64,000 bases of DNA from an uncultured Gammaproteobacteria bacterium (GTDB taxonomy: Bacteria > Pseudomonadota > Gammaproteobacteria > UBA9214): contig CAVVHS010000007.1 of NCBI GenBank assembly GCA_963748215.1, forward strand, positions 288,001 to 352,000, in the 5' to 3' direction. Within the stretch, counting starts at the first letter, position 1; the number at the start of each line of letters is the position of its first letter. The position numbers and the translations under genes were made by a program. Below are positions 1-64,000 of this stretch, one piece after another. The notes under the pieces were generated by a model. The model had not been told where the DNA came from. It searched no databases and saw only the letters and a program-made list of their open reading frames with translations.

Positions 1-1194
1 GTGAATACGTGCTTCACATTCCGAAAAGCGGTTTTCGATTTCGTGCTCGCTGTAACCCAGCATCTCTTTCCAGCGTTTGGAATATTTCACTATGTTAGTA
101 CGGATGTCCCAGTCCCAGACACCTTCGCCAGCACCTTCCAGTGCGTAACGCCAGCGTTCCTCGCTTTCTGCAAGCTCGCTGGTCATATTTTTCGCCTGTC
201 CGAGCGCATATACCAGCATGGTTAACAACAGGCTGATGGCGATACCGGTGATGGCAACGAGTGCCGGCGTGTTGTTGCTGAGTCGTGACTCGAACAGGGA
301 CGACGACTCAATGACTATTGTCCAGGAGCGATTGGCGATTTCGATTTGCCGCGTGTCCCTGAGACGGGTATCTCCCGAATCCGGTTTGGCCGGGTGGGTA
401 TGCGAATCATACAGCCGGTTTTGATCCGAAATTGTTTCCCCGTCATAGATTTCGATATCCAGGTCGTTAGTGCGCTCGTGTCCAAGGCCGGCCATCAGGT
501 CGCCCATGCGAAACACGGCTGTGACCCAGCCGTACAGGCTGGCGCGGCGGTCAGCCACGGTATCGTGCGACAGGCCTCTCTTGTACAAGGGAAGGAACAT
601 GAGAATGCCAGCCTGTACCTGCTCATGTGCTTCCTGTACCAGCGTCAGCTTGCCGGTTACTGCGGCACGACCGGAATCCCGCGCCTTGATCATGGTCTCT
701 CGGCGCATCGTTTCATAAAACGTGTCATACCCCAGGGCTTTTGAATTGCTGTCGCTGAAGGGTTCTATGTAGATAACGGGTGTGTACTGTGGGCGTTCAC
801 CTGCCGGGTGGATGGTATAGCCGGGAAAGCCCTCTCCGCGGATGTCGGCAATATGCTGTGCCTTACGGGCATTTTCCACAAACAGGTTATGGCCCAGACC
901 CTGGATGCCGGGATAGCGCTCATCGAGTAACAGCGAAGACACGTAAGTGTGGAATTCCTTGCGTGTGACTTCATTCGAGCTTAGAAACAGGGCCCGCAGA
1001 CCGTGCAATACCTGATGATAGGCATCCATGCGCGCCTGGATTTGCGTGATGAGTTCCCGGGCCTGGAAATCAAACTCGTTTTGCAATTCCTGATCGGCAT
1101 TGCGCTGCTCATGGTTCCACACGCCGAGAGTCGCCAGCAGCGCGGCGCACAACACCAGTCCGGATATCAGGTGCGGGGAAGGAAAGGCTGGCAT
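1..1194 (-). CDS. Membrane sensor with CHASE domain followed by PAS domain (3' end runs off the window; output domain not visible)
   Basis: Not in ORF track (no stop in window). Partial manual translation from ATG at 1194: MPAFPSPHLISGLVLCAALLATLGVW (TM)...ERYPGIQGLG (CHASE-like)...SEERWRYALEGAGEGVWDWDIRTN...YSKRWKEMLGY (PAS). Confidence 0.85.
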   Translation of the reverse strand, partial: MPAFPSPHLISGLVLCAALLATLGVWNHEQRNADQELQNEFDFQARELITQIQARMDAYHQVLHGLRALFLSSNEVTRKEFHTYVSSLLLDERYPGIQGLGHNLFVENARKAQHIADIRGEGFPGYTIHPAGERPQYTPVIYIEPFSDSNSKALGYDTFYETMRRETMIKARDSGRAAVTGKLTLVQEAHEQVQAGILMFLPLYKRGLSHDTVADRRASLYGWVTAVFRMGDLMAGLGHERTNDLDIEIYDGETISDQNRLYDSHTHPAKPDSGDTRLRDTRQIEIANRSWTIVIESSSLFESRLSNNTPALVAITGIAISLLLTMLVYALGQAKNMTSELAESEERWRYALEGAGEGVWDWDIRTNIVKYSKRWKEMLGYSEHEIENRFSECEARIH

Positions 1195-1380
1195 GGGTCA
1201 GGCGCAGCGCAAAAGCACTGCGACAGACCTCATGCCTGCAGCGGATCGATCACTTGAATGCGGATTCATGGTGGAATTTAAACAGACAATCCGGCTGAAC
1301 AAAAGCCCGGTAGCCGGAGAATGCGAACTGGAGGACAGGCTGCACATAATACATTGTTTTTGCGGTGGAATAAGACGCAC

Positions 1381-1712
1381 CGAGACGTGTGACGTGAGAC
1401 GTGACATGTAGATGTAGGGTGCGTTTTACGCACCGGAACGGTTGAACATCGCGCGATAGATAATGGCCACGGAAGCACAGAGACGTGAAGTGTGAAACGT
1501 GAAATGGCCACGGAATCCACGGAAGAACGCGGAAAAATTAAATGCAGGACGCGTCGAGACGTGAGACGTGAAATGTAGAGGTAGGGTGCGTTTTACGCAC
1601 CGGCAATTGAATAATGGCCACGGAATCCACGGAAGAACGCGGAAAAATGAATGCAGGACGCGCCGAGACGTGAGACGTGAAACGAAGATGTAGGGTGCGT
1701 TTTACGCACCGG
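1381..1712. repeat. Composite repeat array: three GTAG-REPs plus ACGTGAR heptamer and CACGGAA tracts
   Basis: GTAGGGTGCGTTTTACGCACC at 1414, 1581 and 1690; ATGGCCACGGAATCCACGGAAGAACGCGGAA twice, ~110 bp apart. Confidence 0.9.
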
Positions 1713-1850
1713 AAAATTTGCGCACAGCGTGCCCTGCAGTCTATCCCCGACCCTGCGCTCCCCTGGGGAGTAGGGGGCCAATCGGCCGGATGGCCGATCG
1801 ATCCGGCTTTCAGCGTAACCCGAAGTTACCGGCTTCGTCCGGTGGCGTAC

Positions 1851-2251
1851 TTACAGGAACTTTTTCGCCATGCCCGGCAGGCCGCCGGCGTTGTCGAGTA
1901 GTGAACCACCGCGGCTTGACTGGTCGATAATCTGCGGTAACGTGGCTTTCAGGCCATCCAGCAAGGCCCCTTCGTCGGTGTTGAGCCGGGTGGCCATGTC
2001 GGCAACCTTGTCCTTGCCGAGAACTTCCCTGACCTGGTCTGTCGTAATATCCTCGTTCCGGCCATCACCCAGCCAGGACTCGGCGATCGATCCCGGTCCC
2101 TTGCCTTGCATGGCCGCTACAACACCACCGAGGCTGGATTGGCCACCACTATCGCTCACAGTCCATCCAGTGCGGACGCAATCGTCCCCGTATCTGTGCC
2201 GCCACCCAGTTTGCTGGCCAGCAGTTTTGAACCCGGTTGCATCATGTCCAT
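1851..2251 (-). pseudogene. YidB/DUF937-family protein with 1-nt frameshift near 2160
   Basis: AGGAG RBS and ATG at 2251 give MDMMQPGSKLLASKLGG...ALDGL then TGA; the other frame continues with SWLGDGRNEDITTDQVREVLG...LPQIID; span is 401 nt. Confidence 0.75.
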
Positions 2252-2342
2252 GGTGATTCTCCTGATTCGATGGCTCGTTCAGTACCGGGGATGGCCGCGT
2301 TTTCCGGCAGCCTGTCCCCGGCTATTGATGGATTGATCCGGA

Positions 2343-3416
2343 TTACTCCGTGTCCGGCCCCGTGCTCTCGCCGGGCGTTAAAATGGCTTCAACCTTCGTC
2401 TTGGCTTTTTCCAGCAGGCCTGCCTTCTTGTCCGGTTCTGTTACCGGTGCAGGCGTTGAGACAACCGGATCGACCGCTGGCGGCGCCACCACCGGGTGCG
2501 ATAGGGCCGGTTCGACGGCTGTCGTCGCGGCCTCGTCCTCGAGCCTGACGGCGGCCGGCGCGACCACGTCCGGTGCCGCTACCGGTGCCGGTATTGAGAC
2601 GGCGGGTTCGACGGCAGTTGTGACGCCCTCGGTCTCGATCATGACTTCAGCCGGCTTGACCACGGCCGGTGCTGCCACCGCTGCCGGAAGCGATACGTCC
2701 GGTTCGACGGCTGTCGTCGCGGCCTCGTCCTCGATCATGACTTCAGCCGGCTTGACCACGGCCGGTGCTGCCACCGCTGCCGGAAGCGATACGTCCGGTT
2801 CGACAGCTGTCGTCGCGGCCTCGTCCTCGATCATGACGGCGGCCGGCTTGACCACGGCCGGTGCTGTTACCGCCGCCGGAAGCGTTACGTCCGGCTCGGC
2901 GGCTGTCGTCGCGTCCTCGTCCTCGTCCTCGATCATGACTTCAGCAGGCTCGACCACGGCCGGTGCTGACACTGGCGCGGTGGGTGGTGTCGGAGTTGCA
3001 GCAGCGGGCATGGCTGGTGGTGTGGGCATGCCCCGGACGGGTTCGCCCGGTGTTGCCGTTAACGCGGCCGGAGGCGCTTCGGCACTGCTGTCGTACGCCG
3101 GTGGAGGACTATCCTGGCCGGAGTAAGCCGGAGCATAGCCCGGGGGTCCATAACCGGGGCGGGCGTTCCAGTCGCGATTCGGATAGCCACGGTGTTCGTA
3201 TTGCGGATACCCGTAACCCGGTTGGCGGTAGCCTGGCGGGTAGGGTGCCTGCGGGTTGCCGGGCGGTGTGCCGTGGTACTGCGGTGCCGGCTGTGCGGGC
3301 AGGTTGTTGGGAATTTCTTCATCAGGTGTTGCTGCCCAGCCTGTAACAGGCTGCAGTGCAATGCACACGCAGGCGCAGACTGCCGCGTTGTATTTCGATC
3401 GGGGTAACTGTCGCAT
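2343..3416 (-). CDS. Secreted Pro/Ala/Glu-rich low-complexity protein with 32-aa tandem repeats
   Basis: Signal-like N-terminus (VTGWA), PGY-rich segment, then ~5 copies of PAVVKPAEVMIEDEAATTAVEPDVSLPAAVAA. Confidence 0.75.
   Translation of the reverse strand: MRQLPRSKYNAAVCACVCIALQPVTGWAATPDEEIPNNLPAQPAPQYHGTPPGNPQAPYPPGYRQPGYGYPQYEHRGYPNRDWNARPGYGPPGYAPAYSGQDSPPPAYDSSAEAPPAALTATPGEPVRGMPTPPAMPAAATPTPPTAPVSAPAVVEPAEVMIEDEDEDATTAAEPDVTLPAAVTAPAVVKPAAVMIEDEAATTAVEPDVSLPAAVAAPAVVKPAEVMIEDEAATTAVEPDVSLPAAVAAPAVVKPAEVMIETEGVTTAVEPAVSIPAPVAAPDVVAPAAVRLEDEAATTAVEPALSHPVVAPPAVDPVVSTPAPVTEPDKKAGLLEKAKTKVEAILTPGESTGPDTE
2490..2966. repeat. ~96-bp coding tandem repeat (~5 copies)
   Basis: ctcgatcatgacttcagccggcttgaccacggccggtgctgccaccgctgccggaagcgatacgtccggttcgac recurs with a 96-nt period; outer copies diverged. 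Confidence 0.9.
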
Positions 3417-3860
3417 AACTGTGTCCTCATAAACTGCGGGTCGGGATTGCCCGGGTGCCTGAATGTGCGGTCAGCGCGTGCTGCCCTGTGCAGGACAGCG
3501 TACTGGCTGGTTTCAGGCGGCGTGTTGACGTGCTGTCCTGAATGATAGGCGTGAATGGCTGCAGTGCAAACCGGTGTTTGTGAATCTTTGTGCCTTTGCC
3601 ATGCAGACGACGGGTGAATGCCCGGAAACGACGCCCGCGAACGGACCCTGTGACGGCGATGACAAGCGGCGGAAGATACCTGGTATCAACCTGAATCAGG
3701 ACATGCCATCAGCCGCGTAACACTTGTTCACAATGCTGTAACCATGTTTGACACAAACTGCCTGTTGCCAGCTTGTGTTCGCACTACCCGTAACGAACAA
3801 TGCAGCCATCTGAGATGCCAATCGTGGCTGTACAGTGTAACCCGTAACAGGAGGGTAAAA

Positions 3861-4952
3861 ATGTCTGCATTAAAAACACAACGAATGATACTGCCAGCTC
3901 TTATTGCAAGTCTGACACTTGGTGGCTGCGCCAGCATGAAAGGCGGTGCTGTCGATCAGGTGACTCTTGCACAGAAAGACAGGGAGATTGCAGAGCTGAA
4001 CTCGCAGGTAAACGAGATGAAAAGCACCCTGACTGCCGAGCAAAAGGCACGTCTGGCACTTGAGTCATCCGGTACCGCAACCACCGAGTTGTTACCGCCG
4101 AATGCAAAGCCGGGTGAATGCTATGCGCGGGCTTTTGTGCCGCCTGTCTACAAGACAGACAGCGTCCGGGTCATGAAGTCAGAGGCGTCGGAGCGGATCG
4201 ATGTCATTCCCGAGAAATACGAATGGGCAAACGAGCAGGTACTGGTCCGGGAAGCATCCGAGCGGCTCGAAGTCGTACCCGCAACCTATGAAATGGTCAC
4301 CGAGAAAATAATGGTCAAGCCGGAAAGCACGAAGATTGTTGCTGTACCCGCACAATACAGGATGGAATCCGAAAGCGTACTCGACAAGCCGGAACATACT
4401 ATATGGAAAAAGGGCAGCGGCCCGATTACGAAGATCGATGACGCGACCGGCGAAATCATGTGTCTGGTTACCGTGCCCGCCTCCTACAGGACGGTAAGCA
4501 AGCGGCTTCTGGCTACTCCTGCCAGCACGCAGGAAATCAAGTTGCCGGCAGAGTACAAGACGGTCTCGAAACGGGTTATGAAAACCCCGCCGACCACGCG
4601 CAAGGTGGTGATACCGGCCGAGTACAAGACGGTGCGCGTACGCAAGCTCGTCGAGCCGGCGAAGACAGCCGCCACGCCCATCCCGGCCAGTTACGAGATG
4701 GTCAGCAAGCGTGAGCTGGTCAGGGATGGTCATATGGAGTGGCGGCCTGTGCTGTGCAGGACCAACATGACGCCGGCCGTCGTGCAACGCATACAAACGG
4801 CCCTGAAACAGGCGGGTCATAACCCGGGCCGGATAGACGGTGTCATCGGCGGCGGGACCATGGCGGCGGTCAAGAGCTATCAGCGGGCGAAGGGCCTGGC
4901 TACCGGTGGTCTCACCCTGCAGACGCTTGAATCGCTGGGCGTAAAGATCTAG
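3861..4952 (+). CDS. Lipoprotein with VPA-x-Y repeats and C-terminal peptidoglycan-binding domain
   Basis: GGAGG RBS; LGGC lipobox; repeated (V/I)PA.Y.TV; C-terminal IQTALKQAGHNPGRIDGVIGGGTMAAVKSYQ (PG_binding_1-like). Confidence 0.85.
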   Translation: MSALKTQRMILPALIASLTLGGCASMKGGAVDQVTLAQKDREIAELNSQVNEMKSTLTAEQKARLALESSGTATTELLPPNAKPGECYARAFVPPVYKTDSVRVMKSEASERIDVIPEKYEWANEQVLVREASERLEVVPATYEMVTEKIMVKPESTKIVAVPAQYRMESESVLDKPEHTIWKKGSGPITKIDDATGEIMCLVTVPASYRTVSKRLLATPASTQEIKLPAEYKTVSKRVMKTPPTTRKVVIPAEYKTVRVRKLVEPAKTAATPIPASYEMVSKRELVRDGHMEWRPVLCRTNMTPAVVQRIQTALKQAGHNPGRIDGVIGGGTMAAVKSYQRAKGLATGGLTLQTLESLGVKI

Positions 4953-4965
4953 TTCGCCTGACGAT

Positions 4966-4989
4966 ACCCGGGCCTTCACGGGCCCGGGT
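4966..4989. terminator. GC-rich hairpin after the lipoprotein gene
   Basis: acccgggcc-ttcacg-ggcccgggt inverted repeat; weak U-tract. Confidence 0.45.
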
Positions 4990-5030
4990 CTTGACACGGC
5001 TGCGTGTTATTTCAATCGAGAGGAAACGAA

Positions 5031-5471
5031 ATGCTACAGGAATTCAAGAAATTCGCCATGCGCGGCAATGTGGTCGACATGGCGGTCGGTATCATAATCG
5101 GTGCGGCATTCGGCAAGATCGTCAGCTCCCTGGTTAAAGATGTCATCATGCCGCCGATCGGCAAACTGATGGGCAATGTCGATTTCAGCAGTCTGTTTGT
5201 CAATCTGGGCGATATTCCCTACCAGACGCTGGCGGCTGCGCAGGAGGCCGGTGCACCCACCATCAACTACGGCACCTTTATCAATACGGTACTCGACTTC
5301 CTGATTGTTGCCTTCGCGATCTTCATGGTCATCAAGGGAATGAATTCCATGAAGAAGGCCGAGGAGGCACCTGCCGAGCCGACCACGAAAGAGTGTCCGG
5401 AATGCCTGTCCGAGATTCCGATTGCAGCCAGGCGCTGCAAGTTCTGTGCTTCCGAAGTCGTATCCGGCTAG
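5031..5471 (+). CDS. mscL: Large-conductance mechanosensitive channel with C-terminal CxxC/CxxC extension
   Basis: [44 protein letters not shown] signature; tail CPEC...CKFC. Confidence 0.95.
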
Positions 5472-5503
5472 TTTCACGTTTTCCGAAGAGCGGGAGGTAA
5501 GTA

Positions 5504-5911
5504 ATGGCGCGAGGAATACATACCATCGAAGGCATTGGAGCTCACTACGCCGGACTGCTCGGTACTGCGGGGATAACCACGACAGATCATCTGCTGCGGG
5601 CCGGCGCAACCGGCAAGGGACGGGCAGAACTGGCCCTCAAAACAGGTATCAGCAGCAAGCTGATCCTCAAGTGGGTGAACATGTGTGATCTGTTTCGTGT
5701 GCGCGGTGTGGCGACCCAGTATGCGGAATTGCTGGAGGCGGCCGGCGTGGACACTGTCAAGGAGTTGCGGAACCGTAACTCCGAGAACCTGGCACAGGCA
5801 TTGAGCGCGGTAAACATCGAGAAACGCCTGGTTCGTCAGGTGCCGAACAGTAAGCGGGTTGGCGGCTGGATTGAACATGCAAAGACCCTGCAGCCAATGG
5901 TGAGCTACTGA
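5504..5911 (+). CDS. DUF4332-family helix-hairpin-helix protein
   Basis: IEGIG...WVNMCDLFRVRGVATQYAELLEAAGVDTVKELRNRN. Confidence 0.85.
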   Translation: MARGIHTIEGIGAHYAGLLGTAGITTTDHLLRAGATGKGRAELALKTGISSKLILKWVNMCDLFRVRGVATQYAELLEAAGVDTVKELRNRNSENLAQALSAVNIEKRLVRQVPNSKRVGGWIEHAKTLQPMVSY

Positions 5912-5940
5912 GCTGTGAAGCACCCCAACAGGAGAATCGA

Positions 5941-6618
5941 ATGAAAAATACAGTCTGGTTATTGGCCGGCGCCGCGTTTGTTCTCGGCGGTTGTGGCGAC
6001 AGGGAACCGGCAGTGACCGGGATTCAGGCGGACCAGTCAGTGCAGGCAGCGGTGGCGGACGTGGTCAGCGATGACGTCGTTACACCACAGGTACAGACTG
6101 CCGGTCAGGGCGGGCATGCTGATTTGGTGCCTGTGCTACCTGCCGACACGTCTGCCAGTACGGCGGGGGAGAGCGTGGAATCGGCAGCCGATACGCCTGA
6201 TTCCGCCAGTGAACAGATGGACGAGCAACTTGTGCTAGTGGTGGGCGCGGCCGGTGCGGCCGGTGCCATGCTTGCAGATGCAGCCCCGGAATCAATGCCG
6301 GAGATTGTCGATGCTGATGCGACGGGCATGACCGCTGCTGGGGAAGCGCCGGCGGATGTCGAACTGGCGCTGGGCGAGAAAATATACGGTGCAAACTGTA
6401 TCGCCTGTCATGGCACCGGTGCGGCCGGTGCACCGAAGCTGGGTGATGCAGCGAACTGGGCACCACGGATTGCGCAAGGTATGACGTTGATGACGGCGAA
6501 TGCCCTGAATGGTTATCAGGGCTCGAACGGTTACATGCCGGCAAAGGGCGGCTTTAGCGCGCTGTCGGATGCCGAGGTAACGGCGGCCGTTGCCTATATG
6601 GCAAGTGAAAGTCGCTGA
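5941..6618 (+). CDS. Cytochrome c5-like lipoprotein
   Basis: LGGC lipobox, acidic linker, CIACH heme motif, GAPKLGD..NWAPRIAQG, MPAKGG. Confidence 0.9.
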   Translation: MKNTVWLLAGAAFVLGGCGDREPAVTGIQADQSVQAAVADVVSDDVVTPQVQTAGQGGHADLVPVLPADTSASTAGESVESAADTPDSASEQMDEQLVLVVGAAGAAGAMLADAAPESMPEIVDADATGMTAAGEAPADVELALGEKIYGANCIACHGTGAAGAPKLGDAANWAPRIAQGMTLMTANALNGYQGSNGYMPAKGGFSALSDAEVTAAVAYMASESR

Positions 6619-6705
6619 CGGGAGGCGCTATTAGGCTGCCGGCAGGGATGCCGGTATGGTTTCCGGGCATACTGACTGGCAAGGATGCCGGTTGGACTCG
6701 GTTTT

Positions 6706-9324
6706 TTATTGCGCCGGCAGTACCAGGCAAAAGCGCGAACCCTGGTATTCGGTGCTCTCCACCTCGACCCGGCCACTGTGAGCCCTGGCCACGGCCTGAA
6801 CGAAGGCCAGGCCCAGGCCTGCACCCGCCTGTACCGGGCGGTTTCTTCTATGCACGCGTTGAAAGCGATCAAACAGGCGCGGCAGTTCGCTGGCCGGTAT
6901 GCCTTCCCCCTCGTCGATGATGCAGCAGTGCCATTCGTCCGTGTGCCGGGAGAGTTCAAGCCGGACAGTGCTGTCCGCTTCGCTGAACTTGATGGCATTG
7001 CCCAGCAGGTTTACCAGGGCGCGCTCAAGCAGGCTGCCTTCGCCATGAATCCATGCGTCTTCCGGCGTGATGTCGCTGACGAGCTGAACGCGCTTCATCC
7101 GGGCGTGTTCCCAGACCTGTTCCAGCGCATTCGTGGCGACTGCAGCAAGATCGACCTCGCGGAGCTGTAACTGGCTGCTGCTTTCCACGCGCGCCAGTTG
7201 CAGAAACTGCTCGGCCAGATCAAGTGTTTTTCCGGCGTGGCTTTCCATGCGCGACAGCAGGTCCTGAATGTCGTCGCTGGTATTCCTGTTCCTGGCAAGC
7301 TCCAGCAATGCCAGTACGGAGACGAGTGGCGATCGCAGGTCGTGTGAAAGAAAGTTGAGCAGTTCGTTGCGTTTGTTTTCGCTGGCCTTGAGTGGGCTGA
7401 TGTCGGAGAAGTTCAGTATGAGCCCGACGGGCTGCAGCGTTTCCCGGGACAGGGGGGCGATTTGCGCCAGCAGCTGGCGACCGTGGTGGTGCCGTACTTC
7501 GACCTGGATCCGTGATTTCTCCAGCAGCGAGTGGCGGAGCAATTCATCCCAGTTTCTGGAATCCTGTATTTGCAGGTCCTTGAGCACTTTCATGATCGAC
7601 TGCCCGACCAGCACGGCGTGATCGCTGCCGCGCAGATACCAGCCGGCGCGGTTATTGGATAGCATTATCTGTCCCAGTGCATTGGTAACCAGTACGCCGT
7701 CAGCCATGTTCGACAGGCTGTCATCGACAAGCCGGCGTAACTCGCGCAACTGCGCGGTAGCCTGCTGCACCTGCTGTATACGTGCCTGAACCACCTCGTG
7801 CGGTCCCCCGGCAACCGGCTCACCCGTTGTCGAAAACTGCTGCTGCAACTGGTCAAGTATTGCCAGTTGCTGCGGGTCGGGCGGCGTAGCTGACTGCCAC
7901 TGCAGCCCCAGGAGCTTTTCCCGGCCTTGATCATCGAGTGTCGTCCACAGGTCGTTGTCGCTGCGAATCCACCGGCTTGGAGGTGTGCCGGCTGGCGGTG
8001 ACTGCGGTGCCTCGCCGTACCGGCTTTCAATGCGGCCATTCCGGTCAACCACGCTCCAGCCTTGCACAGGCAGAATATGTTGCAGGAAATCAAGACTCTG
8101 CTCGAGAGAGTGTCTGGCATGGACGTCCGCCGGCACCTGCTGTTCCTTGAGCCGGTCCAGCTCCTGGCTGAGATAGCGCATCGCCTGCTCCAGCCTGCGC
8201 CAGCTCCAGAGCGGGTAGCTCAGGGCGATCGCCAGCAGGGCCGCGGTGGGTGGATACCAGGTATGCAGTGTGATCAGCAGTGTGCCGGTGACAGCGAGTG
8301 TTGCCAGGAGCAGGCTGACTGTGACCAGCAGGTTGGTGCGGGGTGCCAGGTAGGGAAACAGCAGCATGGGCATCAGTGCCAGCAGGCCCGTCAATGCAAG
8401 TTGCCAGCCCTTGGCAAGCGGGGTGATATAGATACCCTTGAGCAAGGCATCCAGTACGTTGGCGTTGATTTCGACACCGCTCATCGAGTGGCTGAAGCCG
8501 GAGACCGGCGTGGGCAATGCATCGCCCAGCCCGGTGGCTGTTGCGCCGATCAGCACGTATTTTCCGCTGAATGTGCCGGGTGTGTAATTCCCCTGCATGA
8601 CACGGGCAAAGGATATATGCTTGAAATGACCGGGCGGGCCGGCAAACGGTATCAGCAGGGGTTGGGCGCGTGCCCACACCATCATCGACTCCGGGTTTGC
8701 GGTGGCTCCGCCTTGCGCATCTTCCTCAGCCGCAGGCAACGCGCCGGCAATTTGCAGCATGGCCATGCCCAGGTGCGGCCAGTGGGGATGGCCGAGCCCT
8801 TCCCGCAGGAACAGTCTGCGTGCAATGCCGTCAGGGTCCAGTTCGACATGAACATGTCCGAGTGCGGCGGCTTGTTCGCCCAGTAGCGGGAAGGGCAGGA
8901 TTTCGACGGGTAAAGCCCCGAGGCGTGGTTGCTCCATGATTACCGGGAGCGCAACCCGTCCACTGGCACGGATTTCGTTCGCAAACCGGGTATCACCCTC
9001 CGGATTGTCCAGGTCGGGTTCGGCAAAGATAACATCGTAGGCAATCGCACGCGGATGTTCTTCCGAAATCTTCTTCAGCAGATGGGCGTGTACCTGTCGT
9101 GACCACGGCCAGCGACCGAACTGTGACAGGCTGTCCTCGTCAATGGCGATAATGATGATGTTGTCCGGTGCCGGGCGCGACCAGAAGCGGAGCTGTGAAT
9201 CGTAGATAGTATGGTCCCAGCGCCACAGCCAGCCTTGCTGCTGACATAGCAGGGCGAGACCCATCAGCAGCAATGCAAGGGTGATGTATTCGGGCAGCGC
9301 GCGGTTGCGTGTCCTGCCTGGCAT
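6706..9324 (-). CDS. CHASE2-domain sensor histidine kinase with PAS
   Basis: IAIDEDSLSQFGRWPWSR (CHASE2), TM helices, LSHDLRSPL H-box, NLLGNAIKFS, DEGEGI, GAGLGLA. Confidence 0.95.
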   Translation of the reverse strand: MPGRTRNRALPEYITLALLLMGLALLCQQQGWLWRWDHTIYDSQLRFWSRPAPDNIIIIAIDEDSLSQFGRWPWSRQVHAHLLKKISEEHPRAIAYDVIFAEPDLDNPEGDTRFANEIRASGRVALPVIMEQPRLGALPVEILPFPLLGEQAAALGHVHVELDPDGIARRLFLREGLGHPHWPHLGMAMLQIAGALPAAEEDAQGGATANPESMMVWARAQPLLIPFAGPPGHFKHISFARVMQGNYTPGTFSGKYVLIGATATGLGDALPTPVSGFSHSMSGVEINANVLDALLKGIYITPLAKGWQLALTGLLALMPMLLFPYLAPRTNLLVTVSLLLATLAVTGTLLITLHTWYPPTAALLAIALSYPLWSWRRLEQAMRYLSQELDRLKEQQVPADVHARHSLEQSLDFLQHILPVQGWSVVDRNGRIESRYGEAPQSPPAGTPPSRWIRSDNDLWTTLDDQGREKLLGLQWQSATPPDPQQLAILDQLQQQFSTTGEPVAGGPHEVVQARIQQVQQATAQLRELRRLVDDSLSNMADGVLVTNALGQIMLSNNRAGWYLRGSDHAVLVGQSIMKVLKDLQIQDSRNWDELLRHSLLEKSRIQVEVRHHHGRQLLAQIAPLSRETLQPVGLILNFSDISPLKASENKRNELLNFLSHDLRSPLVSVLALLELARNRNTSDDIQDLLSRMESHAGKTLDLAEQFLQLARVESSSQLQLREVDLAAVATNALEQVWEHARMKRVQLVSDITPEDAWIHGEGSLLERALVNLLGNAIKFSEADSTVRLELSRHTDEWHCCIIDEGEGIPASELPRLFDRFQRVHRRNRPVQAGAGLGLAFVQAVARAHSGRVEVESTEYQGSRFCLVLPAQ

Positions 9325-10979
9325 TACAACAGCAGCGGGATGAACACGAACAGCAGGGGCCAGTAGCTGGTGGGGGGTACCATGATTTCATAGCTGATGC
9401 CGTATGGCCCGGCGGCGGCTTGTTCATCCAGTGTTCTGGCGCGGAAGTAATAGCGTTCCGGCGTCGGGCGCGGGATCACCACGTGCGGCTCGGTGACTGT
9501 GCGTTCAATCACGATGTCGGCAAAATCCGGGTCACTTGCCAGCTGGAAGTGATAGTGTGCGGCACCTGCAACGGCTTGCCAGTGAAAGGCCATTTCATCC
9601 GTGCCGATTTGTGGCGGGGCCAGATCAGGGCCCGGCGGCAAGGGACGGAAACTGAAATTCTGCGCATCGCTGAATGGCCCCGGGCTGCTGTCACCCTGGT
9701 AAGTGGCCACGCGCCAGAAATAGTCACCCGCCGGCAGCGGTATCCCGGGCCGGAAATGCGGTTTGCGCAGGTCGGGCAGGTCGGCAAGCAGTTCCTTGAA
9801 GTGTGCATCGCGTGCCAGCTGGAAATGCCAGCCCGTATCGGCGGGTGTTGTTGACCAGGTGAAATCCGGCTGTGACTCCCGGATAAGTACGGCGTTACCC
9901 AGGCCGATCAGCAGCGGCGGTTCCGGTCGTGCATCGACCGTGAAGGCACGCATGGCGTCGAGTCCTTCCAGCCTGTCCCTGTCTATGGCGCGTACACGCA
10001 GGACGTAGTCCCCGTCGGGCAGGTCCGCCGTGGCTGATGCCTGCTGGCTGGTGTCATCCAGAAGCAGCCGGTCGAACTTGCTGCTGGGGGCGACCTGGAA
10101 GCGGTAGGCGGCGGCGTTCCCGACACTTTCCCAGGTGAACTGCAGGGGCAGCCGGTCAAGCACGGCTGGCAGGGGGGAGAGGTCCGGTGCTGGCAGGAGT
10201 TCCCGCGGCGGCTGCGGGGGCAGGCCTGCCTCGGCAAGGGTACCGAAGCCGGCCGGTACCAGCTGGTCTGCGCCGGCGCCGGATACACCGACCCGGCCTT
10301 CGATGACCTCGCTGCGTGCGACCGGTTTATCCGTATCTGCACTGACACGGAACTGTGTGCCGCGTACCGCGGCTACGGCCGCCGGGGTGATGATGTGGTA
10401 ACGGCTACCCGGCCCCTTGCCGGGTTCTACACGGGTATCAACCCGCCCACCCTGGAGGCGCACACGCGTATCGACCATGCCGGTTTCACCATAGGCGCTG
10501 AGACTGTCCATGATGACTTCACTGTTGGATAACACCAGCAGTTCGGAGCCGTCGGCAAATCGGATATTCAGGTTGCCGTCAGGGCCGGTCCTGACCGTGT
10601 CCCCGGTGTGCAAAGGGGTATCGATCGCCAGTGGCCGGCTACTGCCATCGGCAGCGCTGACCAGGTGGGCCGTGCCCTGCAGCTGTACGACCACGGCGCT
10701 GGCCGGCTGGTGTTTGAGCCAGGCGACAGGGAACTTCAGGCGACTGCCCGGTGGTATTTTCAGCGGGTCGGTAATATTGTTGTGCCGCTGCAGGGATTTC
10801 CAGTACTTCATGCTGACCAGGTGGGTTTCGCTGAGATTCCAGAGGTTGTCGCCGGGACGAACGGTATAGATCCAGTCTTCGGCTGAGGCGGCGGCGGTCA
10901 GCAGCAGCAGTACGGTGGTCAGCAGGGTGACGGTGTTTTTATGCAGCCGGTGTATGGCGCTGTTGTTTCCGGTTCTCAT
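9324..10979 (-). CDS. LysM + FecR-domain protein with beta-sandwich repeats and C-terminal anchor
   Basis: YTVRPGDNLWNL (LysM), TPAAVAAVRGTQFRV (FecR), YRFQVA/YHFQLA repeats. Confidence 0.9.
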   Translation of the reverse strand: MRTGNNSAIHRLHKNTVTLLTTVLLLLTAAASAEDWIYTVRPGDNLWNLSETHLVSMKYWKSLQRHNNITDPLKIPPGSRLKFPVAWLKHQPASAVVVQLQGTAHLVSAADGSSRPLAIDTPLHTGDTVRTGPDGNLNIRFADGSELLVLSNSEVIMDSLSAYGETGMVDTRVRLQGGRVDTRVEPGKGPGSRYHIITPAAVAAVRGTQFRVSADTDKPVARSEVIEGRVGVSGAGADQLVPAGFGTLAEAGLPPQPPRELLPAPDLSPLPAVLDRLPLQFTWESVGNAAAYRFQVAPSSKFDRLLLDDTSQQASATADLPDGDYVLRVRAIDRDRLEGLDAMRAFTVDARPEPPLLIGLGNAVLIRESQPDFTWSTTPADTGWHFQLARDAHFKELLADLPDLRKPHFRPGIPLPAGDYFWRVATYQGDSSPGPFSDAQNFSFRPLPPGPDLAPPQIGTDEMAFHWQAVAGAAHYHFQLASDPDFADIVIERTVTEPHVVIPRPTPERYYFRARTLDEQAAAGPYGISYEIMVPPTSYWPLLFVFIPLLL

Positions 10980-11019
10980 GCATTGTCTCTCACTGGCAGA
11001 GCCCTATGGATACAGGGTA

Positions 11020-11730
11020 TCAGGACGGCAATGTTTCACTGGTGACGGGTAGCGGCTCCAGGCGGTAACCATGATTGTAAACGGCATTCAGCCGTACCCC
11101 GTTGTCAGGGTTGATGCCGAGCTTGTTGCGGACCCTGCTGATATGGGTGTCGACCGTGCGCGTGCTCAGTTCGCCATTTGTGCCCCAGACATTTTCCAGG
11201 ATATAACTGCGGGACAGCAGGCGACCGGGGTTGCGAAACAGCAGCAGTGCGAGGTCGTACTCCTTGTTGGTCAGTTCCACCGTGTCTGTGCCGATCGTGA
11301 CGTTGCGATTGGTGATATCGAAATCGAACAAGCCCAGTTTCAGGTTGCTTGCCTGTCCGCTGGTCGGCTGGCTGCGGCGTTCGAGTGCCTTGATTCGTGC
11401 CAGGGTTTCATGCTGCCTGGCGGGTTTGGTCATATAGTCATCAGCGCCATGCTCCAGCGCATAGACGATGTCTTCTTCCAGGTCGCGGCTGGTCATGAAC
11501 AGGATCGGGATGTGCCAGTCGAGGTTCTCGCGCACCCAGGTCAGGACCTCCGGGCCCGTGGTATCCGGAAGGTTCCAGTCAATCACGAGCAGGTCGAAGG
11601 TCTCACGCTTGAGCATGTTCTTGAATTCACTGCCCGAGGCGAAGGCCTGGCATTCATGGCCGGCCTCCCCGAGCCATGACTGCAGCAGCTCTGCCTGGTC
11701 TGCATCGTCCTCCAGAACCGCTATGCGCAC
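11020..11730 (-). CDS. OmpR-family response regulator
   Basis: GTG start after GGAGG; RIAVLEDD, DWNLPD, GADDYMTKP, RTVDTHISRVRNKL. Confidence 0.95.
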   Translation of the reverse strand: MRIAVLEDDADQAELLQSWLGEAGHECQAFASGSEFKNMLKRETFDLLVIDWNLPDTTGPEVLTWVRENLDWHIPILFMTSRDLEEDIVYALEHGADDYMTKPARQHETLARIKALERRSQPTSGQASNLKLGLFDFDITNRNVTIGTDTVELTNKEYDLALLLFRNPGRLLSRSYILENVWGTNGELSTRTVDTHISRVRNKLGINPDNGVRLNAVYNHGYRLEPLPVTSETLPS

Positions 11731-12042
11731 AGCAACCTCCCTTCTGAGTCCTGAGGGACCACTGCAGGATATTTTCACATATACCGGCCTGAAAAAAATG
11801 AAAATTTGTGAACAATTGTGGCCGACAGGCCGGGCATGATGTTGTTTCCCGGCGCTGACAGCGCAGCCCTGACAGCCACTGCCGCCGCCTGCCGGTCGGG
11901 TCATGAGGCAGCTGGCAGGCCTGCCGGTGCACGGCATTTTCTCGCCGGGTATTTGCTGTATACAGGGCGGTACCGCCATATGTCTGACCTGTTGCTGGCG
12001 CCAGTCACCTATAATGGCGATTCACAGCAGGCTTCGATACCC

Positions 12043-12819
12043 ATGACTGAGTTCATTACACCCTCGAAAAAACTGGCATCGCTCACCGGGCGCGCTATTG
12101 CGGATTTCGACATGATTCGCGCCGGTGATCGCATCCTGCTCGGACTGTCCGGCGGCAAGGATTCGCTGTCGCTGCTGCACATCCTGCGCTATTTCCAGCG
12201 CCGGGCGCCGCTGCCGTTCGAGCTGGGCGCGATCACCGTCGATCCCATGGCCGGCGACTTCGACCCCGCGCCGATGATCCCGTACCTCGCCAGGCTGGGC
12301 GTGGAATACCACTATGTACGCAAGCCCGTCATGGACCTGGCCAAAGAACACATGGGCCGGAATTCCTACTGCGCATTCTGCTCGCGTCTCAAGCGCGGTT
12401 ACATGTACCAGACGGCGCGTGAACACGGTTTTAACGTGATCGCGCTGGCGCAGCACCTGGACGACCTGGCGGAAAGTTTTCTCATGTCGGCCTTTCACGG
12501 CGGCCGGTTGCAGACCATGAAGGCGCACTACGTCAACGACGACGGCGACCTGCGCATCATCCGCCCGCTGGTCTACGTGCGCGAGCGGCAGACGCATGAC
12601 TTCGCTGTCAACAGCGGCCTGCCGGTGATCGCCGATTCCTGTCCTGCCTGTTTCTCCATGCCGACCCAGCGCGAGCATATGAAGTCGCTGCTGGCGGCCG
12701 AGGAGGCGCGCAACAGCCTGCTGTTCAAGTCCTTGCTGACCACGCTCAAGCCCTTGATGGGCGCAGGGCTGCCGGTTGCGCCGCAGCCGGCCCGATCTGA
12801 ACGGATCCGCGAGGCATGA
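12043..12819 (+). CDS. ttcA: tRNA 2-thiocytidine(32) synthetase TtcA family
   Basis: SGGKDS PP-loop, CAFCSRLKRG, HLDDLAES, IIRPL, CPAC. Confidence 0.88.
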   Translation: MTEFITPSKKLASLTGRAIADFDMIRAGDRILLGLSGGKDSLSLLHILRYFQRRAPLPFELGAITVDPMAGDFDPAPMIPYLARLGVEYHYVRKPVMDLAKEHMGRNSYCAFCSRLKRGYMYQTAREHGFNVIALAQHLDDLAESFLMSAFHGGRLQTMKAHYVNDDGDLRIIRPLVYVRERQTHDFAVNSGLPVIADSCPACFSMPTQREHMKSLLAAEEARNSLLFKSLLTTLKPLMGAGLPVAPQPARSERIREA

Positions 12820-13160
12820 TGCAAACCCAGACCGATGCCGACGCCCTGGCACACAGCAAGGCGACCGGCGCGGTGTTCATCCTGTTCGGCGGTGCGCAGT
12901 GCCAGGTCTGTCAAACCCTGCGGCCGCAACTGGAAGCCATGCTGGAACGCGATTTTCCCGCTATGCAGGGTGTGTATGTCGATTGCGCGGCTTCACCCGC
13001 GCTTTGCGCACAGCATGGCGTGTACAGCCTGCCGGTGGTGCAGGCGTTTATCGAGGGCATGAAGGTCGCCGAGGTGGCGCGGGCGTTCGGCATGCAGCAG
13101 CTGAAGCAGCAGCTGGAGCGGCCCTATGCGATCTGGCGCGAAGGACGGACGAAGGGGTAG
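12816..13160 (+). CDS. Thioredoxin-family protein
   Basis: CQVC motif; ATGA overlap with ttcA. Confidence 0.8.
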   Translation: MMQTQTDADALAHSKATGAVFILFGGAQCQVCQTLRPQLEAMLERDFPAMQGVYVDCAASPALCAQHGVYSLPVVQAFIEGMKVAEVARAFGMQQLKQQLERPYAIWREGRTKG

Positions 13161-13326
13161 CCGGGCCGGCTGACGGCGTGCCGCTGCTGCGGTATTCGGA
13201 GCCGGTAACACGGTTGGGGATGATTGTGGTGGTTTGGCTGTTGTTTTTGATCGATAATCAGCCATATGCCGGACTTACGGCATGCGGTAAATTCACGTTA
13301 CCGGTCACGTAGCAGAGGGGAATGTC

Positions 13327-13725
13327 ATGTCAGAAAACATCACCATCCAGAATTCGAAGGCCAGGGTCTTCAACAAGATTCCCTGGACTTTCCTCATCAT
13401 CGCCTACCTGCTGGTGGTGCATTTCATGAAGCTGGAGTTGAGCGGCGTGGCCGGCTACGTGTTCATCGCCCTGGCCGTACTGATACTGTTCCTCGAATTC
13501 TTCAAATCCGGCGATATCAGCACGTCGACCTTTCTGACCGATACCGTTGCGGCCGTCATCGGTGTCGTTACGGCCACCTTCCTGCTCAGCTATATGTATT
13601 TCAAGCTCGGTCAGACACCGAACTTCTTTCACTGGTTCGGCTACGCCATCCTGATCGGTGACGCGACCATGAGTCCGTTCAATTCCTTCCGCACTGCGCT
13701 GCGCAATTTCGGCGTCGGAACCTGA
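13327..13725 (+). CDS. Hypothetical 4-TM membrane protein
   Basis: Purine-rich RBS, four hydrophobic segments, C-terminal SPFNSFRTALRNFG. Confidence 0.75.
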   Translation: MSENITIQNSKARVFNKIPWTFLIIAYLLVVHFMKLELSGVAGYVFIALAVLILFLEFFKSGDISTSTFLTDTVAAVIGVVTATFLLSYMYFKLGQTPNFFHWFGYAILIGDATMSPFNSFRTALRNFGVGT

Positions 13726-13766
13726 GAATTGCCGGCAGCCTGCTGCCGTCCGGGGTCCAGTCTCAC

Positions 13767-14189
13767 GTGCGCGAAACCATCTCCATCAACACCGGCAGTC
13801 GCGAGGAACTGGTGGATATCACCGGTCAGGTGCAGGCTGCAGTGCAGCGCAGCGGGGTGCGCAACGGCCTGGTGAGCGTGTACGCGCAGGGCGCGACCGC
13901 CGCGCTCATGATCCAGGAAAACTGGGACGACAGTGTGCAGACCGACGTGGTGCACCTGCTGCAACAGCTGATACCGCGTGGCCTGTGGCTGCACGACCGG
14001 CAGGACGGTAACGGCGATGCCCATCTCAAGTCCGGCCTGGTCGGGCCATCGGAGACAATCCCGCTGATCGATGGCAAGCTCGGCCTGTCGCGCTGGCAGA
14101 ATATCTTTTTTTGCGAGTTCGACGGACCGCGCAGCGAACGTACCGTCATCTGCACGGTCATAGCGGATAGTCCTGGCATTGCCGGCTGA
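13767..14189 (+). CDS. yjbQ: YjbQ/UPF0047 family protein
   Basis: LVDIT, IQEN.D, DGNGDAHLKSGLVG, WQNIFFCEFDGPR. Confidence 0.9.
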   Translation: MRETISINTGSREELVDITGQVQAAVQRSGVRNGLVSVYAQGATAALMIQENWDDSVQTDVVHLLQQLIPRGLWLHDRQDGNGDAHLKSGLVGPSETIPLIDGKLGLSRWQNIFFCEFDGPRSERTVICTVIADSPGIAG

Positions 14190-14227
14190 TCCGGCGCAGG
14201 TCCTGAAAAACGGTTTAACATCACCCC

Positions 14228-14665
14228 ATGCCCTTCATCGCTCACCTGCTGGTCCTGTTGCAGTTCACCGGTATCGGTGCGGCCTGTTTTCCCGTGGCAC
14301 TTGCCCCCGGCGGCAGTCCATACTGGCTGCTGTTCTGCGCGCTGGGGCTGGGTGGCGGAATCGTGACCCTGTATTACAACCGCCCGGGTAATTTCAATGT
14401 CTATCCCCTGCCGAAGCCGGATACGCGGCTGATCACCGCGGGACCGTATCGCTACGTCCGGCACCCCATGTACCTGTGCCTGATCGTCATGATGCTCGGC
14501 GTGGCGCTGTATAATTGTTCCTGGCTCAATTTCGCGGGCCTGGCGCTGGTGACCGGGGCGGTGGCGGGCAAGGCGGTGCTGGAAGAGCGCCTGCTGCTGA
14601 CGCAGTTCCCCGCATATGCAGAGTACATTCAGCGCACCCGGCGCATCATCCCGGGCGTGTTTTAG
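14228..14665 (+). CDS. Isoprenylcysteine carboxyl methyltransferase / PEMT-family membrane protein
   Basis: LITAGPYRYVRHPMY, EERLL...FPAY..Y...TRRIIP. Confidence 0.9.
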   Translation: MPFIAHLLVLLQFTGIGAACFPVALAPGGSPYWLLFCALGLGGGIVTLYYNRPGNFNVYPLPKPDTRLITAGPYRYVRHPMYLCLIVMMLGVALYNCSWLNFAGLALVTGAVAGKAVLEERLLLTQFPAYAEYIQRTRRIIPGVF

Positions 14666-14706
14666 CCGGTAGTTTCGAATACGAGTATTAAACGCGCCAG
14701 ATAATC

Positions 14707-15022
14707 GCGCAAAGGCGCAGAGATCTCAGAGACTATCATTGCGCGGTTTATTGCCGCCATGGCGCGCAACGAAAGAAAAGGACTCTACCTAAAGCGAGTG
14801 GGTAGATTACCGTTGCAGGGCCGAATTCATTCGGCCAACAGCTGGTTCATGAATGGTCGAATGAATTCGACCCTACTACACATCCTGTCCGGTTTCTCCG
14901 CGTGCCTTGCGTCTCTCGGCAATTGCTCCCTGCATTGCTCTCGGCTCTGGCCTCCTGCTTCGCTCTGCCGAGTCCATCCATGGACTCGTGCCTCCTCTAC
15001 ATGGCCCAGGCCAGCCTCTCGA
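14707..15022. repeat. Intergenic mosaic of palindromic repeats including a second REP doublet family
   Basis: GCAGGGCCGAATTCATTCGGCC...GGTCGAATGAATTCGACCCTAC (~14815-14876); GAGTCCATCCATGGACTC; CGCAGAG tract; 24-mer shared with the MITE at 36555. Confidence 0.7.
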
Positions 15023-15149
15023 TCCGGGCTATGCCCGTAAAAATGGTTTCACCTCCTCCCTGTAGCCGTGCACGAGATTACTTTTTACGAAAAAACAATG
15101 TACTTCTGTCTGCATGATTACGGCTGCAGTGGTGGACTATGTCACGCTG

Positions 15150-15914
15150 TCACAGGCTACGGGCGATGTGCTGGCCCGGTCCGGGCTGGTCGGGTTGCGA
15201 GCCGTCGAACAGCTCGTCGGGAAGTTGACTGGTGACCTCGATGCGCTCGAGGGTGGTATGCCCCATGGCGTTGCCCATGGCGTAGTGCGTCTCGCTGAAC
15301 GCGAACAACCGGTCCCCGACCTTGCGGAAATCGTCATACACAGTGGCGAACTCCATGCCGCGTTCCTGTTCCATCGACACGATGCCGCGTGATTCCAGGA
15401 TCCGGCCCGTTGCGGGATCGATCCCGGCAACCAGGCGCAGGTTGCCGTGAAACGGGAGTTCCAGGGCGCGCAGGGTGTCACCGTTGCGGGCGGTGATGAC
15501 GCCCGCATCGCGCAGCTTGTCCCGGTGATCGAGCAGGCTATTGGGCAGGCCGAGGCGCGCGGCCTGCAGCAGCATCGTGGCGTACCGGGTGCCCGAGACC
15601 GGTGCGCCCTGTTGCCAGGCCGTGGCGCCGGCCAGTACACGCAATTCCCTGTCGTTTTCACTATAGCGGATATCGATGCGCAGCCGGTCGGGGTACTGGA
15701 AGGCGCGGTGCACCCGTCCGGGCCGCTGGCGCATGGCGGAAGCGGTTGTACCGAACTGTTCAAAGGCCGTCGCCGCGGACAGGACTTCCCGGCCGCCGTA
15801 GGCCGCGGCGACCTTGTCGAGCAGGGCGCCGAGCGCGTCGGCCGCACTGGCCTGGCCGCATATGGTCAACAGTGCCAGCCACAGGACAGCAGTCGAAAGT
15901 CGCGCAAGGTTCAT
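15150..15914 (-). CDS. Hypothetical exported protein
   Basis: Signal peptide MNLARLSTAVLWLALLTICGQASA; AYGG motif; GC3-biased codons. Confidence 0.75.
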   Translation of the reverse strand: MNLARLSTAVLWLALLTICGQASAADALGALLDKVAAAYGGREVLSAATAFEQFGTTASAMRQRPGRVHRAFQYPDRLRIDIRYSENDRELRVLAGATAWQQGAPVSGTRYATMLLQAARLGLPNSLLDHRDKLRDAGVITARNGDTLRALELPFHGNLRLVAGIDPATGRILESRGIVSMEQERGMEFATVYDDFRKVGDRLFAFSETHYAMGNAMGHTTLERIEVTSQLPDELFDGSQPDQPGPGQHIARSL

Positions 15915-16150
15915 GTCATGCAAGCGCCCGGGTGGGTGAAGAGAGCGACGGGCCATGCGCGCCGCCTCGTGACAGTATAAGACAATGCGGCGATGACGTG
16001 ATGCCAGGAGCGGCCGGCGCACGCCGCAGCGCCGGTTTCCTGCCAAACGAACAACCGGTTATGACCTGGTGCTGATGGTGTGCACTTGCCGACCCATGGC
16101 GCGGCGAACGGATCGCGGCGTATACTGCGCGCATCGGCCAGGTTTACGTT

Positions 16151-16648
16151 TTGGAGGCAACCGTTGTGACGCAGAGTACTGAAAGTAACATCCTGATAAA
16201 TTCCCTGCTTGGCAAGGATCTCGATGAGGGTGAGTGCACGGTCCTGCTGGGCTTGATGGGCAAACGGCAGCTGCATGACGGCGAGGACCTGGCGAGGGAG
16301 GGCGATACCGGCAACACGCTGTTCATCCTCATCGCGGGCAAGGTCACGGTCAACAGCAAGGTCGCTGGCAAGGATGTGACGCTCTATACCCTGAAGGTGG
16401 GCGAGTGCGCAGGCACACGGGCGTTCGTGGAAGTGGCGCCGCGCCAGGCGACGTTGCGCGCCGTGGGTAATGCAACGGTGCTCACGCTGGAGCAGGGCGA
16501 TTTCGAAGCATTATTGGAGACGTATCCGCGCATCGTCTACAAGGTCATGCGCGGCCTGTTCCGACAGACGCATGCCAACCTGATGCGCATGGATGCGGAA
16601 TCGCAGCAACTGGCGAACTACATCACCAAGACCGGCGGGCGTTATTGA
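16151..16648 (+). CDS. Stand-alone cyclic-nucleotide-binding domain protein
   Basis: REGDTGNTLFILIAGKV...GECAG...PRQATLRA; no HTH seen. Confidence 0.85.
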   Translation: MEATVVTQSTESNILINSLLGKDLDEGECTVLLGLMGKRQLHDGEDLAREGDTGNTLFILIAGKVTVNSKVAGKDVTLYTLKVGECAGTRAFVEVAPRQATLRAVGNATVLTLEQGDFEALLETYPRIVYKVMRGLFRQTHANLMRMDAESQQLANYITKTGGRY

Positions 16649-16719
16649 TCGCTACAGGCGTGCGGGAACGCGCGAACCTGAATGGACACGGGAACACCCC
16701 AACCGGGGTGCGTTCTGGG

Positions 16720-17062
16720 TGAGACGTGATACGTGAAAAGAACAATGGCCACGGGAGCACACGGAAGAACACGAAAAAAATAACAATGCCGGCGTAGGGT
16801 GCGTTTTACGCACCGGGAGCGGCGCCAGGGGTGCCGCCTGCGGCTGAGGTGGGAGGTGAGGGGTGAACAGAAGAATGGCCACGGAACAACACGGAAATAA
16901 TGTAGGGTGCACTCCGTGCGCCATTGCCGGTGCGTAGAACGCACCCTGCATCGATAACGGTGATACCTGAAAGGTAAAAGGCCGGTGATATCCGCCTATA
17001 CACCGGTAAATCTGCCGCCCGGCTTTCAAAATGTTTCAAATTTCACCTTTCACGCTTCACGC
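16720..17062. repeat. Composite REP/CACGGAA/heptamer array
   Basis: REP at 16794; REP doublet 16902-16950; CACGGAA tracts; TTTCAC heptamers 17041-17062. Confidence 0.85.
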
Positions 17063-17144
17063 TCTGCCCGGGACAATCATTTCTCTGTATGACCGGTGAT
17101 CCCTGTGGCGTGCTTTCCTGCTGCATCCTGGCGTGGGACCGGGC

Positions 17145-17663
17145 CTAGCCGCCCTCGAAGGCCGCTCGCTCGTCGCGGATGTGCCGCCCGCCGCTAACCA
17201 GCCAGTCCCCGTTTTGCCTGAGCAGGTCGATCTCCACACGGTGCACATCCATGAATTGTCCGTCGCCGCCGCGCGTGGCGCCCAGCGCCGTGCCGGTGAC
17301 GCCGACCGTGGCACGGTCGCCGTCGATGCGCACGTCCGGCGCCAGCAAGCTCAATTCCAGTGACAGGAGACGGCTGCGCGCCGCGGCGATTCTCCGGGTC
17401 AGTTCCTCGCGGCTGTCGATTTCGGTAATGCCGTAATGCAGTGTGGTCAGGTCGTAACGGGTGGTCGGTGTGAACAGCGCGCCGAGCTGCCGGGCGCGGC
17501 CGATTTGCGTGACGGCGTTTTCCGGGTCGCGGACCTCGGCCAGGGCACGCACCTGATCCAGCAGGTCGAGGATGCGCTGTTCCTCGCTGTCGCGCATCAG
17601 CAGCCAGGCGCCGCCCGCAACCAGGATGAGTGCCGGTAGCCACAGCAGAATTTTCTTCATCAT
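17145..17663 (-). CDS. Membrane-anchored hypothetical protein (possible NTF2/SnoaL-like fold)
   Basis: N-terminal TM; VRIDGDRATV...LLRQNGDWLVS; ATGA overlap with the upstream gene. Confidence 0.7.
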   Translation of the reverse strand: MMKKILLWLPALILVAGGAWLLMRDSEEQRILDLLDQVRALAEVRDPENAVTQIGRARQLGALFTPTTRYDLTTLHYGITEIDSREELTRRIAAARSRLLSLELSLLAPDVRIDGDRATVGVTGTALGATRGGDGQFMDVHRVEIDLLRQNGDWLVSGGRHIRDERAAFEGG

Positions 17664-18268
17664 GATGACAGCCCCTTGCTCTGGATCAGGGTCCATTGCA
17701 TGAGCTGGGTCACCAGGGCCTCGGCGGCGCCATGCTGGCCATGTTCGCGCAACCACTCCGCCGCCCAGCGGTGACCCCAGGCGCTGGCATTGCTCTCGCT
17801 CGGGTCCTGCGCCAGCTGGCGGGTATTGGCGAGGTACAGGAACAGGGCGCGCCCCAGCGCATGCACCGTGGCGGTCAGCCGGTCGGGGTAGCTCCAGCGG
17901 CACAGCCCGCGCGTGGTGTAGCGGTCCGGGATGCTGCGGCGCCGTATCGGGCGTGGCGGTATGCGTCCCCAGTGCATTTCCTCGGCAGGGTAGCCCGGGC
18001 CCTGCCAGACATTCACCTTGATGCGATACATGTGCTGCGGCAAGGGCGGATCGGCATCGGGACTGTTTTCACGCGGGGTCCAGCAAGTGCTGAGCGTGAG
18101 CGGCGGGCACTGGCTGGCGAGCTGTGGCTGGTGCTGGGCCCGCGTCATCGGGCTGAGGCGGACCCAGTCGAGCAGGTGAATGTCGTAGCCGGAAAGCTTG
18201 CCATGGACATAGGCAATAACATCGCTGGCGCCGGTCCGGTCGGTGACGACAAATGCCGGGTACTGCAT
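17660..18268 (-). CDS. Hypothetical protein
   Basis: GAGG RBS and ATG; translationally coupled to the next gene; no recognised motif. Confidence 0.6.
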   Translation of the reverse strand: MQYPAFVVTDRTGASDVIAYVHGKLSGYDIHLLDWVRLSPMTRAQHQPQLASQCPPLTLSTCWTPRENSPDADPPLPQHMYRIKVNVWQGPGYPAEEMHWGRIPPRPIRRRSIPDRYTTRGLCRWSYPDRLTATVHALGRALFLYLANTRQLAQDPSESNASAWGHRWAAEWLREHGQHGAAEALVTQLMQWTLIQSKGLSS

Positions 18269-18425
18269 ATCCAGACCTCGTGCTGCGCACGTGACGTGCA
18301 ATCAATGAGGGTGTCGGTTGCGACTGGCTGTTAGTTTAGTACTGAACGGCGGGCATGGGTAGGCGCGGATGGGGTCCTTGAAGGAATCAGCCGCGTGATT
18401 CGGATTTTCCCGTGTCCCTGGTGGG

Positions 18426-18690
18426 GCGTGAAAGGTGAAAGGTGAAAGGTGAGTAGTGAAACGTGAAACGTGAGACGTGAAAGGCGAATGGCAAACGGTA
18501 GGAGATAACCGCCGGTATCCCGTAAATCTTCCGCACCGCTCAAATAACGTTTCACGTCTCACCGTTTGGATGTAGGGTGCGTTCTACGCACCGGCAATGG
18601 TGCACGGAGTGCACCCTACATTCTTTCCGTGTTCTTCCGCGGATTCCATGGCCATTCTCCGTCTCACGTTTTACGTCTCACGTCTCACGA
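18426..18690. repeat. Composite heptamer/REP doublet/CACGGAA array
   Basis: ~8 GTGAAAG/GTGAAAC/GTGAGAC-type heptamers; REP doublet 18572-18619; inverted TCACGTC tract. Confidence 0.88.
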
Positions 18691-18698
18691 TACCTGCC

Positions 18699-19343
18699 TT
18701 ACGGTGCGCGCCGTTCGATCTGCCAGTCGCCGTCGTCCTGAAGGGTGTAGACGAAGCGGTCATGCAGGCGGCTGTCGCGCGCCTGCCAGAATTCGATGGA
18801 GTCCGGCGTTACCCGGTAGCCGCCCCAGAACGATGGAAGCGGCACCTCGCCACGGGCGAACTTGCGCTTCATCTCGTCGACCTTGGCATCCAGCAGCGAA
18901 CGCGACGAGATCACCTGGCTCTGTGGCGATGCCCAGGCCCCGATCTGACTGCCGCGCGGGCGCGAGGCAAAGTATTTCAGCGATTCGGCGGTCGGGATCC
19001 GCGCAGCCGTACCGCTGATCTTGACCTGCCTGCCGAGCGCTACCCACGGGAACAGCAGGGCCACCTTCGGATTGCCCTCGATCTGGCGCGCCTTGTCGCT
19101 TTCGTAATTGGTGAAGAACACGAATCCCTGCATGTCATAGACCTTCAGTAGCACGGTGCGCACCCAGGGCTGGCCATGCGCGTCGACCGTGGCGATGGTC
19201 ATGGCATTGGGTTCGGCGATACCGGAGTCGATTACCTGCTTGAACCACAGCTCGAACTGATGGAAAGGGTCGGGGTTCAGTTCGCTGCCTGACAGGCCGT
19301 GCTCCATCCACTGGTCGCGAAGATCATCGGGGTTTGCTGGCAT
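18699..19343 (-). CDS. pdxH: Pyridoxamine 5'-phosphate oxidase
   Basis: EPNAM, RTVLLK, FFTNYES.K, SRPRGSQIGAWASPQS, EFWQ...RLHDR. Confidence 0.97.
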   Translation of the reverse strand: MPANPDDLRDQWMEHGLSGSELNPDPFHQFELWFKQVIDSGIAEPNAMTIATVDAHGQPWVRTVLLKVYDMQGFVFFTNYESDKARQIEGNPKVALLFPWVALGRQVKISGTAARIPTAESLKYFASRPRGSQIGAWASPQSQVISSRSLLDAKVDEMKRKFARGEVPLPSFWGGYRVTPDSIEFWQARDSRLHDRFVYTLQDDGDWQIERRAP

Positions 19344-19462
19344 CGCGGATTCTCACTGTCTGTGCCCGGGAGGGTTAACGATATAGGGCCAGGGCCCGGG
19401 AATAAAGGGCGGCCGCCCCGTCCCGGCAGTCCGGCCATGCGGATTGGTAGTAATATCCCGCC

Positions 19463-19846
19463 ATGGACGATCTCGAGCGCGACCGCAAGATACAGGCCTG
19501 GCAGGAAAAGGCACGACGGGCCGGCAAGCGCCGCAAGCCGCGTAACCTGTACGTGATCACGCTTGATCCGGAGGTGCTGTGGATCCGGGAGTTCCGCCAG
19601 GAGAATCCAGGCTACATCGAAGGCATGCCGTGCGTGTACGTCGGTATGACCGTGCATGATCCGGGTGACCGCTTCGAGCAGCATATGCTCGGTTACCGCA
19701 GCAGCAAGTTCCCGCATCGCTATGGCATAGAACTGGCGCAGGAACTGATGGCAGGCTTTGACGGGGCAGGGCTCGATGACGCGGAACGGGAATCAGCGCT
19801 GGCCCGCTGGCTGCGCCGGCAGGGCTGCGCGGTGTGGCAGAACTGA
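19463..19846 (+). CDS. Small GIY-YIG-like protein
   Basis: LYVI...CVYVGMT..PGDRFEQH..G...ERESALARWLRRQGCAVWQN. Confidence 0.65.
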   Translation: MDDLERDRKIQAWQEKARRAGKRRKPRNLYVITLDPEVLWIREFRQENPGYIEGMPCVYVGMTVHDPGDRFEQHMLGYRSSKFPHRYGIELAQELMAGFDGAGLDDAERESALARWLRRQGCAVWQN

Positions 19847-19905
19847 AGTTAACCAATCAACTCGCGCAGAGATGCGAGTGACATGCCTGGTCGTCAGGCC
19901 TGCTG

Positions 19906-20505
19906 CTAGCCGTTACCGTGCTGGCCGGCCAATGACTTTGATATCTGTTTCCACGCCTGGCGCAGCGCCTTGGGGATTTTTCTCGGTTTCGGCGGCTTCT
20001 GGCGGACTTCCCGGGACAGCACTACGTTGTCCGGCTGGCCCTTGGGGAACCTGGCGCCGTGCGTAAACAGGTGGATACCGGCGACGGCGGTGCCGGGTAC
20101 CAGCAGGCGCACTGCCTCGACCTGGCGCTGCAGGTAGTCGTCCGGGTTGGGGAACTTGTAGCTGCAGCGGTTGATTACCTGGGTCCACTGGTCGGTCTGC
20201 GCCCCGCCGAAGATCACTCCATGGAAGCGTTTCACGCCCACCACCAGCACGGCATCGGGCGACAGCAGCAGGTAGTCGATGGTGACCTCGCCGCCCATGC
20301 CGTCCGGCAGGTTTATGTTACGCAGGTTGCGTGCGCCGAGCCGCTTGATGGCGCGCGACAGCCGGCGTTCCTCGCGCCAGTTGAAGATCTGTTCGCGGAA
20401 CGAGAAGAGCAGTACTGCGATAACGGCAAGCGTACCCAGCACCAGGTACAGCTGGTTGATCGTCAGTGGTATCGATTGCAGCAGCTTGTGGAAAATATCC
20501 GGCAT
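19906..20505 (-). CDS. Membrane-anchored NERD (nuclease-related) domain protein
   Basis: TM helix; IDYLLL...VVGVKRFHGVIFG....QWTQ....YKFPNP. Confidence 0.8.
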   Translation of the reverse strand: MPDIFHKLLQSIPLTINQLYLVLGTLAVIAVLLFSFREQIFNWREERRLSRAIKRLGARNLRNINLPDGMGGEVTIDYLLLSPDAVLVVGVKRFHGVIFGGAQTDQWTQVINRCSYKFPNPDDYLQRQVEAVRLLVPGTAVAGIHLFTHGARFPKGQPDNVVLSREVRQKPPKPRKIPKALRQAWKQISKSLAGQHGNG

Positions 20506-20655
20506 TGAAACCCCGTTCACTGGTCGACGGGGCGTGATTATAGGGCAAGCGGGGGGCTGATGTTGAGGCTGTCTGCGGGCGGATGCATCCGGCTCGCGGG
20601 GCAGGTACAGGGGTGTTCGTTACCGCGGGACGCCGATCGCGCCGGTCAGGCTGCT

Positions 20656-21591
20656 TTACTTGCTGCTCAGGTATTGCGACGGGTTGACCTGCTTGCCGTC
20701 GCGCAGCACCTCGATATGCACGTGCGGTCCGGTGGAGCGCCCGGTCGAGCCCATCAGTGCAACCGGCTGGCCCTTGCGCACGGTATCGCCGGCTTCGACC
20801 AGCAACGCCTTGTTGTGACCGTAGCGTGTAACGATGCCGTTGCCGTGGTCGATTTCGACCAGGTTGCCGTAGCCGTTGCGTGTGCCGGACCAGATCACCA
20901 CGCCGTCACCCGTGGCGAGTACATCCGAACCTTCCTTGCCGGCGATATCGATACCCTTGTGCAGTTCCATTTCGCCGGTGAACGGATCGATGCGCTTGCC
21001 GAACTTTGAGGAGAGCAAGCCCTTGTCCACGGCACGGCCGGACGGCATGATGCGCTCGGTCAGATTGCGGTTCATGATCAGCTGTTCCAGCACATCCAGC
21101 TTCTGGGTGCGGTCGGCAACGGCCAGGTCGAGGTCGTCGAGCATCCCGAGAAAGTCCGGCACGGTGGTGGCCGTCAGCGCCGTGCTGTCATGCGGGCCGC
21201 CGACCGGGGGTGCGATAGTGAAGTCGAATTCGCTGGCATCGAGGTCGGCCTGGGTCACCAGACGGTCACCCAGTGCATCCAGGCGCATCAGCTGGGCCTG
21301 CATGCGGCCCAGTCGCACGGCCAGGGCATTGAGGTGATCGTGTGCGCTGGTCCGGTTCTGGTCGATCTGCGTCTGGTGCTCGCCCGTCAGCAGCCGCAGA
21401 TCGGCGACCTCGGTCAGCTGGCGACTCGCCTCGAGGCTAACGCCGAGGTGAAAGCCGCCGTAGAGAATGACGCCGAACAGCGCAAGCGCAGTGGCAGTGA
21501 GGATATACAGGGTGCGCCGCGGGTTGTACGCAAGACTGTGCACGCGCCCGTGGCGGCTGGTAAACAGGATAGTGTTCGTTGCCTGGTGCAT
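20656..21591 (-). CDS. M23-family peptidoglycan endopeptidase
   Basis: HKGID, GYGNLVEIDHG, YGH, GSTGRSTGPHVHIEV. Confidence 0.95.
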   Translation of the reverse strand: MHQATNTILFTSRHGRVHSLAYNPRRTLYILTATALALFGVILYGGFHLGVSLEASRQLTEVADLRLLTGEHQTQIDQNRTSAHDHLNALAVRLGRMQAQLMRLDALGDRLVTQADLDASEFDFTIAPPVGGPHDSTALTATTVPDFLGMLDDLDLAVADRTQKLDVLEQLIMNRNLTERIMPSGRAVDKGLLSSKFGKRIDPFTGEMELHKGIDIAGKEGSDVLATGDGVVIWSGTRNGYGNLVEIDHGNGIVTRYGHNKALLVEAGDTVRKGQPVALMGSTGRSTGPHVHIEVLRDGKQVNPSQYLSSK

Positions 21592-21972
21592 GGCGCTTAC
21601 CTGGTTGTTGTGCGGGCGCACGCGTCTCAACGAGCCCGGTCTCTGCGTTCGACCCGTGTCACCGGTGGGTCGGTTCCGCATATGCAGCAAAGGCTAGGGC
21701 GCAAAGGGGATAGGGTAAATAGTCCAAAAGTACAGGTATAAAACCAATGTCCATTAATAACAAAAGGATGTAGCACCTATCAAGAAACCATATGAGGCGG
21801 CTAACACCCGATCCGGGGGTCAGGATGGGGTTGCCGGGCGCATGGCGTGGTGCCTGGGACCCCGCCGCAAGGGGGGTGGATGGCCCGGGTCGTGGCCGCT
21901 TGTCACTGCAACTGACAGTCAGACGCGCGTTACGGTTTGTGGCGGCGCGGCGTTAGGCTAGAGTAGCCGGGT

Positions 21973-22638
21973 ATGGATATCCCCGCCGGCCTGTTACCAG
22001 GCAGTTACCTGTTGAGCGCGGCAGTACTGTATGTATCGCTGTTGCTGCTGGCCCTGCTGACGGCGCCGTGGACGAAGATCCGCGACAGCGAGGCACAGCA
22101 GGTCTATTTCGGCGCCATGGTCACGGTGCTCGTGCTGTGGATCATGCACGGTGGTATCCAGCCGGGGCTCGACTACCATCTGCTCGGCGTCACCGCGCTG
22201 ACCCTGTTGTTCGAATGGCAGTTCGCGCTGATCGCGGTCAGCGTGCTGCTGGCATTTACCACCTGGCAGGGTGCGGCCGGCTGGGAGGCCTTCGGGATCA
22301 ACGCACTGGTGATGGGCGTGGTGCCGATACTGTTTACACGCATGCTGCTGTATGTCTGCCAGCGCTGGCTGGCGCATAATTTTTTCATCTATATCTTCAT
22401 CAATGCCTTCCTGGCCGGCGCGGTGTCGATACTGCTGGCGGGGCTGGCCTCCGGCCTGGTCCAGCAACTGGCCGCCGTCCATCCCGGCAATACACTGGTG
22501 AGTAATTTCCTGATGATATTTCCGATGCTGATGTTCGGCGAAGGCTTTCTGAACGGTGCGGCGCTGTCGCTGGTGGTGGCCTACAAGCCGGCCTGGGTGG
22601 CGACCTTTCATGACCGCTGGTATCTGCAGGGGAAGTGA
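21973..22638 (+). CDS. CbiM-like energy-coupling-factor permease
   Basis: YHLLG, NFFIYIFINAF, FGEGFLNG, YKPAWVATF.D..YL. Confidence 0.85.
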   Translation: MDIPAGLLPGSYLLSAAVLYVSLLLLALLTAPWTKIRDSEAQQVYFGAMVTVLVLWIMHGGIQPGLDYHLLGVTALTLLFEWQFALIAVSVLLAFTTWQGAAGWEAFGINALVMGVVPILFTRMLLYVCQRWLAHNFFIYIFINAFLAGAVSILLAGLASGLVQQLAAVHPGNTLVSNFLMIFPMLMFGEGFLNGAALSLVVAYKPAWVATFHDRWYLQGK

Positions 22639-22710
22639 TGCGGCTCGGCTGGCGGGTCGGGAAGCGCGTTACAATACAGCCACCCTGAATCTGTCACCGG
22701 TAGCCGAACC

Positions 22711-24063
22711 ATGACCAGCAAACTTTCCGAGTCCGACGCAGTTGCGGAAAACCTTGATCCGGTTTTCATCAGCGAGCAACAGTTCGACCGTGCGGCCGCC
22801 TACGTCAGGGGCCTGAAGCGGGGGCTGATCGATTTCCTGAAAAAACCGAAGCGGGTGACCATCGTGAATTTCCCCATCGAGCTGGATGACGGATCGGTGC
22901 AGAGCTTCCTCGGTTTCCGCGTGGTGCACAACCGCGTGTTCGGTCCGGGCAAGGGCGGCATGCGCTATCACCCGGACGTCACCATGGAAGAGGTCATCTC
23001 GCTGGCCAAGCTGATGACCTGGAAGTGCGCGCTGGTCAACATCCCGTTCGGCGGCGCCAAGGGCGGCGTGGTATGCGACACCAAGACGCTGACCGAGGCC
23101 GAACAGCGCCGCATCACGCGCCGCTTCACATCGGAGCTGTTCGATGTCATCGGGCCGTACAAGGACATCCCGGCGCCGGACCTGTACACCAGCGAGCAGA
23201 CCATGGCGTGGATCTACGACACCTACGACGTGCTGCATCCCGGATTCAACAACCGCCCCGTGGTCACCGGCAAGCCGGTGGAGATGGGGGGTGCCTGCGG
23301 GCGTACCGAGGCCACTGGCATGGGCTGCGTATTCGCCACCCGGCGCTTTCTGTCCAAGGCGCTGTTGCCCGACCGGCAGGAGATCGCCGGTGCACGCGTG
23401 GCGATCCAGGGCTTCGGCGACGTCGGTGCGGTGGCCGCGCATACCTTTGGCCGCGAGGGCGCGCGCATCGTCGCCATCAGCGACAGTCAGGGCGGCATCT
23501 ACAGCGAGGACGGGCTGGAACCGGATGCCGTGGCGCGCTTCAAGGCGGAGCACGGCACGGTGGTCGGCATGGCGAACACGCTGACCATTACCAATGCGGA
23601 ATTGCTGGAACTGGACTGCGACATCCTGATGCCGGCGGCGCTGGGCAACCAGATCCATGGCGGCAATGCACACAACATCAAGGCACGGCTGGTGGTGGAG
23701 GGCGCCAACAATCCCACCACGCCTCAGGCAGACCGGATCCTCGGGGACAAGGGCATCTACGTACTGCCGGATATTCTCGCCAACGCCGGCGGCGTGACGG
23801 TTAGCTACTACGAATGGGTGCAGAACCAGGCCAACGAACAATGGAGTCAGGATGATGTCATGGCGAGGTTGAGTGAGCGTATGCATACCGCCGTCGACAC
23901 CGTGTTCAACCGCTGGCAGGCGTTCGTGGTCGGCGAGGAGAAGCCGGCCGGCCGGGTGTTGTCGGAGGCGCCGGTCGAAGTGCCGGATCTCCGCACCGTG
24001 GCGCTGATGATCGCCATCGAGCGCGTGACCCGCGCCACCCTTATTCGCGGCATCTGGCCGTAG
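22711..24063 (+). CDS. Glu/Leu/Phe/Val dehydrogenase (glutamate dehydrogenase type)
   Basis: KGGMRYHP, MTWKCA, PFGGAKGG, DIPAPD, VTGKP, QGFGDVG, EGANNPT, NAGGVTVSY. Confidence 0.93.
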   Translation: MTSKLSESDAVAENLDPVFISEQQFDRAAAYVRGLKRGLIDFLKKPKRVTIVNFPIELDDGSVQSFLGFRVVHNRVFGPGKGGMRYHPDVTMEEVISLAKLMTWKCALVNIPFGGAKGGVVCDTKTLTEAEQRRITRRFTSELFDVIGPYKDIPAPDLYTSEQTMAWIYDTYDVLHPGFNNRPVVTGKPVEMGGACGRTEATGMGCVFATRRFLSKALLPDRQEIAGARVAIQGFGDVGAVAAHTFGREGARIVAISDSQGGIYSEDGLEPDAVARFKAEHGTVVGMANTLTITNAELLELDCDILMPAALGNQIHGGNAHNIKARLVVEGANNPTTPQADRILGDKGIYVLPDILANAGGVTVSYYEWVQNQANEQWSQDDVMARLSERMHTAVDTVFNRWQAFVVGEEKPAGRVLSEAPVEVPDLRTVALMIAIERVTRATLIRGIWP

Positions 24064-24446
24064 CGGTCGAGACCAGTCTCGCGCAGAGATGCGAAGCCGC
24101 ACCGGACAACGACATAATTCGCCACAGAGTACACAGAGCACACAGGGTATCAATTGTGCTGCTTCCGGATTCATTGTCCTGCAGGAGCGGCTATGCCGGG
24201 TGTAGGAGCGCTTCCCAAACGCGATCCGCTCCAGCGGCGTAGGCGCTACGCGCGCATGGAACGCGTGGGGCAGGGCGGCAAAGGAATTGGTCAGCGGCCG
24301 TGTCTTGAGCGTATGCATGCAAGGTAACGGGTGGGCAGGGTCCGCCAGAATAAGGCAATTCGCCATGACACCGGTGCCCGAACGCGTTACGGACAATTCC
24401 GCTAGAATATCCCCAGCATTCGAATAACCATTCGGAGGACCCGGAA

Positions 24447-25367
24447 ATGCGGACGCAGCTCTGCTGTTTTCTTTTGTGGGTACTGCCGGCCCTCGCGCAG
24501 GCCGTGCCGCCGGTGGCGGATATGCACCTGCACTACAAGTGGAGCCAGCGCGACGTGACCACGCCGGCCGACGCGCTCGCCGTGCTGGAAGACCAGAATA
24601 TCGTGCTGGGTGTGGTGATCGGTACACCGGCGGAACTGGCCCTGGAGCTGGTACGGCTTGACCCACGTCGCATCGTGTCGATCTACAGTCCCTACCGCAT
24701 CGGCGGCGACTGGCAACGCTGGGCGCGTGATCCAGGCGTCGTCACACGGGCGCGTGCGGCACTTGCGTCCGGCAACTATCACGGTATCGGCGAGCTGCAC
24801 CTGATCGGGGGGTTCGCGCCGAAGCTGGAAAGGGCGCAGGTGCTGCATGGCCTGTTGCAGCTCGCTGAAGAGTTCGACGTACCGATCATGCTGCACACCG
24901 AGTATTCACGGCCGGACCCGGTGCTGGCACTGTGCGCGCAATACCCCGGGGTCCGCATCATCTGGGCACATGCCGGAGCGATCCTCGCACCGGAACAGGT
25001 GGCGCGCGTGCTGGACGGCTGTGGCAATGTGCTTGCCGGGCTGGCCGCACGTGATCCGTGGCGATTCGTGAATAACCCGATCAGTGATACGCAGGGGCGG
25101 CTGTTGCCGGCCTGGCGGTCCGTATTGCTGCAGTACCCGGATCGTTTCATGGTCGGTTCCGACCCGGTGTGGCCGGTCGAGCAGCTCGATTCCTGGGACC
25201 GCGACGATACCGGCTGGCAGGAACTCGGACGCTTCTGGCAGTTTCACCGTGGCTGGCTGGAGCAATTGCCGGATGCTGTCGCACGGCGTATCGCCTGCAC
25301 GAACGCCGTGCAGCTGTTCGGACGTGAAGGGCAGGTATCATGCAACGATAAAACCCGGCATCGATAG
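24447..25367 (+). CDS. Exported amidohydrolase (TIM-barrel) family protein
   Basis: Signal peptide; DMHLHY, GIGELH, MLH.E, IWAHAG, RFMVGSD. Confidence 0.85.
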   Translation: MRTQLCCFLLWVLPALAQAVPPVADMHLHYKWSQRDVTTPADALAVLEDQNIVLGVVIGTPAELALELVRLDPRRIVSIYSPYRIGGDWQRWARDPGVVTRARAALASGNYHGIGELHLIGGFAPKLERAQVLHGLLQLAEEFDVPIMLHTEYSRPDPVLALCAQYPGVRIIWAHAGAILAPEQVARVLDGCGNVLAGLAARDPWRFVNNPISDTQGRLLPAWRSVLLQYPDRFMVGSDPVWPVEQLDSWDRDDTGWQELGRFWQFHRGWLEQLPDAVARRIACTNAVQLFGREGQVSCNDKTRHR

Positions 25368-25456
25368 CGTGCCGGGCTGGCCGCGGCAGGGCCGCGGGGT
25401 TCGGTTACAATGGCCCGCAGCAATACGACTTCCAACAACAGCAACAGGAAACCAAC

Positions 25457-26068
25457 ATGAAAATAACGCTGATCAGCGGCAGTCATCGCGAAAAGGCGCA
25501 GACGCTCAAGGTGGCACGTCACATACAACGCACGCTGGATGACGGTATCTGCGAGCAGACCGCGCTGGTCAATCTCGCCGGCAATCCCTTGCCACTATGG
25601 GACACCGACGTTTGGGAGGGCAACGGGCAATGGCAGCAGCGGCTCGACCCGATCCGGGCGGAACTCGCGTCCAGTGACGGCTTCGTGGTGCTGGCACCGG
25701 AGTGGCACGGCCAGGTGCCCGCCGGTCTGAAGAACTTTTTCCTGCTGTTCGGCCAGAACGAGCTGGGCCATAAGCCGGCGTTGATCGTGACGGTCTCGTC
25801 CGGCGATGGCGGGGCCTATCCGGTTGCCGAGCTGCGTATGAGCAGTTACAAGAACTCCCGTATCTGTTACCTGCCCGAGCACGTTATCGTACGTCACGTG
25901 GAGTCAGTGCTGAACGAGGAGGCGAGCGAAAACAACGCGGGTGCCGACGAATATTTCCGTGCACGCATTGCCTGGGCGCTGGGTATCCTGAAGGAATATG
26001 CGGTGGCCCTGCGCCAGGTGCGCGCCAGCGGCGTCACCGCGACGGAGCAGTTCAAAAACGGAATGTAG
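25457..26068 (+). CDS. NADPH-dependent FMN reductase family
   Basis: SGSHR, APEWHGQVPAGLKNFF, HKPALIV. Confidence 0.9.
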   Translation: MKITLISGSHREKAQTLKVARHIQRTLDDGICEQTALVNLAGNPLPLWDTDVWEGNGQWQQRLDPIRAELASSDGFVVLAPEWHGQVPAGLKNFFLLFGQNELGHKPALIVTVSSGDGGAYPVAELRMSSYKNSRICYLPEHVIVRHVESVLNEEASENNAGADEYFRARIAWALGILKEYAVALRQVRASGVTATEQFKNGM

Positions 26069-26206
26069 AGGCGCCGACCCTGGATGCCGGTACGGACGCC
26101 GGCCGGACCGGTCGGACGGCTCTGACAGGGATGGCGCGCGGCGACATTCAGCCGCATAATCCTGCGCGCAGGATGGCCTGCACTGTCCGGTCCCGGCAAG
26201 CACAAC

Positions 26207-26857
26207 ATGTCCGACAACTCCCTATTGCACACCCTGGCCAGCGGATTGCCCGGGCCCGTTCCCGGGATCGTTGCCGCGCTCGCCGAACAGGGCTGGTGCG
26301 TGACACCCGGTTTTCTGGCCCCGGCGCTGGTCGACGTGCTGCGTTATGAGCTCGAGGCCTGCTGGCAGGCCGGCGGGTTTCGCCGCGCCGGCGTTGGTCG
26401 CGGTGCGCAGCTGCAGGTCAGGCCGGAGGTGCGCACCGACTGCGTGCACTGGCTGGATGCGCAGGCCTGCAGTCCGGCCCAGCGCCGTTACCTGGATGCA
26501 GTGGAGCGCCTGCGGCTGGCGATCAACGGTACCCTGTTTCTGGGCCTGTTCGATTTCGAGGCGCACCTGGCGGTCTACCCGGCCGGGACGTACTACCGCA
26601 GACACCTGGACCAGTTCGCCGGATTCGGCACGCGCTGCGTGACCTGCACGCTGTATCTCAATGCGGACTGGCAGGCGGGGGACGGCGGGCAGCTGCGCAT
26701 CTATACCGACCCGGATGAGCCAGGCCATGCTGAAGAGGTCCTGCCGTCGGGCGGGACCCTGGTGACGTTCCTCAGTGCGCGCTTCCTGCACGAGGTCCTG
26801 CCGGCGCGGCGCAGCCGCATGAGCATCACCGGCTGGTTCCGGACCCGAGAAACCTGA
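26207..26857 (+). CDS. 2OG-Fe(II) oxygenase (prolyl-hydroxylase-like)
   Basis: YRRHLD, YLNADWQAGDGGQLRI, HEVLP..R.SITGWFR. Confidence 0.92.
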   Translation: MSDNSLLHTLASGLPGPVPGIVAALAEQGWCVTPGFLAPALVDVLRYELEACWQAGGFRRAGVGRGAQLQVRPEVRTDCVHWLDAQACSPAQRRYLDAVERLRLAINGTLFLGLFDFEAHLAVYPAGTYYRRHLDQFAGFGTRCVTCTLYLNADWQAGDGGQLRIYTDPDEPGHAEEVLPSGGTLVTFLSARFLHEVLPARRSRMSITGWFRTRET

Positions 26858-27180
26858 TCTCGCGCAAAGGCGCCAGGAAATTTCCCTCGCGCAGAGTCGC
26901 AGAGCGCGCAGAGAAAATTTGGTAAGTTCATGCGGATGTTTTTTATAGCTGTAGGAGCGCTCCTGCAGCAATAGCCTGTTTGCCTGGTCGATGCGCTTCC
27001 CGGGCTTGCCGCATTTTGCGCAGAGAAGGCACCTCTGATTTATTCACTCATCGTCATCCCGACGCATGTCGGAATCCAGAGTTTTAACTGACCTTGATGC
27101 CGGCCTTCGCCGGCATGACGAAGTTATCATAGATTCCGGAAATGCCGTTTCTCTGCGCACTCTGCGCCTCTGCGCGAGAT
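26858..27180. repeat. Nested repeat cluster: inverted CGCAGAG tracts enclosing GTAG- and CGTC-type palindromes
   Basis: ctcgcgcagagtcgcagagcgcgcagag (~26886) versus ctctgcgcactctgcgcctctgcgcgag (~27151); gtaggagcgctcctgc; cgtcatcccg...gccggcatgacg (27052-27120). Confidence 0.75.
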
Positions 27181-27203
27181 GACTTTCTGCAGGGCGGGAA
27201 CGC

Positions 27204-28205
27204 TCAATCCATGGCCAGTACGATCTTGCCCTGCGTGTGTCCGGTCTCGACCAGCGCGTGCGCGGTGGCGGCCTCGTGCAGGGACAGGGTCTTCGACACC
27301 AGCGGCTTGAGCGCGCCACCGTCGATCAGGGTCTCGCAACGACGCAGTATCTCGCCCTGGTGATGGCGCGCCTCGGGCAGCTCCTGCAGCATGGGTGTCA
27401 GCATCAGGGTGAAGGCGATCGACAGGTTGCGGTTGCGCGCCTCCTTCCAGTCCACGTCGGGACCCGGGTCGAGCAGGGTTACGACGTGGCCATACATGCA
27501 CGTGGCGGCGAGGCTGCGACGGAAGTTTTCGCCACCCAGCGTATCGAGCACCACGTCCACACCACGGCCGCCGCTCCAGTCCAGCGCGGCCTCCACAAAA
27601 TCACAGTCCTGGTAGTGGATGACGTGGTCTGCGCCGAGCAGCCTGACGAACGCCGCTTTCTCCCGGGTGCTGACGGTGGTGGCGATGCGCGCACCGACCG
27701 AGTTGGCCAGCTGGATGGCGACGTGACCGACACCGCCGGCGCCGGCATGGATCAGGACCGTCTGGCCGGCCTCCAGGCCGGCGCGGTCGAACAGGGCCTC
27801 CCACGCCGTGATCAGCACCAGCGGCAGGGCGGCTGCGGATTCGAAGTCGAGGCTGCCCGGTAAATGCTCGGCTTCCTGTTCATCCAGTACCGTGTATTCG
27901 GCGTAGTTTCCGGGTGCCTCGCCCAGTCCGCCGTGGCAGAACCATACCGGGTCACCAGGCTTGAAGCGTGTCACTGCCGGGCCGCATTCGGTGACGATAC
28001 CGGCCCCGTCGCAGCCCAGAATCGCGGGATAGGCGTAGGGGAAAAACACCCCGCGCGCACGCAGCTTGGTATCCACCGGGTTGATGCCCGCTGCCTTCAG
28101 CTGCACCTTGATCGCGGTCGGCGTGTCGATCAGTGGCTCGGGAATGTCGACGACGCGCAATACCTCGTGTGCCGGCCCCGGTCTGATCATATGGATCGCC
28201 TTCAT
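27204..28205 (-). CDS. MDR-superfamily quinone oxidoreductase / alcohol dehydrogenase
   Basis: GINPVD, LGCDGAG, HAGAGGVGHVAIQLA, GKIVL. Confidence 0.92.
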   Translation of the reverse strand: MKAIHMIRPGPAHEVLRVVDIPEPLIDTPTAIKVQLKAAGINPVDTKLRARGVFFPYAYPAILGCDGAGIVTECGPAVTRFKPGDPVWFCHGGLGEAPGNYAEYTVLDEQEAEHLPGSLDFESAAALPLVLITAWEALFDRAGLEAGQTVLIHAGAGGVGHVAIQLANSVGARIATTVSTREKAAFVRLLGADHVIHYQDCDFVEAALDWSGGRGVDVVLDTLGGENFRRSLAATCMYGHVVTLLDPGPDVDWKEARNRNLSIAFTLMLTPMLQELPEARHHQGEILRRCETLIDGGALKPLVSKTLSLHEAATAHALVETGHTQGKIVLAMD

Positions 28206-28345
28206 GAGGGATTTATAACACGTGCGGGTGACGCGGGGTATGTCTCCGGTCGGCTGCCGGCGCCGGTAAGGAACCGGTGCCGGCGGCCGTTAACAAGGGG
28301 AGATATCGGTTTCCTGAACTCATCCAGCTGGCGGTGGCCTTAAAA

Positions 28346-28999
28346 ATGAAGAAAAAGACCCGGCATATCCCTTTTTACACCAGACACCTGCCGTTGGCGG
28401 GCATTACCTTGCTGGTCCTGCTGCTGCAGGGCTGCGCCACCCTCGACCGGGATCAGTGCCGAGTCGCCGACTGGCGACTGATCGGCTACCAGGACGGCGT
28501 GCAGGGCAAGCCGTCCAGCATTATCGGGACCTACCGCGAGGACTGCGCCAAACATGCCATCGTGCCGGATCTCGATGCCTGGCAGGCCGGGCGCGCGCAG
28601 GGGCTGCAGGAATACTGCACACCTGCCAACGCCTTCCGCCTCGGTCGTTCGGGTCACGCCTACCCGGGTGTATGCCCCGGGCCGGCTGATGCCGCGTTCG
28701 AGACGGCCTACGGCGACGGGCGCGCGATCTACCTGGCGCGCTCCGAGGTCAAGGATACCCATGCGCAGATTCACCGGCGCGAGAAAGAAATCGACGCCTT
28801 GTACAAGGACAAGGAGCACAAGCTTGTTGCGCTGGTGCAGGATGGCCTGCAGAAGGAGCAGCGTGTCCTGTTGCTGTACCAGATTCACGAGATTGATCAG
28901 GAAATCGAGGCCCTGGACGCCGAAATCGACAGCCTAGAGTACGATCTGCAGGTGCAGCAGGCCTATCTCGACAGCCTCGTCAGCACGATATCACGCTAG
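28346..28999 (+). CDS. DUF2799-family lipoprotein
   Basis: LQGC lipobox; C...DWRLIGYQDG; GL.EYCTP.NAF..G..G..Y.GVC; coiled-coil tail. Confidence 0.85.
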   Translation: MKKKTRHIPFYTRHLPLAGITLLVLLLQGCATLDRDQCRVADWRLIGYQDGVQGKPSSIIGTYREDCAKHAIVPDLDAWQAGRAQGLQEYCTPANAFRLGRSGHAYPGVCPGPADAAFETAYGDGRAIYLARSEVKDTHAQIHRREKEIDALYKDKEHKLVALVQDGLQKEQRVLLLYQIHEIDQEIEALDAEIDSLEYDLQVQQAYLDSLVSTISR

Positions 29000-29068
29000 G
29001 CGGGTTTCCCGGTCAGGACCGGGACACGGCGTCCGTTGGGCGCAGTCCTGAATCACCGGTAACAACAC

Positions 29069-29674
29069 ATGGAAGCAGGGAAAAAGGGATCTTTGTCACC
29101 GCTTGCCGCCACCCAGGCCGCGCTGGCGGAAGCCAATCGCCGAATGCTCACCGACGAGCAGCTGCAGCGCGCGCTGGAATCTTTCGAGAAGATCATGACT
29201 TACCGCAGCGAGATGTACCTGCATCTCTCGAGGCGGGTGCGTGTCACCGTGCGCGGGGGTATGGGCGTGTTCGCGGCGGTCGGGCTTGCCATGTTTCTGC
29301 TGCTGATCACGCTGGCGATACAGGTCGAGCATGCTGTCGAGAGCAGTCGGCAGCTGGCCGCGCACGTGCGCACCGTCGCGGTCGACATGGCCCAGATCGA
29401 ATCGACCATGACGCAGATCGATGCGCGCATGCAGCGCTTCGACTCGATCGGCGGTTACATGCACGTCATGACCGGCCAGACGGAGCTGATTGCCGATGGC
29501 ATGGCAAATCTTGACGCCAGGATGCAGGTCATCGACCGGCAGATGTCGGCCATCAATGCGCGGCTGTTCAACGTCACGCGCAGTATGGGTGCCATGGGCG
29601 GAGCGGTGAACGGCATGGGCCATTCAGTGACCGAGATTGCCCGCCCGGCAGGCATGTTCGGCTTCCTGCCCTGA
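29069..29674 (+). CDS. Single-TM Met-rich coiled-coil protein
   Basis: TM helix, then heptads rich in M, ending PAGMFGFLP. Confidence 0.75.
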   Translation: MEAGKKGSLSPLAATQAALAEANRRMLTDEQLQRALESFEKIMTYRSEMYLHLSRRVRVTVRGGMGVFAAVGLAMFLLLITLAIQVEHAVESSRQLAAHVRTVAVDMAQIESTMTQIDARMQRFDSIGGYMHVMTGQTELIADGMANLDARMQVIDRQMSAINARLFNVTRSMGAMGGAVNGMGHSVTEIARPAGMFGFLP

Positions 29675-29695
29675 GCGAAACGAAGACTCATTACC

Positions 29696-30238
29696 ATGCG
29701 CCAGCAAATCCTCGACGAACTCACGCGCTTCATGCGCGAAATGGAAGATGACCTGTCCTGCTGCTACCGGGACGAAATCGACAAGCAGCGCATGACGACG
29801 CGGATCATTCGCGGCACGCTGGCGCTGATGCTTGCGGTGCTGATCGCGAACAGCTACTACCTGTACCAGCTGTCGGCCGGCCTGCACGAGAGCCTGGTGA
29901 TGGTGGACGTGATGGCGCACCGCTTCGGCCAGGTCACCGACAGCCTGAGCCGGGTGACAGGCTCGATGACGCATATCGGCGCCCGCCTGCAGACACTGGA
30001 CGGTATCGACGCCGACATGGCCGGGGTGACCGGCGAGGTGGTTCGTATCAGCGACGCGCTGGGTGGCATCTCCGCGACGGTCACGCAATTAAGCGACGAG
30101 CTGCTGCGCGTCAACCAGTCCATGGGCGTCATCGACGGCCAGGTGTTTCACATGACCGGCAACGTGCAGCAGATCGGCGGCGGCATGCAGAAGATTTCCG
30201 GGCCCATGAACTTCATGAACAAGATGACGCCCTGGTAG
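29696..30238 (+). CDS. Single-TM Met-rich coiled-coil protein (paralogue-like)
   Basis: Same architecture, ending PMNFMNKMTPW. Confidence 0.75.
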   Translation: MRQQILDELTRFMREMEDDLSCCYRDEIDKQRMTTRIIRGTLALMLAVLIANSYYLYQLSAGLHESLVMVDVMAHRFGQVTDSLSRVTGSMTHIGARLQTLDGIDADMAGVTGEVVRISDALGGISATVTQLSDELLRVNQSMGVIDGQVFHMTGNVQQIGGGMQKISGPMNFMNKMTPW

Positions 30239-30265
30239 TCGCCGGGCATCGCATCCATGCCTGGC

Positions 30266-31456
30266 TCAGGGCGCCAGTGGCCGCAGGCGGAACAGGCCCT
30301 GCAGTTCAGCGTCGCTGGTGAAGTACAGCGCCCCGTCCGGACCAAATGCCACGCCCACCGGTCGCGCCAGCCGCGTACCGTCCGCACGCTGAAAGCCGGT
30401 CACGAAATCCACCACGTCCCGTGCCTTGCCGGCCTCGAAACGTACCATCAGCAATTGCGGCGCACGCCGTGTGGCCTTGCTGCCATAGGCGCCGCCGGTG
30501 GGACGGGTGCCCCACGAGCCGCGCAGGGCGACGATGGCGTTGCCGGCGAATTTCCCGCCGAGTGCGGCATCCGTCGCGAAGGCCACGCCCATGGGAGCGT
30601 TGCGGGCGGGGAAGGTGGCGACGGGCAGGCTGACCTCGGCGGCCGGGCGCGGCGGTGTCCGCTCGATACAGCGGTCGCGCCGCAGGGTGTTGCCGTCGTA
30701 CTGAAACCACGGCATACCGTGGAACGAGCCGTCCGTCAGTCGGGCGAAATATTCCGGCGGCTGTTCGAAGCCGAGGTGGTCCGGCCCGTTGTTGGAGGCA
30801 TACAGCACGCCGGTGTCCGGGTGCCAGTCGAAGCCGACCGGGTTGCGCAGGCCGGAGGCAAACGGTTTCCAGGCGGGGAGTCTGCCACTTTCGTCCAGCA
30901 CCAGTACACCACCACGACGGTCAGCGACGGGATAGCTGTCGTCGAGGTACTGGTCGGAGCAGTTGCCGGCAATCCCCAGCGACAGGTACACACGGCCGTC
31001 CGGTCCGATGGCGACCGTACGGCTGGTGTGGCCGCCGCCACCGGGCAGGGCGGCGAGGCGCTGCACCGCATCCCGTGCGATGCGCGCCTGGCCAGGGGCG
31101 TAGGGCGCGCGGTACAGGCCGTCAGTCTGCGCGATGAGTAACTCGCCGTCGCGCCAGGCGACGCTGTGCGGGTAATCCGCGAGCCTGAGCAGCACCTCGG
31201 GTTGCCGGTAGGGTGGCGTCAGCCGGTAAATATTCCCGTCGCGCGAGCCGGCCAGCAGGTCGCCGTTGGGAAGGAAGGTCAGCATGCGCGGCGCGTCGAG
31301 GGCGTCGGTCAGCAACTCCAGCGTCAGGCCGGCCGGCACCTGCAGGCTCCAGTCCTGCCCGTCGACGCGAAGCACCTGATTGCGCCAGGCGGGAACGTCG
31401 GCCGCGATGGCGATCCCGCAATACAGCATACCCGTCAGCAGCAGAATCCGTCGCAT
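30266..31456 (-). CDS. Glucose/sorbosone dehydrogenase-family beta-propeller
   Basis: Signal peptide; GHTSRTVAIGPDGRVY, GLRNPVG, RPVGVAFGPDGALYFTSD. Confidence 0.9.
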   Translation of the reverse strand: MRRILLLTGMLYCGIAIAADVPAWRNQVLRVDGQDWSLQVPAGLTLELLTDALDAPRMLTFLPNGDLLAGSRDGNIYRLTPPYRQPEVLLRLADYPHSVAWRDGELLIAQTDGLYRAPYAPGQARIARDAVQRLAALPGGGGHTSRTVAIGPDGRVYLSLGIAGNCSDQYLDDSYPVADRRGGVLVLDESGRLPAWKPFASGLRNPVGFDWHPDTGVLYASNNGPDHLGFEQPPEYFARLTDGSFHGMPWFQYDGNTLRRDRCIERTPPRPAAEVSLPVATFPARNAPMGVAFATDAALGGKFAGNAIVALRGSWGTRPTGGAYGSKATRRAPQLLMVRFEAGKARDVVDFVTGFQRADGTRLARPVGVAFGPDGALYFTSDAELQGLFRLRPLAP

Positions 31457-31545
31457 GCCGCCAAGGATAGCTGGCCTGGCGAGATTTTTACAGAACGTTG
31501 ATGGCCCGCTATCATACGCGCGCCGATCCACGACCGGACACATGC

Positions 31546-32343
31546 ATGCACAATTACCCGCTCGCCGCCCTGCAGGACATCATCATCCCGGCCGCCCGCG
31601 AGGAACTGTTGCCGCGTTTTGCCGCGGTCGCGCGCAAACACAAGGCCGATGGCAGCGTACTGACCGAGGCCGATCTTGCGATGCAGGCACGGGTGTCCGC
31701 CCGGCTGCTGGCACGCTGGCCGGACACGCTGTTTCTCGGCGAGGAAATGGCGATGGCCGAACAGCAGGCGCTGATCGCCTCGCACCAGCCGCTGTGGTGC
31801 CTGGACCCGCTCGACGGTACCAGCAACTTCGCCACCGGTATTCCCTATTTCTGTGTCTCGCTGGCCCTGTTGCAGGAAGGCCGGGTGCGACTCGGCCTGG
31901 TTTACGATCCGGTGCGCGATGAATGTTTTGCCGCCGACGCGCAACACGGCGCGCTGCTCAACGGCGCCGGGCTGGCCGTGGCCCCCTCCGGGCTGGCTTT
32001 GGAGCGGGCCACGGCGCTGGTGGATTTCAAGCGGCTGGACAAGTCGCTGGCGACGCGACTGGTCACCGACATCCCCTATGCCTCGCAGCGCAGCTTCGGG
32101 TCGGTTGCGCTGGACTGGTGCTGGCTGGCGGCGGGGCGCAGTCACGTCTACCTGCACGGTCGCTCCAATGTCTGGGATTACGCCGCCGGTGAGTTCATCT
32201 TCACGCGCGCCGGCGGCCATGCCTGCACGCTGCAGGGCGAAGCGGTTTTCACCCAGGCGCTCACGCCGCGCTCCTCGGTGGCAGCGGTCGACAAGCCGCT
32301 GTTCGACGCCTGGACGACCTGGCTGAAGGTGCCGCTCGGCTGA
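31546..32343 (+). CDS. Inositol monophosphatase family protein
   Basis: TEAD, GEE, WCLDPLDGTSNF, GSVALD, WDYAAG. Confidence 0.93.
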   Translation: MHNYPLAALQDIIIPAAREELLPRFAAVARKHKADGSVLTEADLAMQARVSARLLARWPDTLFLGEEMAMAEQQALIASHQPLWCLDPLDGTSNFATGIPYFCVSLALLQEGRVRLGLVYDPVRDECFAADAQHGALLNGAGLAVAPSGLALERATALVDFKRLDKSLATRLVTDIPYASQRSFGSVALDWCWLAAGRSHVYLHGRSNVWDYAAGEFIFTRAGGHACTLQGEAVFTQALTPRSSVAAVDKPLFDAWTTWLKVPLG

Positions 32344-32552
32344 GGCCGGCCGGGCCGGGCTTGGTAAGACAAATATAAATAACAATAGGATAAAGAAATA
32401 ACTTCATAGTATTTATAATCCGGGGAAGGCATAGCACCTTTGTCGGATAGACCGCTGCGGGTCTTGTATACGAAAATACTGACGGACCATTGTCAGTTAA
32501 ACGAGCGGAGCCGCCCGCACCCGGGCCGGCGCAGAAGCACAATAACAACAAA

Positions 32553-34307
32553 ATGAATTTCAAAACGGCCCTGCAATCACTCCGGCACTACAAGCTGCCA
32601 AGGACGCGTGTCCTCGAGCAGGAGCTCGACAGCGTCAGGGCGGATTACCAGGCCGTGTCCGCCCAGCTGGAACAGGTACGTGGCGAGTTCGAGCGGGCGC
32701 ATGACGGCGACACGCAGCAGATTGAGCTGCTGCAATCACAGCTTGGCGATATCGAGTACGACCGCAACGCCGCGCGCCAGCAGGTGCAATCACTGGAGCG
32801 TTCGCTGGAAGAGGTGCGCGGGGAATTCGAGCGCGCCCGCAGCAACGACAGCAAGCAGATCGCCGCGCTGCAATCGCAACTGGTGCAGATCGAGTCCGAC
32901 CGCAACAGCGCGCGCCAGCAGGCAGCCTTGCTGGACGGGGCGCTCGCGACGGCCACGCAGCGCCAGGAAACGACCGAGCAGCGCCTGCGCGCGCTGGAGG
33001 CGCAGCTCGAGCAGGCGCGCGACCGCCACACGTCCGAGCTTGCGCTGGCCAGGGAATCCCTGGCCAGCCTGCAATCGGAGCAGCAAACCCTGCTCGCCCT
33101 GCAATCCGACATGACGCATAGTTTCGGCGACGCCAGTGCCGTACTGGTGAAATCGGTCCAGGCCATATCATACCCGTCGCTGTGGCAGCTGGTGCTGGTG
33201 GCCTGCCTGTTGTTTATATCCGGGGCACTGGCAACTGCGCTGATCCTGCACGAGACGCGCCAGCCGCAGCTGGATATATCCGGCATCAGCGAGGGCGTCG
33301 ATGAGCTGCAGCTGATGATGCAGGCACATTTCAGGAGTCACGATGAACTGCTCGAGACGCTGAACCGGCTCGTCAGCGGACTGTCGACCGGTACCGCGGT
33401 GCCGCAGGTCACGCCGGTGCCGGAGGTGCTGGATCCCGACGAACAGGTGCAACTGGATGTAATGCCGGGTGACCAGGTGAGGGTGGTGCAGGAGAATCTG
33501 CAGACCCTGGGTTTCGACATTGGCGCGGCCGGTGTCGATGGTGTTCGAGGTGCGCAGACCGGACGTGCGCTGGCCTGGTTCCGCATCCTGTACCTGCCGG
33601 ACAATCCGGATGCCTCGATTCAGGACATCGAAACCAGCCTGCAACGCCATGCGGACCTGGCGAACGCGGACGCGCAGAAGTACCGGCTCGACAGTGCGGT
33701 GATGGCGGCTATACGGCTCGGCAACCTGCGCACCGGCGTTGAGTTTCCCTATCTTATGGAACTGGCCGCGGTGGAGAGCAGCTTCAACCCGCGCGCGCAA
33801 GCGAATTCCACATCCGCCGCCGGTCTGTACCAGTTCAAGGAGGACACCTGGCTGGAGGCGGTCAAACGGCATGGCAGCAGCTACGGAATTGGCCACTATT
33901 CCAAACAGGTCGAATACATCGTGGATGAAGACGGCAGACGGCAGCCGCAAATCTCCGATCCGGAACTGCACCGGAGGGTGCTCGATCTGCGTTTCAATCC
34001 GGGGCTGTCCGCCCTGCTGGCGGCGGAGAAAGTGCGTGACGGAAAGCGCAGGCTGTCCGGCAAGCTGGAGCGTGAACCCGGCCGCGCCGAACTGTACCTG
34101 ACGCACTTCTTCGGCATGACCGGTGCGCTTTCCTTCCTGGAGGCGCTGGCGAAAAATCCGGACCGCATTGCCGGCGAGATCTTTCCGGGGCCGGCACGCC
34201 GCAACCGCAATATCTTCCAGCGCAGTAACCGCACGCTGCGCACCATCTCCGAGGTCTATCGCGTGCTGGAGCGCAAGTTCAATACCGCACGTTTCGAGGA
34301 CAGCTAG
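32553..34307 (+). CDS. Coiled-coil + TM + peptidoglycan-binding + lytic transglycosylase (SLT-like) protein
   Basis: ~200-aa heptad region; TM; QENLQTLGFDIGAAGVDGVRG; AAVESSFNP.A....SAAGLYQF...TW; LYLTHFFG. Confidence 0.85.
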   Translation: MNFKTALQSLRHYKLPRTRVLEQELDSVRADYQAVSAQLEQVRGEFERAHDGDTQQIELLQSQLGDIEYDRNAARQQVQSLERSLEEVRGEFERARSNDSKQIAALQSQLVQIESDRNSARQQAALLDGALATATQRQETTEQRLRALEAQLEQARDRHTSELALARESLASLQSEQQTLLALQSDMTHSFGDASAVLVKSVQAISYPSLWQLVLVACLLFISGALATALILHETRQPQLDISGISEGVDELQLMMQAHFRSHDELLETLNRLVSGLSTGTAVPQVTPVPEVLDPDEQVQLDVMPGDQVRVVQENLQTLGFDIGAAGVDGVRGAQTGRALAWFRILYLPDNPDASIQDIETSLQRHADLANADAQKYRLDSAVMAAIRLGNLRTGVEFPYLMELAAVESSFNPRAQANSTSAAGLYQFKEDTWLEAVKRHGSSYGIGHYSKQVEYIVDEDGRRQPQISDPELHRRVLDLRFNPGLSALLAAEKVRDGKRRLSGKLEREPGRAELYLTHFFGMTGALSFLEALAKNPDRIAGEIFPGPARRNRNIFQRSNRTLRTISEVYRVLERKFNTARFEDS

Positions 34308-34551
34308 CCCGCATTTCTCACCGGGCGGCTGTTGACCGACATAATGAATTGAAATCATGAAAGTGATGCCAATTCGGTAACAAACCGTGTGACATCGGGC
34401 TGTACCTATCCCGGCCCTGGCTGGTTCTCTCGCACCCGTACTTGCTCTTCATTCAAGTGGTAGCTACGGCTACCACTTTCATTCCAGAGCGGCGTCCGGT
34501 TACGCGAGCCCTGCGCCAGCATCCGGGATCCCGGTGAGAAATGCGGGCTAG
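34304..34551. mobile_element. MITE-like element, copy 1 (248 bp including both CTAG)
   Basis: CTAG-CCCGCATTTCTCACCGGG ... CCCGGTGAGAAATGCGGG-CTAG; perfect 18-bp TIR; no credible ORF. Confidence 0.85.
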
Positions 34552-34840
34552 CCCGGGCAAGGCACGCGTACGGACCATCCCCGTCATTTGCTTGCATGAG
34601 TGCATCGATACGCTGTTGCTGAATATCCCGGGTGCCGTGCCACAGTGCACCGCACGGTTGCCGGGACCATGCCGGCATGCTGGCTTCGTTATCTGGCCGG
34701 GGTTATCCTACCCTGAATTTCCCCGCCGGGTCGGCGGCAGGATCACGATGGAGCCGGGTTCATGGTCAGTATGAGCATCCGTGTCGGGACGATACGTCGC
34801 CGTATTCTGCCTGCGCTGACCGGCAGCAAGGTCTGACCGC

Positions 34841-35590
34841 ATGGCAGGCAGGCAACAGCTGCGTAAACCGGTGATCGACCGCTTCGAAATCCAGCCCGGG
34901 CGGGTGCTGGCACGCAAGTATGAAGTCATCAAGCTGCTCGGACGCGGTTGGGAAGGCGAGGTCTACCTGGTGTGCGAACGACGCACGAATATCGAGCGCG
35001 CCGTCAAGATGTTCTACCCGCAACGCAATCCCGGTGACAAGATCGCGAATTTCTATGCCTGCAAGCTGCACAAGCTGCGCCATTGCCCGATCGCCATCCA
35101 GTATCACACGCACGAGACCATCACCTACCAGCACCATCAGATCACGCTGCTGGTGTCCGATTTCGTGGAAGGGGAACTGCTCTCGGAATTTATCGCGCGC
35201 CAGCCCGGCAAGCGGTTGCCCGCCTACCCGGCGCTGCATCTGCTGCATGCGCTGGCCGCCGGCATCGAGTGTATCCACCAGATGAAGGAATACCACGGCG
35301 ATTTGCACAGCGAGAACATCATGATGCAGCGTTACGGGCTGGGCTTCGACCTGAAGCTGCTGGATTTCTTCCACTGGGGAAAGCCGAAGCCGGAGAATAT
35401 CCGCGACGACGTGGTCGACCTGGTGAAGCTGCTGCACGAGGCGATCGGCGGCCAGCGTCATTACAGCAAGCAACCGCCCGAGCTCAAGGCGATCGTGTGT
35501 GGCCTGAAACGCAGTCTGATCCTGAAGAAATTCCGCACTGCGGGCCAACTGCGAGAATACCTTGAGAGCATGCAGTGGAGCCGGGGCTGA
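34841..35590 (+). CDS. Atypical Ser/Thr protein kinase-like protein
   Basis: LLGRGWEGEVY, AVK, YHGDLHSEN, LLDFF; short C-lobe. Confidence 0.85.
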   Translation: MAGRQQLRKPVIDRFEIQPGRVLARKYEVIKLLGRGWEGEVYLVCERRTNIERAVKMFYPQRNPGDKIANFYACKLHKLRHCPIAIQYHTHETITYQHHQITLLVSDFVEGELLSEFIARQPGKRLPAYPALHLLHALAAGIECIHQMKEYHGDLHSENIMMQRYGLGFDLKLLDFFHWGKPKPENIRDDVVDLVKLLHEAIGGQRHYSKQPPELKAIVCGLKRSLILKKFRTAGQLREYLESMQWSRG

Positions 35591-36384
35591 TGGCACCACG
35601 TTTGCTGCTCGGACAGGACATGGCGGCGCCGCTGATCGTGCCGCTGGCGGATGGCCTGGCCTGTGTTTTTACCGAACGCCGGCCGGGACGCGAGAGCGAC
35701 AACGAGGACGCCGTGGCGCTGATCCCCGGTGATGCCGACAGTGCCGTGGTCGCCGTGGCTGACGGCCTGGGCGGCCTGCCGTCCGGCAACCTGGCCGCAG
35801 CACTCGCCTTGCAGCAACTGAGCGACTGCGTGGCCGGGAAGTCCGGGGATGCCCAGCGCGAGGCAGTGCTGACCGGCATCGAGGCCGCCAACGCCGCCGT
35901 ACTGGCGAACGGGCAGGGCGGCGGGACGACCCTGGCCGTGGTAAGTGTCTACAATGACACGGTGCGCGCCTACCACGCGGGTGATTCCATGATCGTGGTG
36001 TGCGGACAGCGCGGCAAGCTCAAGTACCAATCGGTGCCGCATTCGCCGGTCGGTTACGCCGAGGCGTCCGGGATGATGAACGAGGACGAGGCCATGTTCC
36101 ACGCCGAGCGACACCTGGTGTCCAACATGGTCGGGATGACCGACATGCGCCTCGAGGTCGGTCCGCTGGTGAAGCTGGCCCGCTACGACACCGTGGTGCT
36201 TGGCAGCGACGGTCTGTTCGACAACCTGTACGTCAGCGAGATCATCGACCTGGTGCGTGCCGGGCCACTGGAAAAGGTGGCGCAGCGCCTGCTGGCCACG
36301 TGCCGTGAACGCATGCAGATGGTTGACGACGAACGTCCGCACAAGCCGGACGACCTGGCCTTCGTCCTGTTCCGCCGCAGCTAG
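35590..36384 (+). CDS. PP2C/PPM-family Ser/Thr phosphatase
   Basis: NEDA, VADGLGG, HAGDS, LGSDGLFD, KPDD; TGATG overlap with the kinase. Confidence 0.92.
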   Translation: MAPRLLLGQDMAAPLIVPLADGLACVFTERRPGRESDNEDAVALIPGDADSAVVAVADGLGGLPSGNLAAALALQQLSDCVAGKSGDAQREAVLTGIEAANAAVLANGQGGGTTLAVVSVYNDTVRAYHAGDSMIVVCGQRGKLKYQSVPHSPVGYAEASGMMNEDEAMFHAERHLVSNMVGMTDMRLEVGPLVKLARYDTVVLGSDGLFDNLYVSEIIDLVRAGPLEKVAQRLLATCRERMQMVDDERPHKPDDLAFVLFRRS

Positions 36385-36629
36385 CCCGCATTTCTCACCG
36401 GGCGGCTGTTATCCGACATCGATGAGCTGAAACCATGAAGCTAATACCCATTCGTCAATAACAGCGTGTCTGTGGCCGGTGCCTATCCCGGCCCTGGCTG
36501 GTTCTCGTACGCCCGTACTTGCGATGTACAGGGAAGTACAGTGGTCGCTCTCGCACATGGCCCAGGCCAGTCTCTCGACCGCTACGCGGTCTCACCTTCT
36601 CCTGGATCCCGGTGAGAAATGCGGGCTAG
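36381..36629. mobile_element. MITE-like element, copy 2 (249 bp including both CTAG)
   Basis: Same TIRs and CTAG flanks; shares cctatcccggccctggctggttctc with copy 1. Confidence 0.85.
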
Positions 36630-37462
36630 GGCAGCAGTTCCAGCGCCTCGCGAATCGTTTCTTTGCGGTCCGAGCCGGTCCGGTATACGGCGAACACCGG
36701 ACGCTCGATCTGCGGCGCGTCCTTGACCCGGTAGAGCCGCCGGCTGCCGTGCGCGGTCGACAGCATTTGTTCGGGCAGGTAAGCGGCACCCTCGCTGTGG
36801 TCGAGGTGGCGCCGCGCCAGAGTCCCCAGGTTCATATGCAGTGCCGGCGCCGGCAGGTCCGGAAACAGCCGCGCATGGTTGCGCGCGAAGGCCGTGCCCC
36901 AGTCGACCAGGATGTAGCCGGAACGGCAGGCCTCGTCCACCTTCAGGCCACGACGCGTGGCCGCCAGCACCAGGTTGATGACGCCCAGCTCGCGGATATC
37001 CAGTTCCGGCGCCTGCGGTGGCTCGAACAGCACGGCGAGGTCGATCACGCTGTCGAGCAGTTTGCGGATCAGCAGGTCCGCTGTACCCGTTTCCACCTGC
37101 AGCGCCGTTTCGGGCATCCGGGTGCGCAGGCGCGGGAGCCAGTCTCCCAGCAGGGTTTGCCACAGGTCCAGCATGGCGCCGATGACCAGGCCGCGGGTGA
37201 ATTCCGCTCCCAGGCCGGTCTCATGGCGCGCGCGGGCCCATACCTGGACGATGGTTTCGGCATGCTTGTGCAGCTGCCGGCCTTCCTGGGTGAGCTGGAT
37301 GTTATTACGGCTGCGAGTGAACAGTGGCATGCCGATGGTCTCTTCCAGCTGCCGAACGCGGGCGCTGACCGCGGATTGTGTAACACACAATTCGCTGGCG
37401 GCCTTGCCGAAGTGGCGATTACGCGCGACTTCCAGAAACGTGCGCAGCAGTTCGATGTCCAT
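36626..37462 (-). CDS. LysR-family regulator (HdfR-like)
   Basis: MDIELLRTFLEVARNRHFGKAASELCVTQSAVSARVRQLE; YILVDWG. Confidence 0.92.
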   Translation of the reverse strand: MDIELLRTFLEVARNRHFGKAASELCVTQSAVSARVRQLEETIGMPLFTRSRNNIQLTQEGRQLHKHAETIVQVWARARHETGLGAEFTRGLVIGAMLDLWQTLLGDWLPRLRTRMPETALQVETGTADLLIRKLLDSVIDLAVLFEPPQAPELDIRELGVINLVLAATRRGLKVDEACRSGYILVDWGTAFARNHARLFPDLPAPALHMNLGTLARRHLDHSEGAAYLPEQMLSTAHGSRRLYRVKDAPQIERPVFAVYRTGSDRKETIREALELLP

Positions 37463-37688
37463 ATTGTGTTATCGATAAACGATATTGATCGTGATGGCAA
37501 CAAATATTCGTTTGCCGCCTGCGTCCATGCACCCTATAAGCCTGTACTTATGATTATCCTGAATCGTACCTGCACCCGGTCCCTGCCGCACCTGCCGGGC
37601 CGTCAGCCGGATGGGCGATGGCCATGCCGTGATCATGGCCGGTGCGTTATACACCCGAAAGCGTCCCGTTTGTCTGGAGAAATACACC

Positions 37689-38009
37689 ATGAAACATGAA
37701 CCTTGCACCACGCGGGTGCTGCGCTGCCTTCTGGCGGCCGTGCTGCTGACCGGCGCTGCCTCGTTGCCGGCCGACCCGGCGGCGGAGTGTCGACAGGAGG
37801 CGCAGGACTATGCCGTTCCTCCGGAACAGGAGGCGGATTACATCGATGGCTGCATACTGTCGCGCGGCGGTTCACTGGCGCCCGCCGCTGCTGAGGAAAA
37901 TGTGCCGGTGGATGAATCCGGAGCCGTTCCGCCGATGGAAACCGATGAGATGATTGACGCAGGGCAGCCGGACGGAGCGCTGCCGGGAGATATCAATGGC
38001 TCGTACTAA
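37689..38009 (+). CDS. Small exported acidic protein
   Basis: GGAG RBS; signal-like segment; Cys pair; acidic tail. Confidence 0.6.
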   Translation: MKHEPCTTRVLRCLLAAVLLTGAASLPADPAAECRQEAQDYAVPPEQEADYIDGCILSRGGSLAPAAAEENVPVDESGAVPPMETDEMIDAGQPDGALPGDINGSY

Positions 38010-38313
38010 ATCAAATGCCCGGGCTGCCGTTGCGCCGGGTCGCAAGAGGTCCGCTGGCAAGGCGCGCGGTGTTGCGAGGACCGCCGACAAGGCGCGCAAG
38101 AATACCGACCAGAATGCCGCACAGGCCGACTGGGAAGATGTCGTGGAGGAGCTGGACGTGATTCCGGATATCGACGGCCTGCTCGACAAGCCCGCGGCCA
38201 ATCGCAGCAGTGAAAACGAAGCACGCCGGCGCATCGAGCGGCTGCGCGAGGAGCGCCTGTTACAGCAGGCACTCTGCGAAGTGTTCGATTTCCAGGACGA
38301 TCGCGCTTCCTGA
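37996..38313 (+). CDS. Small hypothetical protein (PA3496/DUF3545-like C-terminus)
   Basis: Basic N-terminus, acidic middle, ARRRIERLREERLLQQAL.EVFD. Confidence 0.6.
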   Translation: MARTKSNARAAVAPGRKRSAGKARGVARTADKARKNTDQNAAQADWEDVVEELDVIPDIDGLLDKPAANRSSENEARRRIERLREERLLQQALCEVFDFQDDRAS

Positions 38314-38447
38314 TATTCCACCGGGCAGGGTGCGATGCAGCGCCCGGATCGCCGCCCGGCCGCGGGACAAGCCCGGCAGCAACAACTTTCCATCCGGGTT
38401 ATGGTCAAACCCTAACCGAATCCATTGCCCCGGTAGGAGCGAAGTCC

Positions 38448-39194
38448 ATGAAGGATGCAAGCCATTACGGCATGCTGCTGGCCTGCGGGGTATTGATGCT
38501 GCTGACGGCCGGCCGGCTCTGTGCCGGGTCCGATGACGGCAGCTACCGTGAAACCCGCGACGCCTGGCAGGCGGAACAGGCGGCCAAAACGGCGCAGGCG
38601 CCATACTCGGAAAGCGAGCGACAGGTCATGCAGCGGGCTGCGCAGGATCTGGCCCGCTCGTTGCCCGATCCCGGTATCAAGCCGGGCGAGCAGGCCCCCG
38701 ATTTCACACTCGGCAATGCCTACGGCAAGCCGGTGCGGCTGGCGGACCGGTTGCGGGAAGGGCCGGTGGTGCTGGTGTTCTACCGCGGTGCCTGGTGTCC
38801 GTTCTGCAACCTGTATCTGCGCACGTTGTACGAGCAGCTTACCGCCATCGAGGCGCATGGCGCGCAGCTGCTGCTGGTGACGCCGCAGCTACCGGACAGG
38901 TCCAGGAAACAAATGGAGGAAGGCCGCTACCGCTTTGAAGTGCTGAGCGACCTGGACGGCGCGGTGATGAAGGCCTACCGGCTGTACTTCGAGCTGGACC
39001 CGGAACTCGTCCGGATCTACGCCGCTCACGGCCTGGTGGTGGAGGACTTCAACGGTCCGGGGCGCAATGTCCTGCCGGTTCCCGGTACGTTTGTCATCGA
39101 TCGCGACGGGATCGTGCGTGCCATGCACGCGGATACCGACTACAAGGAGCGCATGGAACCGGCGGATATCCTCCGCGCGCTGGATGCCCTGTAA
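38448..39194 (+). CDS. Peroxiredoxin-like AhpC/TSA family protein
   Basis: APDFTL, GPVVLVFYRGAWCPFCNL, LPVPGTFVIDRDG. Confidence 0.92.
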   Translation: MKDASHYGMLLACGVLMLLTAGRLCAGSDDGSYRETRDAWQAEQAAKTAQAPYSESERQVMQRAAQDLARSLPDPGIKPGEQAPDFTLGNAYGKPVRLADRLREGPVVLVFYRGAWCPFCNLYLRTLYEQLTAIEAHGAQLLLVTPQLPDRSRKQMEEGRYRFEVLSDLDGAVMKAYRLYFELDPELVRIYAAHGLVVEDFNGPGRNVLPVPGTFVIDRDGIVRAMHADTDYKERMEPADILRALDAL

Positions 39195-39197
39195 GGT

Positions 39198-39422
39198 TCA
39201 GTCGAGGTCGGGGCCGAGGATGAAATCCACGCTGCTGAAGCCGTTGTCCTCGAGCAGCGCCTCGATGTCGGCCCAGTCGTAGTCCGGATCGTTTTCCTCG
39301 ACGGTGGCGATCAGGGCGGTGACGTGGCGATACGCCTCGTGCGACTCGAAATCGGCGGGTACGCGCACCAGCCGGATATTTTTCGGGTCGCGGGCGGACA
39401 GGATCATCAACGAGTCATTCAT
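39198..39422 (-). CDS. Small acidic hypothetical protein
   Basis: 74 aa, GC3-biased codons, directly downstream of gltA. Confidence 0.65.
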   Translation of the reverse strand: MNDSLMILSARDPKNIRLVRVPADFESHEAYRHVTALIATVEENDPDYDWADIEALLEDNGFSSVDFILGPDLD

Positions 39423-39457
39423 GGTATTTCCCCGGGAACGGTGACACGGCATCCGAC

Positions 39458-40750
39458 TCAGATGCGGTTTTCCATCGGCACATATCCGGACAGCGTGTTA
39501 CCGGTATACACCTGGCGCGGCCGCGCGATACGCATTTTCGGGTCGCTGTTCTGCTCGTGCCAGTGCGCGACCCAGCCGGGCAGGCGGCCGATTGCGAACA
39601 GCACGGTGAACATGTTGGTCGGTATGCCGATGGCACGCAGGATGATGCCGCTGTAGAAATCGACATTGGGATACAGCTTGCGTTCCAGGAAGTAATCGTC
39701 GTTGAGCGCGATGTCTTCCAGGTTGCGCGCGATCTCCAGCAACGGATCGCTCACGCCGAGCTTGTTGAACAGCTGCTCGCTGACCTTGCGCAGCATGGTG
39801 GCGCGCGGATCGAAATTCTTGTAGATCCGGTGGCCGAAGCCCATCAGCCTCACGTCGCTCGACTTGTCCTTGGCGGCCGCGATGTATTCCGCGGCTGACT
39901 GCTTGCCGTGGTGTATGGATTCCAGCATCTCGATGACTTTCACGTTGGCGCCACCGTGCAGCGGACCCCACAGCGCGGACACGCCGGCGGCGCAGGATGC
40001 AAACAGGTTGGCGCGGCTCGAGCCGACCATGCGCACGGTCGAGGTGCTGCAATTCTGCTCGTGGTCGGCGTGCAGGATCAGTAACAGGTTCAGTGCGCTG
40101 CGCACTTCCGGTTCGGACATGTATTCCCTGTAGGGCTCCGAAAACATCATGTGCAGGAAGTTGGTGACGTAGGGCAGTTTCGGATCCGGGTAGATGTACG
40201 GCTTGCCGTGCGAGCGGCGATAGGTATAGGCGGCCAGCGTACGTATCTTGCTGATCAGTCGCGCGACGGCCTGCTCGAACTGGTCCGGTGTATGCAGGTC
40301 CAGCAGCTGCGGGTGGAAACACGACAGCGTGGAGATCATCGCCGACAGGATCGCCATCGGTGGCGCCGAGCGCGGGAAACCGGCGAAATGGTGCTTCATG
40401 TCCTCGTCGAGGTTGGCATTCTCGGTGAGCTGCCGGCTGAAACGCTCGTACTCGGACTGGTTCGGCAGGTGGCCGAAGATCAGCAGCCAGGCGACCTCGA
40501 CGAAATTCGGGTGTTCGGCGAATGCCTCCAGCGGGATGCCACGGTAGCGCAGGATACCCTTGTCACCGTCGATGAAGGTGATGTCGCTGGTGCAACTGGC
40601 GGTATTGCCGAAAGCCGGGTCATAGGCAGTGAGTCCGGCAGTGTTGCGCAGGCTGGTAATGTCGATGGCGCGATCGCCCTCGCTGCCTGTGATGACGGGC
40701 AGTTCATATGTCTTGCCTTCGAAGATCAGTTCGACCTTGTTACTGGACAT
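39458..40750 (-). CDS. gltA: Citrate synthase
   Basis: GILRYRG, HADHEQNCST, GPLHGGAN, LMGFGHRIYKNFDPRA, YPNVDFYSG. Confidence 0.97.
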   Translation of the reverse strand: MSSNKVELIFEGKTYELPVITGSEGDRAIDITSLRNTAGLTAYDPAFGNTASCTSDITFIDGDKGILRYRGIPLEAFAEHPNFVEVAWLLIFGHLPNQSEYERFSRQLTENANLDEDMKHHFAGFPRSAPPMAILSAMISTLSCFHPQLLDLHTPDQFEQAVARLISKIRTLAAYTYRRSHGKPYIYPDPKLPYVTNFLHMMFSEPYREYMSEPEVRSALNLLLILHADHEQNCSTSTVRMVGSSRANLFASCAAGVSALWGPLHGGANVKVIEMLESIHHGKQSAAEYIAAAKDKSSDVRLMGFGHRIYKNFDPRATMLRKVSEQLFNKLGVSDPLLEIARNLEDIALNDDYFLERKLYPNVDFYSGIILRAIGIPTNMFTVLFAIGRLPGWVAHWHEQNSDPKMRIARPRQVYTGNTLSGYVPMENRI

Positions 40751-40971
40751 GTGTTTCTCCGCTTGTTTCTATTCGGTGACAGCGATGCTGCAGGCTGTTC
40801 TGGTCGATGACCATACCCTTTTCCGGACTTGCAGGGAAGCTACGCGGACCGTCCCCGGGTGTTGACATTGTGCTGCAAACGCGGCTGTATTGGTACGCTC
40901 AGGCGTTGCGCCAATGCCGTTTTTCAGCGATCGAGCGGCGGTCCCGGGCAGGAATCCGTGCCGGCCAGCCG

Positions 40972-42090
40972 TCAGGTCGGCGCGTCGCGGGAAACGATAA
41001 GGGCCGTACGCAGGCGTTGCTGTCCGAAGATGGAAATCCGCGCAAAATCCTCGCGCGCGATAGGCAGGTACTGACAGTCGAGCGCGCCCTGGCTTATTTC
41101 TTCCGGATCGGGGTCATGTACGTACAGGCACTCGCTGTCGTGGCCGCTGACGGTGACCCAGTGTGGTGCCTTCTTGCCATCCAGCCGCCAGGTGCTGATC
41201 ATCACCAGCGGGATGGCGTTGTGATTGAGGGCATGGATGAGCCGTTCCTGCTTGATGTCGGAATAGTGGATCCTGATTCCCTTTGCCTTCGCCTGTTCGA
41301 GGTAGTCCTTGTGAACCAGCTCGATGACCCGTTTCTTGTTGGCATCGCGCACGCTGTCGACGAACAGGGTCTTGCGCGTATTGATCCAGACCTCGGCACT
41401 GAAGCCGCGCTGCCGTGCGGCCAGCGCCAGGCCGAGCGGGTGACAGCCGCCATGGCCGGAGGTCATGAAGATGGTGGTGGCCTCGCGCCAGATCTGCAGT
41501 TCCTCGTGATGCGACGGGACGTAGTCTTTCGACACGCCGCTCATGGCCATCATCAATGCCGCCGGTCCGCAGGTGAAGGGTGTGCTCTGGCGAATCCACG
41601 GCATCTCGATGTGGCGCTCGCGTACGCGGTACTGGTGAATGCGTTTTTGCATGCGAATGGCGTCACTGTGATCGTCGTAGTAGTCGCGGTAGACGCCGAA
41701 CGGCGTGTATCCCAGCGACTCGTACAGCCGGATCGCGCCGCGGTTTTCGGCGCCGACCTCCAGGCGCATGATGAAACGCCCGCTCTCGCTGGCGGCCTTT
41801 TCGCCGGCCTCGATCAGGCTGCGCGCAATGCCGCGACCGCGAAAGTTACGATCGGTGGCGATCGAGTACAGGCGTGCCAGGCGTGTGCCGGTGTGGTAGA
41901 TGACCAGGATGTAGCCGGCCAGGACGCCGTCGATGCTGGCGACCAGGAAGGCGCGGCTGGTGCTGGCGATCCAGTGCCGGAAGCTGCGCCGGCTGAGCCG
42001 GTCGGTGCTGAAGGCGGCTTCCTCCAGCGTCACCAGGGCATCCAGGTCGTCAGCCCTGACCACGCGCAGCCTGAACCCGTTATCCGTCAT
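40972..42090 (-). CDS. GNAT acetyltransferase fused to peptidase C39-like (DUF3335) domain
   Basis: RLYSIA....RGRGIA, YY.D..DAIRMQK; QSTPFTCGPA, WREATTIFMTSGHGGC, PHWV, HDP. Confidence 0.92.
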   Translation of the reverse strand: MTDNGFRLRVVRADDLDALVTLEEAAFSTDRLSRRSFRHWIASTSRAFLVASIDGVLAGYILVIYHTGTRLARLYSIATDRNFRGRGIARSLIEAGEKAASESGRFIMRLEVGAENRGAIRLYESLGYTPFGVYRDYYDDHSDAIRMQKRIHQYRVRERHIEMPWIRQSTPFTCGPAALMMAMSGVSKDYVPSHHEELQIWREATTIFMTSGHGGCHPLGLALAARQRGFSAEVWINTRKTLFVDSVRDANKKRVIELVHKDYLEQAKAKGIRIHYSDIKQERLIHALNHNAIPLVMISTWRLDGKKAPHWVTVSGHDSECLYVHDPDPEEISQGALDCQYLPIAREDFARISIFGQQRLRTALIVSRDAPT

Positions 42091-43187
42091 GCCAGCATTC
42101 CCTCCAGCGCCAGATCGATGACCTGGCGTGCCCGCGAGAGTACCTGCCTGCGCCAGTCCGGGTCGGCCGGGCAGAAGTGCGCGCGCAGCGCATCGACCAG
42201 TGCCAGGTAGTCCGGGTGCAGGGTGGGCTCGCTGCCATGCGCGGCGCGGAAGCGGTGATCGCGCAGCAGCACATCGAACAGCTCGCCGGTGGCCTGCGTG
42301 CCGAATTCCAGCGTGACGAAACAGCTACCCGGCTGCATTATCGCATGCCAGGCGTAATCGAGCAGGCCGAGTTTGGGTACCGAGCTGGATGTACCCAGCG
42401 CGGGCAGGGTGCATTCGTCGCCGTACCACGCGTGTGCGGTGTGTGCGCCATCGCTGTCCGGCTGGTTGTCGCAGATGATCTCGCCGTAGCCATACGGACC
42501 CAGCCCGGTGTGCACGTCGATGACGGCAAGGCGGCGTTCCAGGAGCCGGTACTCCGCCATGACGGCTTCGATGGTGCGACGCCCCTGCGCCGGCTGTATG
42601 CCGCCGTAGAACGGGCCGAGCGGGTCGCAGTACTGGCCGCCGCTGACCGCGATTTCGTACGCGGTCTGGCCATGCTCGCGGCGATACCTGTCCAGGGCGT
42701 GTTGCCGCCGGTTTCTGTCGTCGTCGAACAGGGCCGCGCGCAGCGCGCGGTAACCCGGGTTGTCCGGCAGCGGTTGAGTGAAGTCGATGAAGTTCCGGTT
42801 CAGGTCTATACCCTCGGCATCGCAGCGCCGGTGCCATGCATAGCCCCAGGGGTTGAGCGCATGGATGCACAGGATGGCGAGGTCGTCCGGGAGTTGTGCC
42901 GGCAGGCGGGCGAGCAGGTCACAGAGGACGGCCGTGCCGGCGAAACCTTCGATACCGTGCGTGCCGCCGATCACGACCAGCACCCGGCGCGCGGACGCAG
43001 TGCCCAGCCAGGCGCTGTGTGTTGCCAGCGCGGCCCCTTCGGGCGTGTGGCCGGGGACAGGCCAGCTACGCACGGTGGCAGACAACCCGCAGGTCGCGAG
43101 GTGTGTCTCCCACAGCCGGCATGCCTGCAGGTAGCTGTCCGGGAATACGGCCAGTGAAAACTCGGAAGTTGTGAAGGGTAATTGCAT
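42087..43187 (-). CDS. DUF2817 / M14-like metallopeptidase
   Basis: GTHGIEG, HALNPWG, DLNRNF, DVHTGLG, TLEFGT; ATGA overlap with the GNAT gene. Confidence 0.88.
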   Translation of the reverse strand: MQLPFTTSEFSLAVFPDSYLQACRLWETHLATCGLSATVRSWPVPGHTPEGAALATHSAWLGTASARRVLVVIGGTHGIEGFAGTAVLCDLLARLPAQLPDDLAILCIHALNPWGYAWHRRCDAEGIDLNRNFIDFTQPLPDNPGYRALRAALFDDDRNRRQHALDRYRREHGQTAYEIAVSGGQYCDPLGPFYGGIQPAQGRRTIEAVMAEYRLLERRLAVIDVHTGLGPYGYGEIICDNQPDSDGAHTAHAWYGDECTLPALGTSSSVPKLGLLDYAWHAIMQPGSCFVTLEFGTQATGELFDVLLRDHRFRAAHGSEPTLHPDYLALVDALRAHFCPADPDWRRQVLSRARQVIDLALEGMLA

Positions 43188-43342
43188 GTAGCGACATCGC
43201 AGCGGTAGGGCGCAGCATAGCCCCGGCGCCGGCGGTTGCAAGCTAAATATTTACACCGGCGCACAGAATCCGCTTGAAGCAATAAACTGATGTGCGCACA
43301 ATCAGGCTACCTTGCAACCCTGACGGAAATCTGCGGACCCGG

Positions 43343-44809
43343 ATGTCACAAACACTGATCGTGGTCGATGACCTGGAGGACTGGGCGCCTTTCTACCCCA
43401 GCGAGCAGGTCATGAGTTTCAAGGCCTACCTGGACGGCGGGCGTTTCGATAATCCCCAGCGCATACGCATCATTAACCTCTGCAAGGGTTACCGCTACCT
43501 CGCAGAGGGCTATTATTGCTCACTGCTGGCAGAGGCGCGCGGGCATCATGTCATCCCGTCGGTGCAGGTGATCAATGACCTGGGCAAGCGTGCCCTGTAC
43601 CAGTTACAGCTGGGTGAGTTGGCCGAGGCGCTGGAACGCAGCCTGGCCGATCATGACAGGAGCAAGCAGCTACGGGTCAGGAGCTATTTCGGCACCACGC
43701 CGGAGCCGGCCTATCGCGACCTGGTGCGCAAGCTGTTCGAACTGTTTCCCTGCCCGGTGCTGGAGGCCGAGCTGCAATACCGGCGGCAGTGGGAGGTGGT
43801 GTCGCTCAAGGCCCTGTCGGCACACGACCTGGACGATGCCGCGCAGACCGCATTTGCCGAGGCGCTAGACCATTACAGCCGCCAGGTCTGGCGCGGCGCG
43901 CGCAAGCGCAAGCGTTATCGCTACGACCTGGCCATTCTGGTCAACCCCGATGAGCAGATGCCGCCCAGCGACGGTGCGGCGCTGAAACGGTTCATCCGGG
44001 CCGGCCGTGAACTGGGTATCGATGTCGAGCTGATCAAGCAGCGCGATTACCCGCGGCTGACCGAATTCGACGCGCTGTTCATCCGCGAGACCACGGCGAT
44101 CGACCATCACACCTACCGCTTCGCGCGCAAGGCGGCGGCCGAAGGGCTGGTCGTCATCGACGACCCCGACTCCATCCTGCGCTGTACGAACAAGGTCTAC
44201 CTCGCCGACCTGTTCCATAACCGCAAGGTGCCGGCACCGCGCACCCGCATCCTGCACAAGGGCAGCCCCGGTCGGGTCGAAAAGCTGGAGGAGGAGTTCG
44301 GCTACCCGATCGTGCTGAAAATTCCGGACGGCTCGTTTTCACGTGGCGTGGTCAAGGTCGAGAATGCCACGGAACTGCAGGCCAGTCTCAAGGACCTTTT
44401 CAAAAAGTCGGCGCTGCTGCTGGCGCAGGAGTTTTTCTACACCGATTTCGACTGGCGCATCGGCATCCTGAACAACAAGCCGCTGTATGCCTGTCGCTAC
44501 TTCATGGTGAAGAAACACTGGCAGATCTACCGCCATGGCAATTCCCGCACTGCCAGCGGCGGCTTCGATACCCTGCCGACGTTCGAGGTGCCGCGTGACG
44601 TGCTGCGTTCGGCACTGGCCGCAACCCAGCCGATCGGTGACAGCCTGTATGGCGTCGACGTCAAGGAAAAGGACGGCAAGGGTTACGTCATCGAGGTGAA
44701 CGACAATCCGAATATCGACCGTGGCGTGGAGGACAAGTACCTGGGCGAGGAGCTGTATCGCCTGATCATGGGCGAGTTCCTGCGCCGCATCGAGGAGCGC
44801 GGTGTCTGA
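43343..44809 (+). CDS. RimK-family ATP-grasp ligase with N-terminal RLAN domain
   Basis: INLC..YRYL.EGYYCSLLAEARGH; FIRETT; PDGSFSRGV; YVIEVNDNPNID. Confidence 0.93.
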   Translation: MSQTLIVVDDLEDWAPFYPSEQVMSFKAYLDGGRFDNPQRIRIINLCKGYRYLAEGYYCSLLAEARGHHVIPSVQVINDLGKRALYQLQLGELAEALERSLADHDRSKQLRVRSYFGTTPEPAYRDLVRKLFELFPCPVLEAELQYRRQWEVVSLKALSAHDLDDAAQTAFAEALDHYSRQVWRGARKRKRYRYDLAILVNPDEQMPPSDGAALKRFIRAGRELGIDVELIKQRDYPRLTEFDALFIRETTAIDHHTYRFARKAAAEGLVVIDDPDSILRCTNKVYLADLFHNRKVPAPRTRILHKGSPGRVEKLEEEFGYPIVLKIPDGSFSRGVVKVENATELQASLKDLFKKSALLLAQEFFYTDFDWRIGILNNKPLYACRYFMVKKHWQIYRHGNSRTASGGFDTLPTFEVPRDVLRSALAATQPIGDSLYGVDVKEKDGKGYVIEVNDNPNIDRGVEDKYLGEELYRLIMGEFLRRIEERGV

Positions 44810-44814
44810 TTGAT

Positions 44815-45290
44815 AATGGCCACGGAATCCACGGAATAACACGGAAGAATGAAATCCGGGCGTAGGGTGCGTTTTACGCGCCGCCAACGGTGCACGGAGT
44901 GCACCCTACAAAAACATAATAGCCACGGAAGCACACGGAATTACACGGAAAAACAATGTCAGGCGTAGGGTGCGTTTTACGCACCGGCAAAGGTGCGCCG
45001 AGTGCACTGTATAAAAGTAGCCACGGAATCCACGGAAGAACACGGAAAGAATGTAGGGTGCACTCTGTGCACTATTGAGTGAGACGTGAAAGGTGAAACG
45101 TGTATTACGCGTGCGAAAGATAATGGCCACGGAATCCACGGAATTACACGGAAAAATGAAATCCGGGCGTAGGGTGCGTTTTACGCACCGCCCACTGAAA
45201 AAATGGCCACGGAAGCACACGGAAACACACTGAATGTTGTTGGTTTTTCCGTGTGCTTCCGTGTGGTTCCGTGTGGTTCAGTGGCTATTA
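44815..45290. repeat. Largest composite REP/CACGGAA/heptamer array
   Basis: Five GCCACGGAA tracts alternating with GTAGGGTGC REPs (44862, 44965, 45053, 45169); terminal hairpin 45203-45288. Confidence 0.92.
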
Positions 45291-45361
45291 CCTGTCCTGA
45301 AAGTGATCCAGATGCAGGTGGTACAGAAGGTAAGGCCAGAAATAACGGCTTGATCAGGCTC

Positions 45362-47165
45362 CTAGTGCTGTACATCGCGCGTCAGCATGTCGAGCGACAG
45401 CGGCGGAAAGTACATGCCGAGCGGCTTGCTTGCCCACCAGTTGCCGGTCGCGGCGCGTTCCTGCGGGGTGGTGAAACGATAATCCTCCAGGCGCGCGCGC
45501 ACCAGCCGCGGCGGCCGCTCCGGAAAGGGGTTGTATTCCAGCAATGCCGTTACCTGCGGCGAGCCTTCCAGCAGGCGCACCATGAAATCGGGAAACCAGA
45601 ACGTGGTGCGCGTGTTGGGCCGGTTGATGGCGGCGAACCACATCATCCAGTCGAGTCGCGGCTGGTGCGGGATGTTGAAGCGCGGACGCCGGGACAGGTC
45701 GCCGGGCTTGTAACGGAAGCCGTAGGCATGCCACTCGCGTCCGTCGTCGGACCCTTCGACGATGATCTCCGGACGTTTCGTCGTCATGTTGGGAAACACG
45801 TGGTAGTTGTTGACGATGTGCCAGTGCACCAGCAGGCGCACCACCGGCTCGTTGAAGGCGGGCAGTGGCCGACGGGTGAACGAGGACCACATCATGCTGA
45901 GGCTGGAGGACACGATCAGCACGGCCAGCAGCGCCGCAGTCGCGGTCGCGATCCGGCCGGGCCGCAGCGGCAGTTGCGGCAGGCGCAGGCCGCGCAGCGC
46001 CCGGTCATCGAACAGCAGCAGGCACAGCAGGATGGTGAGCAGGTTGAAGAAGTTGTGGTTGCTGCTCAGCATGATCAGCAACTGCATCAGGATGGTTACC
46101 CACGCCGCGAACAGGCGCGGCCTGCGCGGCAGGAACACCAGGAACGGCACCAGCAGTTCGGCGAAGAAGGTGAATCCGACCCCGGCGCGCAGCACCACCT
46201 CCGGCAGCTGGTGCGCGAACCACGCGCCGACGGTCGGCAGGGGCTGGGTCTCGAAGTAGTGTGTCAGCGCCGTGAAGCCGGCCCAGGATTCGTCGCCGCT
46301 GAGCAGCTTGTAGGCGCCTGACAGGAAGCGCAGCCGGAACAGCACCCAGTGCATCAGCCAGATAATCACGGCGGAACCCCAGGGCAGGAAGATGGCGAGG
46401 AAGCCGGTCTCCAGCAGCAGGAAGTCCCACTGGAAGGTCATGAACACCTGGCCGGCATAGACCAGCGACAGGTAGAGCAGGAACAGCAGCGGCAGCACCG
46501 TGCGCGTGAAGATGTTCAGCGTCAGCAGCAGGGCTGGCAATGGCGCCGGCGACACACACGGCCTGGATCGCGGTATCGCCGGCATCCAGCCAGAACAGGC
46601 TCGGATTCAGCCACCAGGGCCGCGTGCCATGCTGTGCGATCAGGGCCTGCAGTTCGTCCGTCAGCGGCAGGATGCCCTGGCTGCCGATCAATCCCAATGC
46701 CTGGACGCCGAACGAGACAAAGGCCGCGAGGTAGACCAGCCCCAGCAGGCGCAGGAACAGCCAGCTGACCGCGCGATAGTCGGAGGGATAGCGTTCGCGG
46801 CCCCACAGCAGGCGCGCCAGCCGGCCGGCGGCCACACGGTGCCGGGCCGTCAGCCGGTAGATTCCTTCCGCCAGCGGCGCGAACCCGGGCAACCACCGGC
46901 TGGCACGCAGCCAGCCGGGTCGGCCACCGGCGGCGAGCACGCGAAAGGCCGCCGCGGCACCGCTGTGGCGGCTGCCGTCGGGCGCCAGCAGCTGGATGCT
47001 GCGGACGAATTCCTCATGCGGGATCTGCGGGAATTCGGCTGCGGCCTGCTGGAAAGGGGCGTAGTCCACGGCGTCGCCGGTCAGGCGCTGCCAGTAACGC
47101 ACCTGGCCACTGCAGAAATCGCAATCGCCATCGTAAACCAGTAACGGCCGGTCGGAGTGGGGCAT
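45362..47165 (-). pseudogene. DCC1-like (DUF393) thiol-disulfide domain fused to lipase maturation factor family protein; +1 frameshift near 46532
   Basis: YDGDCDFC; LFLRLLGLVYLAAF; FQWDFLLLETGFL; HQPRLDWMMWFAA; split across ORFs 46005-47186 and 45362-46585 at GCC AGC C CTG CTG. Confidence 0.8.
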
Positions 47166-47316
47166 GGCGGCAGTATAGCCGTACACGGTGCACGGTTAAC
47201 TGATACGTGTCAGGTGGCGAACGGTTTGCCGGGGTTATCATGGCAGCAAGTCGGGCGGTTCAGCCGGTTTTTCGGATGCCGGAAAGTGGTTACCTGCAAA
47301 CGACACAAACAGCGGG

Positions 47317-48054
47317 GTGATGATGATGGTATTTCAACAACTGCTGGCGGGCCTGCTGTGTGCCGCCATGAGCGCCGGTCTGGCGGCAGCGCAGGACCGG
47401 AGTGCGGAACGCGATGCCATGGTCGAGCTGATCGACCAGAAGGTGGCGGAGACGGCGGAATTCATCGGCAAGCCACGGCTGGATGACGCCGTGCTGGAGG
47501 CCATGCGCACGGTGCCGCGCCATGCTTTCGTGCCGGAGGACGAACGCGCGCGCGCCTACGACAACCGGCCGCTGTCGATCGGCTATGGCCAGACCATTTC
47601 CCAGCCCTTCATCGTGGCGTTGATGACCGACCTGCTGGACGTCGGGCCCGATGCCACGGTGCTGGAAGTCGGTACCGGCTCGGGCTACCAGGCGGCCGTG
47701 CTGTCCGGCCTGGTGGCCAGCGTCTACACCATCGAGATCGTGCCGCAGCTGGGCGAGCGGGCGCGGGGCGTACTGCAACGGCTCGGCTATGACAACGTCG
47801 AGGTACGCATCGGCGACGGTTATTACGGCTGGGAGGAGCACGCGCCGTTCGATGCCATCATCGTCACGGCGGCGGCCAGTCATGTGCCGCCGCCGCTGGT
47901 CCGCCAGCTCAAACCCGGCGGGCGCATGATCATTCCGGTCGGTTCGCGGTTCATGGTGCAGGAACTGCTGCTGGTGGAAAAGACCGCGGCGGGCGAGGTA
48001 TCGACGCGGCAGGTCCTGCCGGTGGCGTTCGTGCCGCTGACCGGCGGTCACTGA
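47317..48054 (+). CDS. pcm: Protein-L-isoaspartate O-methyltransferase with N-terminal signal-like segment
   Basis: VPRH.FV, GQTISQPFIVALM, VLEVGTGSGYQAAVL, GDGYYGW, QLKPGGRM, FVPLT. Confidence 0.93.
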   Translation: MMMMVFQQLLAGLLCAAMSAGLAAAQDRSAERDAMVELIDQKVAETAEFIGKPRLDDAVLEAMRTVPRHAFVPEDERARAYDNRPLSIGYGQTISQPFIVALMTDLLDVGPDATVLEVGTGSGYQAAVLSGLVASVYTIEIVPQLGERARGVLQRLGYDNVEVRIGDGYYGWEEHAPFDAIIVTAAASHVPPPLVRQLKPGGRMIIPVGSRFMVQELLLVEKTAAGEVSTRQVLPVAFVPLTGGH

Positions 48055-48078
48055 GGCCGTGACGCGGCCGCGAAACCG

Positions 48079-50541
48079 GTGACCACGGTGCCGGGCGCAC
48101 ATCGCGAGGCCCGCGTCCCGCTGCTGTCGGTGGCGCTGCTCTCGGTCAGCGTGCTGGCCTACGAGATCCTGCTCATGCGCCTGTTCTCGATCATCCAGTG
48201 GCATCATTTCGCCTACATGGTGATCAGCCTGGCGCTGTTGGGCTACGGCGTAAGCGGCACCCTGGTGACCCTGTTGCAAGCGCGGCTGATGGCGCGCTTT
48301 GCTGCGGTGTATACCGGCTGCATTGCCGCCTTCGCGCTGAGCGCCGTGTTCTGTTTTCTGGCCGCGCAGCAGGTGCCGTTCAACGCCGAGCTGGTGCTGT
48401 GGGACATGCGCCAGCCAGGGTGGCTGCTGTTGCTGTACCTGCTGCTGGCCGCGCCCTTTCTGTTCGCCGCCACGGCGCTGGCGCTGGCGTTGATGCGTTA
48501 CAGTGAGGCGATCGGCAGGGTCTACGCCGTTGACCTGGCCGGTGCCGGCCTGGGCGGGCTGCTCGTCATCGCTTTGCTGTTCCTGGTCACGCCGCTGCAG
48601 GCGCTTACCGTCATCGGCCTGCTGGCGCTGCTGGCCGCGGCTATCGGTGCGCGCGAGACCGGGCTGGTCAACGGGCGCCGGCTGCGCGCGCTGCTCGGTG
48701 TCGCCGCGCTGGTGCTGATCGGCGGTGGCCTGCATGGCGAATTGCAGCTCTCGCCCTACAAGGGACTCAGTCAGACGCTGCTGGTGCCCGGTACCCATGT
48801 CGTGGCACAGCGCTCGAGCCCGCTCGGCCTGCTGAGCGTGGTAGAAAGTACGCAGGTGCCATTGCGCCACGCCCCGGGCCTGAGCCTGCTGGCCACGCAG
48901 GAGCCGCCACCCCAGCTGGGCGTGTTCACGGACGGTGACGGCATGACGGCCATCACGCAGGACAGCGGCGAGCGCGCGGCACTGGCGTGGCTCGATCAGA
49001 CCACGTCCGCATTGCCGTACCACCTGCGCGGCATCGAACACGCACTGATCCTGGGTGCGGGTACCGGCGCGGATGTACTGCAGGCGGATTACCATGGCGT
49101 GCCGCGGATCACGGCGGTGGAACTCAATCCGCAGGTCATCGACCTGGTGCGCGACCGCTATGCCGCGTTTACCGGGCACCTCTACCAGCGTGCGGCCGTG
49201 CACACCGATGAGGCGCGCGGCTTCGTGGCGGGCAGCCCCGGGCGCTACGACCTGATCAACATCGCCCTGCTGGATGCGTTCGGCGCCGCGGCGGCCGGCC
49301 TGTATGCACTCAACGAAAGCTACCTCTACACCGTCGAGGCGCTGGAGGATTACCTTGCCCACCTGCAGCCGGACGGCTACCTGTCGATCACGCGCTGGGT
49401 GACGCTGCCGCCGCGCGATACGCTCAAGCTGTTCGCCACCGCGCTGACCGCGCTGCAGCGCCGCGGTGAGGCACACCCGGCCGACCACCTGGTGCTGGTC
49501 CGCAGCTGGCAGACCGCGACCCTGCTGGTCGGGAACGCGCCGTTCAGCCCGGCGGAGATCGAGCAGGTGAAGACCTTCGTGCAGCGCCTGGGTTTCGATG
49601 TCGCCTGGTATCCGGGCATGCCGGCGGTGGAGGCAAACCGTGTCAACCGCCTGCGCGAAGCGTATTTCTACCAGGCGGCCGTGCGCCTGGCCGGCGCCGA
49701 ACGGCAACAGTACCTGCAGGACTACAAGTACGACCTGCAGCCGGCGACTGACAACCAGCCGTACTTTTTCCATTTTTTCAAATGGAGCGCGTTACCGGAA
49801 ATGCTAGCGCTACGCGGGCAAGGCGGCATGCCGCTGCTGGAGTGGGGCTACCTGGTGCTGGTTGCCACCCTGCTGCAGGCGCTGCTGGCGAGCGTCGTGC
49901 TGATCCTGGTGCCGCTGCTGGCGCTGCGGCGCCGCGCACGCAACGCTATGGCCGACAGCGTCGGACGGGGCAGGGTGTTCGTGTATTTCGCGGCCATTGG
50001 CCTGGCCTTCCTGTTCATCGAGATGGCGTTTATCCAGCGCTTCACGCTGCTGCTGCACCATCCGCTGTACGCGGTCGCCACCACGCTGAGCGGTTTTCTG
50101 GTGTTCGCCGGTCTCGGCAGCCACTGGAGCCAGCGCTGGTCGCGGCGCAGGCAGCAGACGCGCGGCATCGCATTCGCGGTCGCCGGCATTGCCGCCATCA
50201 GCCTGGCCTGGCTCGTGTTACTGCATACCTGGCCGGCCGCGCTCACGGGCTGGTCGCTGCCGGTCAAGGTCGTGCTCACGCTGAGTATGATCGCGCCGCT
50301 GGCGTTCTGCATGGGACTGCCGTTTCCACTCGGCCTGTCGCGGCTGGCGGAACAGGCACCCGATTACCTGCCCTGGGCCTGGGGCGTGAACGGCTGCGCC
50401 TCGGTGATCAGTGCCGTGCTTGCCACGCTGCTGGCAATCCACTTCGGTTTCAGTGCGGTGATCCTGCTGGCGGTGCTTTTGTACGGGGTCGCAGCGCTGA
50501 GTGTGCCAGGCGGACGAAGTGTGATCGCTGCGCAACGATAG
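48079..50541 (+). CDS. Multi-TM protein with central spermidine-synthase-like SAM-binding domain
   Basis: YAVDLAGAGLG, LILGAGTGAD, VELNP, LYTVEA, PATDNQPYF, WAWGVNGCASV. Confidence 0.88.
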   Translation: MTTVPGAHREARVPLLSVALLSVSVLAYEILLMRLFSIIQWHHFAYMVISLALLGYGVSGTLVTLLQARLMARFAAVYTGCIAAFALSAVFCFLAAQQVPFNAELVLWDMRQPGWLLLLYLLLAAPFLFAATALALALMRYSEAIGRVYAVDLAGAGLGGLLVIALLFLVTPLQALTVIGLLALLAAAIGARETGLVNGRRLRALLGVAALVLIGGGLHGELQLSPYKGLSQTLLVPGTHVVAQRSSPLGLLSVVESTQVPLRHAPGLSLLATQEPPPQLGVFTDGDGMTAITQDSGERAALAWLDQTTSALPYHLRGIEHALILGAGTGADVLQADYHGVPRITAVELNPQVIDLVRDRYAAFTGHLYQRAAVHTDEARGFVAGSPGRYDLINIALLDAFGAAAAGLYALNESYLYTVEALEDYLAHLQPDGYLSITRWVTLPPRDTLKLFATALTALQRRGEAHPADHLVLVRSWQTATLLVGNAPFSPAEIEQVKTFVQRLGFDVAWYPGMPAVEANRVNRLREAYFYQAAVRLAGAERQQYLQDYKYDLQPATDNQPYFFHFFKWSALPEMLALRGQGGMPLLEWGYLVLVATLLQALLASVVLILVPLLALRRRARNAMADSVGRGRVFVYFAAIGLAFLFIEMAFIQRFTLLLHHPLYAVATTLSGFLVFAGLGSHWSQRWSRRRQQTRGIAFAVAGIAAISLAWLVLLHTWPAALTGWSLPVKVVLTLSMIAPLAFCMGLPFPLGLSRLAEQAPDYLPWAWGVNGCASVISAVLATLLAIHFGFSAVILLAVLLYGVAALSVPGGRSVIAAQR

Positions 50542-50586
50542 CCGCATCTGATGCGGTTCGCTGTGCTTACCATATCCTGCGGGCTT
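50539..50586. repeat. Degenerate REP-like palindrome at the left edge of the island
   Basis: agccgcatctgatgcggttcgctgtgcttaccatatcctgcgggct. Confidence 0.5.
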
Positions 50587-50669
50587 AAGCTGTTGATTCA
50601 CAGTACCCTGGGTAAGGAATTCGTAATTTACGAATAGTGATAAACGTATTCTGTCCCTGCCTATTCGTC

Positions 50670-51638
50670 TCACACGGAGATGACGACTTTTCCTCGCGCG
50701 TGTCCCTGTTCGATGTAGCCGAGAGCCGCAGCTGTCTCGCGCAGCGGGTACGTCCTGTCGATAACCGGCGCCAGTTTGCCTGATTCGACCAGCTCTTTGA
50801 GAACAACCAGGTCCTCGTGATTAGGTATCGAGAGATACCGGCGCAGGTTCTGGCGTACGAACGGTGACAGCATGAGCGGCTTGACCAGGCGGACCAGCAG
50901 TTCGAAGCCCTGCGCCCCTGAACCACTGTTGAGGATGAGTGTCCCGTCGGAGGTGAGTGCGCGCCTGCAGTCCGACAGGGTGCGGTTCTCCACGTTGTCG
51001 AAGACAAGATCGTAACGCTGACCACCCCGAGTAAAATCCTCCCGAGTGTAATCGATGACATGATCGGCGCCGATCGAGCGGACCATGTCCACATTTCCCC
51101 TGCTGCATACGCCGGTCACTTCTGCCCCAAATGACCGGGCAATCTGCACGGCGAACGTTCCCACACCGCCCGATGCCCCATTGATCAGGACCTTCTGTCC
51201 CGGCCGTACTTTTCCCACATCGCGAAGGGCGTGCAGGGCCGCGAGCGCGGAGGTTGGTATGGCAGCAGCTTCTTCAGGTGTGAGGTTTTCGGGTTTGTGT
51301 ACAAGCTCGTCTTCTCCGGCACGCACATACTCGGCACAGGTGCCGGTAGTCGCGCCGAACACCTCATCGCCGGGCCGGAATCGCTTCACATTGTTGCCCG
51401 CTGCCTCGACCCGACCTGCCACGTCGTATCCCGGAATGCCGTGTTTTGGTTTGAGCAGCCCGGTAGCCAGTCGCACGGGGAACGGCGCGCCTCGCACAGT
51501 GAAGCAGTCGCCTGCATGGAGTCCCGCAGCGTGAACGCGTACCAGCACCTGATCATCGTTGATGACCGGTGCGTCGATGTCCCTGAGTTCCAGGACATTA
51601 TCAGGTGCCCCGTACTTGTCTTGAACGATGGCCTTGAT
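50670..51638 (-). CDS. NAD(P)-dependent alcohol dehydrogenase / quinone reductase (MDR); apparent ATC start
   Basis: Frame extends to ATC-AAG-GCC-ATC (xKAIVQDKYGAPD) after GGAGG; INGASGGVGTFAVQIA; GHARGKVVI. Confidence 0.85.
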   Translation of the reverse strand: MKAIVQDKYGAPDNVLELRDIDAPVINDDQVLVRVHAAGLHAGDCFTVRGAPFPVRLATGLLKPKHGIPGYDVAGRVEAAGNNVKRFRPGDEVFGATTGTCAEYVRAGEDELVHKPENLTPEEAAAIPTSALAALHALRDVGKVRPGQKVLINGASGGVGTFAVQIARSFGAEVTGVCSRGNVDMVRSIGADHVIDYTREDFTRGGQRYDLVFDNVENRTLSDCRRALTSDGTLILNSGSGAQGFELLVRLVKPLMLSPFVRQNLRRYLSIPNHEDLVVLKELVESGKLAPVIDRTYPLRETAAALGYIEQGHARGKVVISV

Positions 51639-51965
51639 GGTAGCCTCCCGATCCGTTGACCGTTACGGTGGGTCAAACCCCTCCACATTATTCATACACG
51701 CCCTGGCGTGATGACGTACCGGATTCGATGTTGGTGCCTTGAATGAAATCTCCACAGCCCCTGACATGACGACACGAGCACTTGTATAGTTTCACTGTCT
51801 AGCAGAGCATTCTGCACCTTTAGGCAGGGAATATCCTGTTTCTGTTAGTTGCTATCCCTTCGTCGCGCTTTGAGTGCCGATTATTGCTGAGGCCGTTGAG
51901 GGAAATGGGCGGCCAACCGCAGAATTTCGACAAAAAGCATCACGGCGTCCGGATGAGAAGAATGC

Positions 51966-52274
51966 TCAGCGAGTACGCTGGCCACCGTCCGGCAATATCT
52001 GCTGCATCATCCCTGCCGGATTCATTTTTTGAAGCTGCTGGCTTCCCTGGGAGAATGTCTGCCCCAGGCCGCGAATGCTTTGCTCCATGCGCTGCATGGA
52101 CTCATTCATGTTTCTCACACTGTCCTGCATTTCGCTGACATCCTGCGAAATGGCGCCCACGTGTTCGGTCATCTCGCCCATCGATTTACTCATATCGAAC
52201 ATCAGCTTCAGAAATAACAGTGCAATGACTCCTGTGGCGAGTATTAATAGCGTCTGTGTCGGTTTGCTGGTCAT
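51966..52274 (-). CDS. Small single-TM Met-rich coiled-coil protein
   Basis: TM helix, then MSKSMGEMTEHVGAISQDVSEMQDSVRNMNESMQRM; ends MNPAGMMQQILP. Confidence 0.75.
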   Translation of the reverse strand: MTSKPTQTLLILATGVIALLFLKLMFDMSKSMGEMTEHVGAISQDVSEMQDSVRNMNESMQRMEQSIRGLGQTFSQGSQQLQKMNPAGMMQQILPDGGQRTR

Positions 52275-52342
52275 GGTATTGTTTGCCTCATTGGCTCAGC
52301 GGGTCTGATGCTATTGATTCGTCGATATTAACGGAGGCAAGC

Positions 52343-52474
52343 ATGTACATACAATTGCAACCACTCGCCGCATTGATCGCGGGCATCCTGATCCTGGCCG
52401 TGCCTCGTTTGCTCAATTATATCGTAGCCATCTATCTCATTCTCGTCGGTGTCATCGGCGTTTTCAAGCTCTGA
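52343..52474 (+). CDS. DUF3096-family small membrane protein
   Basis: GGAGG RBS; ALIAGILILAVPRLLNYIVAIYLILVG. Confidence 0.85.
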   Translation: MYIQLQPLAALIAGILILAVPRLLNYIVAIYLILVGVIGVFKL

Positions 52475-52583
52475 AACGCGGCTCAATCGGGACGTCGAAA
52501 AAATCCATACGAGTGGTGGATGTGAGCGGAAGAGTGGTAATGATTATTCCCAGTGCGGCATCATCATGGCATCAGTAAATGGG

Positions 52584-52775
52584 AACTTCCGGATTGGAGC
52601 GCAAATCCGACCTTCAGATGAAGTGATGTATCTGTGCGATCACGGTGTGGGTAACGTCAGACGCCGGCCACAATGCGACATTCCCGTAGCTCCTGTGAAG
52701 GTCAGGAACGCAGCAATAGTTGCCGTTCGCAGAATTCTTGGGTACTTCGTTTACCGATCAATAACGGGCTGTCTT
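52584..52775 (+). repeat. Cluster of 30-bp island units
   Basis: 52653 AACGTC-agacgc-CGGCCA-caatgc-GACATT; 52698 AAGGTC-aggaac-GCAGCA-atagtt-GCCGTT; 52584 31-bp variant. Confidence 0.7.
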
Positions 52776-52805
52776 TGGTTTTTACTCTGACCCCAAATCA
52801 TATAA

Positions 52806-52830
52806 GAAAAGGGGCCGTCAGGCCCCTTAT
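52806..52830 (-). terminator. Probable intrinsic terminator downstream of the Gly-rich gene
   Basis: aaaaggggcc-gtca-ggcccctt; U-tract on the minus strand. Confidence 0.65.
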
Positions 52831-52903
52831 CCGTTGCAGCTTAGGCGTCAGGGATGCAAAGAAACAGCTACACCCTGAAGCCTTTGGCCGGAATGGCTTA
52901 TCG

Positions 52904-53440
52904 TTACTGATAACTACCCGGCGGCGCAGCCCAGGGCTGCATTGGTGCCGGCTTGTTGGCCTCCTCGAGTTTCCTGATACGCGCCTTCAAACGTTGAATC
53001 TCAGCGGCACTCCCTGCGTCTGCCGGTGCACCCGCACCGGGCGCTCCGACATGGCCGGGACCACCACCATAGCCGGGACCACCACCATAACCGGGCCCAC
53101 CACCATAGCCGGGACCACCACCATAGCCGGGCCCACCACCATAGCCGGGACCACCACCATAGCCGGGCCCACCACCATAGCCGGGCCCACCACCATAGCC
53201 GGGACCACCACCATAGCCGGGGCCACCACCATAACCGGGCCCACCACCATAGCCGGGGCCACCACCATAACCGTAGCCTTGCCCCCTGTCATAATCATCG
53301 TCACGGTCTTTATCTTTATTACCACCCATCCACTTGGATGGATTCATCATATTACCCATATCCAATGCACAGGCCGGGTTGGCAAACAGCACGCTGACCG
53401 CCATAAAAATTATACTGATTGTTATTTGCTTGTTTTGCAC
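52904..53440 (-). CDS. Secreted Gly/Tyr/Pro-rich protein (sulfur-globule-protein-like composition)
   Basis: Signal peptide ending ACA; LDMGNMMNPSKWMGG; 12 x YGGGPG; short C-terminal coiled coil. Confidence 0.8.
   Translation of the reverse strand: MQNKQITISIIFMAVSVLFANPACALDMGNMMNPSKWMGGNKDKDRDDDYDRGQGYGYGGGPGYGGGPGYGGGPGYGGGPGYGGGPGYGGGPGYGGGPGYGGGPGYGGGPGYGGGPGYGGGPGYGGGPGHVGAPGAGAPADAGSAAEIQRLKARIRKLEEANKPAPMQPWAAPPGSYQ
53055..53270. repeat. 18-bp coding tandem repeat, 12 copies
   Basis: ccgggVccaccaccataR x12. Confidence 0.95.
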
Positions 53441-53611
53441 CGTCTATTCCTCGCGTATTATTAATGTAATCGTCAGCGGACAAACGATGCTGCCCGCCTG
53501 CCTCTCGACTACCCTTATCCCACTAGCCGGTCATGGGGTCAAATAAAAGTACATAAATGGGTTCTTATGCGAGGGATAAGCTCAAGACAGGTAGGTATAC
53601 AGCCTAATGTG

Positions 53612-53800
53612 AAGGTCTGGAAAGGGGCGGCTCCCGGTCACCTGACTAATTTACTCAGGAATTTCTCCGGGAACTTCCGAATCCGGCCAACAAGAGACCT
53701 TCTCGGTTACCGGCCTGAACGGAAAGTTCATAGACAACTGAGACGTTCGAACTGATTTTATTAAGAAAGCCCGTTTTCAGGACATTCCCTTGCCATTCGA
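53612..53800 (+). repeat. Cluster of 30-bp island units
   Basis: 53612 AAGGTC-tggaaa-GGGGCG; 53672 AACTTC-cgaatc-CGGCCA-acaaga-GACCTT; 53718 AACGGA-...-GACGTT. Confidence 0.7.
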
Positions 53801-54105
53801 ACTCTACATCAGCATTTGGTGATTAGATGATGTATAGCTTTCAGTCATAGTATTCGCATACAGCCTCTCTCCATTTGCTTCTATAGAGATCCAGGCCGGT
53901 GCATGTTGGACAACACGAACAGCCGGTTATGGAAAATCCATTATTAATCGAGACATCCCTTGCTGATGACGACATTCTAGCGATTGATGGCATTGCTTAT
54001 CAGGCAAGCGGAGTCGTGGAACGGCAACGACGATTTCCGAATCCCTGGTACACTGCGATCGGGACTGCGTTTCGTATAAATCATAGTCTGTGCTCGAATC
54101 ACAAA

Positions 54106-55470
54106 ATGTGGTCTGTTCGCCCATCAGCATTCCTTCTGCCGCTGGTACTCCTGCTCTGGCTGAACGGCGCCGGCGCACAACCCTTTGCAGGCATCCAACA
54201 ACCCGAATCGCCGGTTTCATTTATTGATATACCGCTGCGGCTGTCTCTCGAGCCCCTCATCAATGCGGCTGACAGGATGCTCCCGTACCAGGCTGGCAAC
54301 TGGCGCGCATGGAAGGACTGGCACGGTATAGATTCACAATACCGTGGCTGGCGCGGGCCGCTCAGCATTACTGCCTCAGGCAATGTGCTATTAGTACAGG
54401 CGCATATCCGTTACTGGATCAGGGCACAAAAAAAATTGCTTGGTGCAGTCACCCTGAAAGCCAGCTGCGGCATCGATGAAGCGCCACGACAGGCAGTAAT
54501 CGGCATGCAGGTGCTGCTGGAGTGGGGACCGGACTGGACCTTGAGACCGAGGTTTCGCATTCTGCCGACCCGGTTTCTCGACCGCTGCGAAATGACCATC
54601 GCGAATATCGATGTTACGCCCGTCGTCGAGACTGAATTCCGCAAGCAAATGCAGGAAAGCCTGCGTGCGGCACTCAAGTCGCTGGCTCCCGACGTGAATG
54701 CAATCCAGCGTCAGGCTCAGCAAACCTGGTCGTTATTGCAGGAACCGGTGGAACTCGGACAGGACAACTGGTTATTGCTCAGGCCGGCGAGTGTCGCACT
54801 GTCTCGCATAGACGGTGGGGAGAAATACCTCGACGCACATCTTGCACTGACATTGCAGCCGGCGCTGGTGACCGGAGCTGAACCCGCCGGTAAACCGGTG
54901 CCGCTGCCACCATTAGGACAGTATTATCCCCGGTCCGGCGAGTTAAATCTGCACCTGATTTTGAACCTGGATTTCCCCACACTCAATCAGCGGCTTTCCG
55001 ACACCCTGGCCGGCAAATCATTTGTCATCAAAGGTCAGAAGACCGGCATCAAAAAGCTCGACCTGGGGGGTAGCGGACAGGAAATCAGAGCCCGGATGGA
55101 ACTCGCCGGCGACCTGACCGGTACGGCGGAACTGCGTGCGAGGGTGGCCTATGATGCGCAACACCAGAAGCTTGAATTACAGGACCTGACGTTTGAGTAT
55201 GACGCGGAAGATTCCACCGTGGAGATGTTAGCGGAGGCGTTCCATGAACCCATCCGTCAGGCACTGGAAGACGCGGCTAACCAGGCATTGGCACAGCACC
55301 TCGATCTGCTCGGCGAGCGCCTTGGGACGGTTCTGAAGAAAATCATGCCAGCGGGTGTAGTGCTGGACCTGTCTGCCTTGCAGCTAAGCAGCGTGCAAAT
55401 TCTTATCGAACAACAGGGTATCAGGCTGGATGGAACCGCCACCGGGAGCGCCCGCCTGGTGTTACGCTGA
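54106..55470 (+). CDS. DUF4403-like exported protein
   Basis: Signal peptide; SCG.DE.PR; W.L.P; DRCEMT; W..LQEP.....NWLLLRP. Confidence 0.75.
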   Translation: MWSVRPSAFLLPLVLLLWLNGAGAQPFAGIQQPESPVSFIDIPLRLSLEPLINAADRMLPYQAGNWRAWKDWHGIDSQYRGWRGPLSITASGNVLLVQAHIRYWIRAQKKLLGAVTLKASCGIDEAPRQAVIGMQVLLEWGPDWTLRPRFRILPTRFLDRCEMTIANIDVTPVVETEFRKQMQESLRAALKSLAPDVNAIQRQAQQTWSLLQEPVELGQDNWLLLRPASVALSRIDGGEKYLDAHLALTLQPALVTGAEPAGKPVPLPPLGQYYPRSGELNLHLILNLDFPTLNQRLSDTLAGKSFVIKGQKTGIKKLDLGGSGQEIRARMELAGDLTGTAELRARVAYDAQHQKLELQDLTFEYDAEDSTVEMLAEAFHEPIRQALEDAANQALAQHLDLLGERLGTVLKKIMPAGVVLDLSALQLSSVQILIEQQGIRLDGTATGSARLVLR

Positions 55471-55543
55471 CCGCTTAGCACCAAGACCACGGCCGCGGCC
55501 TGCCCGCACTGTACGTGGACAGCGTGCTCCTAGGCTGTAATCG

Positions 55544-55668
55544 AAGGTCTTCTTACGCTGCCTTTCGTGCCATCTGATCGAATGTCTACAACGGGTCGGC
55601 TCTCATCGATTAGAGAAATCTTTTATAAGCGTCTCGTGTAGGGATGGGCTCGGCCAGAACTTGCCGTT
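55544..55668 (+). repeat. Cluster of 30-bp island units
   Basis: 55581 AATGTC-tacaac-GGGTCG; 55639 TAGGGA-tgggct-CGGCCA-gaactt-GCCGTT. Confidence 0.7.
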
Positions 55669-55873
55669 CGTGCAAACAAAAACGGCGTCCAGCGAATAAA
55701 AGAAGGCCGCCGGATGAATGCAAGTCTGTAAAGCCGCTTTCCTTCTTGCTATCCCGACCAGACCCTGCAGGCCAGTGCCTGAGAGGTACAGTCTGCGACC
55801 TGGCACTGCCTGGGGAGGTTGCCGTAGAGCGTCTCTGCGATATACTCGACATCATCTTATCGAGGGAGTAGGT

Positions 55874-56455
55874 ATGAAGATAATCAGAATGATAGTCTTG
55901 CTGACGCTACTGGCTGCACAGGGGCTGGCGTGGAGTGGCTTTGATGAGGGGCTTGCGGCAGCCAAAGCTGGAGACTATGCAACGGCGTTACGTGAATGGA
56001 GACCATTGGCTGAACAGGGTAATTCCAGAACGCAATATCATCTCGGGATCATGTATGAAAATGGTCAGGGTGTTCCGCAGGACGACAAAGAAGCGGTGAC
56101 TTGGTACCGCAAGGCGGCTGAACAGGGTCATGCCGGTGCGCAATATAATCTCGCACTCATGTGCCGCAAAGGCCAAGGTGTCCCGCAGGACGACGAAGAA
56201 GCGGTGAACTGGTACCAAAAGGCGGCTGAACAGGGGTATTATATGGCGCAAAACAACCTCGGCCTCATGTATGGCAGTGGTCTGGGCGTCCCGCAGGACT
56301 ATGTCCAAGCCTATAAGTGGTTCAACATTGCAGGCGCAAACGGTGATGAAACAGGAACAAAGAACCGAGATAGCGTTGCTGAAAAAATGACCCCCGCACA
56401 GATCGCAGAAGCGCAGAAACTCGCCAAGGAATGGATGGAGAAACATCAGCAATAG
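55874..56455 (+). CDS. Sel1-repeat (TPR-like) exported protein
   Basis: Three copies of (A)QYNLG.MY..GQGVPQD..EAV.WYRKAAEQG; MTPAQIAEAQKLA. Confidence 0.93.
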   Translation: MKIIRMIVLLTLLAAQGLAWSGFDEGLAAAKAGDYATALREWRPLAEQGNSRTQYHLGIMYENGQGVPQDDKEAVTWYRKAAEQGHAGAQYNLALMCRKGQGVPQDDEEAVNWYQKAAEQGYYMAQNNLGLMYGSGLGVPQDYVQAYKWFNIAGANGDETGTKNRDSVAEKMTPAQIAEAQKLAKEWMEKHQQ

Positions 56456-56560
56456 CTGATTGCCACTGTCGGCATTGTCCTACAAACCCACAACAAATCC
56501 AGATGGGACCTGTATGGCTCGTTAGTTCCATTAAGTGACCATTCATATAGGAGTCGGCTA

Positions 56561-56714
56561 AACGTCCGAGAAGGGTCGTCTCCCGCTGTTTAGAGGTTAC
56601 TTATATAGTAATTGTCCCTGCGTCTCAGTACGGCCAGACTGGACATAGACTATAGGCAAAAAACACCGCTGATGCGGGTTCATGTAGATCCTTGTTCAGC
56701 CAGGAACAGCCGTC
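56561..56714 (+). repeat. Cluster of 30-bp island units
   Basis: 56561 AACGTC-cgagaa-GGGTCG-tctccc-GCTGTT; CGGCCA-gactg-GACAT at 56631; CAGCCA-ggaaca-GCCGTC. Confidence 0.65.
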
Positions 56715-56806
56715 CAGAGTTTTCGCGAAATTGCCATGCGTTTCGGCTTTGGAAGAAAAGTGATGGTGTTTATATGTGCGTTTCACAATCGGCCTTGTAG
56801 TTGCTG

Positions 56807-57028
56807 TCAACGCGAGACTCCGCGCCAAATGAAAAGGCTTCCAATGACAACAAGTGCGATCATTCCTATCCAGTAAGCTTCTGGCGCGGTTTCCGGACAA
56901 ACGGGGTAACCACCAGTGCGCGAGGTTGCTGGGAAACAGCCAGTCACAAATCCGTAGGCAGCAAATCCAAGTGAAAGACAGCCCGCAACGAACATTTTAG
57001 GTCCCGAGTTGCCCCACCAATTAAACAT
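56807..57028 (-). CDS. Small 2-TM hypothetical protein
   Basis: GAGTAGG RBS-like; two hydrophobic helices; PEAYW motif. Confidence 0.6.
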   Translation of the reverse strand: MFNWWGNSGPKMFVAGCLSLGFAAYGFVTGCFPATSRTGGYPVCPETAPEAYWIGMIALVVIGSLFIWRGVSR

Positions 57029-57375
57029 AACCTACTCAAGCGATAAAGTGCCGACACTATATAAGTCCCGGGTCGTAATCCAACTTCGACGGAAAGTCGG
57101 AAAGCCGAGATAGCATGCCAGGGATATCGTCGGCTCCGATAGATATTCCTTTATTACTATATTGATAGTATGACTGTGAAAGTATGGAGGTCACGTAAGG
57201 GTCGATCCCGGAAGTACAGCCTGTAGGTCGCAATTCGGCCTGTTGTCTTGAAAAACTCCAATGACCTGCTGACGTCATTATGTTCATTTAGAAATCGTGC
57301 ATGAGGGCTTCCTGAAATCCGTAATATTTTGCAACATGACAAAGCATCTCACTCTCGTGCGCGGTCGATTTCTAG

Positions 57376-57585
57376 TAGCAGGGTTTTTCAACACTATCGG
57401 CCACAATGCGACATTCCAGGTGTTCACGTGAAGGTCTCAGTAGCAGTGCCAGTTCATTCGAGTAATTTACTCAGGTATTCCCCATGTTACTTCCGAGTGC
57501 GGCGAGAACCGGACGTTCCCTGGATGCAGAAAACCCTGCTAGTGCGGGTCTCCTGGGTGGCAACTTTAGGCCAGCAACAGGCGCT
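57376..57585 (+). repeat. Cluster of 30-bp island units with a 12-bp inverted repeat
   Basis: CGGCCACAATGCGACATTCC identical to 52665; 57488 TACTTC-cgagtg-CGGCGA-gaaccg-GACGTT; TAGCAGGGTTTT (57376) / AAAACCCTGCTA (57530). Confidence 0.75.
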
Positions 57586-57639
57586 GTGCCGCCGAATATT
57601 CTTTACGCTATTTCGTGATTGTCTGGTGATGCCAGAGTG

Positions 57640-58494
57640 CTAATGCTTGCCAAATAAAATGGCTTTTAGATGTGCAAATATTCCAGGTCTGGCAACATCG
57701 TCAACAATATACAGTCGATCACCGAATTGTAAATCGTCGAGACGTTTACTCAGTTGCGCCGTCTCCTGTGAGAGTCGCTCCACCAGCAAAAATATTTCAT
57801 TGTCAGATTCTTTGTTTCCAGAGATATTCTCGCTTGTTGCTGTTATTGACCCGTCAAGGTTATGGCCAGCCGCTTCCGGACGCCTTCCTGTTTCTCTCGA
57901 CATTGCTTTCACTGCTACTTGCATCTGTGTTGTTGTTTCAGTCAGTTCATTACTGAGAGTTGCGACATCAGCCCTGAAGTCAGTTGCTCTGTGCAATATT
58001 TGTCTTATTGCACTGTCTTTGGCTTCAAGATAGCAGTGAATTACCAGGTCCATATCCAGGAAGACCACTTTGCTTAAGGCTTCCAGAAGCCGGGCAATCG
58101 ATTTCTTATCCCCCGTATGATTCTCGGTAATTAGTTCGATAATCTGACCAAACATCTGACAGTATCCACCGATATACCAGTTGATGGTTAGCCCAACTTG
58201 TGCATGCGCACGTCCGATCTGTTGCGCCCTTTCAAAGAATGCATTGTCGTATTCACCATTGAATAATGAGTTCAACCAATGATATTTTTGCCCTGCGCGG
58301 GCGCGTGCGATTGCATCACCATCAACAAAAAGTTTCTTAAGTTCAGGCTGTCTGAGCAGGTGATCGTAAAATCGATCTAGCATTCCGTCCATTGCTGGCT
58401 CGATGAATATTCTGGCGGCCTGAATTTCGCGAGTTGTTTCTGTATCAATTTTCAGAAATTTGAGGCGCTCCTCGATCATTTGTGTATGTGGCAT
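57640..58494 (-). CDS. Protoglobin / globin-coupled-sensor domain protein without a recognisable output domain
   Basis: RLKFLKID, LDRFYDHL, Q..HW, IGRAHAQVGL...WYIGGY, KVVFLDMDL. Confidence 0.88.
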   Translation of the reverse strand: MPHTQMIEERLKFLKIDTETTREIQAARIFIEPAMDGMLDRFYDHLLRQPELKKLFVDGDAIARARAGQKYHWLNSLFNGEYDNAFFERAQQIGRAHAQVGLTINWYIGGYCQMFGQIIELITENHTGDKKSIARLLEALSKVVFLDMDLVIHCYLEAKDSAIRQILHRATDFRADVATLSNELTETTTQMQVAVKAMSRETGRRPEAAGHNLDGSITATSENISGNKESDNEIFLLVERLSQETAQLSKRLDDLQFGDRLYIVDDVARPGIFAHLKAILFGKH

Positions 58495-59621
58495 ATTCCA
58501 CCTCCAAGACATGTGTTATTCGAGCCGAATATTGAATCTCGGATATACCTCGGTATCCGGCTAATTGGTGAGCCAGGTCACAGCAGCATTCGCCATGTGT
58601 TCGTGACTTGTTCTGTTATAATGTTGTTGCATTTCTTTCAGTTCAATTCTGTGCCTATGTTCTCGGCGCGAGACATGCAGAAAGCATAACCCACTTATCT
58701 CGAAATAATCCATCCACAGAACTACCTGCGCGCGCAGGTTAATGCGGCCGCATCGGCATATCCACTGAATACGCACTCGTAGATCGCCAGCGCTTGCTTA
58801 TGGTTCCTCAATGGCATCCCACCAGCAGGCTGCAGACTCACCTGTTGATTGACGTCCAGAATAAATTCCTCAGAATTCGTTGTACATCTCCAGGTGTCAT
58901 GCAATTTTGTATATCAGGTAGCGATTGTGTCACAAGCGAATTCAACGAGTCATGATGTGGCATTTCGCGTTTGTATTCTGTATTGACTGCCACGCTGTCC
59001 GATCGAACAGAATACATCAGTAAAATATTCTATGCTGTGCATATACATAGCCCTTTCTCTATTTCCCAGACATTTCCCCTGGTACTTCCGAACCCGGTCA
59101 ATACATGTTATTCGCCAGATTTCCATGGACATCATGTTGATACTGGTTGTGGGCATGCGTGAGATCCATGTCTAGAACCTATATCAAATAGGCCAATGCA
59201 TCTCCTTATCGGTAATTATCTTCGCACTTGCATGGCGTGCATGTCCGCCAGTAAATCAGCAACACATGCGGCGAAGTGTTCACTGAATACTGTTGTCGCA
59301 GATCAACTACATTGCATCGTACATCAGAACGCAGAATTTCCTGGTTCAATCCAGCACACTAGCTTCAAAAGTGGCAACCGATCAAATAACCATTGATCAC
59401 AGCGTCGTAAATCAGAGACAACGTATCGTACGTCGGTACACATAACCACCTGATTTAATTTGACACATCGAACTGGTGCGTAACTTGCAGCTAGTCGTGC
59501 GTCTGCGAAAATGAGCAAACATGGCGATCACAGGAAAGCACCCACACTGAGCATTAGTACGCATTATTTGCGCCGATACTACATATAGGAGATTTTGAAG
59601 TTAAAGTTAGTTTTCTAAATT

Positions 59622-60542
59622 ATGGAATGGATCAAACAAAAATTGGAGGAGACGCGTAAACGACGGGAGCTGGTGCAGCAAGTCCATGCTGCCTTATCTG
59701 CAGATATGCTGTATCCACCACAGCGCGCCTTCGGCGCTGGGACATATCGGCTGCTCCCCCTGAAGGGCAGCATGTGGCGTATATCAGAAATAGCCATGGT
59801 GATCGCATCGGTCATAATTGCCTGGTTGATCGGAACGGGCCAGGGGCCGGTGGTATGGTTACACAATCTTGACCTGCTTGAATCCAATCAAGTCAGCTCA
59901 GCCGAAAGCCCGGCCGATGAACAGCTGCAGACGCATGTCACCGGCCTAACTGAACGCGTGGACAAGCTGACTGATTTGATTCTAAATCTGGAGTCTGGGC
60001 TGATACATGCCCGCGGTATCACGGATTCAATTATCGATTCTGAACAGAAAATTGCGTCCTCGACTACTCCAGAGCCGTCGACAACTGGCGAGGTAGTGCA
60101 AATCCTTGAGACATTGCCGTCCTCAGCCGCTGGCAAAACACGCAGAGGGATGAGCATTGAAAAAATGCCCCGGCAAACCCCAGCCTGGAGAACAACCAGG
60201 CCCAAAAACACAACTGGTATCCCCGCTATCACCGTCAGTAAGACCGCGATAGAGGGACAGAAGAATTCGGTTATTGGTATACAACCCGCGGTCAGCGTGG
60301 CTCAACAGGGCCCATGGGTCGTCAATCTTGCTTCTTTACCGAGTAAGACCGATGCCGAACGATTCGCGGAAAATGTCCGGATCATGGATATCGAAACGGA
60401 ACAGCAACACGTCACCGTGAAAGGCAAACAATACTGGCGTGTGCAGATAACCGGCTTCTCAACAGCGGCGGAGGCCAAGGCTACTGCCGGAACCACTATG
60501 GAAAAGCTGGGACTTAAGGAAATCTGGATAACGAAGCACTGA
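59622..60542 (+). CDS. Membrane-anchored SPOR-domain protein
   Basis: TM helix, coiled coil, linker, WVVNLASL....DAERFA...YWRVQITGFST..EAK. Confidence 0.82.
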   Translation: MEWIKQKLEETRKRRELVQQVHAALSADMLYPPQRAFGAGTYRLLPLKGSMWRISEIAMVIASVIIAWLIGTGQGPVVWLHNLDLLESNQVSSAESPADEQLQTHVTGLTERVDKLTDLILNLESGLIHARGITDSIIDSEQKIASSTTPEPSTTGEVVQILETLPSSAAGKTRRGMSIEKMPRQTPAWRTTRPKNTTGIPAITVSKTAIEGQKNSVIGIQPAVSVAQQGPWVVNLASLPSKTDAERFAENVRIMDIETEQQHVTVKGKQYWRVQITGFSTAAEAKATAGTTMEKLGLKEIWITKH

Positions 60543-60684
60543 GTGTTCAGGGGACGCAGAAATATCTGATTCCTGACCTGTCGTTCCGAGCAAGTGCCGT
60601 TGTACAACTACTCCAGCTGATATCTGATAGTTGACCGGGTATGCCCGCTTCTCACCGGCTTCTTCCATTTTGTGGTTTTGTCTA

Positions 60685-60812
60685 TACGTCGTCTACGGGT
60701 CAGTCTTTCCCGTTAAAGCGACTAAAGGTTCGACTGGGTTCGTCTCCCGTCCTTTGCCGAAATCTTATATTGGCGTCTCGTGTAGGACAGGGATCGGACA
60801 ATAGTTGACGTT
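60685..60812 (+). repeat. Cluster of 30-bp island units
   Basis: 60685 TACGTC-gtctac-GGGTCA-gtcttt-CCCGTT; 60725 AAGGTT-cgactg-GGTTCG-tctccc-GTCCTT; 60783 TAGGAC-agggat-CGGACA-atagtt-GACGTT. Confidence 0.75.
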
Positions 60813-60948
60813 TAGATAATACTGATACTTAATTCCGAGCACATTACAGGGGCACTCCGTGCACCCCCGATAACCCACGTGGCTGTTGCAGTGTGCCCAA
60901 ATAAATCGGCGACCCGAAGGCCGCCGCTGTTGAATCGGTTATAGCTAC

Positions 60949-61506
60949 TTACGCTTTCTTACGTCTGGATATTCCGACTAGCCATAAAAGGCCAGAGCCG
61001 AACAAATATGCCGCCGCGGGAATCGGCACGGTCGACAGGGTGGCAGTCAACGTCGAGGATGATGTTAGAATCGTTGAATCGTTGATAAGAGCTCCGTCTA
61101 TGGACAATAGCTGATTCGGGTTACCGCTCACGAAACCCAATCCTGAAGCCCCCACCCAGTTCCACGCTTGGCCGCTCGTAGAGGTGCTTCCACCGCCGGT
61201 AATAAATTGCTGGGTGTTGGTATCAAAATTGAAATTGAAAGTTGTGGTACTACCGTCCGTCAGGTTCCAAGTACCGATCAACTGAGTGTTGAGGTACGCT
61301 TCTAACATCAGTGTGTCGATACTGTTTTCATCAATCACACCCGTTCCGATCAGGCTATCACTGTAACTAAATGCGCCGCTCATGGTGTACCCATTGGCGC
61401 CGGCCCATGAAATGTCGAACGAGACTGCGCTGGATATGCCGGGCATAAACCCTGCTACGACCAGTCCCAGCGAGCAAACAATACCTAAAAGGCCTGATTT
61501 TTTCAT
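60949..61506 (-). CDS. VPLPA-CTERM (PEP-CTERM-like) surface protein
   Basis: Signal peptide; Ser/Thr/Gly-rich; ends VPIPAAAYLFGSGLLWLVGISRRKKA. Confidence 0.92.
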   Translation of the reverse strand: MKKSGLLGIVCSLGLVVAGFMPGISSAVSFDISWAGANGYTMSGAFSYSDSLIGTGVIDENSIDTLMLEAYLNTQLIGTWNLTDGSTTTFNFNFDTNTQQFITGGGSTSTSGQAWNWVGASGLGFVSGNPNQLLSIDGALINDSTILTSSSTLTATLSTVPIPAAAYLFGSGLLWLVGISRRKKA

Positions 61507-61885
61507 ACTGCATCATCCTCTAATACTATGTTGATGTTCACAAATTAGAATTCCAGAATTATTGATCTATTGTCAAAAGCCCCAGACCCATACAAAGCAA
61601 AGATATCCAAATGCATAGGGCTATGCTGTCATTGGCCCTCGGCCGAATAGCTCTCTTCAGCATCACTCTCATTTAGAAATACCCAATATACATTGAGTGA
61701 GCGTCTTTTAGAACTGTTTGCCAGAGCGTAAAAGTTCATAATGCAGACGGACTCACAATATTCGCACCGCATACCCGTCAAAAGAGTGAAGTGACATAAC
61801 TTTACATGTGACATGTAAAGAACTGTGTGTCTGAGATCGCAAATCTTTCCGATCACTAAGCGGTTGTTCGTATATATGGTGTTTA

Positions 61886-62032
61886 AACGTCTGAAAAGGG
61901 TCGTTCTTTGTCGTTAAGTCATTGTTTATATGCGCGGTTTATGTAGGGCCGGAATGGGATTTGTTCCAGACCTTAACCTGTCGTTTAAGCAAGCGCAGAC
62001 TTTACCTCCGGAACGAGTCAGCACTGAGCTTT
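61886..62032 (+). repeat. Cluster of 30-bp island units near the right edge of the island
   Basis: 61886 AACGTC-tgaaaa-GGGTCG-ttcttt-GTCGTT; two weaker units follow. Confidence 0.65.
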
Positions 62033-62177
62033 GATAAATCAACAGAAGTGCCTCACGAGAATGCCCTGGTAGCGGGCCGCTGTACTACAGCGCGGTCCGA
62101 TGTCGAGGGGGACTTGCACACAGGCGGGTAATTCGTCAGCAGCAGTGCCATCCCGGTGAACACCGCTACGCGCTGTC

Positions 62178-63125
62178 TCAGGCGGCGCTGCCGAGCCAGA
62201 AGCTCATGTCCTTGTCGAGGAATTCGTGCCAGGACATGTAGTGCGAGCCGTCGCAGGAGAAGGTCAGGCTGATCATGCCGTTGAAGATGTTGATCGAGGC
62301 CGAGCGCAGGTACAGCGTTTCGTCGGCCGTGCGCAGCTGGCGCATGCCGCGCAGGATGCTGCCGATCTTCTGCTGCGGAATCAGCGCATCCGTCGGCCAG
62401 AGACGGCGCGGGTAGAGCATGCAGATATCCGGGTCGCCGAGCGCCTCGTGGTCGAGGATGCGGTAGCGGTACGGGTCTTCCATGAACCACACGGTGGCGC
62501 GGCTGCTGGAGAAGTGGATCACGGCCTGGAACAGGCCGCGCTCGGTGAACAGTTCCTCGAATATGGCCATGGCCGGTTCCATGTTGCGGTCCATCACGCT
62601 GTCCACGCGGCATTGCTGGAACACCGTGCCGCGGATCGCGGGGTCGCCCTTGATCTGGCGCCAGGCGTCCGATTCCACGTAATGCGCGGCCGTGACCGGC
62701 AGGTCGCGCAGGTCAAAGTCGACGCCGATGTAGCCCAGCCGCTTACTGTCGTCGCACACCACCTTCAGCGCGGTCAGGGAGGGCCGGTTGGATCGCAGGC
62801 TCAGGTAGGCACCGGAGAGCAGCAGGCCGCACTCGGGCACGGCCTCGCGCATATAGGGGCGTTGCGAGCGGTCGCGGCCGAAGTGCTCCGGCAGCAGGCC
62901 GGTATGGCTGATGTTGTCGCTGATCTGGATGCCGTTGCTGTCCAGCGCATAGAAGAACATGCCGTAGGGTACACTGCGCAGCCCATCGCCCAGCACGATA
63001 TCGAGTTCCTCGCGCGATCCCCAAACGGGTACGCATTGTGTGGCAAGGTCTTGCAGCGGGACGGATAGTTCACTCTCCAGTGACTTGCGCTGGCGGGCGA
63101 CGGCGTCTTTCCAGGTATCTTTCAT
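62178..63125 (-). CDS. Hypothetical protein with N-terminal Cache/PDC-like domain
   Basis: YALDSNGIQISDN, GRDRSQRPY, GYIGVDFDL; WRQIKGDPAIRG; INIFNGMISLTFSCDGSHYM. Confidence 0.8.
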   Translation of the reverse strand: MKDTWKDAVARQRKSLESELSVPLQDLATQCVPVWGSREELDIVLGDGLRSVPYGMFFYALDSNGIQISDNISHTGLLPEHFGRDRSQRPYMREAVPECGLLLSGAYLSLRSNRPSLTALKVVCDDSKRLGYIGVDFDLRDLPVTAAHYVESDAWRQIKGDPAIRGTVFQQCRVDSVMDRNMEPAMAIFEELFTERGLFQAVIHFSSSRATVWFMEDPYRYRILDHEALGDPDICMLYPRRLWPTDALIPQQKIGSILRGMRQLRTADETLYLRSASINIFNGMISLTFSCDGSHYMSWHEFLDKDMSFWLGSAA

Positions 63126-63209
63126 GGTGTTCGTCTGTCGGTGAAACGCAAATACCGCGGGTCAGGCAAGGCAGGGAATTTTATGCCCTCGACCAGCCAG
63201 CCGGCAAGT

Positions 63210-63896
63210 TCATGCATCGTCGGGTAAGACGATGGCGTCGAAGTCGCTGGCCTGCGGATGCGTGGCCGCCGGGTCCGGTGTCGCATCACGCACCAGCCAG
63301 GTGGTATGCATGCCGGCCGTGCGCGCGGCATCCAGTTCCTCGCGGATATCGGACAGGAACAGGATGCCCCGCGCCGGCAGGTCGATGTCGGCGGCAATCG
63401 CGGTGTAGGCGGCCGGGTCGCGCTTGTTGCCGATGCGCGTGTCGTAGTAGCCGGAGAACAGCGGGGTCAGGTCGCCCGCGTCGCTGTGGGCGAACAGCAG
63501 CTGCTGGGCCTGCACCGAGCCGGACGAGAACACGTACAGGCGCAGGCCGCTGCCGCTCCAGCGTTCGAGCGCCTTGACCGCATCCGGGTAGACATGTCCG
63601 GTGAAATCGCCCTTGGCGTAGCCGGCTTCCCAGATCATGCCCTGCAGGGCCTTGAGCGGTGTGATCTTCTCGTCCGCGTCGATCCAGGCGATAAGCTGCG
63701 CGACGATGCCGTCCAGGTCGAGTTCCGTGCCGGTCAGCTGGCGCACGTCGTTCAGCTGGGATGCCACGCGCGGGTCCTCGGCATTGTCGCGCACGAATGC
63801 CGCGATGTGCGCACGGGCATAGGGAAACAGCACGTCGTGCACGAAGCGCAGCGAGGAGGTGGTGCCCTCGATATCGGTAAGGATGGCGCGGATCAT
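63210..63896 (-). CDS. mtnC: Enolase-phosphatase E1 (acireductone synthase)
   Basis: [41 protein letters not shown]...ELDAA. Confidence 0.96.
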
Positions 63897-64000
63897 GCGT
63901 GCTGCGCGACGTAGCTGTCGAAGTCGGGGAAGCGCGCGGCGATATTCGAGCCGGTGAAATCTCCGACCCAGCCTTCCGGCGCGGTGAAGAAGCGGATGCA
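63893..64000 (-). CDS. mtnD: Acireductone dioxygenase, C-terminal fragment
   Basis: Manual translation [35 protein letters not shown]; ATGA overlap with mtnC. Confidence 0.85.

Follow-up and report, generated by a model that had tools for sequence, protein, structure and literature searches.

A 32-bp palindromic repeat, probably the duplex site of a very small tyrosine recombinase, in a modular island of an uncultured gammaproteobacterium

The invertases of the FimB/FimE type and the Rci enzymes of shufflons are recombinases of about 200 residues that act on inverted sites. In integrons, attC sites are targeted by insertion sequences (ISs) and by group II introns. Two papers on the dif (pdif) modules of Acinetobacter plasmids, which are moved by XerC and XerD, describe gene modules bound by short inverse sites with a 6-bp central region; two classes of module must alternate, matching central regions are needed, so that exchange or inversion results rather than simple excision, and ISs specifically target the dif sites (PMC13141974, PMC10132070). 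The neisserial dRS3 repeat, with 6-bp inverted ends and a variable middle, is described as flanking many families of 50-150-bp intergenic segments (RS elements). Its arrays collect ISs and adjoin variable surface-protein genes; dRS3 copies have been suggested as recombinase sites, and a phage-encoded transposase/recombinase makes use of them (PMC1797815). According to one account, this 20-bp repeat belongs to a hairpin repeat that a single-strand GIY-YIG nuclease cleaves (PMC11893778).

Here we consider a window of 64,000 nucleotides, the whole stretch of DNA analysed, from an uncultured gammaproteobacterium. A first-pass annotation had noticed in it a degenerate unit punctuating an array of unrelated genes, and had proposed that the units are sites of a cassette-capture system.

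A 32-bp repeat confined, in the window, to a low-GC island

The array belongs to an accessory island (50542..62177) with conserved flanks, the low-GC site-bearing part of which spans about 51.9-62.0 kb; GC content is 0.47-0.57 in the island against about 0.62 in the core. The same flanks (up to ~50513; from ~62161) are 0.5-0.6 kb apart in two relatives (G002:C4 and G007:C36) and 5.1 kb apart in a third (G008:C6), which has a different insert there, devoid of any site.

The repeat is a 32-bp near-palindrome: a 7-bp GAAYGTC arm, 6 variable bp, a 6-bp KGGYCG core, 6 bp and the inverted arm. The 12-6-12 layout of five hexamers first described was right in placing a second arm 6 bp past the core (seen in 35 of 143 half-sites, whereas 13 other offsets gave 0-2 each), but the arms are 7 bp or longer. 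The consensus string given for it matches exactly at 52653 only, the unit being a loose consensus. Across the genus, arms and core keep to the consensus and N6 drifts. The arms' inner six positions, beside the supposed crossover, are poorly conserved in this genus, which is unusual for tyrosine-recombinase sites and counts against reading the repeat as one.

A half-site matrix (arm7-N6-core6) was derived from aligned copies of R1, a larger element discussed below. Its matches coincide with all six example coordinates of the annotation (52653, 53672, 56561, 57488, 60783 and 61886), three of which (52653, 53672 and 57488) had been left out of the seeds. At 10 bits or more, there are 16 matches within 51.8-62.1 kb and 18 weaker ones across the other 53.7 kb of the window; an inverted second arm of positive score, exactly 6 bp past the core, accompanies 10 of the 16 and none of the 18. 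At 14 bits or more, 10 of 11 window matches fall within 51.9-61.9 kb. Genome-wide, the matrix gave 47 matches of at least 16 bits, where three block shuffles gave 10, 13 and 6; at 14 bits or more there were 109, against 55, 54 and 47. Nearly half of these 109 matches (49) lie in DNA of GC below 0.56, which makes up 13% of the genome. The 32-bp repeat is real, non-random and, in the window, confined to the low-GC island.

From left to right, the site-bearing part begins with a half-site (arm-N6-core) at 51897..51928 (minus strand, score 14.8, without second arm). A complete site at 52652..52683 (52653; minus strand, score 15.8, second arm 6.8) has degenerate neighbours seen by eye at ~52583-52614 and ~52697-52728; a contig of public run X2 diverges just after 52715, the core of a degenerate neighbour, and an X2 joint resumes at 52664, at the core. 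At 53611..53702 (plus strand, repeat family D3), an L-type half-site (53611) is combined with a complete R-type site (53671; 53672), with scores of 13.3 and 15.1 and a second arm of 8.5. The DUF4403 module runs from core to core (53730..55596, plus strand; gene 53899-55470, Pfam PF14356, 223 bits). It is 94% identical to G013:C225 over 53730-55550 and 55577-55596, in a different context; the homology starts at a degenerate core and stops inside the GGGT of the next site, and a loose end of X8 at 55550 shows the G013-type continuation. The first R1 follows at 55580..55679 (plus strand; 71.8 bits with the sequence-only R1 model, half-sites 19.1 and 17.3), its two sites 58 bp apart core to core, with a conserved 26-bp middle. 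A Sel1-repeat protein gene (55875..56455, plus strand; PF08238, 126.8 bits; ORF 55718-56455, start picked by eye) precedes the second R1 (56559..56648, plus strand, 46.8 bits), whose left site is complete (56560-56591, the 56561 unit; score 21.9, second arm 6.1) and whose right half is degenerate; an X2 contig differs left of 56596, just past the site.

Then come a complete site at 57186..57217 (plus strand, score 12.9, second arm 6.7), a 170-bp non-coding module with 23-bp inverted ends (57234..57403), another complete site at 57487..57518 (57488; minus strand, score 14.5, second arm 4.1) and a gene for a protoglobin-domain protein (57640..58512, minus strand; PF11563, 137.9 bits). The seven gaps first listed do hold units, but an eighth, at 58.5-59.6 kb, has one as well (59082..59113, plus strand), recognized by eye and by repeat families D3 and D18, below the matrix threshold; the claimed two to four copies per gap are reached only by counting degenerate copies picked out by eye. 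A SPOR-domain protein gene (59622..60542, plus strand; PF05036) is linked in three genomes to the third R1 (60723..60823, plus strand, 71.6 bits; half-sites 12.7 and 18.6; it holds 60783), near which a further half-site lies at 60684; the homology of the SPOR region to G008:C10 passes through R1 and stops at 60797, inside the right core. The last cargo gene (60949..61506, minus strand) codes for a secreted protein of PEP-CTERM/VPLPA-CTERM type, with a weak NCBIfam PepA match (25 bits, below cut-off) and a C-terminal sorting motif as read by the first-pass annotation; a similar PEP-CTERM-like gene fills the short locus in G002. The fourth R1 (61884..61973, plus strand, 49.6 bits; site 22.3, second arm 3.1) holds 61886.

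Grammar of the arrays and borders of the modules

The units had been described as co-oriented, with an asymmetric core. This does not hold for the sites: GGGTCG and CGGCCA are opposite readings of KGGYCG (4/6 positions identical when inverted, 3/6 when direct), and adjacent sites mostly alternate in orientation (82 pairs against 50, an alternation of only 62%). It does hold for R1, an element of about 95 bp made of a site pair, found in co-oriented arrays between genes (4/4 in the window; 41 of 44 adjacent pairs in 27 loci). Of the 37 genomes of the genus, 35 contain R1; it was absent from all of 150 other genera sampled. Spacing follows a rule: 25 of 40 L-to-R gaps measure 55-61 or 119-127 nt, and 38 of 42 R-to-L gaps are longer than 600 nt (median 1.2 kb). 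The arrays may be special to this genus; in five other genomes holding the recombinase described below, a strict half-site pattern does not stand out clearly from its control (5 vs 6, 1 vs 0, 7 vs 0, 12 vs 8 and 2 vs 2).

Several of the breakpoints at sites are not cassette exchange but ISs, a small repeated element or an intron inserted into sites. When 18 homologous segments (at least 80% identity over at least 150 bp) were compared, 16 of their 68 internal ends proved to be no more than 15 nt from a core, where chance would give 1.1 (at most 6 in any of 1000 draws). Six of the 16 come from the three genomic copies of the 170-bp module and others are ends of IS3- or IS5-type ISs, so that many of these ends do not report cassette exchange; among segments of lower identity, cores are close to only 4 of 55 ends, 1.0 being expected. 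The 170-bp module is 92% identical to C9:216069-216238 and C8:301612-301779; its homology is bounded by cores, outside which each copy has an N6 and arms of its own. Two different R1 copies carry an IS3-type IS at one and the same position, an IS5-type end recurs in three loci, and a group II intron fragment (RF02003, 110 bits) lies in or beside a core. The breakpoints of gene-sized homologous blocks fall within 0-8 nt of the core, and a 5.7-kb block common to G012 and G017 has half-sites at both junctions. The public runs (X2, X7 and X8), compared as assembled contigs, diverge or join at sites; one X7 contig joins 55565 to 60759, skipping 5193 bp (depth 2.5, with a short side of 39 letters at 90% likeness), which may be a relative's own arrangement. 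In these comparisons, module borders coincide with the central core.

It could be argued that the units are decayed ends or miniature derivatives, selfish repeats of the MITE or REP kind, which accumulate in acquired DNA, attract mobile elements and delimit nothing, the mosaic coming from ordinary transfer and homologous recombination. We hold this to be unlikely, yet worth serious attention. R1 copies are only about 70% alike, so that the arrays may be old and inert, and this genome (G000) has no recombinase; four unrelated mobile elements (IS3-type, IS5-type, the 170-bp element and the intron fragment) sit in or beside the core; in G006, six tandem units of site plus terminator hairpin, with a period of 67 bp, resemble repeat expansion; and G008 has its different, site-free insert at the same locus. 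However, homologous recombination predicts breakpoints anywhere in the ~95-bp repeat, not within a few nucleotides of the core, and neither the alternation of small L-to-R and gene-sized R-to-L modules nor the upkeep of arms and core beside a drifting N6 fits repeats of this kind.

Probable duplex sites of a mini tyrosine recombinase

The sites behave as double-stranded DNA rather than as hairpins. Eight elements folded no better than their shuffles (z-scores -1.7 to +0.9), no consensus fold of the elements was found, and the arms show no covariation, their complementarity in 62 complete sites being that expected from shuffling. This bears on the possibility, a very slight one, that the units are hairpin repeats of a single-strand enzyme, be it REP/REPIN with RAYT or an NTS-like repeat with an Ssn GIY-YIG nuclease. 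The genome does encode five Y1 transposases and a single-domain GIY-YIG protein of 84 aa, and the units are palindromic, extragenic and targeted by ISs, as REPs are; however, besides the missing hairpin signal, no sites flank the Y1 genes or the GIY-YIG gene (the latter in GC-rich core DNA), and the units are not oriented with replication, 4 of the 8 clusters being in line with GC skew.

The annotation had found the units to match neither dif nor attC, and rightly so. The genome carries a canonical integron, with an integrase (TIGR02249, 443.7 bits, one internal TGA) and an attC array at C2:74-97.4 kb. A covariance model built from ten canonical attCs of this integron finds these again, along with more than ten others of the C2 array, and has no match in the window at E up to 10, nor on R1 elsewhere. 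That the island is a degenerate attC cluster without integrase (CALIN), served by this integron integrase, would account for the arm-spacer-box layout of R1 and its co-oriented placement after genes; it is nevertheless highly improbable. To the silence of the attC model and the lack of folding and covariation we add that AAC/GTT triplets are present in only part of the R1 copies, and that the integrase does not track R1: G002 has it with no R1, while it was not found in G023, G018 and G017, which carry 14, 11 and 9 R1 copies.

A duplex palindrome without covariation might also be the operator of a dimeric transcription factor controlling the secreted or surface proteins that make up much of the island cargo. 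The units are intergenic and R1 is biased in orientation towards its neighbours, the gene lying on the opposite strand in 53 of 72 cases on the 3' side and in 46 of 68 on the 5' side. We consider this quite improbable: neighbouring starts and stops lie anywhere from 16 to over 600 nt away, units are also found in tandem runs with terminators and as 95-bp elements that are empty, they mark homology breakpoints, and in unrelated taxa they stand on either side of a recombinase gene.

That gene points to the enzyme. The annotation had proposed tyrosine-recombinase sites acting in trans, which stands in substance, and could name no family; the cognate family can now be named as a tyrosine recombinase of ~211 aa (~205-215 aa) reduced to its catalytic domain, without core-binding domain. 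Its catalytic Arg, His-x-x-Arg, His and Tyr can be aligned with those of XerH and XerD; its NCBIfam match to a tyrosine-type DNA invertase family is weak (23 bits, below cut-off). It is a very small, widespread and apparently undescribed recombinase; we found no paper describing it. A site matrix made from the non-coding R1 copies of this genus alone, run on 80 recombinase loci of unrelated taxa, gives 42 matches of at least 13 bits; 20 shuffles average 5.6, with 11 at most. Upstream matches are on the plus strand in 20 of 20 cases, ~90-170 nt before the gene, and downstream matches on the minus strand in 19 of 20, ~30-100 nt after it. R1-type sites are tied to the recombinase gene across taxa, and this is the decisive evidence. 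At 69 full-length loci, matches of at least 11 bits are seen in only 19 (left), 23 (right) and 10 (both), and two plasmid homologues have none of at least 13 bits. In many bacteria, the recombinase unit measures ~0.75-0.9 kb between two inverse sites, the left core being GGGTCG and the right reading CGGCCA; both junctions are complete sites with inner arm. Within the genus, an upstream site is found at four recombinase loci (three of them with intact or near-intact copies) and a downstream site at three. The gene is present in 11 of 37 relatives, mostly broken, and there is no copy in the window or elsewhere in this genome.

Proposed module exchange and its known counterparts

We therefore think it probable, with room for doubt, that the units are duplex recombination sites (13-6-13) of very small tyrosine recombinases, multiplied into modular islands. 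Each half would comprise the conserved 7-bp outer arm and six less conserved base pairs, around the 6-bp core. In this genus, sites would have multiplied. Small modules, namely the 58-bp stretch inside R1, a type of 126 bp and the unit of the recombinase itself, would take turns with cargo modules the size of genes, building low-GC accessory islands such as that at 51.9-62.0 kb. Since the two ends of a module have different cores, like cores on different DNA molecules would recombine, and two crossovers would exchange one module for another, or a module would be inverted, instead of leaving as a circle. The proposed capture of cassettes, if as circles in the manner of integrons, is less well supported, inversely oriented sites with different cores fitting exchange or inversion better. 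In this genome, which has no recombinase, the sites are orphan: they may be inactive relics, or usable only by an enzyme from outside. The island has the look of a mosaic of exchangeable gene modules, the cognate enzyme of which is no longer in the genome.

With integron arrays and CALINs (IntI, attC) the island shares unrelated, low-GC, mostly single-gene units, a co-oriented repeat, an enzyme in trans and targeting by ISs and introns. Yet attC acts as a folded single strand, conserved in structure and free in sequence, whereas the present sites are sequence-conserved, alternating duplex palindromes, and their enzyme is not IntI. As with Fim and Rci enzymes, the recombinase is small and placed between two inverted sites, which makes inversion a likely reaction; unlike theirs, the sites are dispersed between unrelated genes, with no phase-variable promoter or gene-fusion target seen here, and the sequence relation to Fim recombinases is marginal. 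The dRS3 repeats offer the same picture of a short palindromic repeat flanking small intergenic segments, in IS-collecting arrays with surface-protein neighbours, while the site here is longer (32 bp), duplex-like, conserved in its core and tied to a tyrosine recombinase. The dif modules, finally, have in common with this system inverse sites with a 6-bp core, alternation and IS targeting. They differ in that the sites here, 32 bp long, have two similar arms without likeness to Xer arms, which suggests one recombinase rather than a XerC/XerD pair, with no role of host Xer proteins indicated; moreover, these sites lie in chromosomal islands and have their own ~211-aa recombinase, carried in one module. 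Module swapping of this kind, if true, would be a natural counterpart of both heterospecific-site cassette exchange and dif-module shuffling.

The island and its repeated site

The window is G000:C7:288001-352000, from an uncultured gammaproteobacterium. Its part with low GC content (0.47-0.57 at about 51.9-62.0 kb, as against about 0.62 elsewhere) is enclosed by conserved genes that flank the interval 50.5-62.2 kb. In two related genomes (G002 and G007) the spacing of these genes is only 0.5-0.6 kb, while in a third (G008) it is 5.1 kb, with other content. The locus is thus variable, and the interval forms a strain-variable island. The genes in it are mutually unrelated. They code for a secreted glycine-rich repeat protein (52904-53440, minus strand, in which an 18-nt repeat occurs 14 times), a DUF4403 protein, a Sel1-repeat protein, a 73-aa open reading frame, a protein of 290 aa (57640-58512, minus strand) that has a protoglobin domain at its N terminus and an unassigned C-terminal half and may be a globin-coupled sensor, a SPOR-domain protein and a PEP-CTERM-type protein. 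Several relatives of the glycine-rich gene exist in the genome under study, and most related genomes have them too. Between the protoglobin and SPOR genes extends an AT-rich gap of 1.1 kb (58513-59621), devoid of a convincing gene and holding a single degenerate site. No Rfam family appeared at 52.0-62.5 kb with E values up to 1, and no tRNA or tmRNA was found in the window.

The first-pass annotation had described 30-bp units in the intergenic gaps, interpreted as recombination sites of a cassette-capture system acting in trans. Most of that observation holds, and in substance so does the interpretation. The units are real, each forming part of a larger structure. Intergenic stretches of the island resemble further low-GC places in the genome, and alignment of these matches gives an element of about 95 bp, here R1, made of one unit, a conserved middle of 26 bp and a second unit in inverse orientation. 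R1 has 19 copies in the genome according to nhmmer and 21 according to a sequence-only model, all clustered, on five contigs. A matrix derived from R1 half-sites (a 7-bp arm, 6 bp and a 6-bp core) matches all six units that had been located individually. It finds 47 matches of at least 16 bits in the genome, compared with 6-13 in block shuffles. At a threshold of at least 14 bits, 49 of 109 genomic matches fall where GC is below 0.56, a fraction that makes up 13% of the genome, and 10 of the 11 in the window lie inside the island. The motif is thus enriched over shuffled sequence, biased towards low GC and not spread evenly through core DNA.

An inverted second arm begins exactly 6 bp past the core in 35 of 143 half-sites, and in 0-2 of them at each of 13 other offsets. 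The full site is therefore 32 bp long, GAAYGTC-N6-KGGYCG-N6-inverted arm. With this layout (7+6 / 6 / 6+7 bp) it has what characterizes core sites of tyrosine recombinases, namely inverted arms at a fixed distance round a short centre. One point of the earlier description must be revised: GGGTCG and CGGCCA, previously taken as a single co-oriented asymmetric hexamer, are better seen as opposite orientations of one core. We call a site L-type when GGGTCG is on the top strand and R-type when CGGCCA is.

Other identities were considered for these repeats. Folding does not define them: eight elements fold no better than shuffles (z between -1.7 and +0.9), the RNAalifold consensus of R1 has three pairs without covariation, and in 62 complete sites complementarity of the arms is that expected from consensus and shuffles, the N6 not pairing at all. 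This lack of a hairpin signal argues against REP or REPIN sequences mobilized by a RAYT, and the five Y1 transposase genes are without sites of at least 14 bits within 1.5 kb. It argues likewise against NTS/SRM repeats, hairpins of 20-50 nt that flank a gene of about 94 aa for the GIY-YIG nuclease Ssn. The sole small GIY-YIG gene (G000:C7:386578-386830, on the same contig as the window; 84 aa, single-domain, of Ssn-like size) is placed in GC-rich core DNA with no flanking repeats. By eye, the right half of R1 shows a sigma-54-like motif that is one base out of register and found in some copies only, and the spacings in the TATA-rich conserved middle do not fit a promoter.

A small recombinase framed by the same sites

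The tyrosine recombinases of the genome under study are XerC-like, XerD-like and IntI, plus fragments only. A search for serine recombinases gave no PF00239 match, and the IS110 family is represented by two genes, neither of them near the arrays. Annotation of the relatives' arrays revealed, inside those of G018 (contig C4, an intact copy) and G048 (contig C2), a tyrosine recombinase of 214 aa. Its catalytic domain is preceded by only about 45 residues, it scores 67.5 and 74 bits with PF00589 (cut-off 27.1), and the usual active-site residues align to XerH. It is present in 11 of 37 genomes of the genus, among them G013, G018, G024 and G048, mostly as pseudogenes, and is absent from the genome under study, where tblastn for a remnant returned only weak likeness to XerC, XerD and IntI. 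The island is consequently either a relic or dependent on an incoming enzyme.

Within the genus, an L-type site is located about 110-165 nt before the start codon at four recombinase loci (three of them intact or near-intact) and an R-type site about 135-150 nt past the stop codon at three. The family reaches much further, with more than 8000 clusters at E 1e-10 or better, from Proteobacteria to Acidobacteriota, and hundreds of plasmids (444 plasmid records match). We sampled 80 homologous loci, 59-73% identical and from very different bacteria, with 700-bp flanks, and scanned them with a matrix made from the non-coding R1 copies of this genus alone. There were 42 matches of at least 13 bits, as against 5.6 in shuffles. 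Those upstream were on the plus strand in 20 cases out of 20, those downstream on the minus strand in 19 out of 20, at fixed distances, and both junctions of the recombinase unit are complete sites, with the inner arm. The co-occurrence with a recombinase which the first-pass annotation had proposed to look for is therefore there, in diverse taxa, with a gene of about 211 codons, and the sites have a cognate tyrosine recombinase tied to them. Since they bracket it across taxa, the 32-bp unit is the end of a recombinase-only unit of about 0.75-0.9 kb found across phyla. The island sites are of the same kind as these ends, without the enzyme. A strict half-site pattern, applied to five other recombinase-holding genomes, was not clearly above control. 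In phage P2 a half-site pattern gave 51 matches (45.3 expected), none in the flanks of fun(Z); a few similar blocks can be seen, by eye only.

Array grammar, module borders and the proposed exchange

R1 is found in 35 of the 37 genomes of the genus, with 1-24 copies each, and in none of the 150 further genera of the class that were sampled. In 27 array loci from the genome under study and its relatives, adjacent R1 elements are almost always co-oriented (41 of 44 pairs). The gene 3' of R1 is on the opposite strand in 53 cases out of 72, and the gene 5' of it in 46 out of 68, thus making the usual array a succession of gene, reverse-R1, gene, reverse-R1. The array of the window is atypical in that its genes point both ways. 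Adjacent sites alternate in orientation in 82 pairs versus 50 that do not, and core-to-core gaps are bimodal. Of 40 gaps from an L-type to the next R-type site, 25 measure either 55-61 nt (16) or 119-127 nt (9). Of 42 gaps from an R-type site to the next L-type, 38 are longer than 600 nt, the median being 1.2 kb. The arrays therefore interleave small modules with gene-sized ones. R1 orientation does not track replication, agreeing with GC skew in 4 of 8 clusters. An array in G006 (locus L037, contig C87, 7959-8330) repeats a 32-bp site plus a terminator-like hairpin six times in tandem, every 67 bp.

Part of the homology borders also fall at the cores. Among 18 segments of array-to-array homology (at least 80% identity), 16 of 68 internal ends are within 15 nt of a core, as against 1.1 expected; homology ends lie as close as 0-8 nt to the core, part of them being insertions of other elements. 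The DUF4403 module, 94% identical to a copy placed in a foreign context in G013, begins at a core and ends within the next one. A 5.7-kb block common to G012 and G017 has half-sites at both junctions, and homology of the SPOR-R1 segment with G008 stops in the right-hand R1 core. Other borders are those of mobile elements that landed in the sites. One of these elements is 170 bp long and has inverted ends of 23 bp; its three copies in the genome under study are homologous from core to core, their outer N6 and arms being different. In this element as in R1, the outer N6 vary both between the two sides and between copies. No direct repeats border the R1 copies or the three 170-bp copies, which argues against a MITE of a DDE transposon. 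In contigs from public runs, one joint (55565 to 60759) skips four modules between two R1-type elements, and others diverge directly after the core at 52715 and after the site at 56596; depth is low and these are hints only. The many loose ends near 62231-62235 are paralogues of the flanking gene and uninformative, as are uncovered stretches.

Further mobile elements lie in or beside the sites. An IS3-type element is found at the same position, adjoining the core, of two different R1 copies (L041, G051:C10, 6500-7809; L049, G044:C113, 3156-4463), and appears to target R1 specifically. In this it resembles IS1397, which targets REP sequences. An IS5-type end abuts the core in three loci. In G017 (L046, contig C36, 4391-4879), the core of one site is interrupted by a GC-rich insertion of 490 bp, in which a D1-D4 fragment of a group II intron is recognized (RF02003, 109.9 bits); G012 (contig C39) has the insertion-free allele.

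How would such arrays be assembled? We infer that one recombinase monomer would bind the 13 bp of each arm with its N6, and that exchange would occur within the 6-bp core or at its edge. Every module would carry unlike cores at its two ends, GGGTCG and the reverse of CGGCCA, alike at best at four of six bases. These ends should therefore recombine poorly with each other, and like cores on separate molecules should recombine well. Two crossovers at like cores would swap a module, a single one would fuse replicons, and a crossover between inverted like cores would flip the block between them. The same logic is described in PMC13141974 for the dif modules of Acinetobacter plasmids. Swapping and flipping of this kind would explain the mixed gene orientations of the window beside the uniform orientation of R1.

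Comparison with known systems

Integrons are among the nearest known systems. In the genome under study, G000:C2:74000-98338 (loci L015, L006 and L001) is a canonical chromosomal integron, with an integrase gene (C2:97400-98338, 443.7 bits) that has one internal TGA. Upstream of this gene, a low-GC stretch of 23 kb holds no fewer than 20 attC sites, all oriented alike. A covariance model built from 10 attC sites of this genome recovers the C2 array; R1 gives no match with it, nor does the window at E up to 10. An attC site is an imperfect single-stranded hairpin whose R and L boxes pair, conserved in structure, with RYYYAAC and GTTRRRY ends, and neither the folding results nor this model place R1 among such sites. 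A link with IntI fits no better, as IntI was found in 21 of the 37 genomes, compared with 35 for R1, the two being discordant in G002, G023, G018 and G017. In G018, where no integron integrase was found, four canonical attC sites (L047, contig C4, 7171-9149; 23.8-38.9 bits with the attC model) adjoin a 32-bp-site array with the intact small recombinase.

The dif sites were compared through the consensus of their Xer arms. A dif or pdif site is laid out 11-6-11, its XerC and XerD arms being distinct from each other and conserved beside the spacer, whereas here the two arms are alike and the 6 bp beside the core vary. The earlier view that the units match neither dif nor attC was well founded. 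Inversely oriented bounding sites and alternating classes of modules, as in dif modules, are nevertheless both present.

According to PMC1797815 and PMC11893778, neisserial mosaic elements have a similar repeat landscape and share the old hypothesis of recombinase sites. No published description of this recombinase-site pair was found in full-text searches or in passages of PMC8138268; the recombinase classification in the supplement of PMC8138268 and the lists of repeats in that of PMC11893778 are outside this scope and may bear on the word "undescribed".

The general reading that we propose is finely balanced between being right and being wrong. There would be a widespread, undescribed gene-shuffling platform, in which a tyrosine recombinase of about 211 aa, of the smallest type known and without a DNA-clamping domain, is carried in a unit of about 0.8 kb between two inverted 32-bp sites of unlike core, and swaps or flips any DNA bounded by a like pair of sites. 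It would have built the chromosomal islands of this genus module by module, and would join integrons and dif modules as a third cassette system of natural origin. To our knowledge, bacteria have two site-specific ways of stacking unrelated genes, integrons and the dif modules of Acinetobacter; if the proposal is true, a stripped-down recombinase runs a third route. For annotation, it would account for a class of low-GC islands with "one repeat per intergenic gap", overlooked by integron finders. It also offers an enzyme and site that can be tested together, a protein of 214 aa and a site of 32 bp with two natural core variants, of interest as a compact recombination tool. Compared with dif modules, the array grammar is the same and both site and enzyme differ; compared with integrons, the outcome is the same and it is the kind of site that differs.
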